A DNA stretch of 64,000 bases, taken from the NCBI GenBank assembly GCA_951406725.2, contig OX597822.1, positions 86,490,001-86,554,000 on the forward strand, written 5' to 3'. Source of the DNA: Octopus vulgaris (Eukaryota). The notes beneath the pieces are model-generated. The model had not been told where the DNA came from, did not search any database, and saw nothing but the letters and a program-made list of their open reading frames with translations. This document shows, one piece after another, positions 1-64,000 of the stretch (positions within the stretch are counted from its first letter, which is position 1; each line of letters begins with the position of its first letter). The translations under genes and the position numbers were made by a program.

Positions 1-1377
1 ACGTTCGGATGGTTTTCTTGTGTGCCACCGTACTGGTATCACAAAGATACAAATTCCATTGATGTTCATCTATTTTGATTTGTTTTGATTTTCACTTGCC
101 TCAAAAGGTCTTCACAAGTGTCACAAGAAGGAAGAAAGGTATGCACAGGTGGACTGACTACCTCCCAGGTAGGGGCCACGGATTATGGCCTGACTAGTCT
201 TGCCGGGTCTTCGGATGGTGTTTTTATGTGCCACCGACACAGGTGCCAGATGAGGCTGGCAAACGGCCACGATCGGATGGTGTTTGTTACTTGCCCATAG
301 CACGGAGGCCAGTCGATGCGGTACTGGCTACCGCCACGTTTGGATGGTTTTCTTGTGTGCCACCGGCACCACAAAGATACAAATTCCATTGATGTTCATC
401 TATTTTGATTTGTTTTGATTTGATTTGATTTTCACTTGCCTCAACAGGTCTTCACAAGTGTCACAAGAAGGAAGGAAAGTATGCACAGGTGGACTGACTA
501 CGTCCCAGGTAGGGGCCACGGGTTATGGCCTGACTAGTCTTGCCGGGTCTTCGGATGGTGTTTTTATGTGCCACCGACACAGGTGCCAGATGAGGCTAGT
601 CTTGCCGGGTCTTCGGATGGTGTTTTTATGTGCCACCGACACAGGTGCCATATGAGGCTGGCGAACGGCCACGATCAGGATGGTGTTTGTTATGTGCCCA
701 CAGCACGGAGGCCAGTCGATGCGGTACTGGCTACGGCCACGTTCAGATGGTTTTCTTGTGTGCCACCGGCACTGGTATCACAAAGATACAAATTCCATTG
801 ATGTTCATCTATTTTGATTTGTTTTGATTTGATTTTCACTTGTCTCAAAAGGTCTTCACAAGTGTCACAAGAAGGAAGAAAGGTATGCACAGGTGGACTG
901 ACTACGTCCCAGGTAGGGGCCACGGGTTATGGCCTGACTAGTCTTGCCGGGTCTTCGGATGGTGTTTTTATGTGCCAACGACACAGGTGCCAGATGAGGC
1001 TGGCGAACGGCCACGATCGGATGGTGTTTGTTACGTGCCCACAGCACGGAGGCCAGTCGATGCGGTAGTGGCTACCGCCACGTTCGGATGGTTTTCTTGA
1101 TGGTGTTTTTATGTGCCAACGACACAGGTGCCAGATGAGGCTGGCGAACGGCCACGATCGGATGGTGTTTGTTACGTGCCCACAGCACAGAGGCCAGTCG
1201 ATGCGGTAGTGGCTACCGCCACGTTCGGATGGTTTTCTTGATGGTGTTTTTATGTGCCAACGACACAGGTGCCAGATGAGGCTGGCGAACGGCCACGATC
1301 GGATGGTGTTTGTTACGTGCCCACAGCACGGAGGCCAGTCGATGCGGTAGTGGCTACCGCCACGTTCGGATGGTTTC
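1..1377 (-). repeat. Tandem array built from RTE-LINE 3'-UTR-like modules
   Basis: CAAAGATACAAATTCCATTG recurs at ~42, 372 and 781. GATGGTGTTTTTATGTGCCAACGAC recurs at 958, 1099 and 1240 (141-bp period). The modules resemble the 3' region of the RTE copy at 42324-42990 (ttcacttgcctcaacagg, ccacgatcggat, cggatggtg). Confidence 0.8.
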
Positions 1378-2443
1378 AATAAAGAAAATGGACAGCACTT
1401 ACAGTACTACTTATTTAGACATTTTACAATCTCAAACATTTCAGTGAAAATACAATTTCAAAGGAATTGTATTTCATGGATCTCTGTTCTACAATTTCTA
1501 CAATTTTATAGTTTTTAAAATAATCATGAAACTTCTACACATAGTGGTAAGTGCATTTATTAAATAAGTGTATTTATTAAACAATTGTAGCGTGGAAGGT
1601 GTTTATAAGCCATTTAAAAACAAACAAAAACCGTTAGTATACATATAAAAATGTGCGTGCGTGTGTGTGTATATATATATAGGAGAATTTGTTTTTGAAA
1701 ATACACCTGGAATTGAAAAATTGTTTCTAAATAAATTTATTTACATACATGCTAATTTCAACAATTTTTTGTTTATCAATGCTATAAACATATAAACAAA
1801 GGGATTTTAACAATTTAAAATTGCCAAGTAGAAAACATGTTCATGCTCACAAAATTCAATGACAAGGGTAGATAAAATCAAAAAATGATTGGCAAAGAAT
1901 ATAAAAAATGTAGATTATTAAAAGTTCATATCTCTCTCTATGGTTTACTACTACAAGAACACACAGGCCAAAATTAACTTTTTTACTTCGCATGCTCTTC
2001 GGTTTCATCACCTGCCCTTTGAGGCAAGGTATTGTATAACGTAACGGTAAAAATAAATATTTTCTTCACAACTTCAATGACTGTTCTTTCATCTTTACAT
2101 AATGGCAATCAACGAAGAACTGATCCTTACAAACTGATTATGATGCTGACATTCTCTCCTACTGTGTTTCAACTATCATTTACCACGCTATCATTTCCCA
2201 TATTATCATTTACCATAATATCGTTACACGAAGTTAATCTTTATTGTTACAATTTAATTTCAACCATACAAATTCACAAACTTCTACCATTACAAACTGT
2301 TACATGTGTAAAATAAAATGTGAAAATTTAAAATCTTATTTCATAAGCAGAGACACCTAGCAGCATATTTATTAAGTTGTTTATTATTCATTCTGTATGA
2401 GTTAATTATTTTGACATGTTCACATTCTGATATTATTTTACAG

Positions 2444-2528
2444 AAAGAGAAAAGAAAACACTAGCAAAAAATTCCAGGAATGTACAAAACATGAAGAGAT
2501 TTGTGATGCTTTTGATAAATTGGTGAAG
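2444..2528 (+). CDS. Patatin-like/EF-hand gene 1, internal coding exon a
   Basis: ttttacag acceptor and AAG|gttagt donor. Open frame KRKENTSKKFQECTKHEEICDAFDKLVK ends in phase 0, matching the next exon. Confidence 0.65.
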
Positions 2529-4232
2529 GTTAGTATTTTCAAACATGTAAAAAGTATGGAAATTATTGAATATATTAGAATATTTATATTATTGTAGAAT
2601 ATGCAAATTAATTTCTTGTGGAAGTCCGTGGGCTTAGATTTATACAAAAATAAGGAAATTAACATTATGTGGTGTTTGTGCATTTCCCAAGGATGCTAAC
2701 AATGTAAAAGAAATGAAAAGACTGAGAATCAGGTTTGGAAAATATGACTTTACCATGAGCCATCACAAACACAGTTTGGAATAAATGTTGACTCTACAAA
2801 CTGCTCTTGTATTTTTTTAAGAATTAATATCAGTGAGATTCTGATAAATTTAGGATAATTAATTCTGATTACTTTGTGCAATTATAAAAGAATATACTTA
2901 GTTGTTGAACAATGTGGTTATGAGGTTGGGTCAGGTGTGGGGTCATGCACTGTTGCAGTGCATGACCCCTACGTTCAACATTTGTTGGTATATTCCTGGG
3001 TCTTCCGAAGAACCCATCAAGCAGAATCCCAGTCAGTCCCCATCTCTACAAGATACCTCCTCATCTGGGAAAATAGGAGAGAAAGGTAGAGGAAAACAGT
3101 AGGTGGGGTACAGTAAGGGCTAGAGGGCATCCTAGAAATTTAAGGGTGGGTAGTGAGATAAGAGGTGTTGGATAGCAATAGAAGTCACCTGGCAGAGTGT
3201 GCTGTTTAGTGGTAGAACAGGTTGAGTATAATAGATGAAATGGAGTGGGAGGATGTAACATGATGGGACAGTCAGATGAGTTTGGTGAGGAATAAATTTA
3301 CTTAGAGACAGACAGACATGTGTAATTCTCTGGCTTGCCAAACTATCCACCCCATGCCAGTATGCAAAGTTGATGTTAAATGATGATGATGATATATTAA
3401 GGTGCATTTTGCCATGGGTGGAAAGGTCTTCTGTAGCACCACATATCTCCGATCAGCAAGGTTTTTATCATCTCCTCCACAAGAAGCTATATTTTCAAGT
3501 AGTATTCACCACTCCAACCCAAGTCCTTCTTGGTGTTCCTCTTTCACAAACTTGGAATACTCAGCCTCCATGTACATCACATACTTGTCCTCATGCAGTA
3601 CTCCTCCTTGCACCTCTACCCCTGATTTCTCTCATACCCAGTTTTTCTCTTGGCTTTATGGCATGTTACCTTTATTTCTTTCTAATCTTCACAAGTTTTC
3701 TGCATTCAAGGCTCATGTCTCAAACCATACAACATGAATGACACTTCTAACACAATTCATATCATTCGCCCCTCACTCTTATCAGAAAAGCAACTGTAGT
3801 GGCTCCAAGAACTTTTTATCCAACTCATTTTTATTCTGATTAATTTCAGAGCAACCATTTCCTCTGATAATTACATCTCCTAATAATAGAAGCTACCAAC
3901 TACTTTTAACGAGCCATTCAGCATTTAAGAGATCCAATTTTGAGTGTTGGGCCTCATAGAGTAAATGACCAAGACCTTTGGCATTATGTTGTGCTTGAGA
4001 AGAAGATGCATCAAGCCAAGTAAAATCGCAGTTGTGGCAGATACCGGTGTCATGCAAATTGCACCCATGGCAGTGGCATGTAAAAGTACCCATTACATTC
4101 TCAGAATGGTTGGCATTAGGAAGGGCATCCAGCCGTAGAAACCATGCCAAATCAGATTGGAGTTCAGCTTAACAGCCCTGGTCAAACTGTCCAATCCATG
4201 CCAGCATGGACAACGGACACTAAATGATGATG

Positions 4233-6430
4233 TGTTCATGGCCTGTATTGTTCCAGGGCATTTGTCACATGTGAAGCTCACATTCTCTGACAGTCTGCCT
4301 GTGGTTTTGCTACACCTCTTGTGCATCTGTAGTTTGCATTGGGTACAGTAAGTAGAGTTTACACTTACAGCTCAATTCCCTGAAGATACAAGAAACTGGT
4401 CATTTTTCCCATAGACTAGTCTGTGTTAGGTTTACCTGAGGCTTCTTAATTCTAGGTTTAGCCTGCAATTTCTTCTCTAATTCTATATAGATTTGTTCCC
4501 AAGCCAGTCTTAGACTCTCCTATGATACCTGAAAGACTATAATGAGTAGGGGAGAACTGAAGACTGAACTTTGATAAACTTCTGCCTTCACACTAAATTT
4601 ATCATTGAAATTGTTGTTGACCCTCACTTACTGCATCCTTGTCCAAAGTTTGTACAATCCTCACAAGACATTTATCAACACCTAGTTTCCTCACTGACTA
4701 ACGAATTACTGAATGTGGTACCCTGTTGAATACATCTCCAAAACAATGACAACTAGAAACAGCAGTCTATTCCTAGCCAAGTATTTTTTCTGTAATTGCC
4801 TTTCAGGGTACAAAATTAAACTGCATCTCATCTCTATTTACTCTGTTATGGATTAATTATGCTATGACTCTCTTTATTACCTTCATAATTGGATCTCATA
4901 GTTTGAGTCTTCTACAATTTCCTCTCTTGAAGGCATCTCTTTTGCCTTTGTAGCAGTTTATGATGCTGTTGCTGTGCCAATCACTGAGAATGACACTCGG
5001 CTGGGTTACTTGATTAACTACGTGGATTGTTACCATGTCTGCTGCTACCTCACCTCATACTTCGAGCATCTTCACTACTATCCCTGATGGTCCTGCATTT
5101 TCCCTTCCGTTCATATGTTTGTTTTATTTACCACGTTGATATCAACTTGATTTGCATCTTCCTCTGTACGTTCAGCATGAAGTAGGCCCTCTTTATTCCA
5201 TGCATTCTCCATATTCAACAGATCCTCGTTATAACACTTCCATTCCACTATGTCATCTTCAAGTGATGAAAAGTGTATCTTTGTCACTTTCAATGCACTT
5301 TTCACCAGTGACACATTGGGTCTCTTTAACACATTGTCTTATAATTCTGAATACATCATTCCTTTGATCCTAATGTTGCAGGACATGTGTAAGTCTCTTC
5401 CTTTGTGCTTCACCCTTAACCAAGTATACCTATCATTTAGTTGTCCCTCTATCTGTTTGACAATGTTCTCTGCTACCATTTTCCTTCCAGGTTTTCCAAT
5501 TCTCTTAGCTTTTACAGTCCCATCAACCATATCAAACCTTTGACTGGGACTTTACACCATCCACACATTTGATATGGAACTCTAAGCAGGTTATTACTGT
5601 CTGTGCTAAATTTTTCTTCCTACAATTAATTTAGAAATACTCTAAACTTATTCCCAATCGTGGGTTCTTCTAGTTTCCATACTTTCCCTCACCATATTGT
5701 TCCTCTGTTTCTGTGTAACTCTGACTCTGAAGCCACCATCTACTAACCTATGTTGCATCATGCATTCTTTACCAGGAAAAGTTCCTGTATTCACAACAGC
5801 CTCTCTATCATGTTTCCTTCTGAGAATGTAATCTGTCTGACTTTGGTTTATGTATTTCCCAGCTTGGTAGGTGATGATGTAGTTGGTGCCTTTCTTGAAG
5901 TCTGTGTTGCAAATTGTTAGATCACATGTATCACAGAACTCTAAGAGTCTTTCATCCTCTTCATTTCTTGAATCATACCCATAGTCTCTATATATCATAT
6001 AAGTTGTCATTGCGTTGGCCAACATGCCAGCTGGAATCACCAGTCATGATGATGAAGTTACTATCAGTCATTATTGAGTTTGTCTGCAGAAGAGTCTCAT
6101 AGAAGTGGTCATTCTGTTCTTCTGTCAATCCTGAGTGTGGGGTGTATGTAGTAATAAATGTTGCTGTTGAGTTGCCTCTTAACTAGATCTCTCCTTAATT
6201 ATCCTATGGCACACTCTGACTGCCTCAGTTACTTTATCCATTTCTCATTTAATTATATGCCAACCCAACTCATACCATCACTATTTCTCAACCAGAACAA
6301 TTTGTACTGCTGTGTCTTGTCTGTGAGGAGTTTGGTTAAGGATGCTTTCCATCTAACATTTTGCACACATCTACTAATCTATGCTTAAGCATATCTACAG
6401 TCTCACTAGATCTAACTTTGATCATGCCTT
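4233..6430 (-). mobile_element. Degraded RTE-clade LINE (APE endonuclease + RT remnants)
   Basis: ORF 5648-6040 YDSRNEEDERLLEFCDTCDLTICNTDFKK...SQTDYIL is an APE C-terminus. HKRCS..FTCDKC matches the Cys cluster in the younger RTE at 43495-43773. Many stops and frameshifts. Confidence 0.8.
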
Positions 6431-6439
6431 ATTAAATGT

Positions 6440-6897
6440 CAGTGCTGGATTAACCCATTAAGCAAAATAAGCACGTGCTTAGGGCTTCAAGGGACAGGGG
6501 GACCACAGAAATGGAAATGGTTTACGGCACAAAAGAAATCACTTTAAACTTGCTAAAATAACATTCGTAATGCCTTATCTCTACTAAGTATAGAAGCAGA
6601 AGTTTTACATAAATCTAATTTTAATGATATCATCAAACACTTTGCAATAAAAAAAAAAAAAAAAACGAAGGAGAAAACTTTTCAAATACAAATAAAATGG
6701 AAGCATACAAAAATAAACATTATTTTCCATCTTGCTGTGAATTTTGTTTCATTTTGAAAAATAAAAATTTATTTTATGGTTTATTATCGTTTACATTTTG
6801 AATTATTTTTGTTTACATTTTGAACCATTTACATATACTTAAGGGCACCCAAACCTTTTAAGTGCTTGGGGCCTCTATGGGTCTTAATCTGAGCCTG
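6440..6897. mobile_element. Non-autonomous hAT-like MITE
   Basis: Imperfect TIRs CAGTGCTGGATTAA ... TTAATCTGAGCCTG. TSD is not clean. Confidence 0.5.
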
Positions 6898-7184
6898 TCA
6901 ATGGTTATAACCCTAAAGTTTTGGAAGTGACAGGAAGTGGTAGGATGGAGTTTTAGTGGTAAAGTTGTGTGTTTGTGTATTGACTGCTGTTTGATGCCTT
7001 GTATCTACCAGGTATAAAAAAGCTTATAACACATGACCATGTTTGTCCATTCATGTAATTTGCTTTCATTCAGTTATTCTCCATCACATGCTCTACATAC
7101 CACTATAAGTACCCCTCTGCTTCATTGTATTTCCATTAAGACTGGTACTTTAATAGAAATTAAATTTTATTAAAATAAAAGCTG

Positions 7185-7614
7185 GCATCCGTACTAGTGG
7201 AGCGCTAAGAGTACCATCCGAGCGTGATCATTGCCAGAGCAGCTGACTGGCTTCCGTGCTGGTGGCACATAAAAAACACCATTTGAGCGTGATCGTTACC
7301 TTACTGGTACTTGTGCTGGTGGCACGTGAAAAACATTTGAGCAAGGTCATTACCAGTGCCATTGGACTGGCTCCTGTGCAGGCGGCACATAAAAAACACC
7401 ATTTGAGCATGACCGTTGCCAGTACTGCCTGACTGGCCCTCATGCTGGTGGCATGTAAAAGCACCCACTACACTGTCAGAGTGGTTGGCGTTAAGAAGAG
7501 CATCCAGCTGTAGAAACTCTGCCATATCAGATTGGAGCCTGGTGCAGCCATCTGGTTCACCAGTCCTCAGTCAAATCGTCCAACCCATGCCAGCATGGAA
7601 AGTAGATATTAAAC

Positions 7615-7648
<34 letters not shown>
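7185..7648 (+). mobile_element. RTE 3'-end fragment/tail-derived SINE with (ATG)n tail
   Basis: Internal repeats aaaaaacaccatttgagc. Ends catgccagcatggaaagtagatattaaac(gat)n, the same tail as the RTE at 42324. Confidence 0.75.
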
Positions 7649-7650
<2 letters not shown>

Positions 7651-7684
7651 AAGCTATGTAGTAATTATATTTTTATTATTTCAG

Positions 7685-7753
7685 GCCATTGCTAAACATA
7701 ACCCACAACACCGAAGAACCATTGATATGAAAATGTTAACTGCTGCCTTACTT
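7685..7753 (+). CDS. Patatin-like/EF-hand gene 1, exon b
   Basis: tttcag acceptor and gtgagt donor; 69 nt; AIAKHNPQHRRTIDMKMLTAALL. Confidence 0.75.
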
Positions 7754-7989
7754 GTGAGTATTATACTTAAGAAATGTAGGCTTCTAAAATGATATTAATC
7801 TGAAATACCTGTCTTTTGAATGGTTTGTTTCTTGTCTTCTAAAATTTCACATTTTATTTCTGTATTTTTTATCCATTTCATGGCCAAAGGAATCTAACTC
7901 GACTGCACTGTAATATGTAGGTTTAAACCAATGTAAGTGGGACTTGAAGAATCAAAAAAAAACCTGGACAGTAAAGAATATGTCTTCTG

Positions 7990-9140
7990 CCTGTTTAGTC
8001 ATGTCTGCTAAGCAGTCTCTTTTGCAAGGGGGTGGCCACCAGACAGGAAAACTTCCTGTTATAGTTGATCAAAGGAAGGTGGCAGGGTGATGCTCACAAT
8101 GGACTTTGCTATCAGCTGAATATGTCTCACATGCGACAATACTGGTCAACATAACTCTACAAGTCAACATTGCTTGGACATTGAACCAATGTATTTAAAA
8201 TGATTTAATTGACCTACACATTTCTGAGACAAAAGTCTGGCTGATGGTGCAACAGTGCCTGTAGAGTTTATCCAAAATTGGCAATACTCCTCTTCAACAG
8301 CAGACCAGGGATTCTTTGAAGTTGTCCATAGTCTTTGTGTTGAAAGTTATTTGGAACAGGCTGTTCAGTAAATTACCGAGAGTCTCCTTGACAATGGTTT
8401 CATACAGGCTCACCACTCTGCACCCCCACCCCATTTCCCCATAGAATGTAAGCATTGATGTAACACTGACTATGTTGTTCCACTGACAAACAACTGTGGG
8501 AGCCTGATAACATTTCTGAAACCCAGTTTTGGTCTTTGCCTGACCTGCGAATAGACAAACTGCAAGAAATTATGCTTCACAAACTAAAACTTTTAAGTAT
8601 CCAGGAGCAATGCAAATTCTGCAGCTTTAATGCATGTCCATGTATCATTAGATTCAACACACCACCTCTTCAACCTGCAGCAGAGGGACCTTTTGACCAT
8701 TAGATTGCATCTCTTTCATAAGAAGCAAAAGATCATGTGCTCAAATAAAAATTCAGACAAGGCATAAGGTCTGATTGTAATAAAGGACATTCCTGTGTTT
8801 GCTATCTTCACTGCAAGCTCTCTACGAGAACTTTTTAGCCTACTTATGGTTGAAACTGACCACTTGTGACCTCATCTTATCCACCTGGAGGTTGGACGAC
8901 ATTTAGCCCAGTGATTCATAATGTTGGTTAGCATGAACTTGCCTTTCTAGGTGCCAAGCTGCACCCACAGACGTCTGGTCAATGCATGCTCCTGTTGCCA
9001 TCTCATAATCACGGTGCCAATCATTTTGATTTCTTGATGTTCATTACAGTTCTCATATGCCAATACAGTAATCCCTTGCCATATTGTGGTTTGCCTATCG
9101 CACACTCAGTACATTGTGGTTTACCTGTTGCACACTCAGT
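7990..9140 (-). mobile_element. Highly degraded non-LTR RT remnant (R2/CRE-like, tentative)
   Basis: Minus-strand GVQSGEP (~8408-8427) resembles the GVxQGDP RT motif. CxxC..H text near 9050-9140 with a 30-bp tandem duplication. Confidence 0.35.
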
Positions 9141-9533
9141 ACATCGGGGATTTTTCTGGCTAATATGTAAATTTATATTGCAGACTCCTCAGTATATCAC
9201 AGGTTTCTGTAGCCGATAGTTATTTATATTTTCTTAGATCTTAATTATTTAAGTGGGATGTTTTGGAATGTAACATTCACAATAGTCAAGGGATTATTGT
9301 ATGGCTTTTCACAGTTCAAGTGGGACATTCCTCAACACCCAGCAATGGCTGAAGAATTAAAAACAGTGACAAGAGAAGATAGCATTGATCAAGAATGGGA
9401 TTTGAAATAGTTAGGATTGGTGGCTATTTATTGTGACCATTGAGCTGATGTCACTTTCAATCCACCTTCTAGAAACAGGATCAGGACCAAAGTTTTGTTT
9501 TATTTATAGAAAATGCTCTACTTATATATAGAG

Positions 9534-10350
9534 ATAGCTGACATACCTGGTACTTACCGGGAAAGCGGGGCTTATCCCTTGGTTCCGTTCTCATAATTGT
9601 TTCACTAATCCAATAGCAACAATACAAAGAATGTAACCTTTAAAACAGTTTTTGTGCATCTACAGAGAATACCAAACTGTCTTACACAGGATCTTGTTTT
9701 TAGGAATTCCCAATAAGTTATGAATACCCAAATTGTGAAATCAGTTATGTAATAACATTAAATCGATTATCCGATGATAAGAATTCAAATAAAGTAGCCC
9801 CAAAAAGGGCTTTAATGCATCCCCAGAGTATATAGAACATAGGAGGAAATACTAATTAGGTATGTATACTAAAATCATGGAGCATGTTACGTAATAACAG
9901 GCTAATCAGATATGAGATAATAGCAATTCAAAGTAAGTAACTCTGAAAAGGGGTCTTGTGCATTCACAGAGAATATTACCCTTAGGGGCGCTAGTGTTGG
10001 TATATTCATGAATAAGTCACTAACCAAAATAAGTGGATCTATTGTTTAGGAAAATACTATTTACTTGTTTAAGGGTTGTACTGGAGAAATTGCGAAAATA
10101 ACTCTAACAGTCAAATACTAAGAAATAAGCATACTCAATTTCATTTTTACCAAATAATTTAGGAAAATGAATGGGTTATTTCTTTTGGCTATATATAAGG
10201 ATCCCTTCCAGAGCCCCTATTATCGATGTTTTCAACAATCTGAGTATGCCATGAGGTTTCCAGGCATGAGTTCTACTCACGTGTCATGTTTCATGAAAAT
10301 CGATAAAACGATGTAGGAAGTTAGCTAACAAGTCCACAAACAAAATTTCT
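9534..10350 (-). mobile_element. Non-autonomous Helitron-like element
   Basis: About 450 bp homologous to 56956-57402. Subterminal hairpin cctggta-ct-taccggg lies near the end that reads CTAG(T) on the minus strand in the sister copy. Confidence 0.6.
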
Positions 10351-10424
10351 CACATATGTAGTAGATACGTATGTATGAATGCATATATGTATTCTCTGTG
10401 TGTATATATAAATGGATTAATATA

Positions 10425-10544
<120 letters not shown>

Positions 10545-11006
10545 TTTTTCTTTTAATGGTGCAAATGTTTGCTGCTGTTTTGTATGCTGCCTAAGCCTTA
10601 TGTTTCCTGTAACCAACATAGGACAACTACTGTATTGATGACTGCCATTTAATTGTCTTCCCATCTCCAGAAAAAAAAAAAAAACCAACTGCTTTTCTAT
10701 AATGTTACACCAATTCTGGGAAATTCTTTATTCTTGAGATTATCTCCACTTCTCCTTCAGTGTTACTAAAGTTTCACCAGGCATTTGTTTACCTTCTCTC
10801 AAAATAAAGACAGCTTCAATTAAATCAAGAATTTATCTTGTACAGCACTTAATATATGTTACTTTGGGTTTGTTGTCCAAATTCAGGCCACTGACCACTC
10901 AGAATTAGTTCTTCTAATTCATTTTTGTGATGTACAGATATAGGTTAAATACCATTGTTGTATTAATTATAACAGATAATTTTACTAATGATTTTCATTC
11001 GTTTAG

Positions 11007-11117
11007 GATCCTGAGCTAAATTACCAAGACCACATCCTCCTGTTTGACAAAGTTGTTACAAGTGAACATGATATTGAGTATGTCTTTGATTATTTGGACA
11101 CTAATCAGAACAATGAG
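11007..11117 (+). CDS. Patatin-like/EF-hand gene 1, exon c (first half of EF-hand)
   Basis: gtttag acceptor and GAG|gtaaga donor; 111 nt; DPELNYQDHILLFDKVVTSEHDIEYVFDYLDTNQNNE. Confidence 0.85.
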
Positions 11118-12164
11118 GTAAGATTTGATTAATCACATCACAAATAAATATACCACTGTTTTACACACACACACCACACACAGAGGGTGTCTCAAAAATG
11201 CATACTCACTTTTGATAACTAAGTTTTCATTTCTTTCTAGATTTTTACCCTTTGAAAATAATCCTTTCTATAAAAGGTACAATGCCTACAGTGCTGGGGG
11301 AGGGGACTAGTCGATTACATCGACTCCAGTACTTGACTGAGGAGATGACAAAGGAACAAGATAATCAGTACTGCAAAAATTGATATCCCAAAACCACTTG
11401 GAATGCTTATACATGCAGGGCCTTACTCCTACCTCTTTCTCACTGCCCCATCAAGCATTTCCCATGATTCTCATCCCCTAACACCTATCACTCCCTGTGG
11501 TACCACTTGGCTGCTGTAATCAAATGAAAGCAGACTCAGCACATATTACCCTTCTGGTGGTTATGTCCCTCACTCCCCTTGGAACCACTGCCATTCCTGA
11601 TAAGCATCCCTGCCAACACTATTTTTACCAATCACCCCCTTTCTGTGCCTTCAGCCATGGCTCTCTCTCTCTCTCTCCTCTCTTATTTGCTATTATTCTC
11701 AATGCCTTCTCCCATCTATCATCATGGTCTCTTATGTACCTATAACCAACTCCCATCCCTAACTCATTCAAGGTCTGCTTCTTTCTATTCTCCCTATCTC
11801 GGCATCCCTCCCTCCCTGCTACCATTATTCTTTTATTTTATTCCATATCTCTTCCTGTCTTTCTCCATAGTCAGCAACCATCCATAATTTGATTTAATAT
11901 CTACCTAGCAACATATTTGACCACCAGTAGCACCTCCTTTCATTATACTGACCTTACCTTGCCCCCTCCCCTCAACCTTCTGATGCAACTCTTCTACTTC
12001 CATTCATTCCCCACCCTCTGATTACTGCTCTTCCTCTATCTCTATACTCCCCTTCCCTAAGCAGTTTACATCCTCCACCTCTTTACCTGTTACTCCTTTC
12101 TTTCTCTTCTCCCCGTCAGCCTTTAAATCTCTCACACCACTATATGAACTGCTATTGCTAATTC

Positions 12165-12265
12165 TTTCCCTTGATGAAGGAAGCCAGTCTTTGCACATTC
12201 CATCTGCTAATTATGAACATTACAATTACTACCTAAGTCTGAACTTCTAGAAACAGTTGTCGAGT
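12165..12265 (+). ncRNA. Decayed PLE-type hammerhead ribozyme remnant (long stem II)
   Basis: TTGATGA-aggaag...cttcta-GAAAC-agtt-GTC, downstream of a pyrimidine-rich PLE-like 3' region (11400-12160). Confidence 0.45.
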
Positions 12266-13741
12266 TAAAAACTATGCATTATCTCCTTAGTATTCTGTAC
12301 TTTTCACACATTATATAAATTTGTCTTTCCCTATATATTTTTAAAATTTAATTATATTATGTTTTAGTTCCCATTTTTATATATGAATATATACACACTT
12401 TCTATATCAGCCCCACTTTAGCATATAACTAGAACAGAATTTGTAAAAATTTTATAGACAAACACCAAAGAAACTCTACCTTCACAAAACAGAAAGTTTA
12501 AAATTCCTATATACCTATGAAATTACTCATAGAACAATGAACACCTAGAAAGAAACATATAAACATACAACCCTTACTCAAATATTTTCGTGAGCCTCCA
12601 AGCACACAAAGAACAACTTTCTACATACATGAGATAATGATCATTGATTAAGTAATCAGAAGATGGATTGGGGATTAATCTTTATTTTGTTCAACAATCA
12701 TATTGACCCATCCTGCTGCTGTCCCTTATAGGTGGGACTCTGTTCAACATTTTGTGTTGCACCCATTTTGCAGTCTGGGTCACATCAGGTACATCCATAC
12801 ATAAAGTGGTGATATTTGCAAAAACAGATATCAAAACCACATTGCCAGTTTACAAAAAGTCCTTAAACAGTATGCTACATCTCTGGCTGATTTTATCTGG
12901 TGACTTAAGGAAGAGCAGGTAAAATACAATCTGACCTCGTCAATAATTAGACAGACGAGTCCCTATAACACACTGTCCCGGAAATGCCAGCTTTGTTCTG
13001 AGGAATCACTGTCTATAATGTTGACAAAAGAATGAATTATAAATAGATTTGCTGAATAACTACCCAGATGCATGTATACAATTAAACAGACATTCACACA
13101 GTACAGTGTAAACCACACCTAACTAATACAAACCAAACACAAAAAAAAAGACCATTCAAATTCACCACCACCACCCACAATTGATAACTTCATGAACTAC
13201 AACCATGGATCCTATACCAAAGAAGAACGCAACATGTATTTATGGATGTTCATATAGGACAGTTGCAGAATGCAACAGTAGGTCACTAGAATATAGCTTT
13301 TTCAAAAAAATGTAATAGATTAACTAAAGAGACAAAAAATATGATTTATTATGCTTAGATACAGCTATGTTTGTATATGTTCCTATATGACACCTCTGGA
13401 ATGCAACCATGAGTCACTTCAATCTGCAATCATAAAGGTATTAGAGTATAGCTTTTTAAATGAATGTAAAACATGAATTAACAGAAGAGAGAGACAAAAA
13501 TAACCTTACGATGCAGCTGTGTACAAATAAAATAGTCAATAAATAGTTACTGCTTGGAAAACTAACGAAGCAGTAGAAATACATAGATCTAGACAGGAGC
13601 ACATGCACATGTATATGTCTAAGTATATGCGAGTGTGTGCATATATGTGTGTGTGTGTGTACACACATGTATATACATGTATGTATGTGTATATGTGCAT
13701 ATACACACATATATGTAATGAGTATTTGTGTATGCCTGCAA

Positions 13742-13794
<53 letters not shown>

Positions 13795-14664
13795 CACACA
13801 TGTGTATGTATATATAGGAATAAGTGTGTGTGTGTGTGATTCACCCTGAATGATATAGATATAGAACGTATCAAACTGTCTACAAGCAGCCCTAATCTTA
13901 AAGTAACCGTAATGACAAACTTTTAATGAAGTTATCTTCCAACCATAAATCATACAAACCACAGCTAAATTGACCAAATGGACAGGGTGCCAACATCTCT
14001 GTGTGGGTGTATGAGTGCATATATATGCATCCCGACTTAAGCTAGCAAGCAAAACAACCTTTAGCTCACTAAACACTTTAGCCTGCATATATATCTTTTT
14101 CCTTTCTCTTCCTCTTTCTGCTACCATTCCTTTGTCTTAAAACCTAATGTAACCCAATCCCTCCCAGTCCATCTCCTAATCACTTCCCCTGCAAAAAATA
14201 TTTTCTTTTTTTTTCTTTCTTATCAACTGTTATTTGCTTATATTTACAAATGTTTACAATTTTTGTTATGGAAAGTTAATAGTAATGGAAATTGTAGCAA
14301 TGTTTCATGGGCTAAACTCGGGATCTTTAGTGAAACACCACTTTAGGCATGGATGTACCTGATGCGACCCAGACTGCAAAATGGATGCAGCATATGTTAA
14401 CCGGAGTCCCACCCATAAGGGACAGTAGCATGGGTTGAAACAATTGTTGTACAAAAAGATTAATACCAAATCTATCTTCTGGTTACTTAATTATCATTAT
14501 CTCAACTAACACTGCAGAGTTCCTGAAGTAGATCCAACAGAAACACACCCCAACTGCAGATGACACCAGGAAGCCCCAACCATGCTACTGCTCTACTCAA
14601 TACTTCAACACACTATTCGACATATACCCATTAGTCCAAAATATTAAATATATATGTATATATA

Positions 14665-15043
14665 CATGTGGCTGTGTGGTAAGTAGCTTGCATCCCAGCC
14701 ACATGGTTCTGGGTTCAGTCCCTCTGTGTGGCACCTTTGGCAAGTGTCTTCTACTATATCCTCAGGCCAACCAAAGCTGTGTGAGTGGATTTGGTAGGAG
14801 GAAACTGAAAGAATCCCATTGTATATATTTGTGTGTCTTTGTCCCACCACCATCACTTGATAACTGATGTTGGTGTGTTTATGTCCCCCATAACTTTGCA
14901 GTTCAGCAAAAGAGACTGATAGAATAAGTACTAGGCATACAAAGAATAAGTCCTGGTGTCAATTTCTTCAACTAAAAACCCTTGAAAGTGGTGCTCCAGC
15001 ATGACCACAGTCAAATGACTGAAACAAGTAAAAGAATAAAAGA
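14665..15043 (+). mobile_element. tRNA-derived SINE, near full length
   Basis: A-box-like tggctgtgtggt and B-box-like ggttcagtccc; short internal TA/TG tract; tail gactgaaacaagtaaaagaataaaag. Serves as the intact reference for the split copy at 46040/55581. Confidence 0.85.
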
Positions 15044-15345
15044 AATATATGTATACATATATATGTGTGTGTGTGTGTATATATATACACACATACATGC
15101 ATATACATATATATGTGAGTGCATGCATAAATCTTTACCCACACATGTATTTCTGAGCATCTTTAAATTGCAGATCTTAATTGCTAACATATTAAAACTC
15201 GTTGTATAAGAATTGATTTATTTTTATTAAAAAAGCAAAATACTCTTAGTTCCATTGCTTTTGCCATTACAGCCAAGGTCTCGATGTCATGTCATTTTCA
15301 CATTAATTCACTGATTCTTGTAATTGTATTCTTTTCTTATTGTAG

Positions 15346-15504
15346 ATCGAGTATCAAGAATTGGTTAACTTTCTTGAAACAAAAGGAATTAATGTCCAGT
15401 CTCGCTTTCTTGGATACTTTGGCAGACCAATCAATGATTTACAATCTTACCTTTCAGCATTAACAGAGACCATGTTGACGAATACTAAACGGGCATTCAT
15501 AGAG
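15346..15504 (+). CDS. Patatin-like/EF-hand gene 1, exon d
   Basis: ttgtag acceptor and GAG|gtatcg donor; 159 nt; IEYQELVNFLETKGINVQSRFLGYFGRPINDLQSYLSALTETMLTNTKRAFIE. Completes the 12-residue EF loop DTNQNNEIEYQE. Confidence 0.85.
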
Positions 15505-15952
15505 GTATCGATATTAGTTTATATGTTATATTTTATTATTAGTATTGGTTCCATAATCATTTGTGTAACCACTTTTGCTGCTGCCAAGGGGCATAACTTT
15601 CTAAAAAGTTTCTTCCCTCAACTTCCATGATTTTTTTTCATTCTAACTTTTCTCAACATTAGATGTCACACTTCTTAGCCTCCTGTAACAAAGATTATCA
15701 CCATAATCTTCCCACAAACCCTTCTTCCAGGTACCAGGATTAGATTTCCCTGAACTCTAATGTACAAAGCCAATTGGTAAAAATCTGCTGAAATGGACCT
15801 AATACTGTACTGTATAAAAGAACCCACTCTGTTGATACATATATGAGTATCTGTTTCTTTCTGACTTATAGCTTCTTAAGAACTGTGTGTGTGTGTGTAA
15901 CTACACACATGCTACTGGCAATTTCTTATCCTTTGTTGGACTTTCCATTTCT

Positions 15953-15987
15953 CTTTTCTGATGAAGAGCTATGCTCAAAACATCAAA
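15953..15987 (+). ncRNA. Decayed minimal hammerhead ribozyme of a PLE relic
   Basis: ttt-CTGATGA-agagc-tat-gctc-AAAAC-ATC-aaa. This reads as GAAAC-GTC with two CpG>CpA changes and is followed by (TA)n. Confidence 0.55.
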
Positions 15988-16030
15988 CTCTTTTCACCGA
16001 GCATCAAGTTTTACTCATTTATTTGAACTG

Positions 16031-16080
<50 letters not shown>

Positions 16081-16115
16081 TATATGTAGAAGGTTGAAAA
16101 GGAACACACGAGTTG

Positions 16116-16572
16116 ATATATATGTGAAAAAAAAAACCAAGGTAGGAAATGCTAAAATAATTTTATAAAAAACATTTCAGTACCGGTTTCAGTCATTGAG
16201 ACTTTTTCAACTATAAGTATGGAAAACAATTAAATTTTGGAAAAATTAAAAGAAAAGTCTTTTAAAAGAATATTTGCATAGTATTCAAATACAAGAGTCA
16301 TTTTCCTTGTTTCTGCTTGTCTCTGTCTCTCTTATTTACTCTTGTGGGTTCAAGGTCGTTATGTCAGTTAGGCAGAAACAAGGAAAATGCCCCTTGTATT
16401 TGAATACTATGCAAATATTCTTTTAAAATACTTTACATTTAATTTTTCCAAAATTTAATAGTTTTCCATACTTACAGTTGAAAAAGTCTCAATGACCGAA
16501 ACCAGTACTGAAATGTTTTTTATAAAATTATTTTAGCATTTCCTACCTTGGTTTTTTTTTTCACATATATAT
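16116..16572. repeat. ~200-bp-arm palindrome (inverted PLE pLTR-like pair) between TA tracts
   Basis: 16116-16317 is the near-exact reverse complement of 16372-16572, with a ~54-bp spacer. Each arm has a hammerhead-like motif. Confidence 0.85.
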
Positions 16573-16589
16573 ATATATGTGGAAAAAAA

Positions 16590-16645
<56 letters not shown>

Positions 16646-16669
16646 ATACACACACACTCTGACACTCAA

Positions 16670-16978
16670 GCAGTTACGACAATGAGGGTTCTGCTTGATC
16701 CAATCACTGGAACAGCCTGCTCATGAAATTAATGTGCAACTGGCTGAGTACTCCATAGATACACAAACCCTTAACATAGTTCTCAGGGAGATTCAATGTG
16801 ACACAGAATGTAACAAGGCCGGCCCTTTGAATTACAGGTAAAACTCATTTTTGCTGAGTTAACTGGAGCAATGTGAAATAAAGTGTCTTGCTCAAGGACA
16901 ATGTGCTGCTGGGAATTGAACTCACAACCTTACAATTGTGAGCTGAAAATCCTAACCACTAACCCACATGCCTTCACA
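16670..16978 (-). mobile_element. tRNA-derived SINE (second family)
   Basis: Minus strand reads gcatgtgggttagtggttagg...gagttcaattccc (A/B boxes), then ccttgagcaagacactttatttcac. Confidence 0.7.
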
Positions 16979-17911
16979 TATAAGTGTATATACTAATTCC
17001 CCATTAGGTAGTATATATAATACATGCTAAAAGACACAGGCTGGAAGTCAGTATTTTCCTTAGTAAACGATCATCATATAGAGTCAACTTTGTATGAAGT
17101 ATTAACACATGCATACATGCACATAAAAATGCAAGTAGGTGTAAAACCATGCACAAATAAGCAGGAATCAGGTCCATGGCATTGCCAAGTCTCCAGAATG
17201 GTGAAATGCATCTGTCTTTCTCATGAATCACTGCAGCAATGATGTTTGTTTGCTGCAATATATAATGTTTTTTTTTAGCAAAAGCCAATGAAGAGATTTT
17301 ATCTAATGGTGTGTCTACATTGAGTATGATATCCAGATAGCAATATATTTCAATATATGCAACACTAAAGATATTGAAGTGTCAGGAACTGTACAGCAAG
17401 AGAACAAATGCCTGACTATATTTAATCTCATTATCATCATCATCGCTTAATGTCTGCCTTCCATGCTGGCATGGGTTAGATGGTTTGATAGGAGCTGGCA
17501 AGCCAGAGAACTGCACCACACTCCACTGTTTTGGCAGTTTCTATGGCTGGATGCCCTTCCATTTTACACAGTGTACTGTGTGCTCTTTATGCGGCACTGG
17601 CTCAGGTGCTCTTTACTTGACACCTGTATTGACAGGGTTACACAAAACCCCTTCACTTAGGAGAGCAAGTTGTGCTAGTTGAGAGATTAAAGGTACGTGA
17701 GGGACAGATATAGGTGTAAAGGTCAACAATTGCAAGTGTTGATTCTAGCCATTCACCTTATTGGAGTTGATTAAAAAATATCAGTTATATACACGGTCAC
17801 TTCTACTACCTATGTCCTTCTACTTCAAACAGTCATCTACCAATGTAATTATTCATTAATATGTGTACTACTATTACATCTCATTGTTATATTTTTTTGG
17901 TACTATTGTAG

Positions 17912-18007
17912 GACCGAGATAAACATCGTACAGTTGGTATAAACACAGGTTATATTGACACCACAGACTTCTGTTTGGAAGACGAAGACAAACAGTTCCT
18001 GATTAAG
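17912..18007 (+). CDS. Patatin-like/EF-hand gene 1, exon e
   Basis: ttgtag acceptor and AAG|gtaata donor; 96 nt; DRDKHRTVGINTGYIDTTDFCLEDEDKQFLIK matches the RTxxIxT..DFxL..K..L C-terminal motif of bacterial-type patatins. Confidence 0.9.
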
Positions 18008-18327
18008 GTAATAGAACTTCTATATTTTGTCTCAGTTCTTTAGTTCTTTCACCTTTCCTCATATTCTCACAACTTACACACAAAAAAAGAAAAGGTCAGA
18101 AAATGTAAAAGTGAGAAACTTTGAGGCTTATAATAAACCTAGTTTTGCTTTATTCTGAAGCATAAACACACCCAGAAATTTAGCAATGGGATAAAAGGCT
18201 ATGATATTTATGACTGTCTTCCTACCTTTACCTGCATGAGAATAAAAGAAAGTGATATGACTAATAGTGGGGGTGGGAGTACCCTGGAGTCTCTTCAGCA
18301 AATAAACTAATAGTTAAGTCAATGTTT

Positions 18328-18575
18328 ACACACTTAATGCAGTGAATCAAGTAATTTAACTTACATGCATAACAATAAAAAATATCAACCTAATTGTGGT
18401 CAAGAAAGGCTAAGGAGATAATTGCAATACTTAAATTCTTCTGTTTTTTATTAACTTTTATTAATTTAAGTATTGCAATTATCCCCTTAGCCTTTCTTGA
18501 CCACAATTAGGTTGATATTTTTTTTTATTGTTATGCATGTAAGTTAAATTAATTGATTCACTGCATTAAGTGTGT
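18328..18575. repeat. ~110-bp-arm intronic hairpin
   Basis: acacacttaatgcagtgaatcaa...gcaatacttaaatt is the reverse complement of aatttaagtattgc...ttgattcactgcattaagtgtgt; loop ~25 nt. Confidence 0.9.
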
Positions 18576-19208
18576 AGAGTGTGTAAGCTTGGGTAGATAA
18601 CTGTGGACATGTTCTGGTTTTATTAAACCCCATCAGTGGAATGTAAGTTTACTGGTAGAGCTACCTTTAAGATGGCTCATTATGTGACATATGTCAACAG
18701 CAACTCCATAAACACAGTTGAGTAGTTAAGTTTGCTCCAAGATACCATTGTTTTGGGATCATTCTGTGTGGCACATTGGGCCAAGTGTCCCTTGAGTCAG
18801 CCAATGGCCTGTAAGTGAAATTTGGTGGACAGAAGCTTTGTAGGAAAGCCTATCAGAAGGACTGCTCCTGTTTCTGAATAATAGAGCTAATCCACCCCAC
18901 CCTCAATTTAACACAACCACCTTATACTTGGATGCTTTTAGCAAGCTACATCTGTTGTAAATATTCAGATCAGATATCAAAGATGTAAGCAGTATATTTA
19001 ATGCAGTGTATAGTTGTGTGTATAACATCTACATAATCACAGATATATAGACAGTGTATTTCATGTGGTATATATTTGTGCTTTAAGTGTGCCAATGCCT
19101 GCATAATGTGTATGTGTATGTGTATATGTTTCTGTTCATCTGTATTGATTCTTTTACATCTTTGAATTCTTTGAAGAATCTAATATTGGTTTATTTTGTG
19201 TCTTGCAG

Positions 19209-19334
19209 CAAGGATGGAACAGTACTGTGGCCTTCTTCCGAGAATACCTCAGTACACATCGCGGTATCTTGAAAAAACGTCGACATCATTCAATTTGTCA
19301 AGTAATTCCACTTGCCAGCCCAGACCTTTTATAG
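19209..19334 (+). CDS. Patatin-like/EF-hand gene 1, terminal coding exon
   Basis: ttgcag acceptor; QGWNSTVAFFREYLSTHRGILKKRRHHSICQVIPLASPDLL*, continuing the ..L..QG...T..F patatin C-terminal helix. AATAAA at ~19748. Confidence 0.85.
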   Translation, partial: QGWNSTVAFFREYLSTHRGILKKRRHHSICQVIPLASPDLL

Positions 19335-19774
19335 CAGCAAACATCAAAAACTTTACTATTTTTATGGGAATTTTCCATGTTACATTATTTCTTTCTCCCA
19401 CCATCCTGATACAATTTTAAAGGAATTTTTTTTCTCAAATTCATACATTGTATCGCAGTTTCATTTAAAATATTTAAACTTTGTTCACCCTCTTCAAATT
19501 TGGCACATTTATATTTATAATCTTTCCATTGCTGTCAACCAAACAATTTACCCAAATCTGATAAATCCAGATCATATGTATTCTAGTATTAACCATGACA
19601 TGGTGATGGCTAATGTTTAGAATGTACTTTTGTCACTGTGGCTAATGTCAGATAATGCTACATTGGTTCCAGTAATTATAATCTTTTCAGAATTCATGGT
19701 CAATGAATTCTAATTTTCAAGTTGAAAATATTTATTTAATTAAAATGAAATAAAACAAATTTCTCACTAGTATA

Positions 19775-19983
19775 CAATAATCCCTCGCCATATCACGGTT
19801 TATTATTTAAGCCTATGTTGATTCCTCCATGGTGTTGTTTTGCATTTATAATAAAATAAATATATACAAATTATAAAAATGATTTTAAAACATACACAGT
19901 ACAGTACTGTTTCTACTTCACGGATTTTCACCTATCATGGGGTGTTTTGGAACGTAACACCTGTGATAGTTGAGGGATTACTG
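19775..19983. mobile_element. Tc1/mariner (Tigger-like) MITE
   Basis: TA|CAATAATCCCTC ... GAGGGATTACTG|TA. A related right end lies at ~9250-9301. Confidence 0.75.
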
Positions 19984-20101
19984 TATTTGCAATAAATCCA
20001 TACTACCAATAATGATAACTTTCACTTAATTATAGGTGTAACATTACCTGACACTACCAACAAAGACAAAAGTATCTTCTTCCCAGTATTTATTGTCTTT
20101 T

Positions 20102-20310
20102 AAGGTGGCAAATTGGCAGATTCGTTAGCACACTGAGCATAATGCTTAGTAGCATTTCAATCATCTTTACATTCTGAGTTCAAATTCTGATGAGGTTGAC
20201 TTTGCCTTTTCGAGATTGATAAAATAAGCACTAGTTGAACACCGGGGTCAATGTTATTGACTTACTCTCTCCCCACAAAATTGCTGGCCTTATGCAAATA
20301 TTTGAAACCA
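20102..20310 (+). mobile_element. Degraded SINE (family of 35440)
   Basis: aaggtggcaaattggcaga...ttctgagttcaaatt...gttgactttgccttt. Another copy at ~22104-22308. Confidence 0.7.
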
Positions 20311-21759
20311 GTATTATACTTGTTCTATGACAGGTTACATTCTAGTTAGTATATAGCAATCAAGGGTAATATACCTAATGAGATCAGAGTTATCGTCCTT
20401 TCAGGAATGGACAAAAAGAGAGATAGAGACACACTGCCAATTACATTAACAGATGGTTTCTTTTATCCTTCTATTTTTCTTTCCTTTGGAATTTAATTTT
20501 TTTCATTTTTAAATGGAGACATATTTAAAAATCATAATTCTATGAAAAGGCAAGCATTGGCATTGATAGAAAATATTCTGTCTTTATTTTTAAAAATAAT
20601 TTCATATGTTACCATGTGCTTCTACCAAATTTTCCATAAGTAAGACTATTTGAACACTAGTATAATGTTTTATACTGACTTATTCACAGAGTCCCTCTGC
20701 TATATCATAATTCACATAAATGCCATACGATGTCATTTGATACCACATCAAAATATACCAAAATCACGCTATCAACTTTTACACCACACACTGATGTATC
20801 ACCTCATATAGAATTACATGATATACTTTGCCAGATGCTACAGCATCTTGCTATACAACACACAATAACACCACAATGTATCATATTCAACATTATACAA
20901 CACTAACATTATGTCAAATGAAACAAAACCATACCATACTACACTACATTATTTGCAGGATTTTTCCTACAAATATTTTATTTAGACACCATATGTTTAT
21001 TTATTTATATTTTAATTACAGTGCAGCTATTTTAAACTTTTAACATGCTTCTCTTCCTCAATCTTGTGTGCATGTGTGTGGCTAAGGAATTCACAAAGCT
21101 GCATTGTAGAGATAGATTATGAAGACTAGTTCAAAGAGAGAAAGCTTTAACACATTTAGGAACATTGAATTTTAATATTTCATTTCATAATTAAAACAAA
21201 CTCGGCTTTGAATTAATTCTTCTAAAACAATCATTTAATAATTTCCTATTTGCAGTCAGCAAAGCAATTTAACCGATCATAGAACTGGAATATATGGAAT
21301 GATGATCTTCAGCATAGAAATTAAAGAACTTTCAGTGTCCGTATGACCCCCCCCCCACCACCACCACCTGAAACCATTAACAGGGAAGAAGCCAAATTTA
21401 AACATTAAACATGAACATCACCCAAGCTGCATCTTCTGTTTTTCAATTTATTTTTTTAAAATGTTTCTATTTTAAAGTATTTATTTCCAGAGAATTCTTG
21501 CTATAATTCTGTCTCATTAAATAATACAAAAATAAAAATACTGAGGCTCTAAAAGATTCTCTCATCCCTCTAACAAATATTGCCATCACTTTCTTTGCCA
21601 ATAAGATGGCTATTATATGGTGCCTCACCTCCAAACTTGCTAAAAGTAGCATCCAAATTTCCCTCAAAATCATATCCAGTCATCTTAATTAGATGGTAAA
21701 GTCATTCATGGATTGTTTTTGATCCTATGTCTCTTCAGTCATGGTTGATCTTAGCTTAA

Positions 21760-21947
21760 CCCTTTCATTACCAAACCGGCTCTGGCTCTGAGTAAAAATG
21801 TCTTGTTTTCATAAGTTTTGAATTAAAATCTTCCACTAAACCTTAGTCACAATTTATGCTCCTAACACTAGCTTAATGATAACTAAGTCATTTTATTAAA
21901 TTGAAAGAAACACACAGCATCTCAAAATAAATGCAGTAACAAAAGGG
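21760..21947. mobile_element. piggyBac-like MITE
   Basis: TTAA|CCCTTTCATTAC ... GTAACAAAAGGG|TTCA (TIRs with a TTAA-like target). Confidence 0.6.
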
Positions 21948-24900
21948 TTCAATTCCAGCTGGTAGTTCCTAGCAAATCAAGTTTACAATTTGATTTTGAT
22001 TCTTAGTTGGAATGACTTCCAATGACACATTTCCATTATTGCAAACCAAAGAACTGTTACCAGTTTTCCCTTCTTCTCTAAATCTGTTTTTGAATATAAA
22101 TCAGGCAGAATTGTTAGCAGCCCAAGCAAAATGCTTAACAGCAGTTTGTTTGTCTTTATATTCTAAGTTCAAATTTTGCTATGGTTGACTTTGCCTTTCA
22201 TCCTTTTCAGGGTTGATAGAATAAGTACTAGTTAAACACTAGGGTCAGTGTAATCGACTTGACTTCTCTCCCAGATATTCTGGCCTTCTGCCAAATTTTG
22301 AAACCAATATTTCTGTTTCCAAAAGATTAAAGCAATGTCATCATTAAAAAGTTGTATTTTGGTTATTGTTACATTCCTTGTTCCTTTCAAATCTCAGGTT
22401 TTATGTTATGAAATAAATATTAAAGACACAGTGGACTTTGTGTTGTCTGTTTTCTAGTGCAATGAAGCACCAAAATCTCACTGAACAAACAGACAACCAT
22501 CTTTAAGTGAGAATTTACTTCAAGCCTCCATATTAATAGTGAAAAATTTACACTCAATTCACAATAAGCCCAAATAAAATATCTAAATGAACAATTCTTA
22601 GCTTGGTTATCTCAAAGCTACAGGTTTCATTAACGACATTTAACCAAAGCTACTCAAAAACAATATAAATTGCTACATTTTTTTAATATTAATAATGATG
22701 AAATTTTTATCAAATTTTTCTTAAAAATCTTTTGCACAATTTTTGTCTTTGAAAAAGGATACTAGATTGTTAAAAAATTGGGGTAACTTATTGACTGAAG
22801 TTTTTTTAAGATATATTTCTAAATGTTTGATTAATCAAACATCTTATAGCTATAAAATATATCAAATTTTGAATACTTAACTTCTAATTATATGTGTGTG
22901 TGTGCGCACATATATAAGCGTGTCTGTGTGTGTGTATAAATAAACCAAAAAAGAAAACTCATGCCCATCTTTATATATCTTGGAATTTTAAAATTATATT
23001 TTTGTTATCAAATTTTTCCCCTGTTCTCCCACAAAACTCTTTCATCTGATAACGTTAATATTTTCTATATTCATTTGATTCTCTCAGTGATGTTTCTTTT
23101 CTATCTTTTTGCCATGAAAATTCATTTGTATTTTGCTATTTGTTTGTTGATTGTAATTTTCAAATGCAAAAAGAATATTGCAACAGGTAAAGAGCCAAAC
23201 TCATCTTTGCAACTTTTTCTTTGTTGATCTACCACAAAATCAGAAATTAATTGTGTACTATAAACCAATAATGCATTGAAACTTATTTAACAAATTCAAT
23301 TTTGGTGGATCATAAAATCATGACTCATTAAAACAAAGGCTTTAAATTGAGAACAATTAAAAAAGAAAGTCAATAATATTCTCAAATCTAATCTAATAAC
23401 ATTTATATAACATTAATAAAATACATAATTTAATTTTTTTCTTTTCCTTTGCACTGTATTGGAAGTCTAAACAAATCATGATTGCATAAAATGAAGGAGT
23501 TTGGATAACTGCTGGTTTATATAGCTATAAAAAGGCTTCCACACTATTTTGATTGATTTAAGATTTTCTGCTTCTTTTTATGAACTTTGTACAGGTTGCT
23601 GTTGACTTACAGCCTATGCAACTTACAACCGATCAACTTTACAATGATTTGTGCACCAGCTTCCAGTAGCAATAATAAATAGTCCAGTTGAAATCCAATG
23701 GGTTTAATTTCTTAGAAATTAACCTGTGTATGGATGATGTCAGCTTCCCCTAAGTTTGGTTATCAATTACCACTGTGTTGGATGACTATCCTGTTGTGGA
23801 GACATTGAGGCAACCTTGTATTTGTTTATGAGACTCTGAAACTTTTGACCAACACCAGTATAATAGTATAATACAGAATGCTGTGTGTGACTTTTACCTG
23901 AGAATGTACCATAAGAATGTGAAAGTATAAAACAAAACTATGTAGAACTATAGGTCAACTTACGACCAGTCAGTTGGAACCAATCATGCTTGTAAGTCAA
24001 CGATAACCTGTACACTGTTCTTTAAACATGACATTTATTTTATATTATAAATAATATCATTATGGTATATTTATATAGTTATAAATATATATGTTCAAGT
24101 TCACCTCTTAATTATGTTCATGGCACCTAGTTTCAGTACTGATGGTGACTAGTTGTGTGTATGTGTTAATCATGACATTTATTTTAGCATTACATCATTA
24201 TATATTCCGGATCTGATCACTGAAACTGGGTGGGGATTAGCCCCGGAGACGAACAATTTACAACCAAGGCCTTAGGGTTAGCCTCTTTTAAAGCTAGTAT
24301 TTCCTATTTCTCTAAACAATTGTTGCAACAGATTTTCAGTTCAGAGCTGCCAATATAGAGTGGAAGTGATGAAACCACTTGCAAAATACTATGTCTCACA
24401 CACTAACCCACCACCATCACCACCACATAATGTCACTAAAATATACAAAATACTGCTAATTGCTATAATTTTTTTTTTTTTATCTATGATAGATTTTTAG
24501 TTGTTCTATTTTTTTAACCCCAGGTTGGTCCTGGTTAAGTTGATCTGTGATTAAGCCTTTAGTATTCAGGCTATTCTGTTGTATGTAATGCATATTCATT
24601 CATATTGTTTTAGATTAAGTACTATCTCAGTGCTTCGAAATTTTGATGATGTGTCTATTTTTAGAATGACATTGTAGGGCAGGTGTGAGAGACTTGATGT
24701 GGTTGATTTGAAAGTAAAACATGTAGAATGTTTGGGCTGGTTTAAATGCTACTTGATTAAGACATTCCAACCATGACATTTTCCTTGAATTAAATTTTTT
24801 TGTTTTTATTTTTTCAACTGTTGAAATGTTTTTGTCTTTGACATCTTGTCATTTCCTCTGGATTTTTTCTCAGAATTTTGAATTATATACATCTTGTATT

Positions 24901-26075
24901 CTGACTCTTAAAATGATGGAGAGTTGTATGAGGAGAAAATTTGTCTGCTATGGCAGTAGCAGCCCAAATAATCTTTAATGTAGATCAGACTAAATGTCAT
25001 TAGATCAAAGTGAAAAACCATTCAGACTCAACTGTTGTAATGACTTAATAAATAGGGTTCGGTTCCTACTTAAACCAAAGACAATGCCTCCATGTGGTTG
25101 CTTGACCTAGAAATTATAACTAAATGTCTTTCAAGCCATGCCCCATTGTCTTAAAAACAGAGGGACACACCAGATGTTACAGTCCTATATATGCAATCCT
25201 CAAAAAGAGGACAGATGGTCAGAATGTCTTTGGCCATAAGTATGCTCTGTCTACAACTGACCTGGGGCTACACAACAACAGCGGTAGCTTTAGCTGCTTA
25301 CATAAGTGACTGGTCAGTTAACAAATCTGTAAATTTGACAAAGGTACAGCATTGAGACATTGCTAGGATACAAAGTATGAAGCCATTTGCTACGATCAAA
25401 CTAAAAATTTCTATTGATCCCACCAAATTTACAAAAGAGAACCAACTAAAAATAGAAAAGCTATCAACTCGAGTCCAAGTTAAGTCTTGTTATATAACCA
25501 CAATACAGACATCATATTTAAAAAGTGAAAGATTGATAAAAACACCAGTCCCAAACAAAATGGTTCATCATTAAATTCTCCATCTCTTTTCATTTTTCTC
25601 TTGTTCTTCCATGTGTCAAGAAAATAAGTGACAGTAACATATTAATTTCAAAGTAATTAATTATATTTAATATCAATTAATATAAATTCCAATATAATTA
25701 ATTATATCAATCAATGTCAACAATTAGCCTTCTGTCTCAGTAAGAAACTGTTTACATTAAATGTTTAGATGTTGTAGAAATATACAAAGAGAATGTCAGC
25801 AGGTAATCCCACCTGCAGCCCTGTTACATAGAAAAACATTGGTGTTATCTTGCATACATACACACATTTAGACTAAAATAAAATATTTTAATAGAGCCAT
25901 ACTTATAAACCCATGTATCCAAATTTATTCACAGACTATCACATACACAGAATTCTCATATACAACAATCCATCCAAACTGTAGCAATACAAAACTAATG
26001 CCAGCAATATACAACCCACTGCATGTATACAGTCTGCTATCAATGTGTGTATACACACACGCATACAAATTCTCA

Positions 26076-26532
26076 GGTGAGGCATGGCTGTGTGGTAAGA
26101 AGTTTACTTCCCAACCACATGGTTCCAGGTTCAGTCCTACTGCCTGGCACCTTGTAAATTTGACAAGGATACAGCATTGAGACATTGCTAGGATACAAAG
26201 TATGAAGCCATTTGCTACGATCAAACAAAAAATTTCTATTGATCTCACCAAATCTTCTACTATAGCCTTGGGATGACCAAATGCTTATGAGTGAATTTGC
26301 AAGACAGAAACTGAAAGAAGCCTGTTGTATACATACTTGTCCCCATCACTGCTTGACAACCAGTATTGGTGTGTTTACACTCGTAACTTAGCAGTTGGAA
26401 AAAGAGAATGATAGAATATCAGGCTTTTAAATATATAAGCAATGGTGCCAATTCATTTGATTAAAATTCTACAATGTAGTGCCCCAGCATGGCCATAGTC
26501 TAATGACTGAAACAAGTAAAAAAAGAAAAGAA
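26076..26532 (+). mobile_element. tRNA-derived SINE with a 100-bp captured insert
   Basis: Same family as 14665; interrupted at 26153-26253 by a copy of 25328-25428. Confidence 0.8.
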
Positions 26533-29500
26533 TACGTCGAATCATTCATTTTGTCAATATGTCATGCATTAGCTTTGAACTATGCCCAAGAGAAATAAAC
26601 AACACTTTGATCCCGGAACGATTACTTGTCATTTGTTTTGAATATTTTGAATGCTGGCTATGTCTCTTCCATTCATAAGTTGTTAATTTTTAGCCTTTTA
26701 ACTTGTTATAAGCATTTCAAGTGAATTAAGCTATGAAATTCTTACATACTCTTGATTTCCTGTAAGTTGAACTGCCTCATGGTTCCAGCAGACAGAATGG
26801 AAAAATCGTTGCCCCAGAAGATGGCAAAGGGGATGCCCTGGAACAGTCACTGTGACTCATGTGGATAGCCATCTCCACCCTAATAGCAGTAAGCAGGGGT
26901 ATATATAAAATCCTTTTTGCTTCCACTTTTCTTATTTACATCAATTGAACAGATCCTCTCCAACACATTCCTTTATGATCGTTCAAGGTTCAGCAGTCCT
27001 AGATATCAGCTTTTATTCACCACTTCTGCTCATGTATCGGTATACACATATTTATGAAGAGCAATGTATTATATTTATATAACACCGAATGGGGCAGGCA
27101 GTTAGATTAATGTACCTGGAACAATATAACACCTTTTTCTCTATTTTGGTTATATTTCTGGACATTAGTTAGAAATTTACAATTCTCTGAACAAATAATT
27201 CCATTTTGTATCATAACATCTCAATATAAGAATCCCTATTAAATCTATTTGAATTAATCAAATTTCACCAGTTTTCTCTATCTCTGTTTATTCACAGATT
27301 TTGTATACTTACAACCTAACCTAAAAATGAAACCATTTACAAATCTATAGCAAGAACTCACTGCCAGAATCTTAATAGGAAACGATAATTCCTAAGAAAA
27401 ATGAGACAATCATTTAGGTGAAGCTGCTATTATTTCTTGTGGGAGATAATTAAATTATATCAAATGTTTAATTTATTTTGTCATTGTGAAATTAGTTGCA
27501 TGGTTCATTGTAACCCTATCTGAATACTTTACAAGCACATCTGTACAAGTGTCAGTAAGTCATTCAAATGCTTCATTTAAATAATTCTCTTTAAAGATTA
27601 TTAACTCATTCTGAGGCCCTATTTCCATTCGGAATAAAACTGGTCAAACTGATAAGAAATGTTGGATGATTGCCATGTTAAAGACAACAGTTTAAGGAAA
27701 GCCATCACCAACTCTGTGCAGCATCTATGGCTTCAAGTTTTAACTTTCAATTGTTGAGTTTGCTTAAATCTAATGCTGTACCCTAGGGGAGATAAAATAG
27801 ACCCCTGTAAGCAGTGGGAACACTGAAAATGAATGAGTGTTTTGTTAGCATGCAATGATGAGTTGAAGCAATTTGGGGAGACTAGGAACTCATGCCAGTT
27901 TACTCGTTCTATAAAATTTTGTAAATGTTAGAACTACAAGATGACTGAGAGTTTTCTGTGAGTTGACATTAATCCTTGCTACTAGCTCTTACCTCCCTAC
28001 CTTCCATAGCCTGTAAATCTATATATTCTGTAATGTATTCATTTGTTTACGGAGGGAGAAAATATCAATAAATATGAATTCTCCGTACTGGATTTCATTT
28101 ATCTGTGATATCTGCTGATTGTCACCAAAATATTCACTCGAAGCTGACATCATCATCATCACTATTTAATGCCTGTTTTCCATGCTGGTATGGGTTGGAC
28201 AGTTTGACAGTAACTGGCCAGCTGGAGAGCTGCACCAGGCTCCAATTGTCTGATTTGGCATAGTTTCTACAGCTAGACGCCCTTCCTAATGCCAGCCACT
28301 TTAGAGAGTGGCAATGGGTGCTTTCTACATAGCACCAGCAGGGGTGCTTTTTAAACTAATCTAAATTCAGACCTGATACACTCATAATACTTCTGTTGGG
28401 ACTGTAAGAAGTTTCATTAGAGAATTTGGAGTGGATAGAGGAATAACTTTGTTGTTAGTATTTGTCATTCACTCACTTCTGTGATATAAATTATAAATCT
28501 ATTTCTTCAACTTTTCTTTCCATAACTTTACTTCTTCAGATTTTGTTAATAAAATATGGCTACTATATTAGATATACAGCTATACGATCCATACAGGTAT
28601 CTGTTTTTATGCAAAAGCATAATTAAATGCATGTTTAAACATAGGCTTTTCTTTCTTTTTGTTTTCTTAAAAATTACAAATTGATTAAAATAAATTATTT
28701 TTTTTAAAAGCTCAAAAGAATACAAGGAAAAGAAAACACTCCTTTCAAAGAAAATTTTCCCAAAAAATCTTGAACCAAAATAAGAATTGAATTCAATTTC
28801 CTATCTTTCATTTTGCGCACACACACACACACACACTTATTCATTTTTTGGCAGCTATTTTTTGATAATTTCTGAGATGTTTTTTTTCTAAATTTTATCA
28901 TTTCTTAAATTTTTACATTTTGCATGGTGCCATGATTGTATTTCATGATAATAAAGATTACATTTTATTCTCTGTTTTTGAAAGTTTATTCACTAAAACT
29001 GATTTTGCGATTAGAGACATAATTTGATCAACCTCCCTCTCTCGCTCCATCCTTTGGTCATTCCTGGTGTGGATAATCAACACAGGGAAAGTTCCTCTCC
29101 AAAGTAGAAGGTTTCCTGTAGAAGACCAGCAGTTGCACCTGCATACAAGTCTTTCCACATCACCAATGATGTTCAAGAGAGAAGCCAGGATGATGCAGTT
29201 CAGTGCCAGTCTCACTGCAAATGCTGACATCAGAAAGAATCAGAATCAATACAAGACATCCCACCCAATGTTCCAACAGTTCTACATATTCACTCCTCTG
29301 GGATTGCCTCTTATTTTGTTGACCCTTGAAAACATGAAAGGCAAAGTCAACACCAGCAAGATTTGAACTCAGATTGCAGATGATTAGAAGTATCATGAGG
29401 TATTATTATATCCAATGGTTCAATGGCATTGCCAACTCACCATCTTGACATCTAGCAAAGGGAAAGAACATAATGATTCCAAGCAAACTGGTCATGGCTT

Positions 29501-30823
29501 CCATCAGCTAGAATAATACAATAAAGTGTGTGATTTTAGATAAGTTTGAAAGATGGGGGCAGAGAGATCTGAGTGAATGGTTTTTTTTGAAAGAAATCTT
29601 AACAACTAAAAGATTATTTTCCTCTTTCTCGGAAGAAGAGACACACCCCAAAACATCAGATTTAGGGAAGAGATTAAATTAGATATAATAATGGGCAAGA
29701 GAAGCTGATGTATTGTGTCATGTTATTTGAGTTCAAATATCATGAAGACATGTTCTAAAGTAAAGTTAGGAAGTGCATATTGGTAATACAATAAATGTTT
29801 ACATTTTAAACTTAGTGAAACTAGCAGCTATATATATATATATTTATATATATAACAGAGAAAATAAAATGACAAAAAACTGGAAGAATTGGTTGGGAAT
29901 GATCATAAAAGGAATTGTTAGAAAATCCATAAAATATTATCTGACTAAGATGGTAGACAAATTTTAAGGTGGTGCTTCAGCATGGATGCAGTCCAATGGC
30001 TAAAACCATTAAAAGAATGTATTGTGGGCTGCAATTTGCCTCTTGAAAAATTTCCAGGTTGACAAAATGAAACCAAGAAATCCAAGAGGACAATATTGAG
30101 GAGAAGTTCTGTTATTTTAGCTTCAATATTTTGTAGATATTTAGGTGAGTATGTAATGATCAGGAGAGTAGGACCCAGGGTGGGTGTGGGTAAAGAATGG
30201 AGTTGAACTTGAAATAGAGTGAACTGAGTTTGTTTTTTTTTCTTGTGTCATATAAAAAACATTCAGTCCACTCTGCTGGATGGCTGGTGTTAGGAAGGGC
30301 ATCCAGCTGTAAAAACCCTGCCAAAACAGATGCAAAAGTCTGGTACAGGTTCCTGTCAAACCATGCAACTCATGCCAGCATACAAGGTGGATGTTAAATG
30401 ATGATGATGATAATAACAAAATGGTTGGATAATGAAGAAATGCAGAACAAAGTGTTGTTGATGTTCTTGGTGGTGGTGGTGGTGGTGGTGGTGAAGATGA
30501 TGATGAAGCTGTACTTGAAACCATTCCAGCATGAAATAAGTAAAAAAGGTGATGGTTCTATTGTTAACCCTAGGTCAGACCTGAAAGAGCAGCCCTAAGA
30601 CCAAAGACCATTCCATCTATGACCACACAATATATTCATCAGGAGTGTTGTAATGAAGACATTAACAAATGTCTCCCTTTCTAACTCAATGGAAGCAAGT
30701 TGAGAAAATAAGATGTTCATTTGTTACAGGGAAGCTTCTCCAGTTGAGAAACTGAATTCACTGAAAATTAAAAACACACATCTCACTTTAACTATGTTAT
30801 GTCTATTTACAATGGTATCTCTT

Positions 30824-31960
30824 CTCTATATATATAAAAGGCAGTTTGTCTGTCTGTGTGTCTGTCAGGTTGTACCCTCACCCTGACCACGGCTTTCAAC
30901 CGATTTTGATGAAACTTGACACACACATGTCATAATTCAAAACTAACGCAGCGAAAATTTTGAAGTTTCTCCAGTTCTGAAAAGAATCTATAAATTCGAC
31001 ATGGGGTCGAGAATCTAAGCTTATCACATGCAACACATTTTCTGTTGTAGTTTTCGCAACTTGCAATCGATTTTCACCAAACTCATGGTAAAGCTTAATG
31101 TTACCCTAAGGAACTTAATTCTGACATTAGTTTTCCATGCAATACCTTACCATCAGAAAAAATTGATAAAATCATGCCATTTTGGGAAATTGCATTCAAA
31201 TTCAAGATGACATATTTTCAACAATATCTTTAATAAATTGGCAGGAATTTTTTTTGAAATTCCCAGCGAGCATCATGTCTGCTCCAAGGAGCTATATGGC
31301 CCTTTTGATTCCAATAGGATACGTTATTACTGGAAAAAATCGGTTAATTACATCATATGTAGCACACATAGCAAACCGATTTTTCTGCGATAAATTTTGA
31401 AAGTTCACATAGATTTTCCCTACACCGATGTTGGACATCAAATTTGCATTAAATGTCAAACTAACGACCTTTTGTCAATGCAGTTAACAAGTATTGGGAG
31501 AAATCGACAAAACCATATCACTTTCAGAAAGGACTAGATCGGGATTAGTCGTTACCTACTAGAGACTCCCGAGCCCACTTTCGCTAGACTTAAGTTAGAA
31601 TTAGGTAGGGCTTAGCTGTGGTCCGAACCTAACTTGGGTTCAGGGGGGGTGTCAAAAGGGCTGGCATGTGCAACCTTATCACCTCTGCCTGTCAAACTCC
31701 CAACACATGCGTTCCCATTGTGACACTGATCCCACAGAACTGGGTTGGGTGTGCTAAACAAAACCAGAAAATGCACTTTGACTGTCATAGATTTTCTTCA
31801 TGCATGCAAGGGAACGGTGCCTTGAATGCTTTAATGCCTTTTAGGCTTCATTTTACAAAATAACGGTTCAATGAGTACAAAAAAGGGTAAAAAGGTAAAG
31901 GGCATTGCTTATTGACAAAGTTTCTTACATACCCGGGCAACGCCGGGCTATGCTGCTAGT
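30824..31960 (+). mobile_element. Non-autonomous Helitron
   Basis: Starts TC(tatatata). 3' hairpin CCCGG-gcaacg-CCGGG then CTAG|T. Both ends are shared with 56047-56475. Confidence 0.8.
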
Positions 31961-32099
31961 CTATCATAGTTAGGAAAACTGTACAATATCTTAGCTATTC
32001 TACTATAGAGTGCTTGTAACAAAAAGGTTATAGACTGCTAGTCCAGTTGCTGGTTACTCAGCATCCATATAATAATCATCCTTTATAAATAATTTGAAA

Positions 32100-32960
32100 A
32101 ATAACAGGTACTCTTCAAAATGTCTGCATTTCCTGGATATATCTGATCTAATGCATAAAAAAGGTCTTGTTTCCAAGATTATCTGTTGCACACAGTACAC
32201 ACCTTTTTGCTTCCTATTTGGTTTGGAAAAGCCCGGATTTTACCAGGCTCTTCCGTGAAATAATATAGTTGAAAGCTGCTTCTTTTAATCTCAAGATGTA
32301 GTCAACCAATTTTGTAGTGTTCTTTTTATCTTTATTTTCAAAAGGGATACAGGATTATAAAATTATGTTTAGAGTTTTCTTCTCCCATGTCTTTGTAATA
32401 TCTATGTGTTTCTAGTAGGTTGGTTCCTACAGATGTGATCTCTGCTTCATAAATAATTGCTTCCACATTTCAGGATGAGTCAAGAGGGCAAATATTAGGG
32501 TCCCTGCAAGAATAATGCAACAAAAGGCATTCATGGCCACATATTTGAGAAAGAAAGGACATTATTAATGCCTTAAGCATTGTTGACCTTAAAGTACCGT
32601 AACCACTTACAATACTAAAAACTATAGCCACTAACAATACTACTGTGGACTTGTTTGAAGTTAAATTACACTTAACTAGTTTACGTAAACTTTTCAGGAA
32701 GCTAATTAGAAAATATTAACATACATTAACATAATAACAGACCATCTGACTTGTATAATGTTTAAGAACAATATCTAAACATCAGCAGTAGTATGAAGAG
32801 GAGGAGGATCTTTTCTCAAACAAAGAAATATTTGAGAATGAAGCCATCTACTACAATAGAGATTTACTATTCCACGGATTCAAAATGAAAATTACCAACA
32901 AATACATGAACTAAAAGGTGCCATAGTAATTTTATCTATATTTAAAGGCTCTGTATCAGT
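32100..32960 (-). mobile_element. Degraded PLE fragment (GIY-YIG domain, same general type as the 895-aa element)
   Basis: Minus strand: SCRDPNICPLDSS*NVEAIIYEAEI...KNTTKLVDYILRLKEAAFNY...KRCVLC. Confidence 0.7.
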
Positions 32961-33174
32961 CTAAGTGATGAAGTGTGTGTGTGTGTCTGTATGAATTACA
33001 GGGTGGCAGTGCTAAGTAGTGATGTTTATAGATGCAAAGTTATTACCAGCAGACATCTGCTTGGGGCATATTTAAACCCTTAAGAAAACAATTCCCCATC
33101 ACAACACAATACAGGGAATGGCTTACTTTCAGGTTCAAATCTGTCCCAAGCAAATTTCAACTGGTAATAACCTT

Positions 33175-33560
33175 GGATCTATGTTTATTTGTATGTTGTA
33201 TGTAGACATGTAAATAGATATAGCTATGTGCTTGTTCAAATATAAGTGAATATGTGTATGTGCATATATATGTCTACGCATGTATATGTATGCATGAGTA
33301 TGTGTGCATATAAAAATATATTTGCATGTATATGTATGCATGTCAGTGTGAATACATAAGTATAAGCGTATGTAAATGTGTGTATATAGGAATATACATT
33401 TTGTGCATAAAGGCAAATGTGTGTGTGTATATATATGTATGTATGTGCGTGTATGCATATGTGTGTGTATATCAATATATATGTATGTGTATGTGTTTAT
33501 ATGTATAAATGTGTATCCATATATCCATAATAATGTATGCATGAACACTTATATATTGCA
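33175..33560. repeat. Degenerate (TG/TA) low-complexity tract
   Basis: Direct reading; yields spurious His/Tyr/Ile ORFs. Confidence 0.85.
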
Positions 33561-33802
33561 TGTTCTAACTCTGTAACTCTTTTCTGTATTACTAGATATG
33601 TTTTTCTCCCCTTTAACTATCTTTATTACTCCTCATTACTAACTCTATACAAATGCTTCATCTAAATGCAAATTTTCCATTATTTGATTTTCTGTCAGAA
33701 GAATTTCTAATAAGGGGCTATCTTACAAGTTTTCTACAACAATTTTGAACTCCTATGTTACAATATATCTATATCTATCTCTCTCTCTATATATATATAT
33801 TG

Positions 33803-33835
<33 letters not shown>

Positions 33836-33997
33836 GCTATATATCTCTGTTTCTATTGAGTACCGTACCCCAATCCTTTCCACTCCTATCTTCTACAAAC
33901 CCACTGATTCCCACCCCTACCAAGACTTTTTATCCTACCCATGCTAAGCACTCCATCCCTAACTCCCAGTTCCTTCATCTCTAGCACCTCTACAGCA

Positions 33998-34050
<53 letters not shown>

Positions 34051-34055
<5 letters not shown>

Positions 34056-35210
34056 CAATGAACACAAAATGAAGACAACTCAGGAGAGGAAAATTTAACA
34101 ATTAAAAAGAAGCAAAAGAGTTTTGATGCTTCAGACACTAGTCCTTCATCAGCAAAATAAAGAATGAGAATGGGTGGTTGGAAAAATTGAGGCCAGGTAG
34201 GAATGCAGCTGTATGGGAAGGGTATCTGTGTATAGGGTTGGACATAGAGTGAAGTGTGTGTGGTTTTATAGGCTGGGTGTGCAAGTATGGGAGTATATTG
34301 GTATAGAATTGTGTGGAAGAAAGAGCAGGTGAAGTAAGAGTGGTGGGTGAGAAGGGAGGCAAGAAGAATTGCGAAGGAGAGTTGAAGCTGAAAGGTTTGA
34401 AGAGAGAAAATGAGCTCTTGTTCCCTCTGGAGCTAAGTGATGAAGAAGCAAGGGGCAGTGGCTATATCAAAGATTGGGAGGTGTTGGTTGAAACTGTTGG
34501 CAAAGTGGTAATATTAAGAACAAAAGACTCCTTACCATGTCATCTATCTCTGAGGTGCACCATGAACCTATCACCCGGCAGTGGCCAGTTTGTCTGATGT
34601 AGAAAAGATTACAGAGGAAACAATGGAATGCATATATAAGGTTAATAAAAATGCAGTGGAAGGAGTGTCTAATGTGGAAAGTGTGGTGGTTGGATGCAGT
34701 AAAGGAGGTGGCATTAGAAAGGAAAAGAGAGGAGCAAAACAGGGAAGGAGATGGGTTATTGGAGGAGGAGGAAGAAGATACTAGAGGTTGCAGGTGTTTG
34801 AAGGGATGGGTGGACAAAGGAAGAAAGTGGAGGTGACAGAGTTAGACTGAAGGCAGTAGAAGAGGCAAAAGATGGTGCATTGTAGGAGCAGAGTGGTAGG
34901 TAAGTGAGTAGGGGATGTGGTGCTTCGGACTTTAGATGTGAAGTGTATGAGGAGTAAATCAATAACACAGGTGTGGGAGAGAGTTGATAAGGAAGGGAGG
35001 GTACCCTTGATAAATGAAGAGACAGACCTGCGTCTCAGAGTATGGATTACTGCTGTAGAGGTGCTAGAGATGAAGGAACTGGGAGTTAGGGATGGAGTGC
35101 TTAGCATGGGTAGGATAAAAAGTCATGGTAGGGGTGGGAATCAGTGGGTTTGTAGAAGATAGGAGTGGAAAGGATTGGGGTACGTACTCAATAGAAACAG
35201 AGATATAGCT
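34051..35210 (-). mobile_element. 5'-truncated Neptune-like PLE relic with GIY-YIG and decayed hammerhead
   Basis: HTFHIRHSFHCIFINLIYAFHCFLCNLFYIRQTG (NLIY..C..C..YIGQTG), then REQELIFSLQTF. Minus-strand CTGATGA-aggac-tagt-gtct-GAAGCATC at 34121-34157; 3' end abuts (TA)n. Confidence 0.75.
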
Positions 35211-35439
35211 AAAAAAATATTTTATGAATTAATTATAGGGATTCAATAGAACCTAGGCCCACTAACACGTAGGAAACCAGAAATGGCTAGGAACGATAAC
35301 ATAGAGTTCAAGAAGTAAGGTAAACAACAATGGTAAGTATCAGATACTGGCTGAATATTATAGGTATATAGGTACCAAATCCAACTATGGGCTGGTGGTT
35401 CCAGATGTGGAGTAGATATAAGAAAACATAAATGGTATT

Positions 35440-35675
35440 TAAGGCGGCGAGCTGGCAGAAACGTTAGCACGCCGGGTGAAATGCGTAGCCGTATTTCGTC
35501 TGTCGTTACGTTCTGAGTTCAAATTCCGCTGAGGTCCACTTTACCTTTCATCCTTTCGGGGTCGATTAAATAAATACCAGTTACGCACTGGGGTCGGTAT
35601 AATCGACTTAATACCTATGTCCGTCCTTGTTTGTCCCCTCTATGTTTAGCCCCTTGTGGGTAGTAAAGAAATAGG
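35440..35675 (+). mobile_element. Young SINE (Nin-domain-like core)
   Basis: ggcggcgagctggcagaa...gagttcaaattcc...cctttcatcctttcggggtcgat. Near-identical minus-strand copy at 58581-58816. Confidence 0.8.
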
Positions 35676-37299
35676 TATTTAAAATTTACAACAGCCGTTT
35701 CGGCAGCATTTTATTGATATATTCATTGATTACATTATAACATATAACCATCTATCTTTAGGGAAAATTTTAAAGATTTAATATAATACATCAATAAAAT
35801 TCTTTGAAACAGCTGTCATAAAATTTCAGTGCTGCTTGCATTCTCTTTGTGTGTGTGTGTAAAATACAAAATGGGACAAGAACGCAAAACATCTGGACAA
35901 CTAGGTGATACAAAAAGGGGCAACAAAACATCCAGAGATAGATGATACAAAAAAACAAGGATGGGTCATTTGAAGCTTTCTATCCTCAGTCAAGAACTGG
36001 ATCATCCTCGCAATTTTGGCTGATTAATATATATATATATATATATAAATATTATATATCTCGGGAAAAAATAAATATAAAATGCATAAAAGATCAGTCA
36101 ACAGAACTTAATACAAGGGTGTAAATAGTTTTTTCTATTTTTTTTTCATTGCCAACATATTTTAAAAGTGACTTAATGGCCAAGGGTTTCATGCGTTTGT
36201 TAAGAGCTTCTCACAAAACTCTTGTAACATTCAACTGATTAAAAAAAATAAAAGCACAAACACGTACAAATCTTCTGATTCTCTAACAAATAAGTTTTAG
36301 GCAATCTTTTGGTATTCACACAACCTACCCCAACAAACCAAACTACATCTCTTCTCTTCCTCACATTTCCTCTTTCTTGCACTATACTTATCTCTCAGTC
36401 CTGTCCCCACGGGCCCTGCTCACCATATTATTGCTATCCAGTAGTCCTCTACCCCCTCTATATACCCAGGTCTTCACCAATCACTGCATTCTCCACCCCA
36501 ACTCGCTAATCACGCTTCTTTGGCAATGTCCTGCCACTTATATTATGACCTCCATACGTCAAGGGTATGCCCTGGCACTTACCACCATCTGTCCCTTTCT
36601 CTCTTCCTTTACTCTACCATCCCATTTATATTCTGATCCCTGTCCCTTGTGAGTACGCCTCAACACTTCACCATCATCTCTCGCCTTCTCTTGCTCTTCA
36701 TTCAGGCTGAGAAACCATGTCTCCTTTACATTAGCACACCTGTTTCTGTCATTCTCTCTCTCTCTCTCGCCAGGTAACCATGTACCGCCTCTACAGCAAG
36801 ACACCTGTTTCTGTCCCTCTGTCTCACTCTAACCTTTCATTATCTGACACAAGATCACCTCCTCCCTCATCCCGTCCCCTCACCTCCCAAAGGATCTTTG
36901 TCTTGCAAGTTACTTGCTGACCCTGCCAGTGTTGGTGCCACACAAAATGCATCCAGTCTACTGTGCTGTGTGGTTGGTGTTAGGAAGAGCATCCAAACAT
37001 AAAAACCATGCGGGAACAGACACAGAAGTTAAGTACAGTTTCTGCTTGGCCAGTTTCTGTCAAACTACCCAACCCATGAAAAGATGGTGAATGATATTTG
37101 TTTACTAATATCGTAAAACTGACAGATTTCAAATCTGTGAAAATTATTTAAATATTTTTGTTAACACATTTCAGCAATATTAATAAAGAAACCTGTTACA
37201 AATGAAGAAATAGGTGCGAATGAATGGAAAACAGGTTGTATTTATAGCCGCAGCACACAAGGTATTTTCCTTTCCAACTACTAATAATTTATTGGATGC

Positions 37300-40200
37300 T
37301 TCAAAGTTTAGTTTGCAGTTCAGAGACTAGAAACGGTGAGTAAGCAAATTATTTAAAAATACACTAAATAAACAAAATTTATAATTTCTAACTTGGGTAT
37401 AAACCACAAGGTAACGTTGACTTCGAAAAAATGTAAGTAAATAACTTAATCCAGGAAAATAAATGACAGGAACAGTTCAATAAATTAATATAATGTTTCT
37501 TCTCTTTCTTCATAGTTATATTTGAGATATTAAATAAAACGTTATTTATTTACACCTGTACGTAAAAATATTGTATAAATTATCATTGTCAAGTAGTTAA
37601 TTAAATAATTTAAAATATTATTGTATTATTTATAGTAATTAAATGAAGTATATATTTACTTGGCCCAAACTAACTTTTTACCTGTTATTTTTATTTCCGT
37701 TCGCCAACTTGCAACTATAAACTATCATATTTCCCGTTTTCCATTAGTAATACCCGAACATTGTTTTATAGCTCGATTTATGCATAAACTACTTTACATA
37801 CACAAGTTGTAGTTACTGCTGTTAGATAAATAAACCGTGTTTTAAAGTTTTGTGGCCTGACCGTAACTTATTTAGAATTGTTCTTGATCTGAAATCGTGT
37901 GATAAAACTGAAACGATTACATCGTAGAAGAATCAATATAAACTTTAAAAAAAAAATATGAATAAATGTGGTTCCTGAAATAAATGTAAAATAATAATTC
38001 CGTTGTCCATTTACGACTTTGTCAGTCACAGTTCAAGTATGTGAAAAATAAAAGTCACATAACGATGAAATTATTATTTCACGGTAATGTTAGATCAATT
38101 CCTTTATCAAAACAGAAAATATGAATCGTTCGATTAAGTAAACTCTAAACAAGTTACTGGTTGAATAAAAGAAGATAAAACATTGCTATAACATTACTTC
38201 ACTTCCTCGTCCAATGGGAGGGTCACTGCTTCCGTAGCCGAACGGAACAAAATCCTTAAAGTATCGGGCCTTGTCAGTGAATCATTTGCAATATTTGACG
38301 TTTGAGGCGTTTGGAGGGGCTGGGCCACTAACAACGAAGTTATTGTCATCGTTGGCGGCTCACCTTATCGAGGTATCAGGGGAGACTCGTGAGCGTGCTT
38401 AGCTGTTCTTGGCGTCCTACCCTCGCCATCCACCCGTAGTAATGTTGCCGGGGTGTCGGCTTGCTTCAGTAGGTTCCACTGAACCTTGTGGTATGCCACC
38501 AACTGAAGCACTTGGTGCTGAATTTTCTGAAATAATGTTCTGAATGTGTTATAGCTTTTTCATGCATTTAGAAAAGACCATTTGCTTAGCTGATATACCG
38601 GTTGTGGTATAACTACAGATGTGTACCCCCACCCGACTTTGTTGCCTTGCAACTTCCAGGAAAATGGATACTTTTCAACGAAATGTTCAACAAATACCTC
38701 TTGGATGCTGTGGATTCAGAGTATATAGAGGAATTTTCTGAGGGATGGGGAGAGGAGTTTCGGAAAATTTTTCCGTCATAACTTTCAAGGAAACGTGTAT
38801 CTTGTAATGAAATTTGGTTAATATAAGAATTGACTCCCGTTAACGAAAAAAAAACCCCAGCCTGCTAGGTGTTAAAATTGTGTCGAAAACGAATATGAAA
38901 AATAAAATTTGTGCAAACGAACATGGGGCGGGGGAGAGGACTTTCGGAAAATTCACAAGATCCGATTTTCCCCTTTCAGGAAAATAGATATATATTGATG
39001 AAATTTTATAGAGATACAGCACAAATTACGATTACAAAGACATTTCGATTTAAAATTACGATTATAAAGACATAGGTGCTGAGCCAGTGACTCAACTTGT
39101 AGTATTTCGTTATATTACTCCAATGAATGCATCTGTTACATCTCAAGCACAGATTTTTTAAAAATTACTTCAAAAGGTAAAAAACCCGACGTATACGACA
39201 GATATGTAAAATATATGTTGCGTACTTCTTCCTCTGTTCATTCGGATAAGTTGTAGAAATTGTTGCACGCACACACAAACGCAAAAAAAAAAAAAAGTTC
39301 GAATAAAGTTAAAAATTCAAAAATTGGTGGTGGCGGGGTGTTAAAATTTTGAAAACGTGATTTTTTTTTTGCATATTCAGAATCTCCGTCAGCGAAAACC
39401 TAGTAATCCGCTGAGATAAAAAAAAAAGTTTCTGAAAGCTCGGTGTTTTTTTTTTTTTTTTTGAGGGGTGGGGGGGCGAAGAGGCTGTCGTCAAGCTCCA
39501 ACGTTCGGTGGGGACCACGCGTGTGTTACTTCGGTATCATCATTCCATAAAATGTGTTGGGGGTGGGGGTGTCGTGGTCCTCCTGAGGAAGGTGTTGAAA
39601 CTGCAGTTTAGAACAAACCATTTTTTCATTTCAAGACAAACTCAAACCCAAACTGTTTGACAAGACGCTTTTATGATAGACTGTTGTTATACAATAGAAA
39701 GAGAGGCGGAAAATGATACCTTGGTTCCCTTTATACTTGAATTAAAAATATTCTTTTCCACATTTTAAATTACTAAAATTATTGTTTTATATATCCTACT
39801 TTCGAAGTTTCAATTTTGTTATTGACGCAGCTGGTGCTATTAAGTTAGACATGGCCTGGACCAATCTTTGGTCGAAACATATCTAAGTTATGTAACTAAT
39901 ACTTTAGTGTTAATCATTTATAAGCTCTCGCGCCGGCGGGGTTGGGTGCACATGGTTTTCATTGCTCCCGACAGTGGATACTCAAAGAAACAAAGAATGG
40001 AACGGAACTCAACCTGGCTTTTCAACAGAAAAGCCTTTGAAACTCATGATTTTGTAATCACGAGGAGATAATGTCGTCTCCATGAAGATTTACATAATAT
40101 TATATGCCGTAAAACAAATACAAATTGGCAGTGCCTGCAAGAACTTCAGAATTGGTTCCAAACTCTATGATAGGTAGTATCTTATCGAGAACCTTCATGT

Positions 40201-41200
40201 TACCATCGTCACAGACCCGTGAGTACATAGTAATTTTTTTTCCTGCTTTATATATATATATATATTACATTGATCTCGCATTTCATACGTTCAAACATAT
40301 TCTACCTCCTACAAAAGTGATCCGAGAAGGAGATCAACATTCTCATAAACGCATGGTTCTGTCTTTCCCAAACTAAAGACAGACGCTTTGTAACTGAATT
40401 ATTTTGCCAAAGGAATATTCAAACTGTTCGACAACCGATCGAAGAAGCAGATGCAGAATAAATCCAAGCATATTCGTCGTCACTCGTTTAATTTTGAGAT
40501 GCTTCGACATGTATTTTCTCCAACTACCCTTCAACAAGAACAGAAACTGCTGCGGTCACTCCTCAATCCTCACCCAATTAATGACCCTTTAAATTCAACA
40601 ATCAGCAGTCCTTCATATTCTTCATTCCTTCTCCACAATTGACCCATCATCATTGCCATCTTTCTCTAACTGCAGCCACCACAACTACGATATCAACCAC
40701 CATGGTTGCTCCTCTAGACTAGCGCAAGTGTCTCTTTACGGCTGTGCAATAACAGAACACATCACTAGGATTTGAGAATCTGTATCACCCCGAATATGGT
40801 TCAGGTCTCTCTTTGAGGACGACAGAGCACGCCAAGAGTCGAAGTGACATACGTAGGGGGTGGGGAGTGAAAGAAACCGTTTAAAAAGGGAAAAAGTCAT
40901 GGATGCGACACTTATGAATGTCGGTGTTTATACATTATTTTTGTATTTTGTAATTTCTTGTTTATTTATTGTTTAATTTTCGTACATCTCAAAATTCTTC
41001 AGTTTCATTTTTACTCTCTTCCACTTTTCTATTGCACTTCTACTACACGGTGGCCTGGTTGGATTTTAACATTGGTGGCCTGTTTGGGGGCAGTGGGGGG
41101 TAAAATAAAATAAAAATGTTTTAGGCCATGCGGCGAGTGACCAACAGATCAGCATAGTTAAATGATTTTGTTACGTCCTACCAGCCTCCGTTCTCCTGTC
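37300..41200. promoter_or_regulatory. CpG-retaining region, candidate promoter/first exon zone
   Basis: CG dinucleotides are visibly more frequent than in the flanks (judged by eye). Consensus donor ACG|GTGAGT at 37336. Confidence 0.4.
38195..38525 (+). mobile_element. 3' fragment of the CRE-like retrotransposon
   Basis: Colinear with 45450-45790 (aatgggagg.tcactgcttc, gcttagctgttc, cctcgccatccaccc, cttcagtaggt). Confidence 0.7.
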
Positions 41201-42046
41201 CCACCTCCTCTGCCACATTCTAGGTGAGTTAACTCGTATCCCCTATCTCTCCCCTACCCCTTCTATCGTCAGATTCAGTCTGAATTAGTCCTGCTCACCT
41301 CTTTATTCACCTCACAACTCCCGTAACAGCCTCCTGCCCCTCTCCTCCCGAACCCTCCCTCCAGTATTAATGTTCTTAATTCATCCCCTACTTCCCCTCA
41401 TTCACCCCACCCTTCCCGTAACAGTCAGCCTGCTGCCATCGCCTCCTGCCTTTCCTCAGCCGAACCCCACCGCCAGTATTAATTCTCTTTATTCATCCCC
41501 CTACCTCCCCTTACTCACTCCACCCTTCCTGTAATACCAGCCTGCTACTCTCACCTCCTGCACTCCACCCCGAGTCAAGCGCCAATCTTCTCCCACTGCC
41601 ATCCTCTCTGAATTCTACTTCTGATGCTACCCGTTCACCCCTCAAGCTGTGTTCTCTGCACCTGTACATGTAGCTATTTGAAGACCATCAAGTGCCACTT
41701 GTGTAGTTACCACAGGAGCTGCGTTGGCATAACTAAGGTTCAAGCTGAATTTTTTTCACACTGGACATGCAACCAATGCCATTTCAGCTCCAACATACTT
41801 TGTAGGGCAGAACCTTGCACTGAAATTCAGATCCCTATTGAGGAATATGCCCCTGCCTACCAGGGCTTGTCCAAGTTGAAGCTCATCAATCAGATCCCTA
41901 AAGGAGCTTGGACTTGTTTTGCCTGTGTTCTTAAAGAATGTTTGCTTATCCAACAACACCTCGGATTGACAGAAACTGCTCATTCCCTCTCGTCTCTCTC
42001 CACATGACAAACGTGAGTACTGGATCCCTTGCATCTTCCCTTAAAC

Positions 42047-44180
42047 CAGGGATTGGCAAACCAGAGTAAATTAACCTAAGTGGGGGTAAAAGCGAGAACT
42101 CATCAGTCATAAGTAAAGTTATATAAAAACTGTGTTCCTTTGTACAACAGAAATTTTTCTTCTGGCAACACTGCTTCTGTCCAGTGTAATAAACATGTTT
42201 AGAAGACTTTTTTGGATGTCAGCTGCTGCAAAGGCTTTCAAAGTTGCACATGAGGAGACAGTCAGAAAGTTGCTTCCTTTTGCAACAACCTGCTTTTGTG
42301 AACAAGGATTTTCCATTTTAATTCATCATCATCGTTAAACGTCCGTTCTCCATGCTAGCATGGGTTGGACGGTTTGACCGGGGATCTGGGAAGCCAGAAG
42401 GCTGCACCAGGCTCCAGTCTGATCTGGCAGTGTTTCTACAGCTGGATGCCCTTCCTAACATCAACCACTCCGTGAGTGTAGTGGGTACTTTTTACGTGCC
42501 AGTCGAGGCTGGCAACAGCCACGATCGGATTGGTGCTTTTTACGTGCCACCGGCACGGAAGCCAGTCAAGGAGGCGCTGGCATCAGCCACATTCGGATGG
42601 TGCTTTTTACGTTCCACCGGCACAGGGGTCACAACTACAGTTTCCATTGATTTTTGATGTTGGTGTACTTGACTCAATAGATCTCCTCAAGCACAGGGTC
42701 GAAACGGTGTTTCTTTACTTGCCACCCGCACAGTAGTCAGTCCAGCGGCACTGGCAACTGCCGGGTGCCAGTCATAGGATTGGTTCAATTGCGATTCCGA
42801 TTTCACTTGCCCCAACAGGTCTTCACAAGCAGAGTTTAGTGTCCACTGAAGGGAGGTTGGCATGGGTGCCAGTCGTCGGATGAGGTTCGATTTTGACTTC
42901 ACTTGCCTCAACAGGTATTTGCGTGTCCAAGGAAGGAAAGGAATGCATAAGTGGGCTGGCTACATCCCTGGCAAGGGACATGGGATGGACTCACTTATCC
43001 TGCTGGGTCTTCTCACGCACAGCATATTTCCAAAGGTCTCGGTCACTAGTCATTGCCTCGGTGAGGCCTAAAGTTCGAAGGTCGTGCTTCACCACCTCGT
43101 CCCAGGTTTTCCTGGGTCTACCTCTTCCACGGGTTCCCTCAACCGCTAGGGATTGGCACTTTTTCACACACCTATCTTCATCCATTCTCGCCACATGACC
43201 ATACCAGCGCAATCGTCTCTCTTACTCACCACAGCTGATGCTTCTTAGGTCCAACTTTACTCTCAAGGTACTTACACTCTGTCGACTATGTACACTGATT
43301 TTACACATCCATCAGAGCATACTGGCTTCATTCCTTGTGAGCTTATGCATGTCCTCAGCAGTCACGGCCTATGTTTCACTGCCATGTAGCATGGCTGTTC
43401 ATACACATGCATCATACAATCTGCCTTTTACTCTGAGCGAGAGGCCTTTAGTCACCAGCAGAGGTAAGAGCTCCCTGAACTTTGCCCAGGTTATTCATAC
43501 TCTAGCAGTTACACTTTCAGCACACCCACCCCTGCTACTGACTTGGTCACCTAGGTAACGGAAGCTATCAACTACTTCTAGTTTTTTCCCCTGGAAAGTG
43601 ACAGAAGTTGTTTTCTGCAGATTTTCAGTGTTTATTGCTCCTGAGCATCTGCCACATACAAAAACTATCTTCCCAGTTAGCCTTCCTTTGACATTGCTGC
43701 CCCTCTTATGTGTCCATAGCTTACACTGGGCACATCTTATAGAGTTTCTACCTACGCCTTTCCTACAGATCAAGCAGGGCCATCTTCCTGGAGGCGTTTG
43801 TGGTTTGTCTACCTTCCTACTTATTTAATTAAACCAGAGAAATCAATTGGACTCCAAAAAACTGCATTCCAATTGCTCTGGCATCAAAATGCCCCAATTT
43901 TGATGTAATTCCAACAAAAAGATAACATCATTTCTCCAAAACCTAAGGTGGAAAAGTTTGTAGAAAAATCCTTTTGTTACATAATGAGGATATTAATGTA
44001 TTTTATCACATTTGTTTTATACTTTTTATATTTATAATTGTATTCTCCATATAAATAGATTTAAAGAACCTTTTGAATTCAAAGAATCTATGATTTTCTT
44101 CCTTTCAATTCAAGGGGGGTAATGTTGATACAAATAAATATATTTTGGGGGAATTGCTTAAAAAAGTTCCCTGACCCCTG
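42047..44180 (+). mobile_element. hAT (Buster/Charlie-like) deletion derivative
   Basis: 8-bp TSD CCTTAAAC at 42039-42046 and 44181-44188. TIRs CAGGGATTGGCAAAC / GTTCCCTGACCCCTG. LLPFATTCFCEQGFS is the hAT dimerisation motif. Confidence 0.88.
42324..43823 (-). mobile_element. 5'-truncated RTE-clade LINE
   Basis: LEVVDSFRYLGD; RWYGHVARM...RGRGRPRKTW; (ATG)n tail at 42324; apparent TSD TTTAATT at 42317-42323 and 43824-43830. Confidence 0.9.
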
Positions 44181-46039
44181 CCTTAAACGGCAGCTTGACC
44201 TGTTCAAGCCCACCCCAACTACTGTTCATCTCAGGTCAGTGATCAGCACAACCCTAAACAATGATCAACCACCATTAATTCCAAATTCAGTGACTCTGAC
44301 ATTAAAGGAGCTATTCACCTCCTCTCTGTCTTCACTCACCTCAGTATACTACAAATTCCCTCAATCGATTAAAGGAGAAACATCCTCCAGGTGACTACAT
44401 ACACGAGCCTGACTCACCATCTTCACATCAGATTGTAAACATGTTTACAGACTCCTTCCCCATTTTCACAGTTCCTCCTTCATCAGCATGGTGCTCTCTT
44501 GGAGCCTCAATTACCAACCAAGCTTTCAAATCCATCTTTCAATCCAAGATGGCTAACCTTGAACAACTTTTAAAAGAGGTAATTGGGCCCCACCAAGGTT
44601 TATTTTTATACTTAGGAATTACGTGTTGATTCCCAAGTTATTGTATTTTCTCAGAGTTGGTCCCTCTTATAAATTCTCATCTCTCCAATACTTTGATGAC
44701 CTAATCTTCAAGAAACTTATCAATGTCAGACTCTCTCCAGAGTCCTTTAATCAGGCTGCTTTGCCCAAACAGATTTTGAGTTTAGGTCTATGAAAGTGTT
44801 CATCTTTATCTCTTCCCTGTTTTCTTTCCTCCATCCACATTTGCTTCCCTTTGGATGATAACATCCTCTCCTCTTCAACATGGATGAGTTCTAATAGAGA
44901 TGGATGAAGCTCTGTTACAATGGAGAGAGCTGGGTTTGTCAGTTTCTGTTACTGTTGAGGATAGATGGAAGCAGAGAGTACAGGTCAATCTGCACTCAGG
45001 TGCCACTTTCAAGTCTCTTCTTGACCAACCTGATCAATTTTCAAGCTGTCGCCTTCTTTCTGCTCATGCAAAATTCTTGGGGGACTGGATTGATACCATG
45101 CCTTTGGCCAACATTGGAGGTCTGCTCAGTCTAGATGAGCTCTGTATCTTCATTGTACTCAGAGTGGGAGCTGACATCTGTAGGGGACTGAGATGTTGCT
45201 GTCTTAGGCCCCTTAACACCACAGATCTTCAGGTCTGCCATGCCACTTAAATGCTGGTCGTTTCACTCATCTCATCAATCAGGCCCTGGCCTAGGTTAAT
45301 ATCCCCTCGGTTCTGGAGCCAGCAGGATTATCCAGAAGTGATGGGAAGAGACCAGATGGTCTTAACCTCTGTCCCTGGGTAAGAGGTAGGTGCCTCATCT
45401 GGAATTCCACAGTCTGTGACTCTTTTGCTCCCTCCCACATTCCAGATGCTGCAACAAATGGGAGGATCACTGCTTCTGTAGCTGAATTGAATGAGACCCT
45501 GATGTATTCAGGCTTGTCAGTGAACTATCTCTTCCAACCTGTGGCGTTTGAAACATTTGGAGGGACTGGGTCACTAACAGTGAAGTTCTTGTCATCATTG
45601 GCCTTACCAAGCTGTTCCTATTCTACCTTACCAAGCTGTCAGGTGATGCCTGTGAGGGTGCTTAGCTGTTCTCAATGCCTTAGCCTCGCCATCCACCCAT
45701 GTTAATGCTACAAGTGAGTTGGCATACTTCAGTAGGTAGAGTTGAACCTGGTGGTGTGCAACCAATTGGGGCATTTGGTGTTGCACTTATGTTTTTTTTT
45801 CTTTCTCTTTTTTATCTTTCTTTTGTAAAATATATTCCGTTTCACTGAATTATTACAAATTGTAGCAATTATTTGGTACCTCCTGACACTGGTGTCAGCC
45901 TGTCAGATGTTGCAGATAGAAAAACAGTCAATAATTTCTTTTGATAGATGAAGGTTGTTTTTAGATTTTAATTTTTAAAATGCAAATTACAGATGTTTCA
46001 GAATGTGGAATGCAATAAAATTAAGTATATATATATATC

Positions 46040-46266
46040 TCTTTTACTTGTTTCAGTCATTTGACTGCGGCCATGCTGGAGCACCGCCTTTAGTTGAGCA
46101 AATCGACCCCGGGACTTATTCTTTGTAAGCCCAGTACTTATTCTATCGGTCTCTTTTGCCGAACCGCTAAGTGACGTAAACACACCAGCATCAGTTGTCA
46201 AGCAATGCTAGGGGGACAAACACAAACACACACATACATATCTATATATATATATATATATATATA
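46040..46266 (-). mobile_element. 3' half of a SINE split by the PLE complex
   Basis: Reverse complement matches 14830-15035; ends in the internal (TA)n. Confidence 0.85.
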
Positions 46267-46324
46267 GAACATTATTGGTGAATTGAAGAAATGGAGCTGA
46301 ACGCAGATTGAACAGAAATCGTTT

Positions 46325-46418
46325 TATTTCATTCTACACGTGTTTCGAAAGGCACAAATTACCAAAATCCGATGGAATAATGGGACCATATTGTGTCTTT
46401 CTCTTCAGGAAGAAAATA
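46325..46418 (-). ncRNA. Type I hammerhead ribozyme, copy A
   Basis: Exact reverse complement of 54832-54925. Confidence 0.8.
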
Positions 46419-47005
46419 GGAAATCCGTTGGAAAAACAAAAACAGAACAGAGGCGGAGCAAAAACAAATCGAACTATGCTCCTAAGAGCCCATGGCAAAA
46501 CTGTTTATCAGTGTATGTTGAGAACCGGTGGCTGAAGAATTCAACGGGTCAGGCATCGGTCAATCATGTGGGTGAGGGTGCGTAGATGTTCTTTGTGACC
46601 GAGAATAAAGTTCTGACTATTTAAGGAATATTGGATGTTTTATAAGGGGCGAGAAAAAATCTACTTAGAGACGTGTGTGTGTGTATACTGTTCTATATAT
46701 GTGTGTGTTGGCGTAGGGGTAGAAAACATTTTTTGTGTACGTGTGTGCGTTTGATCGTTCGGCTGTCAGTGGCTACTGCCGTGATAACCGTTGGGTGGCA
46801 GAAAAAAAATATATATATATCATGTTTTATGTGTGTGTGTGTTCATCTAAGCCTGCCTTGTCAAGGAAACCCCCCGCTGTGAAAAAACCAAGCCCCGTTT
46901 GTCTTACAGGAGTAATTCCCCTTGCAGTGGTTAATCGTAGATATCTTAAAGGCTATTTCAGAATTTGTTACCAAGGGCTATGGGTGCCGGTATTATTTAT
47001 AAACG

Positions 47006-49693
47006 CTATTTAAAAGCCAGATAAGTGTAACGCCGCCAATGGGGGCATCGAAAAGCCGACTGTAAAAGCCCGTTTACCATCCGGCCTCTGGCAAACAAAA
47101 TATGGAAGAGTTCGGAGACACAAAGGTTGCACTGCCTTCTGCCCCTATCAAATGGGAGGGCCACCGACAAAATTGACCATTCCAGCCTGTAGCTTAAGTT
47201 CGTATCCTTCAGTCGCCATATTAGCTTACTGAGTCCCATGGTCTGGCGCTTGTTCATGTCCCGAAAAGTTGCGTAATGGTTGGAGACACGCAAAGACAAT
47301 CTTGAGGATGAGGCCCCTACATAAGTGAAGACATCTGAGTCCGTGTAAACCTTGCATTGGTAGACGGCGTTTTTGATCTTGGAGTTCGCCGACGTGAATC
47401 TAATTCTGCTAGGATTAGTTTCTGAAATTAGAACTGCGTTCCTGTCACTATATTCGTTCCGAGACCTGCAGCCGCTTACTACTCTATTTTCCACTACGTC
47501 ACTATTAACTATAGGAATAACCCCTGATTCTCCACTATCTATCAAAGTGCTGTCATTGCTACTGCCCGTGGTGCTGCTATTGCGGGAAATGATGCTGGGG
47601 ATGCTATTGGGGCTCTCTACCCTACTCCCATTGTTACCGTCAACCACAACACCCCTATTTATAACTATACCCCTAGTGGGTACTCCCTGGCTGGAGCTGA
47701 GATTATGTGTCACTGTACTGGCTCTCATATCATTATTACTACTATAATTATTCCTACTGAGCATTAAACCGGGAGCGGAAGAGGCTGTGCCTCCGGAAAA
47801 AGGTGATAGGGTCTTAGTAAGTAGCCTATTATTATGGGAGGCGATTATCTGGGCGAGGTTTTTAGTGTTGGAGAAAGCTATCCTAACTTTATGCGAGTTA
47901 ACCGTGGAGTAATATTTGGAATTTCTGGGGAAGTTATTGGCGATGGCTTGTCTAAACATGAGGGGGAGGTTAGTTCTAATCTGCTTACCAAAGGGGATTA
48001 CAAACCATATATGCTTATTCCTATCAGTGTGATGGGTCGGGACGCCAGCTCTCGCATTCGGGTGGGTGATTCTCGGATGAATAACGGGTCTTGGGTTAGT
48101 GTAAGACCTCCCGGACCGATAATTATCCTTGTTCGCTAAATTAAATGCGGGAGCGACTACCCCGGCATCCACCGCGCTCCCGTCCTTACTTAAAATGTTA
48201 ATGTTATTATATACGGCCCTATCCTGATGACCGAATGATGGCATCGGAAGGGCCGGATCAATATAAATTACCTTCTGCCTATAACCGGCCTTGGATAGTG
48301 CGGCGTTATAAAATTCCGCTTTCTGCATAAAAATATCGGCACTGGCGGACAAGCCAGACAATCTTAGAGAGATGTTTTTAACCAAATTGTCTGTTACGGT
48401 TTTGGCATGATTTGAGAAGACACTGACATACTTCAAATTAGTGGAAGGCTTATGGTAAGGGCAGTATGAGCCGCTATTAAGGTTAAGTGTAACGTCTAGG
48501 AAATTAGCCTTGGTGAGTTCATTATCAAAAACTATACTCATGCCCATTCTATTAAAAAACCTAGCTAACCTGCTCTTAGTTTTCTGCACTATTCTGTTCG
48601 TGGTGTTTTGCAGGTAAAACAGACAATCGTCACGATACAGGCCGCCCGCGATCTCCGGGAATTGGTCGGACAATTCGTAGAGAATATATATTCCGACCAA
48701 ATCGGCTATCTGCGCACTATCCGAACTACCCATAGGCACTTCAAATTCATTGGGAGTATCTTTACGGATCCACAACTTATTATCAAACTTAATAAACGAT
48801 TTCCTGGCAACTAAAATGATATCTATCTCTTCTCTGGTGAGGCCAGCCTTGTTGTGAGCATGCCAGAGGGCCTTATTTAGCACACTAGGGTTAATCGAGG
48901 GGTAGAAGCTGGCGATATCAAACTGAATGAACCTAGTACGGTTCTTATTGGGGATGGAAGAGAACCACTTCACTACCTGCGAGGAGTTGGCCCAGAGGCT
49001 GAGCTTCAGCTTGTTTACTAAACTAGGGATATATTTATCTAAAATGTACTTACTGATTATCCCGATATCAGATCTAGCAGGGCATATGAGTCTTAGCGCT
49101 GGGTTGGTGTGGAAGTTCGGTTTATGGTCCTTCACTATAAATCTGGGTTGCTTAGGGCTAAGCGGCTGAGTTCTCATTTGAATTCGGTGTTTAAATATTA
49201 TTTCCTTAATTTCCAAGTTTACCTTCCTCAGGGTACTCCAAATGGTTTTTCTATAATTTTTCTTGATCTCTTTACCGAGTAAATCTACGTACTGCTTAAT
49301 GGGCATCTTGTATGTGTTCCTGGTCTTGTCGGACTGGACCAGGACTCCGTCCGTTCTATTAATGTCCTTGGTAATTTTATCTAGGTATCTGAGGTGGGCA
49401 TTTCTCCTGGGTGACTTCCTGAACTTAATCTTTCTAACTATGTCCCACAAGTCGTCCTCAAACTTCTTCAGTCTTGGGTTAGGTGGCGGCGTATCCAATG
49501 TTTTAAAAAGCCGGCCGTATTCGGACGATGCTGTTGTCCGGTTCGATTTTAGATCTTCGTTCTCGTGGAAGAAAATGAGCCATCTTATCCGGTTTATGAA
49601 TGCGTTGGTTTTACAAACCAACTCCTTAAGGAAGGCATCCTTTGGTGGTATAGGAATATCCTTAAGGGACGCATCAATCTCGAACAACTCCAT
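47006..49693 (-). CDS. PLE polyprotein: reverse transcriptase + C-terminal GIY-YIG endonuclease (895 aa)
   Basis: RT motifs KDHKP..LRLICP, QFDIASFYPSI, PMGS..SAQIADL, YRDD, NFLDVTL, YHKP. EN motifs AVY..YVG, R..NH, CNLC..E, N, CPH. Confidence 0.95.
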   Translation of the reverse strand: MELFEIDASLKDIPIPPKDAFLKELVCKTNAFINRIRWLIFFHENEDLKSNRTTASSEYGRLFKTLDTPPPNPRLKKFEDDLWDIVRKIKFRKSPRRNAHLRYLDKITKDINRTDGVLVQSDKTRNTYKMPIKQYVDLLGKEIKKNYRKTIWSTLRKVNLEIKEIIFKHRIQMRTQPLSPKQPRFIVKDHKPNFHTNPALRLICPARSDIGIISKYILDKYIPSLVNKLKLSLWANSSQVVKWFSSIPNKNRTRFIQFDIASFYPSINPSVLNKALWHAHNKAGLTREEIDIILVARKSFIKFDNKLWIRKDTPNEFEVPMGSSDSAQIADLVGIYILYELSDQFPEIAGGLYRDDCLFYLQNTTNRIVQKTKSRLARFFNRMGMSIVFDNELTKANFLDVTLNLNSGSYCPYHKPSTNLKYVSVFSNHAKTVTDNLVKNISLRLSGLSASADIFMQKAEFYNAALSKAGYRQKVIYIDPALPMPSFGHQDRAVYNNINILSKDGSAVDAGVVAPAFNLANKDNYRSGRSYTNPRPVIHPRITHPNARAGVPTHHTDRNKHIWFVIPFGKQIRTNLPLMFRQAIANNFPRNSKYYSTVNSHKVRIAFSNTKNLAQIIASHNNRLLTKTLSPFSGGTASSAPGLMLSRNNYSSNNDMRASTVTHNLSSSQGVPTRGIVINRGVVVDGNNGSRVESPNSIPSIISRNSSTTGSSNDSTLIDSGESGVIPIVNSDVVENRVVSGCRSRNEYSDRNAVLISETNPSRIRFTSANSKIKNAVYQCKVYTDSDVFTYVGASSSRLSLRVSNHYATFRDMNKRQTMGLSKLIWRLKDTNLSYRLEWSILSVALPFDRGRRQCNLCVSELFHILFARGRMVNGLLQSAFRCPHWRRYTYLAFK

Positions 49694-49892
49694 TATTGGT
49701 ATCGGTTAAAGTAGCAGTTTCTTGACGAAGCAGTATGTATCATGTGAAATAGAAAGATGAATAATCTTGTAGTAGATTAATCAAAAGTTTAACCGATACC
49801 TTAGTAGCAAAAATCACAGCAGTAAAACAGCACGGTTGGAGGTACAACCATATGGTGTTGCAACCGTGCGTTGGTGCGGATAATTGAAATTA

Positions 49893-52405
49893 GAACATTA
49901 TTGGTGAATTGAAGAAATGGAGCTGAACGCAGATTGAACAGAAATCGTTTTATTTCATTCTACACGTGTTTCGAAAGGCACAAATTACCAAAATCCGATG
50001 GAATAATGGGACCATATTGTGTCTTTCTCTTCAGGAAGAAAATAGGAAATCCGTTGGAAAAACAAAAACAGAACAGAGGCGGAGCAAAAACAAATCGAAC
50101 TATGCTCCTAAGAGCCCATGGCAAAACTGTTTATCAGTGTATGTTGAGAACCGGTGGCTGAAGAATTCAACGGGTCAGGCATCGGTCAATCATGTGGGTG
50201 AGGGTGCGTAGATGTTCTTTGTGACCGAGAATAAAGTTCTGACTATTTAAGGAATATTGGATGTTTTATAAGGGGCGAGAAAAAATCTACTTAGAGACGT
50301 GTGTGTGTGTATACTGTTCTATATATGTGTGTGTTGGCGTAGGGGTAGAAAACATTTTTTGTGTACGTGTGTGCGTTTGATCGTTCGGCTGTCAGTGGCT
50401 ACTGCCGTGATAACCGTTGGGTGGCAGAAAAAAATATATATATATCATGTTTTATGTGTGTGTGTGTTCATCTAAGCCTGCCTTGTCAAGGAAACCCCCG
50501 CTGTGAAAAAACCAAGCCCCGTTTGTCTTACAGGAGTAATTCCCCTTGCAGTGGTTAATCGTAGATATCTTAAAGGCTATTTCAGAATTTGTTACCAAGG
50601 GCTATGGGTGCCGGTATTATTTATAAACGCTATTTAAAAGCCAGATAAGTGTAACGCCGCCAATGGGGGCATCGAAAAGCCGACTGTAAAAGCCCGTTTA
50701 CCATCCGGCCTCTGGCAAACAAAATATGGAAGAGTTCGGAGACACAAAGGTTGCACTGCCTTCTGCCCCTATCAAATGGGAGGGCCACCGACAAAATTGA
50801 CCATTCCAGCCTGTAGCTTAAGTTCGTATCCTTCAGTCGCCATATTAGCTTACTGAGTCCCGTGGTCTGGCGCTTGTTCATGTCCCGAAAAGTTGCGTAA
50901 TGGTTGGAGACACGCAAAGACAATCTTGAGGATGAGGCCCCTACATAAGTGAAGACATCTGAGTCCGTGTAAACCTTGCATTGGTAGACGGCGTTTTTGA
51001 TCTTGGAGTTCGCCGACGTGAATCTAATTCTGCTAGGATTAGTTTCTGAAATTAGAACTGCGTTCCTGTCACTATATTCGTTCCGAGACCTGCAGCCGCT
51101 TACTACTCTATTTTCCACTACGTCACTATTAACTATAGGAATAACCCCTGATTCTCCACTATCTATCAAAGTGCTGTCATTGCTACTGCCCGTGGTGCTG
51201 CTATTGCGGGAAATGATGCTGGGGATGCTATTGGGGCTCTCTACCCTACTCCCATTGTTACCGTCAACCACAACACCCCTATTTATAACTATACCCCTAG
51301 TGGGTACTCTCTGGCTGGAGCTGAGATTATGTGTCACTGTACTGGCTCTCATATCATTATTACTACTATAATTATTCCTACTGAGCATTAAACCGGGAGC
51401 GGAAGAGGCTGTGCCTCCGGAAAAAGGTGATAGGGTCTTAGTAAGTAGCCTATTATTATGGGAGGCGATTATCTGGGCGAGGTTTTTAGTGTTGGAGAAA
51501 GCTATCCTAACTTTATGCGAGTTAACCGTGGAGTAATATTTGGAATTTCTGGGGAAGTTATTGGCGATGGCTTGTCTAAACATGAGGGGGAGGTTAGTTC
51601 TAATCTGCTTACCAAAGGGGATTACAAACCATATATGCTTATTCCTATCAGTGTGATGGGTCGGGACGCCAGCTCTCGCATTCGGGTGGGTGATTCTCGG
51701 ATGAATAACGGGTCTTGGGTTAGTGTAAGACCTCCCGGACCGATAATTATCCTTGTTCGCTAAATTAAATGCGGGAGCGACTACCCCGGCATCCACCGCG
51801 CTCCCGTCCTTACTTAAAATGTTAATGTTATTATATACGGCCCTATCCTGATGACCGAATGATGGCATCGGAAGGGCCGGATCAATATAAATTACCTTCT
51901 GCCTATAACCGGCCTTGGATAGTGCGGCGTTATAAAATTCCGCTTTCTGCATAAAAATATCGGCACTGGCGGACAAGCCAGACAATCTTAGAGAGATGTT
52001 TTTAACCAAATTGTCTGTTACGGTTTTGGCATGATTTGAGAAGACACTGACATACTTCAAATTAGTGGAAGGCTTATGGTAAGGGCAGTATGAGTCGCTA
52101 TTAAGGTTAAGTGTAACGTCTAGGAAATTAGCCTTGGTGAGTTCATTATCAAAAACTATACTCATGCCCATTCTATTAAAAAACCTAGCTAACCTGCTCT
52201 TAGTTTTCTGCACTATTCTGTTCGTGGTGTTTTGCAGGTAAAACAGACAATCGTCACGATACAGGCCGCCCGCGATCTCCGGGAATTGGTCGGACAATTC
52301 GTAGAGAATATATATTCCGACCAAATCGGCTATCTGCGCACTATCCGAACTACCCATAGGCACTTCAAATTCATTGGGAGTATCTTTACGGATCCACAAC
52401 TTATT
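49893..52405 (-). mobile_element. PLE copy B, 5'-truncated tandem copy (extended pLTR)
   Basis: Matches 46267-48781 apart from a few substitutions and two homopolymer indels; breaks at NKLW, upstream of PMGS/YRDD. Confidence 0.95.
49951..50044 (-). ncRNA. Type I hammerhead ribozyme, copy B
   Basis: Identical to copy A, 3626 bp away and ~260 nt upstream of the ATG of the intact ORF. Confidence 0.8.
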
Positions 52406-55134
52406 TGGCCTCACCAGAGAAGAGATAGATATCATTTTAGTTGCCAGGAAATCGTTTATTAAGTTTGATAATAAGTTGTGGATCCGTAAAGATACTCCCA
52501 ATGAATTTGATGTGCCTATGGGTAGTTCGGATAGTGCGCAGATAGCCGATTTGGTCGGAATATATATTCTCTACGAATTGTCCGACCAATTCCCGGAGAT
52601 CGCGGGCGGCCTGTATCGTGACGATTGTCTGTTTTACCTGCAAAACACCACGAACAGAATAGTGCAGAAAACTAAGAGCAGGTTAGCTAGGTTTTTTAAT
52701 AGAATGGGCATGAGTATAGTTTTTGATAATGAACTCACCAAGGCTAATTTCCTAGACGTTACACTTAACCTTAATAGCGGCTCATACTGCCCTTACCATA
52801 AGCCTTCCACTAATTTGAAGTATGTCAGTGTCTTCTCAAATCATGCCAAAACCGTAACAGACAATTTGGTTAAAAACATCTCTCTAAGATTGTCTGGCTT
52901 GTCCGCCAGTGCCGATATTTTTATGCAGAAAGCGGAATTTTATAACGCCGCACTATCCAAGGCCGGTTATAGGCAGAAGGTAATTTATATTGATCCGGCC
53001 CTTCCGATGCCATCATTCGGTCATCAGGATAGGGCCGTATATAATAACATTAACATTTTAAGTAAGGACGGGAGCGCGGTGGATGCCGGGGTAGTCGCTC
53101 CCGCATTTAATTTAGCGAACAAGGATAATTATCGGTCCGGGAGGTCTTACACTAACCCAAGACCCGTTATTCATCCGAGAATCACCCACCCGAATGCGAG
53201 AGCTGGCGTCCCGATCCATCACACTGATAGGAATAAGCATATATGGTTTGTAATCCCCTTTGGTAAGCAGATTAGAACTAACCTCCCCCTCATGTTTAGA
53301 CAAGCCATCGCCAATAACTTCCCCAGAAATTCCAAATATTACTCCACGGTTAACTCGCATAAAGTTAGGATAGCTTTCTCCAACACTAAAAACCTCGCCC
53401 AGATAATCGCCTCCCATAATAATAGGCTACTTACTAAGACCCTATCACCTTTTTCCGGAGGCACAGCCTCTTCCGCTCCCGGTTTAATGCTCAGTAGGAA
53501 TAATTATAGTAGTAATAATGATATGAGAGCCAGTACAGTGACACATAATCTCAGCTCCAGCCAGGGAGTACCCACTAGGGGTATAGTTATAAATAGGGGT
53601 GTTGTGGTTGACGGTAACAATGGGAGTAGGGTAGAGAGCCCCAATAGCATCCCCAGCATCATTTCCCGCAATAGCAGCACCACGGGCAGTAGCAATGACA
53701 GCACTTTGATAGATAGTGGAGAATCAGGGGTTATTCCTATAGTTAATAGTGACGTAGTGGAAAATAGAGTAGTAAGCGGCTGCAGGTCTCGGAACGAATA
53801 TAGTGACAGGAACGCAGTTCTAATTTCAGAAACTAATCCTAGCAGAATTAGATTCACGTCGGCGAACTCCAAGATCAAAAACGCCGTCTACCAATGCAAG
53901 GTTTACACGGACTCAGATGTCTTCACTTATGTAGGGGCCTCATCCTCAAGATTGTCTTTGCGTGTCTCCAACCATTATGCAACTTTTCGGGACATGAACA
54001 AGCGCCAGACCACGGGACTCAGTAAGCTAATATGGCGACTGAAGGATACGAACTTAAGCTACAGGCTGGAATGGTCAATTTTGTCGGTGGCCCTCCCATT
54101 TGATAGGGGCAGAAGGCAGTGCAACCTTTGTGTCTCCGAACTCTTCCATATTTTGTTTGCCAGAGGCCGGATGGTAAACAGGCTTTTACAGTCGGCTTTT
54201 CGATGCCCCCATTGGCGGCGTTACACTTATCTGGCTTTTAAATAGCGTTTATAAATAATACCGGCACCCATAGCCCTTGGTAACAAATTCTGAAATAGCC
54301 TTTAAGATATCTACGATTAACCACTGCAAGGGGAATTACTCCTGTAAGACAAACGGGGCTTGGTTTTTTCACAGCGGGGGTTTCCTTGACAAGGCAGGCT
54401 TAGATGAACACACACACACATAAAACATGATATATATATATTTTTTTTCTGCCACCCAACGGTTATCACGGCAGTAGCCACTGACAGCCGAACGATCAAA
54501 CGCACACACGTACACAAAAAATGTTTTCTACCCCTACGCCAACACACACATATATAGAACAGTATACACACACACACGTCTCTAAGTAGATTTTTTCTCG
54601 CCCCTTATAAAACATCCAATATTCCTTAAATAGTCAGAACTTTATTCTCGGTCACAAAGAACATCTACGCACCCTCACCCACATGATTGACCGATGCCTG
54701 ACCCGTTGAATTCTTCAGCCACCGGTTCTCAACATACACTGATAAACAGTTTTGCCATGGGCTCTTAGGAGCATAGTTCGATTTGTTTTTGCTCCGCCTC
54801 TGTTCTGTTTTTGTTTTTCCAACGGATTTCCTATTTTCTTCCTGAAGAGAAAGACACAATATGGTCCCATTATTCCATCGGATTTTGGTAATTTGTGCCT
54901 TTCGAAACACGTGTAGAATGAAATAAAACGATTTCTGTTCAATCTGCGTTCAGCTCCATTTCTTCAATTCACCAATAATGTTCTAATTTCAATTATCCGC
55001 ACCAACGCACGGTTGCAACACCATATGGTTGTACCTCCAACCGTGCTGTTTTACTGCTGTGATTTTTGCTACTAAGGTATCGGTTAAACTTTTGATTAAT
55101 CTACTACAAGATTATTCATCTTTCTATTTCACAT
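52406..55134 (+). mobile_element. PLE copy C, 5'-truncated inverted copy
   Basis: Begins at GLTREEIDI, ORF stops at 54245, runs through the 3' UTR and 151 nt into the next unit's leader, then (TA)n. Confidence 0.95.
54832..54925 (+). ncRNA. Type I hammerhead ribozyme, copy C
   Basis: Stem I tattttcttc/gaatgaaata; core CTGAAGA; stem II GAAAGaCACAA...TTGTGcCTTTC; GAAA; stem III C-ACGT-G; GTA cleavage triplet (after 54915). Confidence 0.82.
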
Positions 55135-55205
55135 AATATATATATATATATATATATAGATATGTATGATGATGATTATTATATATATATATATATATAT
55201 ATATA

Positions 55206-55581
55206 GATAAGGCGCAGGAGTGGCTGTGTGGTAAGTAGCTTGCTAACCAACCACATGGTTCCGGGTTCAGTCCCACTGCGTGGCATCTTGGGCAAGTGTC
55301 TTCTGCTATAGCCCTGGGCCGACCAATGCCTTGTGAGTGGATTTGGTAGACGGAAACTGAAAGAAGCCTGTCGTATATATGTATGTATATATATATATAA
55401 ACATACATATATACGACAGGCTTCTTTCAGTTTCCGTCTACCAAATCCACTCACAAGGCATTGGTCGGCCCAGGGCTATAGCAGAAGACACTTGCCCAAG
55501 ATGCCACGCAGTGGGACTGAACCCGGAACCATGTGGTTGGTTAGCAAGCTACTTACCACACAGCCACTCCTGCGCCTTATC
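55206..55581. repeat. Perfect inverted pair of SINE 5' halves
   Basis: 55206-~55386 is the reverse complement of ~55403-55581, around a short TA spacer. Confidence 0.92.
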
Positions 55582-55591
55582 TATATATATA

Positions 55592-55674
<83 letters not shown>

Positions 55675-55869
55675 TCATTTAACATTCGTTTTCCATGCTG
55701 GGCATGGGTTAGACAGTTTGACTGGAGCTGATAAACCAGAGAGCTGCACCAGGCTCCAGTCATCTGTTTTGGATTGGTTCCTATGGCTGGATCCCCTTCC
55801 TAATGGCAATATACACATGCACATATATACATGCATGCACACACACACACACACACACCACATTTTTCC

Positions 55870-55906
<37 letters not shown>

Positions 55907-55913
55907 TATTTTT

Positions 55914-55995
<82 letters not shown>

Positions 55996-55997
55996 GG

Positions 55998-56046
<49 letters not shown>

Positions 56047-56049
<3 letters not shown>

Positions 56050-56475
56050 ATATATAAACGGCAGTTTGTCTGTCTGTGTGTCTGTCAGGTTGTACCCTCA
56101 CCCTGACCACGGCTTTCAACCGATTCTGATGAAACTTGACACACACATAACCCAATGTCATAATTCAAAACTAACGCAGTGAAAATTTTGAAAAGTTCCC
56201 CCAGTTCTGAAAAAAATCGATAAATTCATCATTGGCTCGAGAATCTAAGCTTTTTATATGCAACACATTTTCTCTCTAGGGGACACAACTCGACCATTTT
56301 ATCGCCCAAAGGGACAGCTAGGAACATTGTATACACAGAAGTATTCGAGTGAAGAGAAGACATTGCAACCTACACATGCGCCTTCGTTCCTTAGAGGGAA
56401 AGGACTAGATTGGGATTAGTCGTTGCCTACTAGGGGCTCTTACATACCCGGGCAACGCCGGGCTATGCTGCTAGT
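56047..56475 (+). mobile_element. Short non-autonomous Helitron (deletion relative of 30824-31960)
   Basis: A|TC start, same 5' ~220 bp, 3' hairpin and CTAG|T. Confidence 0.8.
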
Positions 56476-56955
56476 ATATATATATATATATATATGTATG
56501 TACACACACACACAGTTAATTCAAGAAAGTCAAATCTTCATTAGGTATTATATAATCCAAGGTATTCCACTGGTTTAATCTGTATCATATAATGGTAAAG
56601 TCATTAGTATATGTTTAGGATTATTGAAGATGTTTGTTAAATGTAACAAGGTAAATGTAAATTTACTCCGATTTGATAAAAAGAAACAGCTGTAAATGGT
56701 TCCGAACTACAATTAAATAATGACTTTTTAATACCAATAATCAACTTCTCATGGTTAATTATTGTTCCATTTCTTTTCTTTTGCTATATATATTAAACCA
56801 TGGTTTTACCTTAAATTACCTACTACTGTATACCTTAGAGCTAGAACTATACATAATGAGGCAATACACAAGGAGTGCCTATGGATACATCTATCCCTTA
56901 GATGGTTGCATAACCTCTAACTTATATTTTCTTATATATATATATATATATGTAT

Positions 56956-57402
56956 ACTAGCTGATATACCCGGTAATTCCTAGAAAAGCAGGGCTTAACC
57001 CTCGGTTCTGTTCTCATAATTGTTTCACTATTTTAACAACAACAATACAAAGTATATAGCCCTTAAAATGGTTTTTGTGCATTTACAGAGAATACCGAAC
57101 TGTTTTACATAGGATCTCATTTTTAGGAAATCCCAAATCGTGAAGTCAATTAAGTAATAACATGAAATTAGTTATCCGATAGTAAGAATTCAAATAAAGT
57201 AGCTCCGGAAAGGGTTTAATGCATTCCCAGAGTATATAGAACATAGGAGGAAATACCAATAAGGTATGTATACCAAAATCATGAAGCATGTTACATAATA
57301 ACAGGCTAATTCGATATGAGATAATAACAATTCAAAGTAAATAACTCTGAAAAGGGCTTTTGTGCATTCCCAGAGAATATAACCCTCAGGGGTGCTAGTG
57401 TT
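56956..57402 (-). mobile_element. Helitron-like element 3' portion
   Basis: ACTAGCTGATATACCCGG start (CTAGT on the minus strand); homologous to 9534-10000. Confidence 0.6.
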
Positions 57403-58054
57403 GAAATAGATTTACAATGAATGTAGAAAAAGACTGGCATTTAGTTTTATAGTAGACATACAAATAAATTTGCATATAGATTTAAGAATAAAATAACATG
57501 TAGATTATCAATACATTTACAAAACATGTAGATTATCAATCTACTTATGAAAACATCAACACATCTATCGATATGAATTAAGAAAATGTTCCTACATGTA
57601 AACAGCGTGTGAACTGTATGAATACAGTGCAGACTGCAATATTATCGATAGGTAAATGGTGATTTCTGTCTGCTTGTGTTGTTGAATGTTACATAGAATA
57701 CATCATTACAAAACATTAACACATCTATCAATATGAATGAAGGTGTTCCTACATGTAAACAGGGTGTGATCTTTGTGCTGACAATGCATTTGTCTAAAAG
57801 CAGAACAGTTCTTCATGCGGCACTTGTCAATTGGCTGAAGTGACATGAAAGGCATCATCCACGATCGGATGGTGCTTTTTACATGCCACCAGCACAGAAG
57901 TCAGTCAGGGCGAGGGGGCTGACCACAACTACAATTTCCATTTGATTGTGATTTGATTTCATTTGATGTTGATTATGTATAAGATAAAAGGAGATGTGTA
58001 TGTGTGTGTATTGAACTGGATAATCAATGCTATCTTATTTTCTATTTCAGTAAA

Positions 58055-58297
58055 ATGGGAAATGTTACAAAATGTTGTGGAAAATTAAATCAGTCCAAAT
58101 CCAATTCTGAATTGCATGAATTAGTTATGTGTGAGGAGGAAAAATGCATTTCAAGAAAAATGAGTGCTTCTGCCATGGAATTCCCTGATACTAGTAAAGC
58201 ACAACTTATAGATTTGAAAGACTATGAATACCCCTTTGAGAATTTGGTGTTTGAAGGTGGTGGAAATAAAGGCATTGCTTATTGTGGTTGTTTACAC
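58055..58297 (+). CDS. Patatin-like phospholipase gene 2, first coding exon
   Basis: Acceptor tttcag at 58050, ATG at 58055, CAC|gtgaga donor. MGNVTKCCGK...YPFENLVFEGGGNKGIAYCGCLH contains the Gly-rich oxyanion loop. Confidence 0.92.
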
Positions 58298-58580
58298 GTG
58301 AGATTTTATGTTTTTCTATGAGTTACATTTATTTAAAGCAGATTGAAAGCTTACATAGGATACAGCATCATCATAATTATTATCAATGTCATTGTTATTG
58401 TTGTTGTCATCATCATAATCATTTTGTGTGTGCCTTCTGTACTGTCATAGTTTGGATAAGTCATCAGTACCCACTAATTTCTTATTTGAAGTTAATGCTT
58501 CCATAGATGGGCTAGAGACCACATAATTACTTAGAGGTTCAATTTTGACATACTTTTTAATAACCATTTGCCTTTCCTAA

Positions 58581-58816
58581 TACCTATTTCTTTACTACCC
58601 ACAAGGGGTTAAACACAGAAGGAACAAACAAGGACAGACAAACGGATTAAGTTGATTACATCGACCCCAGTGCGTAACTGGTACTTAATTTATCGACCCC
58701 GAAAGGATGAAAGGCAAAGTCGACCTCGGCGGAATTTGAACTCAGAACGTAACGGCAGACGAAATACGGCTACGCATTTCGCCCAGTGTGCTAAAGTTTC
58801 TGCCAGTTCGCCGCCT
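58581..58816 (-). mobile_element. Young SINE (family of 35440)
   Basis: Reverse complement is colinear with 35441-35677. Confidence 0.85.
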
Positions 58817-60899
58817 AATACCATGGCACCAGCACCAGCACTGGAGAGGTTGTCTTAACTTCAGCAAGACTAAAAATCAAACTGACCCAGAAAGTGATGA
58901 AACTGAAAGAATTTGGGTGAAAGGGTGATAGAAGAGGGAATATCGAAAGACTGATATAGAAACCCATCTGCTGAATTTTGGTGAGGAAACCATAAAGGGG
59001 AAAGGAGACAGGATGATAAAGGAGTAATGAAAATGAGAGAATGATGTGTATCATCAATGATTAATGGAGGAGGAAGTAAGTGAGAAAAAGAGATAGGAAC
59101 CAGTAGAGCTAGATAATGAGAGGAGGAAGGAAGAGGGGAAAAGAGTGAGAGAGGGAGAGTGATAAAAAGATTCAACATACAGGAGCTGCCACAAATAATT
59201 ATCTTCTTCAATTCTTCTGTTATGGTGTGGAAGACCATCAGGGGTCTGAGAATTGAACCCACTTCGAAAGCTAGATGTTTGCTGATAATTTCTACCAAGC
59301 AGTAGTTGCCAGAGCACTTCTATATGCTTGTAAAATGTGGATTCCTTATCAGAACCACACCAAATTTCATCTACTTCTTGCAATTAACCAAAAGCAAAAG
59401 AAAAGCAACGCTTAATATTCCAAGAACAAACAGAAAAGACAACGGTTGAGGCAATGATTATCACACATCTGTTTTACAGGATTGGTTGTGCTCAAAGGAT
59501 AGATAATGAATGACTACCAGAGACCATTTTTTATTCTGAAATACAAGAAAATGTTACTATGGAAGACCACAATTGAAATTCACAGATGTCCTAAAGCATA
59601 ACCTTACACTCTGTAATATTGTAGTTTGAGATTGTCATGGAGGCTAGAATATTTTCACACACACATGTATTTTCCCTGTGCTGGCACCACTAATAAGCAC
59701 CCAGTACACTCTGTAAAGTTGTTGGTGTTAGGAAAGGCATCCAACTGTAGAAACCATACCAAAACAGATGACTGGAGCCTGGTGCACTCGCCGGTCTTGC
59801 CAGTTCCTGTCAAACTGTTCAACTCATGCCAGCATGGAAAACAGATGTTTTGATGATGATGATAGCGGAGGAATCTCTACTCTCTTAGCTGCAAACACTT
59901 TGAGTGCAGCAGAAAAGACAAGAAGTACCAAAGACCGCAGACGAGAAAGAGCTGGCTAGTTACTATTGGTGAAAAATCGCCAACAATCCTAAGCAAATAA
60001 TGTCACTAAATCTTGGATCCCACAGTCCACCAGGGGGTGGGGACCAATGTTAGAATGAAGGTGGTGGGTGGAGCAACTTCTTGGATTGATAAACTTCATG
60101 GTGAATGCTTGTGCTACATGTTCAAAGATCAATATTTCTGTTACATGTCACTTGTCTGAGATTAATTATTCTATTATATACTCTGATAACCCCACTTCCT
60201 TTAATTATTTCTCTGCCAACAATATGCCTAATACAGACATTCCAGTGTACTCACCTGAAAAAGTCGTAGCTATGTTTATGATGATACAGAATATGATTGA
60301 CAAGGAGATCAAAGCAAACCATCAGAATGCCATAAGCAAAGACAGGAATGAAAATCTATAAATTGTTAGATACTTTGATCAAATGATGCATAAAAAATTA
60401 AATCAAAATACAAGGACCTTGAAATGGAAATAAGCAAGATGAGAGAAAAGAAAAAAAATACCAAGTTCCAAATAAACTGTGCATTGAGAATGATAAATGT
60501 GATATTCTGGCATGTTCTGTGAATCGCCATAGGGAGTTATCTTCCTTGTACGATTTTGTTACCTGCATAGAACAGGAATTGAGCACTCTTACAAGTTGTG
60601 GACTCCTGAAATGCAGAGAGAGAGAGAGAGAGAGTCTTTCTTCCTGTAATGTTCCCTTGGTACATAATCCCTGACGATGCATTGTGTCCTGGTCTCTGTT
60701 TAATCTACAGCAGGCACGGTCCCAGGAATTTTTCAAAGGGAGGGCATGAAGTCAGGATAGAATACAATTCCAGGAGGAAAGAGTGTAATAACATTATTTA
60801 GAAGGGCGCACTTCTTTTCCTGAGGGGAGGGGACATGCTTCTCAGGGACCCCCTGGTCCGCCCATGTACATATGATATTACTTTAATAGCAGGGTTATA

Positions 60900-62135
60900 A
60901 CCCTTTGAATTTAATCCAGTCCTGACTTATGAAAATAAGACATTTCATCTACCAATGAGTTTCTGAACTGTTAATTGATAGACACAACAGCTCTATATGG
61001 AGCCAAGAACCATTCTGTCAAGGTACTGACACCACTGAGATACTTGAAAGATTTGAGAAGTATATGAAGCAAGCAGAATTGGCATTCATTCCAGAAGATT
61101 TCACTGATGCTAAAAAGAAAAATCTGATACAGATATGACTCTCTTTGATTATACAGGCAAAGTCAAAACAGAAGATTGTATCAACCAAGCAATAAAAAAA
61201 ACATCAAAGATGGTTTGAAAGTTGTTATGAATCTGGAATACTCCAAATACAAACTCTTAAATGACATGCCTCAAGGAAGCAAGATGTTTTTGGAGACTGG
61301 TGTCTGCAGGTTTTAAAGCAAGCAATGAGTTGCCCATTGAATAACTATATACCAAATAGTGCAGCCAGAGGTGTCATTGCCATGCAAACCTCAATCTCCC
61401 ACCTTCAGAAGAAAGTCCTACGAGAAAGATCTGATTATGAAATACTCATTAGACTGGGCAGGGGGATACGCTTGAAACAACTGACCAGCAAGTGGCCAAT
61501 ACGTTGCAAACAGAGTCTGCTGTGCATTCCTATAAGACTCCTTGTAAGATCCACAACAAGAGAGTCTTAAAGGAATGATGAATTACCATGCAAGTGCACA
61601 CTATAAGACAAGTGTGAAGCCAGTGCCTAACACGAGACCAATATCAGCAGGAACAATGCACAATCAGATCATCCCGGATGATTCAACCAGAAAAGAAAGC
61701 TAAAAAATTGTTTGATAAACGAAACCATGCCAGATGCATGTTGGCAACCATATGCTCATAGGATAGAGAAAATCCAAAAGTAACTGAAATCAAGGACTGA
61801 ACAGGGCAATCAGAAACTCACCTATGATGCATCCAAATGGAAACACCCACTGGACAGACCAGCATGTTTGTCATAAGAGAAGGAAGGCTAAGAAGTCTGA
61901 CAGAAATAGTAACGAAATGGATTTGAGCTTGTTGATCACAGACCATCTACAGGAAGCAGAAACACAACCTGCTAATGCATTAGTAGGTATCAATCAGCAA
62001 GTAGTTCCAGAGAACTTTGATGCAGTAATAGAAATTGTCAACCACCACCTTACCTATGAAACTATTTTCAGAACTGAGATGAGTAGAAATATGATATTCT
62101 GGCATGCTCTGTGTAGCTCTCCACAGGTCAGGAGG
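60900..62135 (+). mobile_element. Highly degraded LTR-retrotransposon pol/integrase-like remnant (tentative)
   Basis: Purine-rich, coding-like composition with LGRGIRL and a terminal RSGR-like motif; no intact domain. Confidence 0.3.
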
Positions 62136-62210
62136 ATGTTGCTAACAATGACAATGATGTTGTTGTTATTGTTATTCTCTTTTTCTTTAAACTGAACTGT
62201 TGTTTTCTAG

Positions 62211-62358
62211 GTACTTGAAGAACTTGGTGTATTAAATAATATAAAACGCCTAGCTGGTGCAAGTGCTGGGGCAATGGTTGCTGCATTAATCAGTGTTGGC
62301 GTTTCAAGTGATGAGCTCTTGGACTACTTAGGTCAAGACATTGGCAAGTTGATGCTTG
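62211..62358 (+). CDS. Patatin-like phospholipase gene 2, second coding exon (catalytic Ser)
   Basis: ttctag acceptor and G|gtaagt donor; VLEELGVLNNIKRLAGASAGAMVAALISVG.. (GxSxG); in phase with exon 1. Confidence 0.92.
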
Positions 62359-64000
62359 GTAAGTACTACTATAACATTTTAGCAGAATGTGCGGCCATCA
62401 TATTCATAATAGGGATATTGATATACTACTGTTGAGGGGTCTTATCTTGTGGTTACTTGGTGACCCCATTGGTGTTGGTGCCATGTAAGTGGTTTGTTAA
62501 GTGGTTGGCACTAGAAAGGGCCAAAACAAACATAGAACCTGTCCAACCCCTGCCATCATAGAAAAAGGGATGTTAAATAATTATGATCATTTGATGGAAG
62601 ATGCAGCTATCACATGATAATATAGATATTAATATTGTACTGTAATTACTTGGAGAGGGTGTGGCTTTCACATATTAGGGATATCAATATAATACTTTTA
62701 TGGAAGGTGAAGATACTTTATCAAAGTAATGCTATTTGTGTTTGTATCAAACCTTGGTTTTATGAAAGTCTTGATATCACAAGCTAGTGATGGTCGTATT
62801 TGTATGTAGTTTTACGGAGTATTAGGATTTCACAGCATCTTTTTTGGTACAACTCTTCATATCAGTTACACAACAAGCCCACAACTTCAAGTTTCCAATT
62901 CACTTGAAGCTATGATTCAGTGGTAAAGCTTATTGCATAAAACACAAGGGAAAAGTCAGTCATTATCAATAACTGAGAACTAAGATATTATCTGGGATGT
63001 AAAGGATGTCTTCATTCAGTGCTTTGCATGCAAACTCTCTACCAGCCACTCATCAACCAAATTGAATCTGTAGAATCTTGCTGACAAAGCTAAATCACAC
63101 GCTGCTTCCCCTCTTCTGCCTCTATCTTGCACAGTCCTCAAGTATGAAAGTACCTTCAATTACTCAAATTTGATGAGGCAACTGGTTAGCAGTTTCTTAC
63201 AAACAGTTGACCTCCAAAGCCAGCTTCTGTCCTCACCAAATATTTGTCTTTTTAATGAGATTTATTTTAATTTATTGAAACACATAATTATATCTCATTC
63301 CTAAAAAGGGCAAACTCTTCAACCTACCAACTCCCAATATGTCATAGTCACTTGTAGCATCTCAAAGCCGATGGAAATCATTATAACAAGCAATCTCCTT
63401 TAGTCAACCTCATCTCAGTATGTTTGTGACTATGAACAAGACTGATTTTCACAATTATATATAGTCATTAGAGTAGTTATGTTTATTTTGCTTTCTGATC
63501 CAATTCTTTCATAATCTACTGCTGCCTCTGCACAGAGGAATGAGGTTGGGTTTTCTGTAATGTCACATGACACAGGTAACCAATCAAATGCTTAGCAGTT
63601 ACCTGAAAATATGAGCTGTAGCTCTTCTACTTCTATATTAAGTCTTTAGATATAGGTGCCGTTTTAAAAATATAGTTAGAGACTTGTTGAGGAAGATATG
63701 ACTGCTACATTTAAATGAAAGCAACTATGTTCCCTGTATGCATATAATGTAATAGTTATGGTTCAGAGGCTAGGATGCTGGATTAGAAGACATTTGATTC
63801 TAACTCTTATATTTCTAAGTTCAATTCCTACTGAGACTAAATTATAATTTTAATGCTACTTTGTTCAATAAAAAAGGTACCAGTTATATATTAGGATAAT
63901 GTAAATTATTTACTACACTTTACCACTTTTTATGAAAATGAGCATACGCCAAACAAAGAATCTACAACAAATATGTTTGATGATTAAATTTCTAGAGAAG

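Follow-up and report, generated by a model that had tools for sequence, protein, structure and literature searches.

Introduction

Penelope-like elements (PLEs) are the sister group of telomerase reverse transcriptases (RTs). The hammerhead ribozymes in PLE pseudo-LTRs are of type I, with a short palindromic helix III and a long helix II, and occur in pairs about 3 kb apart that flank the ORF (Cervera & de la Pena, 2014, PMC4209133). To explain tandem copies, the same authors proposed for all PLEs that the RNA is cleaved, ligated into a circle and reverse-transcribed over more than one unit, and the in vitro activity of metazoan PLE hammerheads is low (PMC4209133). The Hydra clade, including Penelope-1_NV and Hydra-1_Obim, combines a GIY-YIG endonuclease (EN) at the C-terminus with RW and DKT motifs and with CxxC and CxH pairs around the catalytic E and N, and its members have a canonical hammerhead near the 3' end, a (TA)n target and an inverted copy that is truncated at its 5' end (Craig et al, 2021, PMC8557442). 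Craig et al call the function of PLE hammerheads unclear, and Naiad and Chlamys PLEs form the same tandem and inverted structures mostly without hammerheads (PMC8557442). In PAc, a Poseidon element of Anolis and the only PLE reconstituted so far, RT starts internally, both strands are nicked and extended and cleavage is protein-assisted; hammerhead mutants of this element insert normally and RNA-seq yields no reads that stop at the cut (Frangieh et al, 2024, PMC11167929). Non-LTR retrozymes likewise have type I hammerheads in tandem, spaced by one unit; they measure 170–400 nt, are non-coding, form circles that have been shown experimentally and in some cases depend on a dimer for cleavage (Cervera & de la Pena, 2020, PMC7229834).

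Results

Architecture of the insertion

The window, by which we mean the whole 64-kb stretch of DNA analysed here, is AT-rich, repeat-laden eukaryotic DNA. Self-BLAST and the flanks delimit an insertion at 46265–55142 that consists of copies A and B on the minus strand and an inverted copy C on the plus strand. Both outer ends are 3' ends of the element that meet (TA)n (left flank 46243–46264, right flank 55143–55158), and a target-site duplication is not readable at these flanks. Copy A (46265–49733, minus strand) is full, 3469 nt long and has an intact ORF; its 3' end lies 70 nt beyond the predicted hammerhead cut. Copy B (49734–52405, minus strand) is 5'-truncated, stands in tandem upstream of A as the source of the upstream pseudo-LTR, and differs from A by three substitutions and two one-base indels. 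Together, A and B make up 1.7 seamless units. Copy C (52406–55142, plus strand) is likewise 5'-truncated and joined head-to-head with B; its truncation point is 64 nt further upstream than that of B, and its 3' end lies 218–227 nt beyond its own cut. Copy A has private alleles (an extra base at 46875 and a T at 47238), and the three copies form an allele mosaic, in which the allele of four public runs is found only in B at 48471 and only in C at 48740.

The architecture agrees with the legend of Fig 2 in Craig et al (PMC8557442), and the insertion is a well-preserved young Penelope-like retroelement, a new family of known design, in which the placement of hammerheads in the repeats is an arrangement already known. 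An origin of B by fold-back from C is not favoured, as B and C differ at six internal positions and A and C at five, and A continues B seamlessly. An assembly artefact at the join of leader and ORF is unlikely, since a 1555-nt contig of run X3 covers 48213–49767.

The encoded protein and its classification

Copy A encodes an 895-aa protein in an ORF uninterrupted by stops (47006–49693, minus strand), with a telomerase-like RT followed by a C-terminal GIY-YIG EN. The RT residues are D259 and YRDD at 353–356, those of the GIY-YIG domain Y778, Y791, G793, R802, H806, E861 and N874; the AVY...YVG core, R802, H806, E861 and N874 are nearly invariant in a 16-row alignment of the protein with 15 homologues, and from these residues we predict endonuclease function. 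The predicted structure has a pLDDT of 75 and its best eight fold matches are telomerase RTs (E 4e-9 to 6e-8); a Pfam search of the ORF returned neither an RT nor a GIY-YIG match. Among 8000 scored candidates 104 are homologues, the closest with an informative name being an Argonauta protein (P0009), which suggests a cephalopod host, and the protein of metagenome locus L037 is 33% identical over 644 columns (E 1e-92). Two regions are predicted with low confidence: an insert at residues 486–559 (48017–48238, minus strand) that is mostly missing in relatives, and an S/N-rich insert with a degenerate linker at residues 632–766 (47396–47800, minus strand). N-rich inserts occur in rotifer Penelopes as well (PMC3846280).

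The telomerase-like RT ORF, the GIY-YIG domain, the pseudo-LTR formed by a partial tandem with an inverted copy, and the type I hammerhead are those of endonuclease-bearing PLEs. Several features point to the Hydra clade. The EN is C-terminal, with neither an N-terminal EN/CxC block nor a fingers insertion, and across the RT core the protein aligns in unbroken order with Hydra-type homologues. The RWK motif is present as RWL (R37 and W38, the third residue differing) and DKT lies at 122–124. CCHH is absent: a single Cys lies inside the GIY-YIG core, and C855-x-x-C858 and C883-x-H885 flank the catalytic E and N. Both flanks, and loose ends in two runs, show the (TA)n target. In other respects the element departs from Hydra. 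Only C742 is kept of the CxCX5C linker, a motif that is intact in all 14 aligned homologues reaching this region, and the unit of 3626 nt exceeds the size of Hydra elements, generally <3 kb, since both low-complexity inserts and an extended 3' region lengthen it; relatives with bracketing hammerheads have units of 2397–2496 nt. Because linker and size both differ, we do not regard the element as a full Hydra member and file it, by similarity, as a probable new Penelope-like family related to Hydra. Its hammerhead, with a 55-nt stem II and loop II and a palindromic stem III, also differs from that of Hydra-1_Obim, and the accessible supplement of Craig et al (PMC8557442) does not contain a 16-nt segment taken from it.

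Three identical hammerheads

When both strands of the window are scanned with a descriptor for type I hammerheads, exactly three matches result, with cores at 50034 and 46408 on the minus strand and at 54842 on the plus strand, and predicted cuts after 49961 and 46335 (minus, 3626 nt apart) and after 54915 (plus). The upstream hammerhead lies in copy B (49949–50046, minus strand; cut 49961/49960), the downstream one in copy A (46323–46420, minus strand; cut 46335/46334) and the third in the inverted copy C (54830–54927, plus strand; cut 54915/54916), and the three are identical across 96 nt. Each has a 9-bp stem I with one mismatch, the core CUGAAGA, a 10-bp stem II with a long loop, GAAA and a palindromic stem III. 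A second descriptor finds the same three matches; 20 Markov resamples of the window yield none, and a covariance model built from the hammerheads of 12 relatives only, with those of the window left out, recovers all three (E 3.2e-4, on a rough calibration). Rfam scans of the window and of 49700–50700 matched no hammerhead family, which is a limit of its models.

The original prediction, made from the letters of this DNA, had placed identical sense-strand hammerheads 3626 nt apart in B and A with the ORF wholly between their cuts, and had noted as background that PLE pseudo-LTRs carry type I hammerheads. Both descriptors and the covariance model bear out the pair and its coordinates, the ORF (49693–47006) begins 267 nt after the upstream cut and lies entirely between the two, and this background agrees with Cervera and de la Pena (PMC4209133). 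That the hammerheads bracket exactly one unit is no sign of design: every position in a tandem repeat recurs one period later, so that the spacing is trivial, being the period of the repeat, 26% of whose positions fall outside the ORF.

Cleavage at these sites is a prediction from the fold models. The active fold of the monomer is predicted at 1.5 kcal/mol above the minimum, with stem III contributing nothing, and a dimer formed through the stem III palindrome at −40.1 kcal/mol vs −31.8 for two monomers, so that this type with a short palindromic stem III would be expected to act as a dimer. Free-energy z-scores of the hammerhead regions are unremarkable (0.32 and −0.11), and folding energy is thus no evidence for a hammerhead.

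Related metagenome loci contain the same motif. In the best 80 of 185 such loci the descriptor finds 23 sense matches in 22 loci, one antisense match and none in resamples. One sense match, in L034 at 5227, looks spurious. Among the 12 relatives' hammerheads, a set that does not include those of the window and in which L048 is misaligned, 13 of 18 pairs are altered on both sides, a value reached in 0 of 500 shuffles, although relatedness inflates this control. The covariance model gives 54 matches in 47 of the same best 80 of 185 loci, and in seven loci two matches stand 2397–2496 nt apart: L009, L034 and L047 have intact cores and an ORF, the downstream core is broken in L018 and L032, and the ORF is damaged in L001 and L064. 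Paired hammerheads around an ORF are thus ordinary for the group. The cut lies 147–174 nt ahead of a conserved start codon in relatives (11 rows), and the hammerhead of L037 matches, by eye, that of Penelope-1_NV in the supplement of Craig et al (PMC8557442). Viral contigs gave 57 pattern matches, none of them a relative.

A polyadenylation hexamer at the cut

An AATAAA hexamer (46323–46328, minus strand) lies 6 nt past the downstream cut and overlaps in part with the 3' strand of stem I, with twins at 49949–49954 (minus) and 54922–54927 (plus). It is the sole AATAAA or ATTAAA from the stop codon to the end of copy A. For the relatives, we assembled 53 hammerhead rows (58 minus three broken or doubtful cores, one weak window match and two duplicate window copies, plus one descriptor match), corrected the cut of L048 and clustered the rows by what lies 5' of the cut. 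Of 17 clusters, 11 have a canonical hexamer whose first base is at −1 to +7 relative to the cut, with 1.3 expected when the same 14 nt are shuffled and 6 of 490 found in other bins; at other clustering thresholds the counts are 14 of 20 and 10 of 16. The clusters share ancestry, and the model spans 12 nt past the cut and may favour matches that bear the hexamer; among clusters outside its training set, 7 of 11 carry the hexamer at the cut. In 13 of 14 representatives no other canonical hexamer precedes this one downstream of the stop, and the hexamer stays within 9 nt of the cut though 3' regions vary from 30 to 670 nt. In two large groups the first pair of stem I switches between ATTAAA and AATAAA, and the scissile bond lies within the hexamer.

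The overlap is not clade-wide, since in the hammerhead table of Craig et al (PMC8557442), scored by eye, a canonical hexamer is at the cut in 3 of 24 distinct Hydra hammerheads and a variant in five more. The accessible text of Cervera and de la Pena (PMC4209133) says nothing of a poly(A) signal at the cut or of where copies end in relation to the cut, and a literature search found no paper on an overlap of hammerhead and poly(A) hexamer, although figures and supplements beyond the accessible text may mention it. The nearest parallel in placement is the hammerhead in the Clec2 3' UTR, whose cut also lies between stop codon and polyadenylation signal; unlike the present one it is of type III and discontinuous, belongs to a host gene, reduces expression and has no tandem upstream copy (PMC6765202).

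Copy ends relative to the cut

The 3' ends of copies A and C lie beyond the cut, at +70 and at +218/+227, respectively. Between the upstream cut and the ATG, a 267-nt leader (49694–49960, minus strand) contains the poly(A) hexamer, four short upstream ATG frames and the 3'-end sites 49891, 49743 and 49734, the presumed RT start sites. When contigs of four public runs are aligned on one unit, the loose ends listed include (TA)n ends at 49734 (runs X3 and X14) and 49743 (X3); only assembled contigs were used, and the RNA status of the runs is a guess. In two DNA runs summed contig depth, a coarse measure, falls 9- and 18-fold across 49734/49743, and the cut shows no drop of similar size. We saw no leader intron, the single 72-nt skip (one contig, X14) being without GT-AG ends. 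A joint from 50225 to 46600 is rejected as evidence of a circle, as the unit merely continues across the chosen cut point.

In relatives, 16 of 17 copy ends, some of which are assembly branch points, form two groups between +39 and +122; the remaining one, at −8, is in a broken copy. This set leaves aside reciprocal rows, those that stop where the query does (+297), two rows reflecting family divergence (+11 and +97) and the microsatellite rows of L067. Divergence points at the 5' side are few: one is near the cut (L027, +5) and the others are at least 36 nt off.

Because the 3' ends lie downstream of both the cut and the hexamer, the template was presumably continuous across the cut, that is, circular or uncut. 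If such ends mark RT starts, as in the Anolis element, the cut monomer would carry them at its very 5' terminus, so that a linear monomer would template only short pieces. The geometry of the ends, as read from the sequence, would thus exclude the linear cut monomer as template for full copies.

Discussion

Which template gave rise to these copies, and what does the ribozyme contribute? Our preferred reading, which we consider about evenly poised between right and wrong, is that the element is copied from uncut read-through RNA and that the predicted ribozyme acts at the 3'-end decision. A promoter in the upstream pseudo-LTR would start a capped transcript, by analogy with Penelope of D. virilis, which has its own Pol II promoter (PMC2377424). 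This transcript would meet the hexamer twice and, since the hexamer lies partly in stem I just past the cut, folding of the hammerhead would mask the signal and cutting would sever what is 3' of the cut. At the upstream hammerhead, masking may avoid premature termination. At the downstream one, use of the signal would yield a polyadenylated mRNA without an RT start, and masking would yield read-through into the leader. Copy ends at +70 and +218–227, beyond where a normal poly(A) site would lie, would require a template of RNA that is continuous over cut and signal. The RT-endonuclease may then nick (TA)n and begin synthesis in the leader, as in the Anolis element, and priming at both ends of the break could have left B and C joined head-to-head. 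A dimer that cleaves twice could still release a 3626-nt monomer, which, being linear, would template short pieces only. The coincidence of cut and hexamer in many related families would give the ribozyme a concrete job in the choice of 3' end. PAc resembles the present element in its AT-rich target, in RT starting downstream of the cut and in having two classes of ends, whereas its cut lies 26 nt inside the ORF and its RT start within the ORF (PMC11167929), both being in the non-coding leader here. This difference in cut position, and the fact that the Anolis element belongs to another clade, weigh against read-through, as do three further points: read-through RNA should be scarce if the poly(A) signal works efficiently; L027, a related copy that begins 5 nt from the cut, counts against an uncut template; and the 1.7 units of A and B exceed one promoter-to-tail transcript, so that this model would call for a longer master, a jump between templates or another insertion, none of which is required by a circle.

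A circle, which we regard as possible but appreciably less probable, would form when the two hammerheads cut as a dimer and remove the cap and the poly(A) stub, after which a host ligase would close the 3626-nt monomer; the weak stem III would protect the circle, and RT starting from the leader would roll beyond one unit and produce partial tandems such as the seamless A and B. The predicted gain in free energy from dimerization and the idle stem III of the monomer fit this route, the RT start sites, which the cut monomer carries at its 5' terminus, would be useful only after ligation, no bypass of the poly(A) signal is required, and the position of the cut ahead of the start codon in relatives would let monomers retain the ORF. 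Small type I hammerhead retrozymes do circularise (PMC7229834); the present element, with its 3.6-kb coding unit, falls outside the retrozymes, whose units are small and non-coding. Against a circle stand the hammerhead of the Anolis PLE, which is dispensable in vitro and at which no read ends (PMC11167929), the Naiads that share the architecture without a hammerhead (PMC8557442), the weak activity that metazoan PLE hammerheads show in vitro (PMC4209133) and the four upstream ATGs of the leader. The A/B/C mosaic, unexpected from one template, is weak evidence in the same direction, as conversion or polishing could also have caused it. The original prediction of a self-excising, circularisable retroelement thus stands insofar as double cleavage would, on the fold models, release an ORF-complete monomer; the circle model as such was published in 2014 (PMC4209133). 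As a route of transposition it fits the 3' ends downstream of the cut, which uncut read-through fits equally, and the evidence from Anolis and Naiad runs contrary to it. Slightly less probable again is a combination of both ideas, in which the Hydra-type hammerhead would be a switch superimposed on the poly(A) signal: a messenger without an RT start would arise when the signal is used, and cleavage as a dimer would remove cap and tail and give a 3.6-kb coding circle as rolling template.

We consider two other explanations unlikely. The hammerhead may be a passenger, kept by short retrozyme-like pseudo-LTR copies and roleless in the full element, with the hexamer nearby because both belong at the 3' end. 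Craig et al raise the idea of hammerheads parasitising PLEs (PMC8557442), retrozymes are traced back to pLTRs in a preprint of 2026 (10.64898/2026.07.22.740005, accessible part), and pseudo-LTR pieces far exceed ORF 5' ends in summed contig depth. Yet compensatory changes keep the hammerhead paired across families of autonomous elements, the hexamer remains fixed near the cut in 3' regions of very different length, and no tandem retrozyme array was seen within the 64-kb window. Least probable of all, in our estimate, is that the monomer serves as messenger, cleavage freeing an uncapped RNA from host read-through transcripts for cap-independent translation, like the ribozymes of R2-type elements and of some RNA viruses. 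The fairly constant distance from cut to ATG in relatives would suit such a role, and type I hammerheads in chrysovirus UTRs support cap-independent translation (PMC13725137); the four upstream ATGs, the loss of the poly(A) tail at the downstream cut and the Pol II promoter that Penelope itself possesses (PMC2377424) speak against it.

If switch and circle both held, the element would be an autonomous retrotransposon with a viroid-like intermediate. The junction of a circle would be identical to the genomic sequence, so junction PCR cannot separate it from read-through RNA. At this locus a circle would restore the tail from +71 to +227 that copy A lacks, and the hypothesis of 2014 could be tested by one allele-phased long read, as the private alleles and the short 3' end of copy A let a single such read separate a circle from read-through RNA.

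Discussion

The linker zinc-finger motif (CxCX5C) of Hydra-clade Penelope-like elements is gone from all three copies in the window (47396-47800), yet the element family retains (TA)n ends. Craig et al. (PMC8557442) tied (TA)n targeting to this motif, so a family that lacks it and still ends in (TA)n may represent a counter-example to that link or, alternatively, may have been mobilised in trans.

Of 17 relatives, 13 have a GCTCC or GCTCT pentamer that begins 0-12 nt past the 3' end of the copy, compared with 12 of 139 nearby windows (leaders, from predicted hammerhead cut to ATG, of metagenome loci L002-L068, among the best 80 of 185). In the window, GCTTC lies 2 nt behind the end at +227 from the cut (49733-49727, minus strand). 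The pentamer is a candidate signal for positioning the initiation of reverse transcription.

The truncated copies B (minus) and C (plus) meet head to head at 52405/52406 in a blunt join at a short palindrome, and in unit coordinates no more than 64 nt separate their 5' truncation points. Alleles are mosaic among the copies: relative to four public sequencing runs, only B agrees at position 48471, only C at 48740, both B and C at 47238, and none of A, B and C at 47402 (each position taken with its twins in B and C). Mixed templates, gene conversion or polishing are alternative explanations for this pattern.

Directly adjoining copy C is a near-perfect 520-nt palindrome (55133-55654), framed by (TA)n and made of a dispersed repeat that is 84% identical to 14668-14834; similar inverted pairs occur at 16116-16572 and 33864-35184. 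Possibly, the palindrome was inserted by the same machinery as the element copies. In a dispersed repeat at 67-1395, 42512-42925 and 57851-57903 (families D7, D8, D11 and D12), which holds tandem units of 141 nt, there are no hammerhead matches.

Finally, the ORF in a group of five related loci (L009, L020, L024, L042 and L043) is longer at its N terminus: an ATG in the same frame, 81-85 nt past the cut, adds roughly 25 residues, and this extension is hydrophobic.
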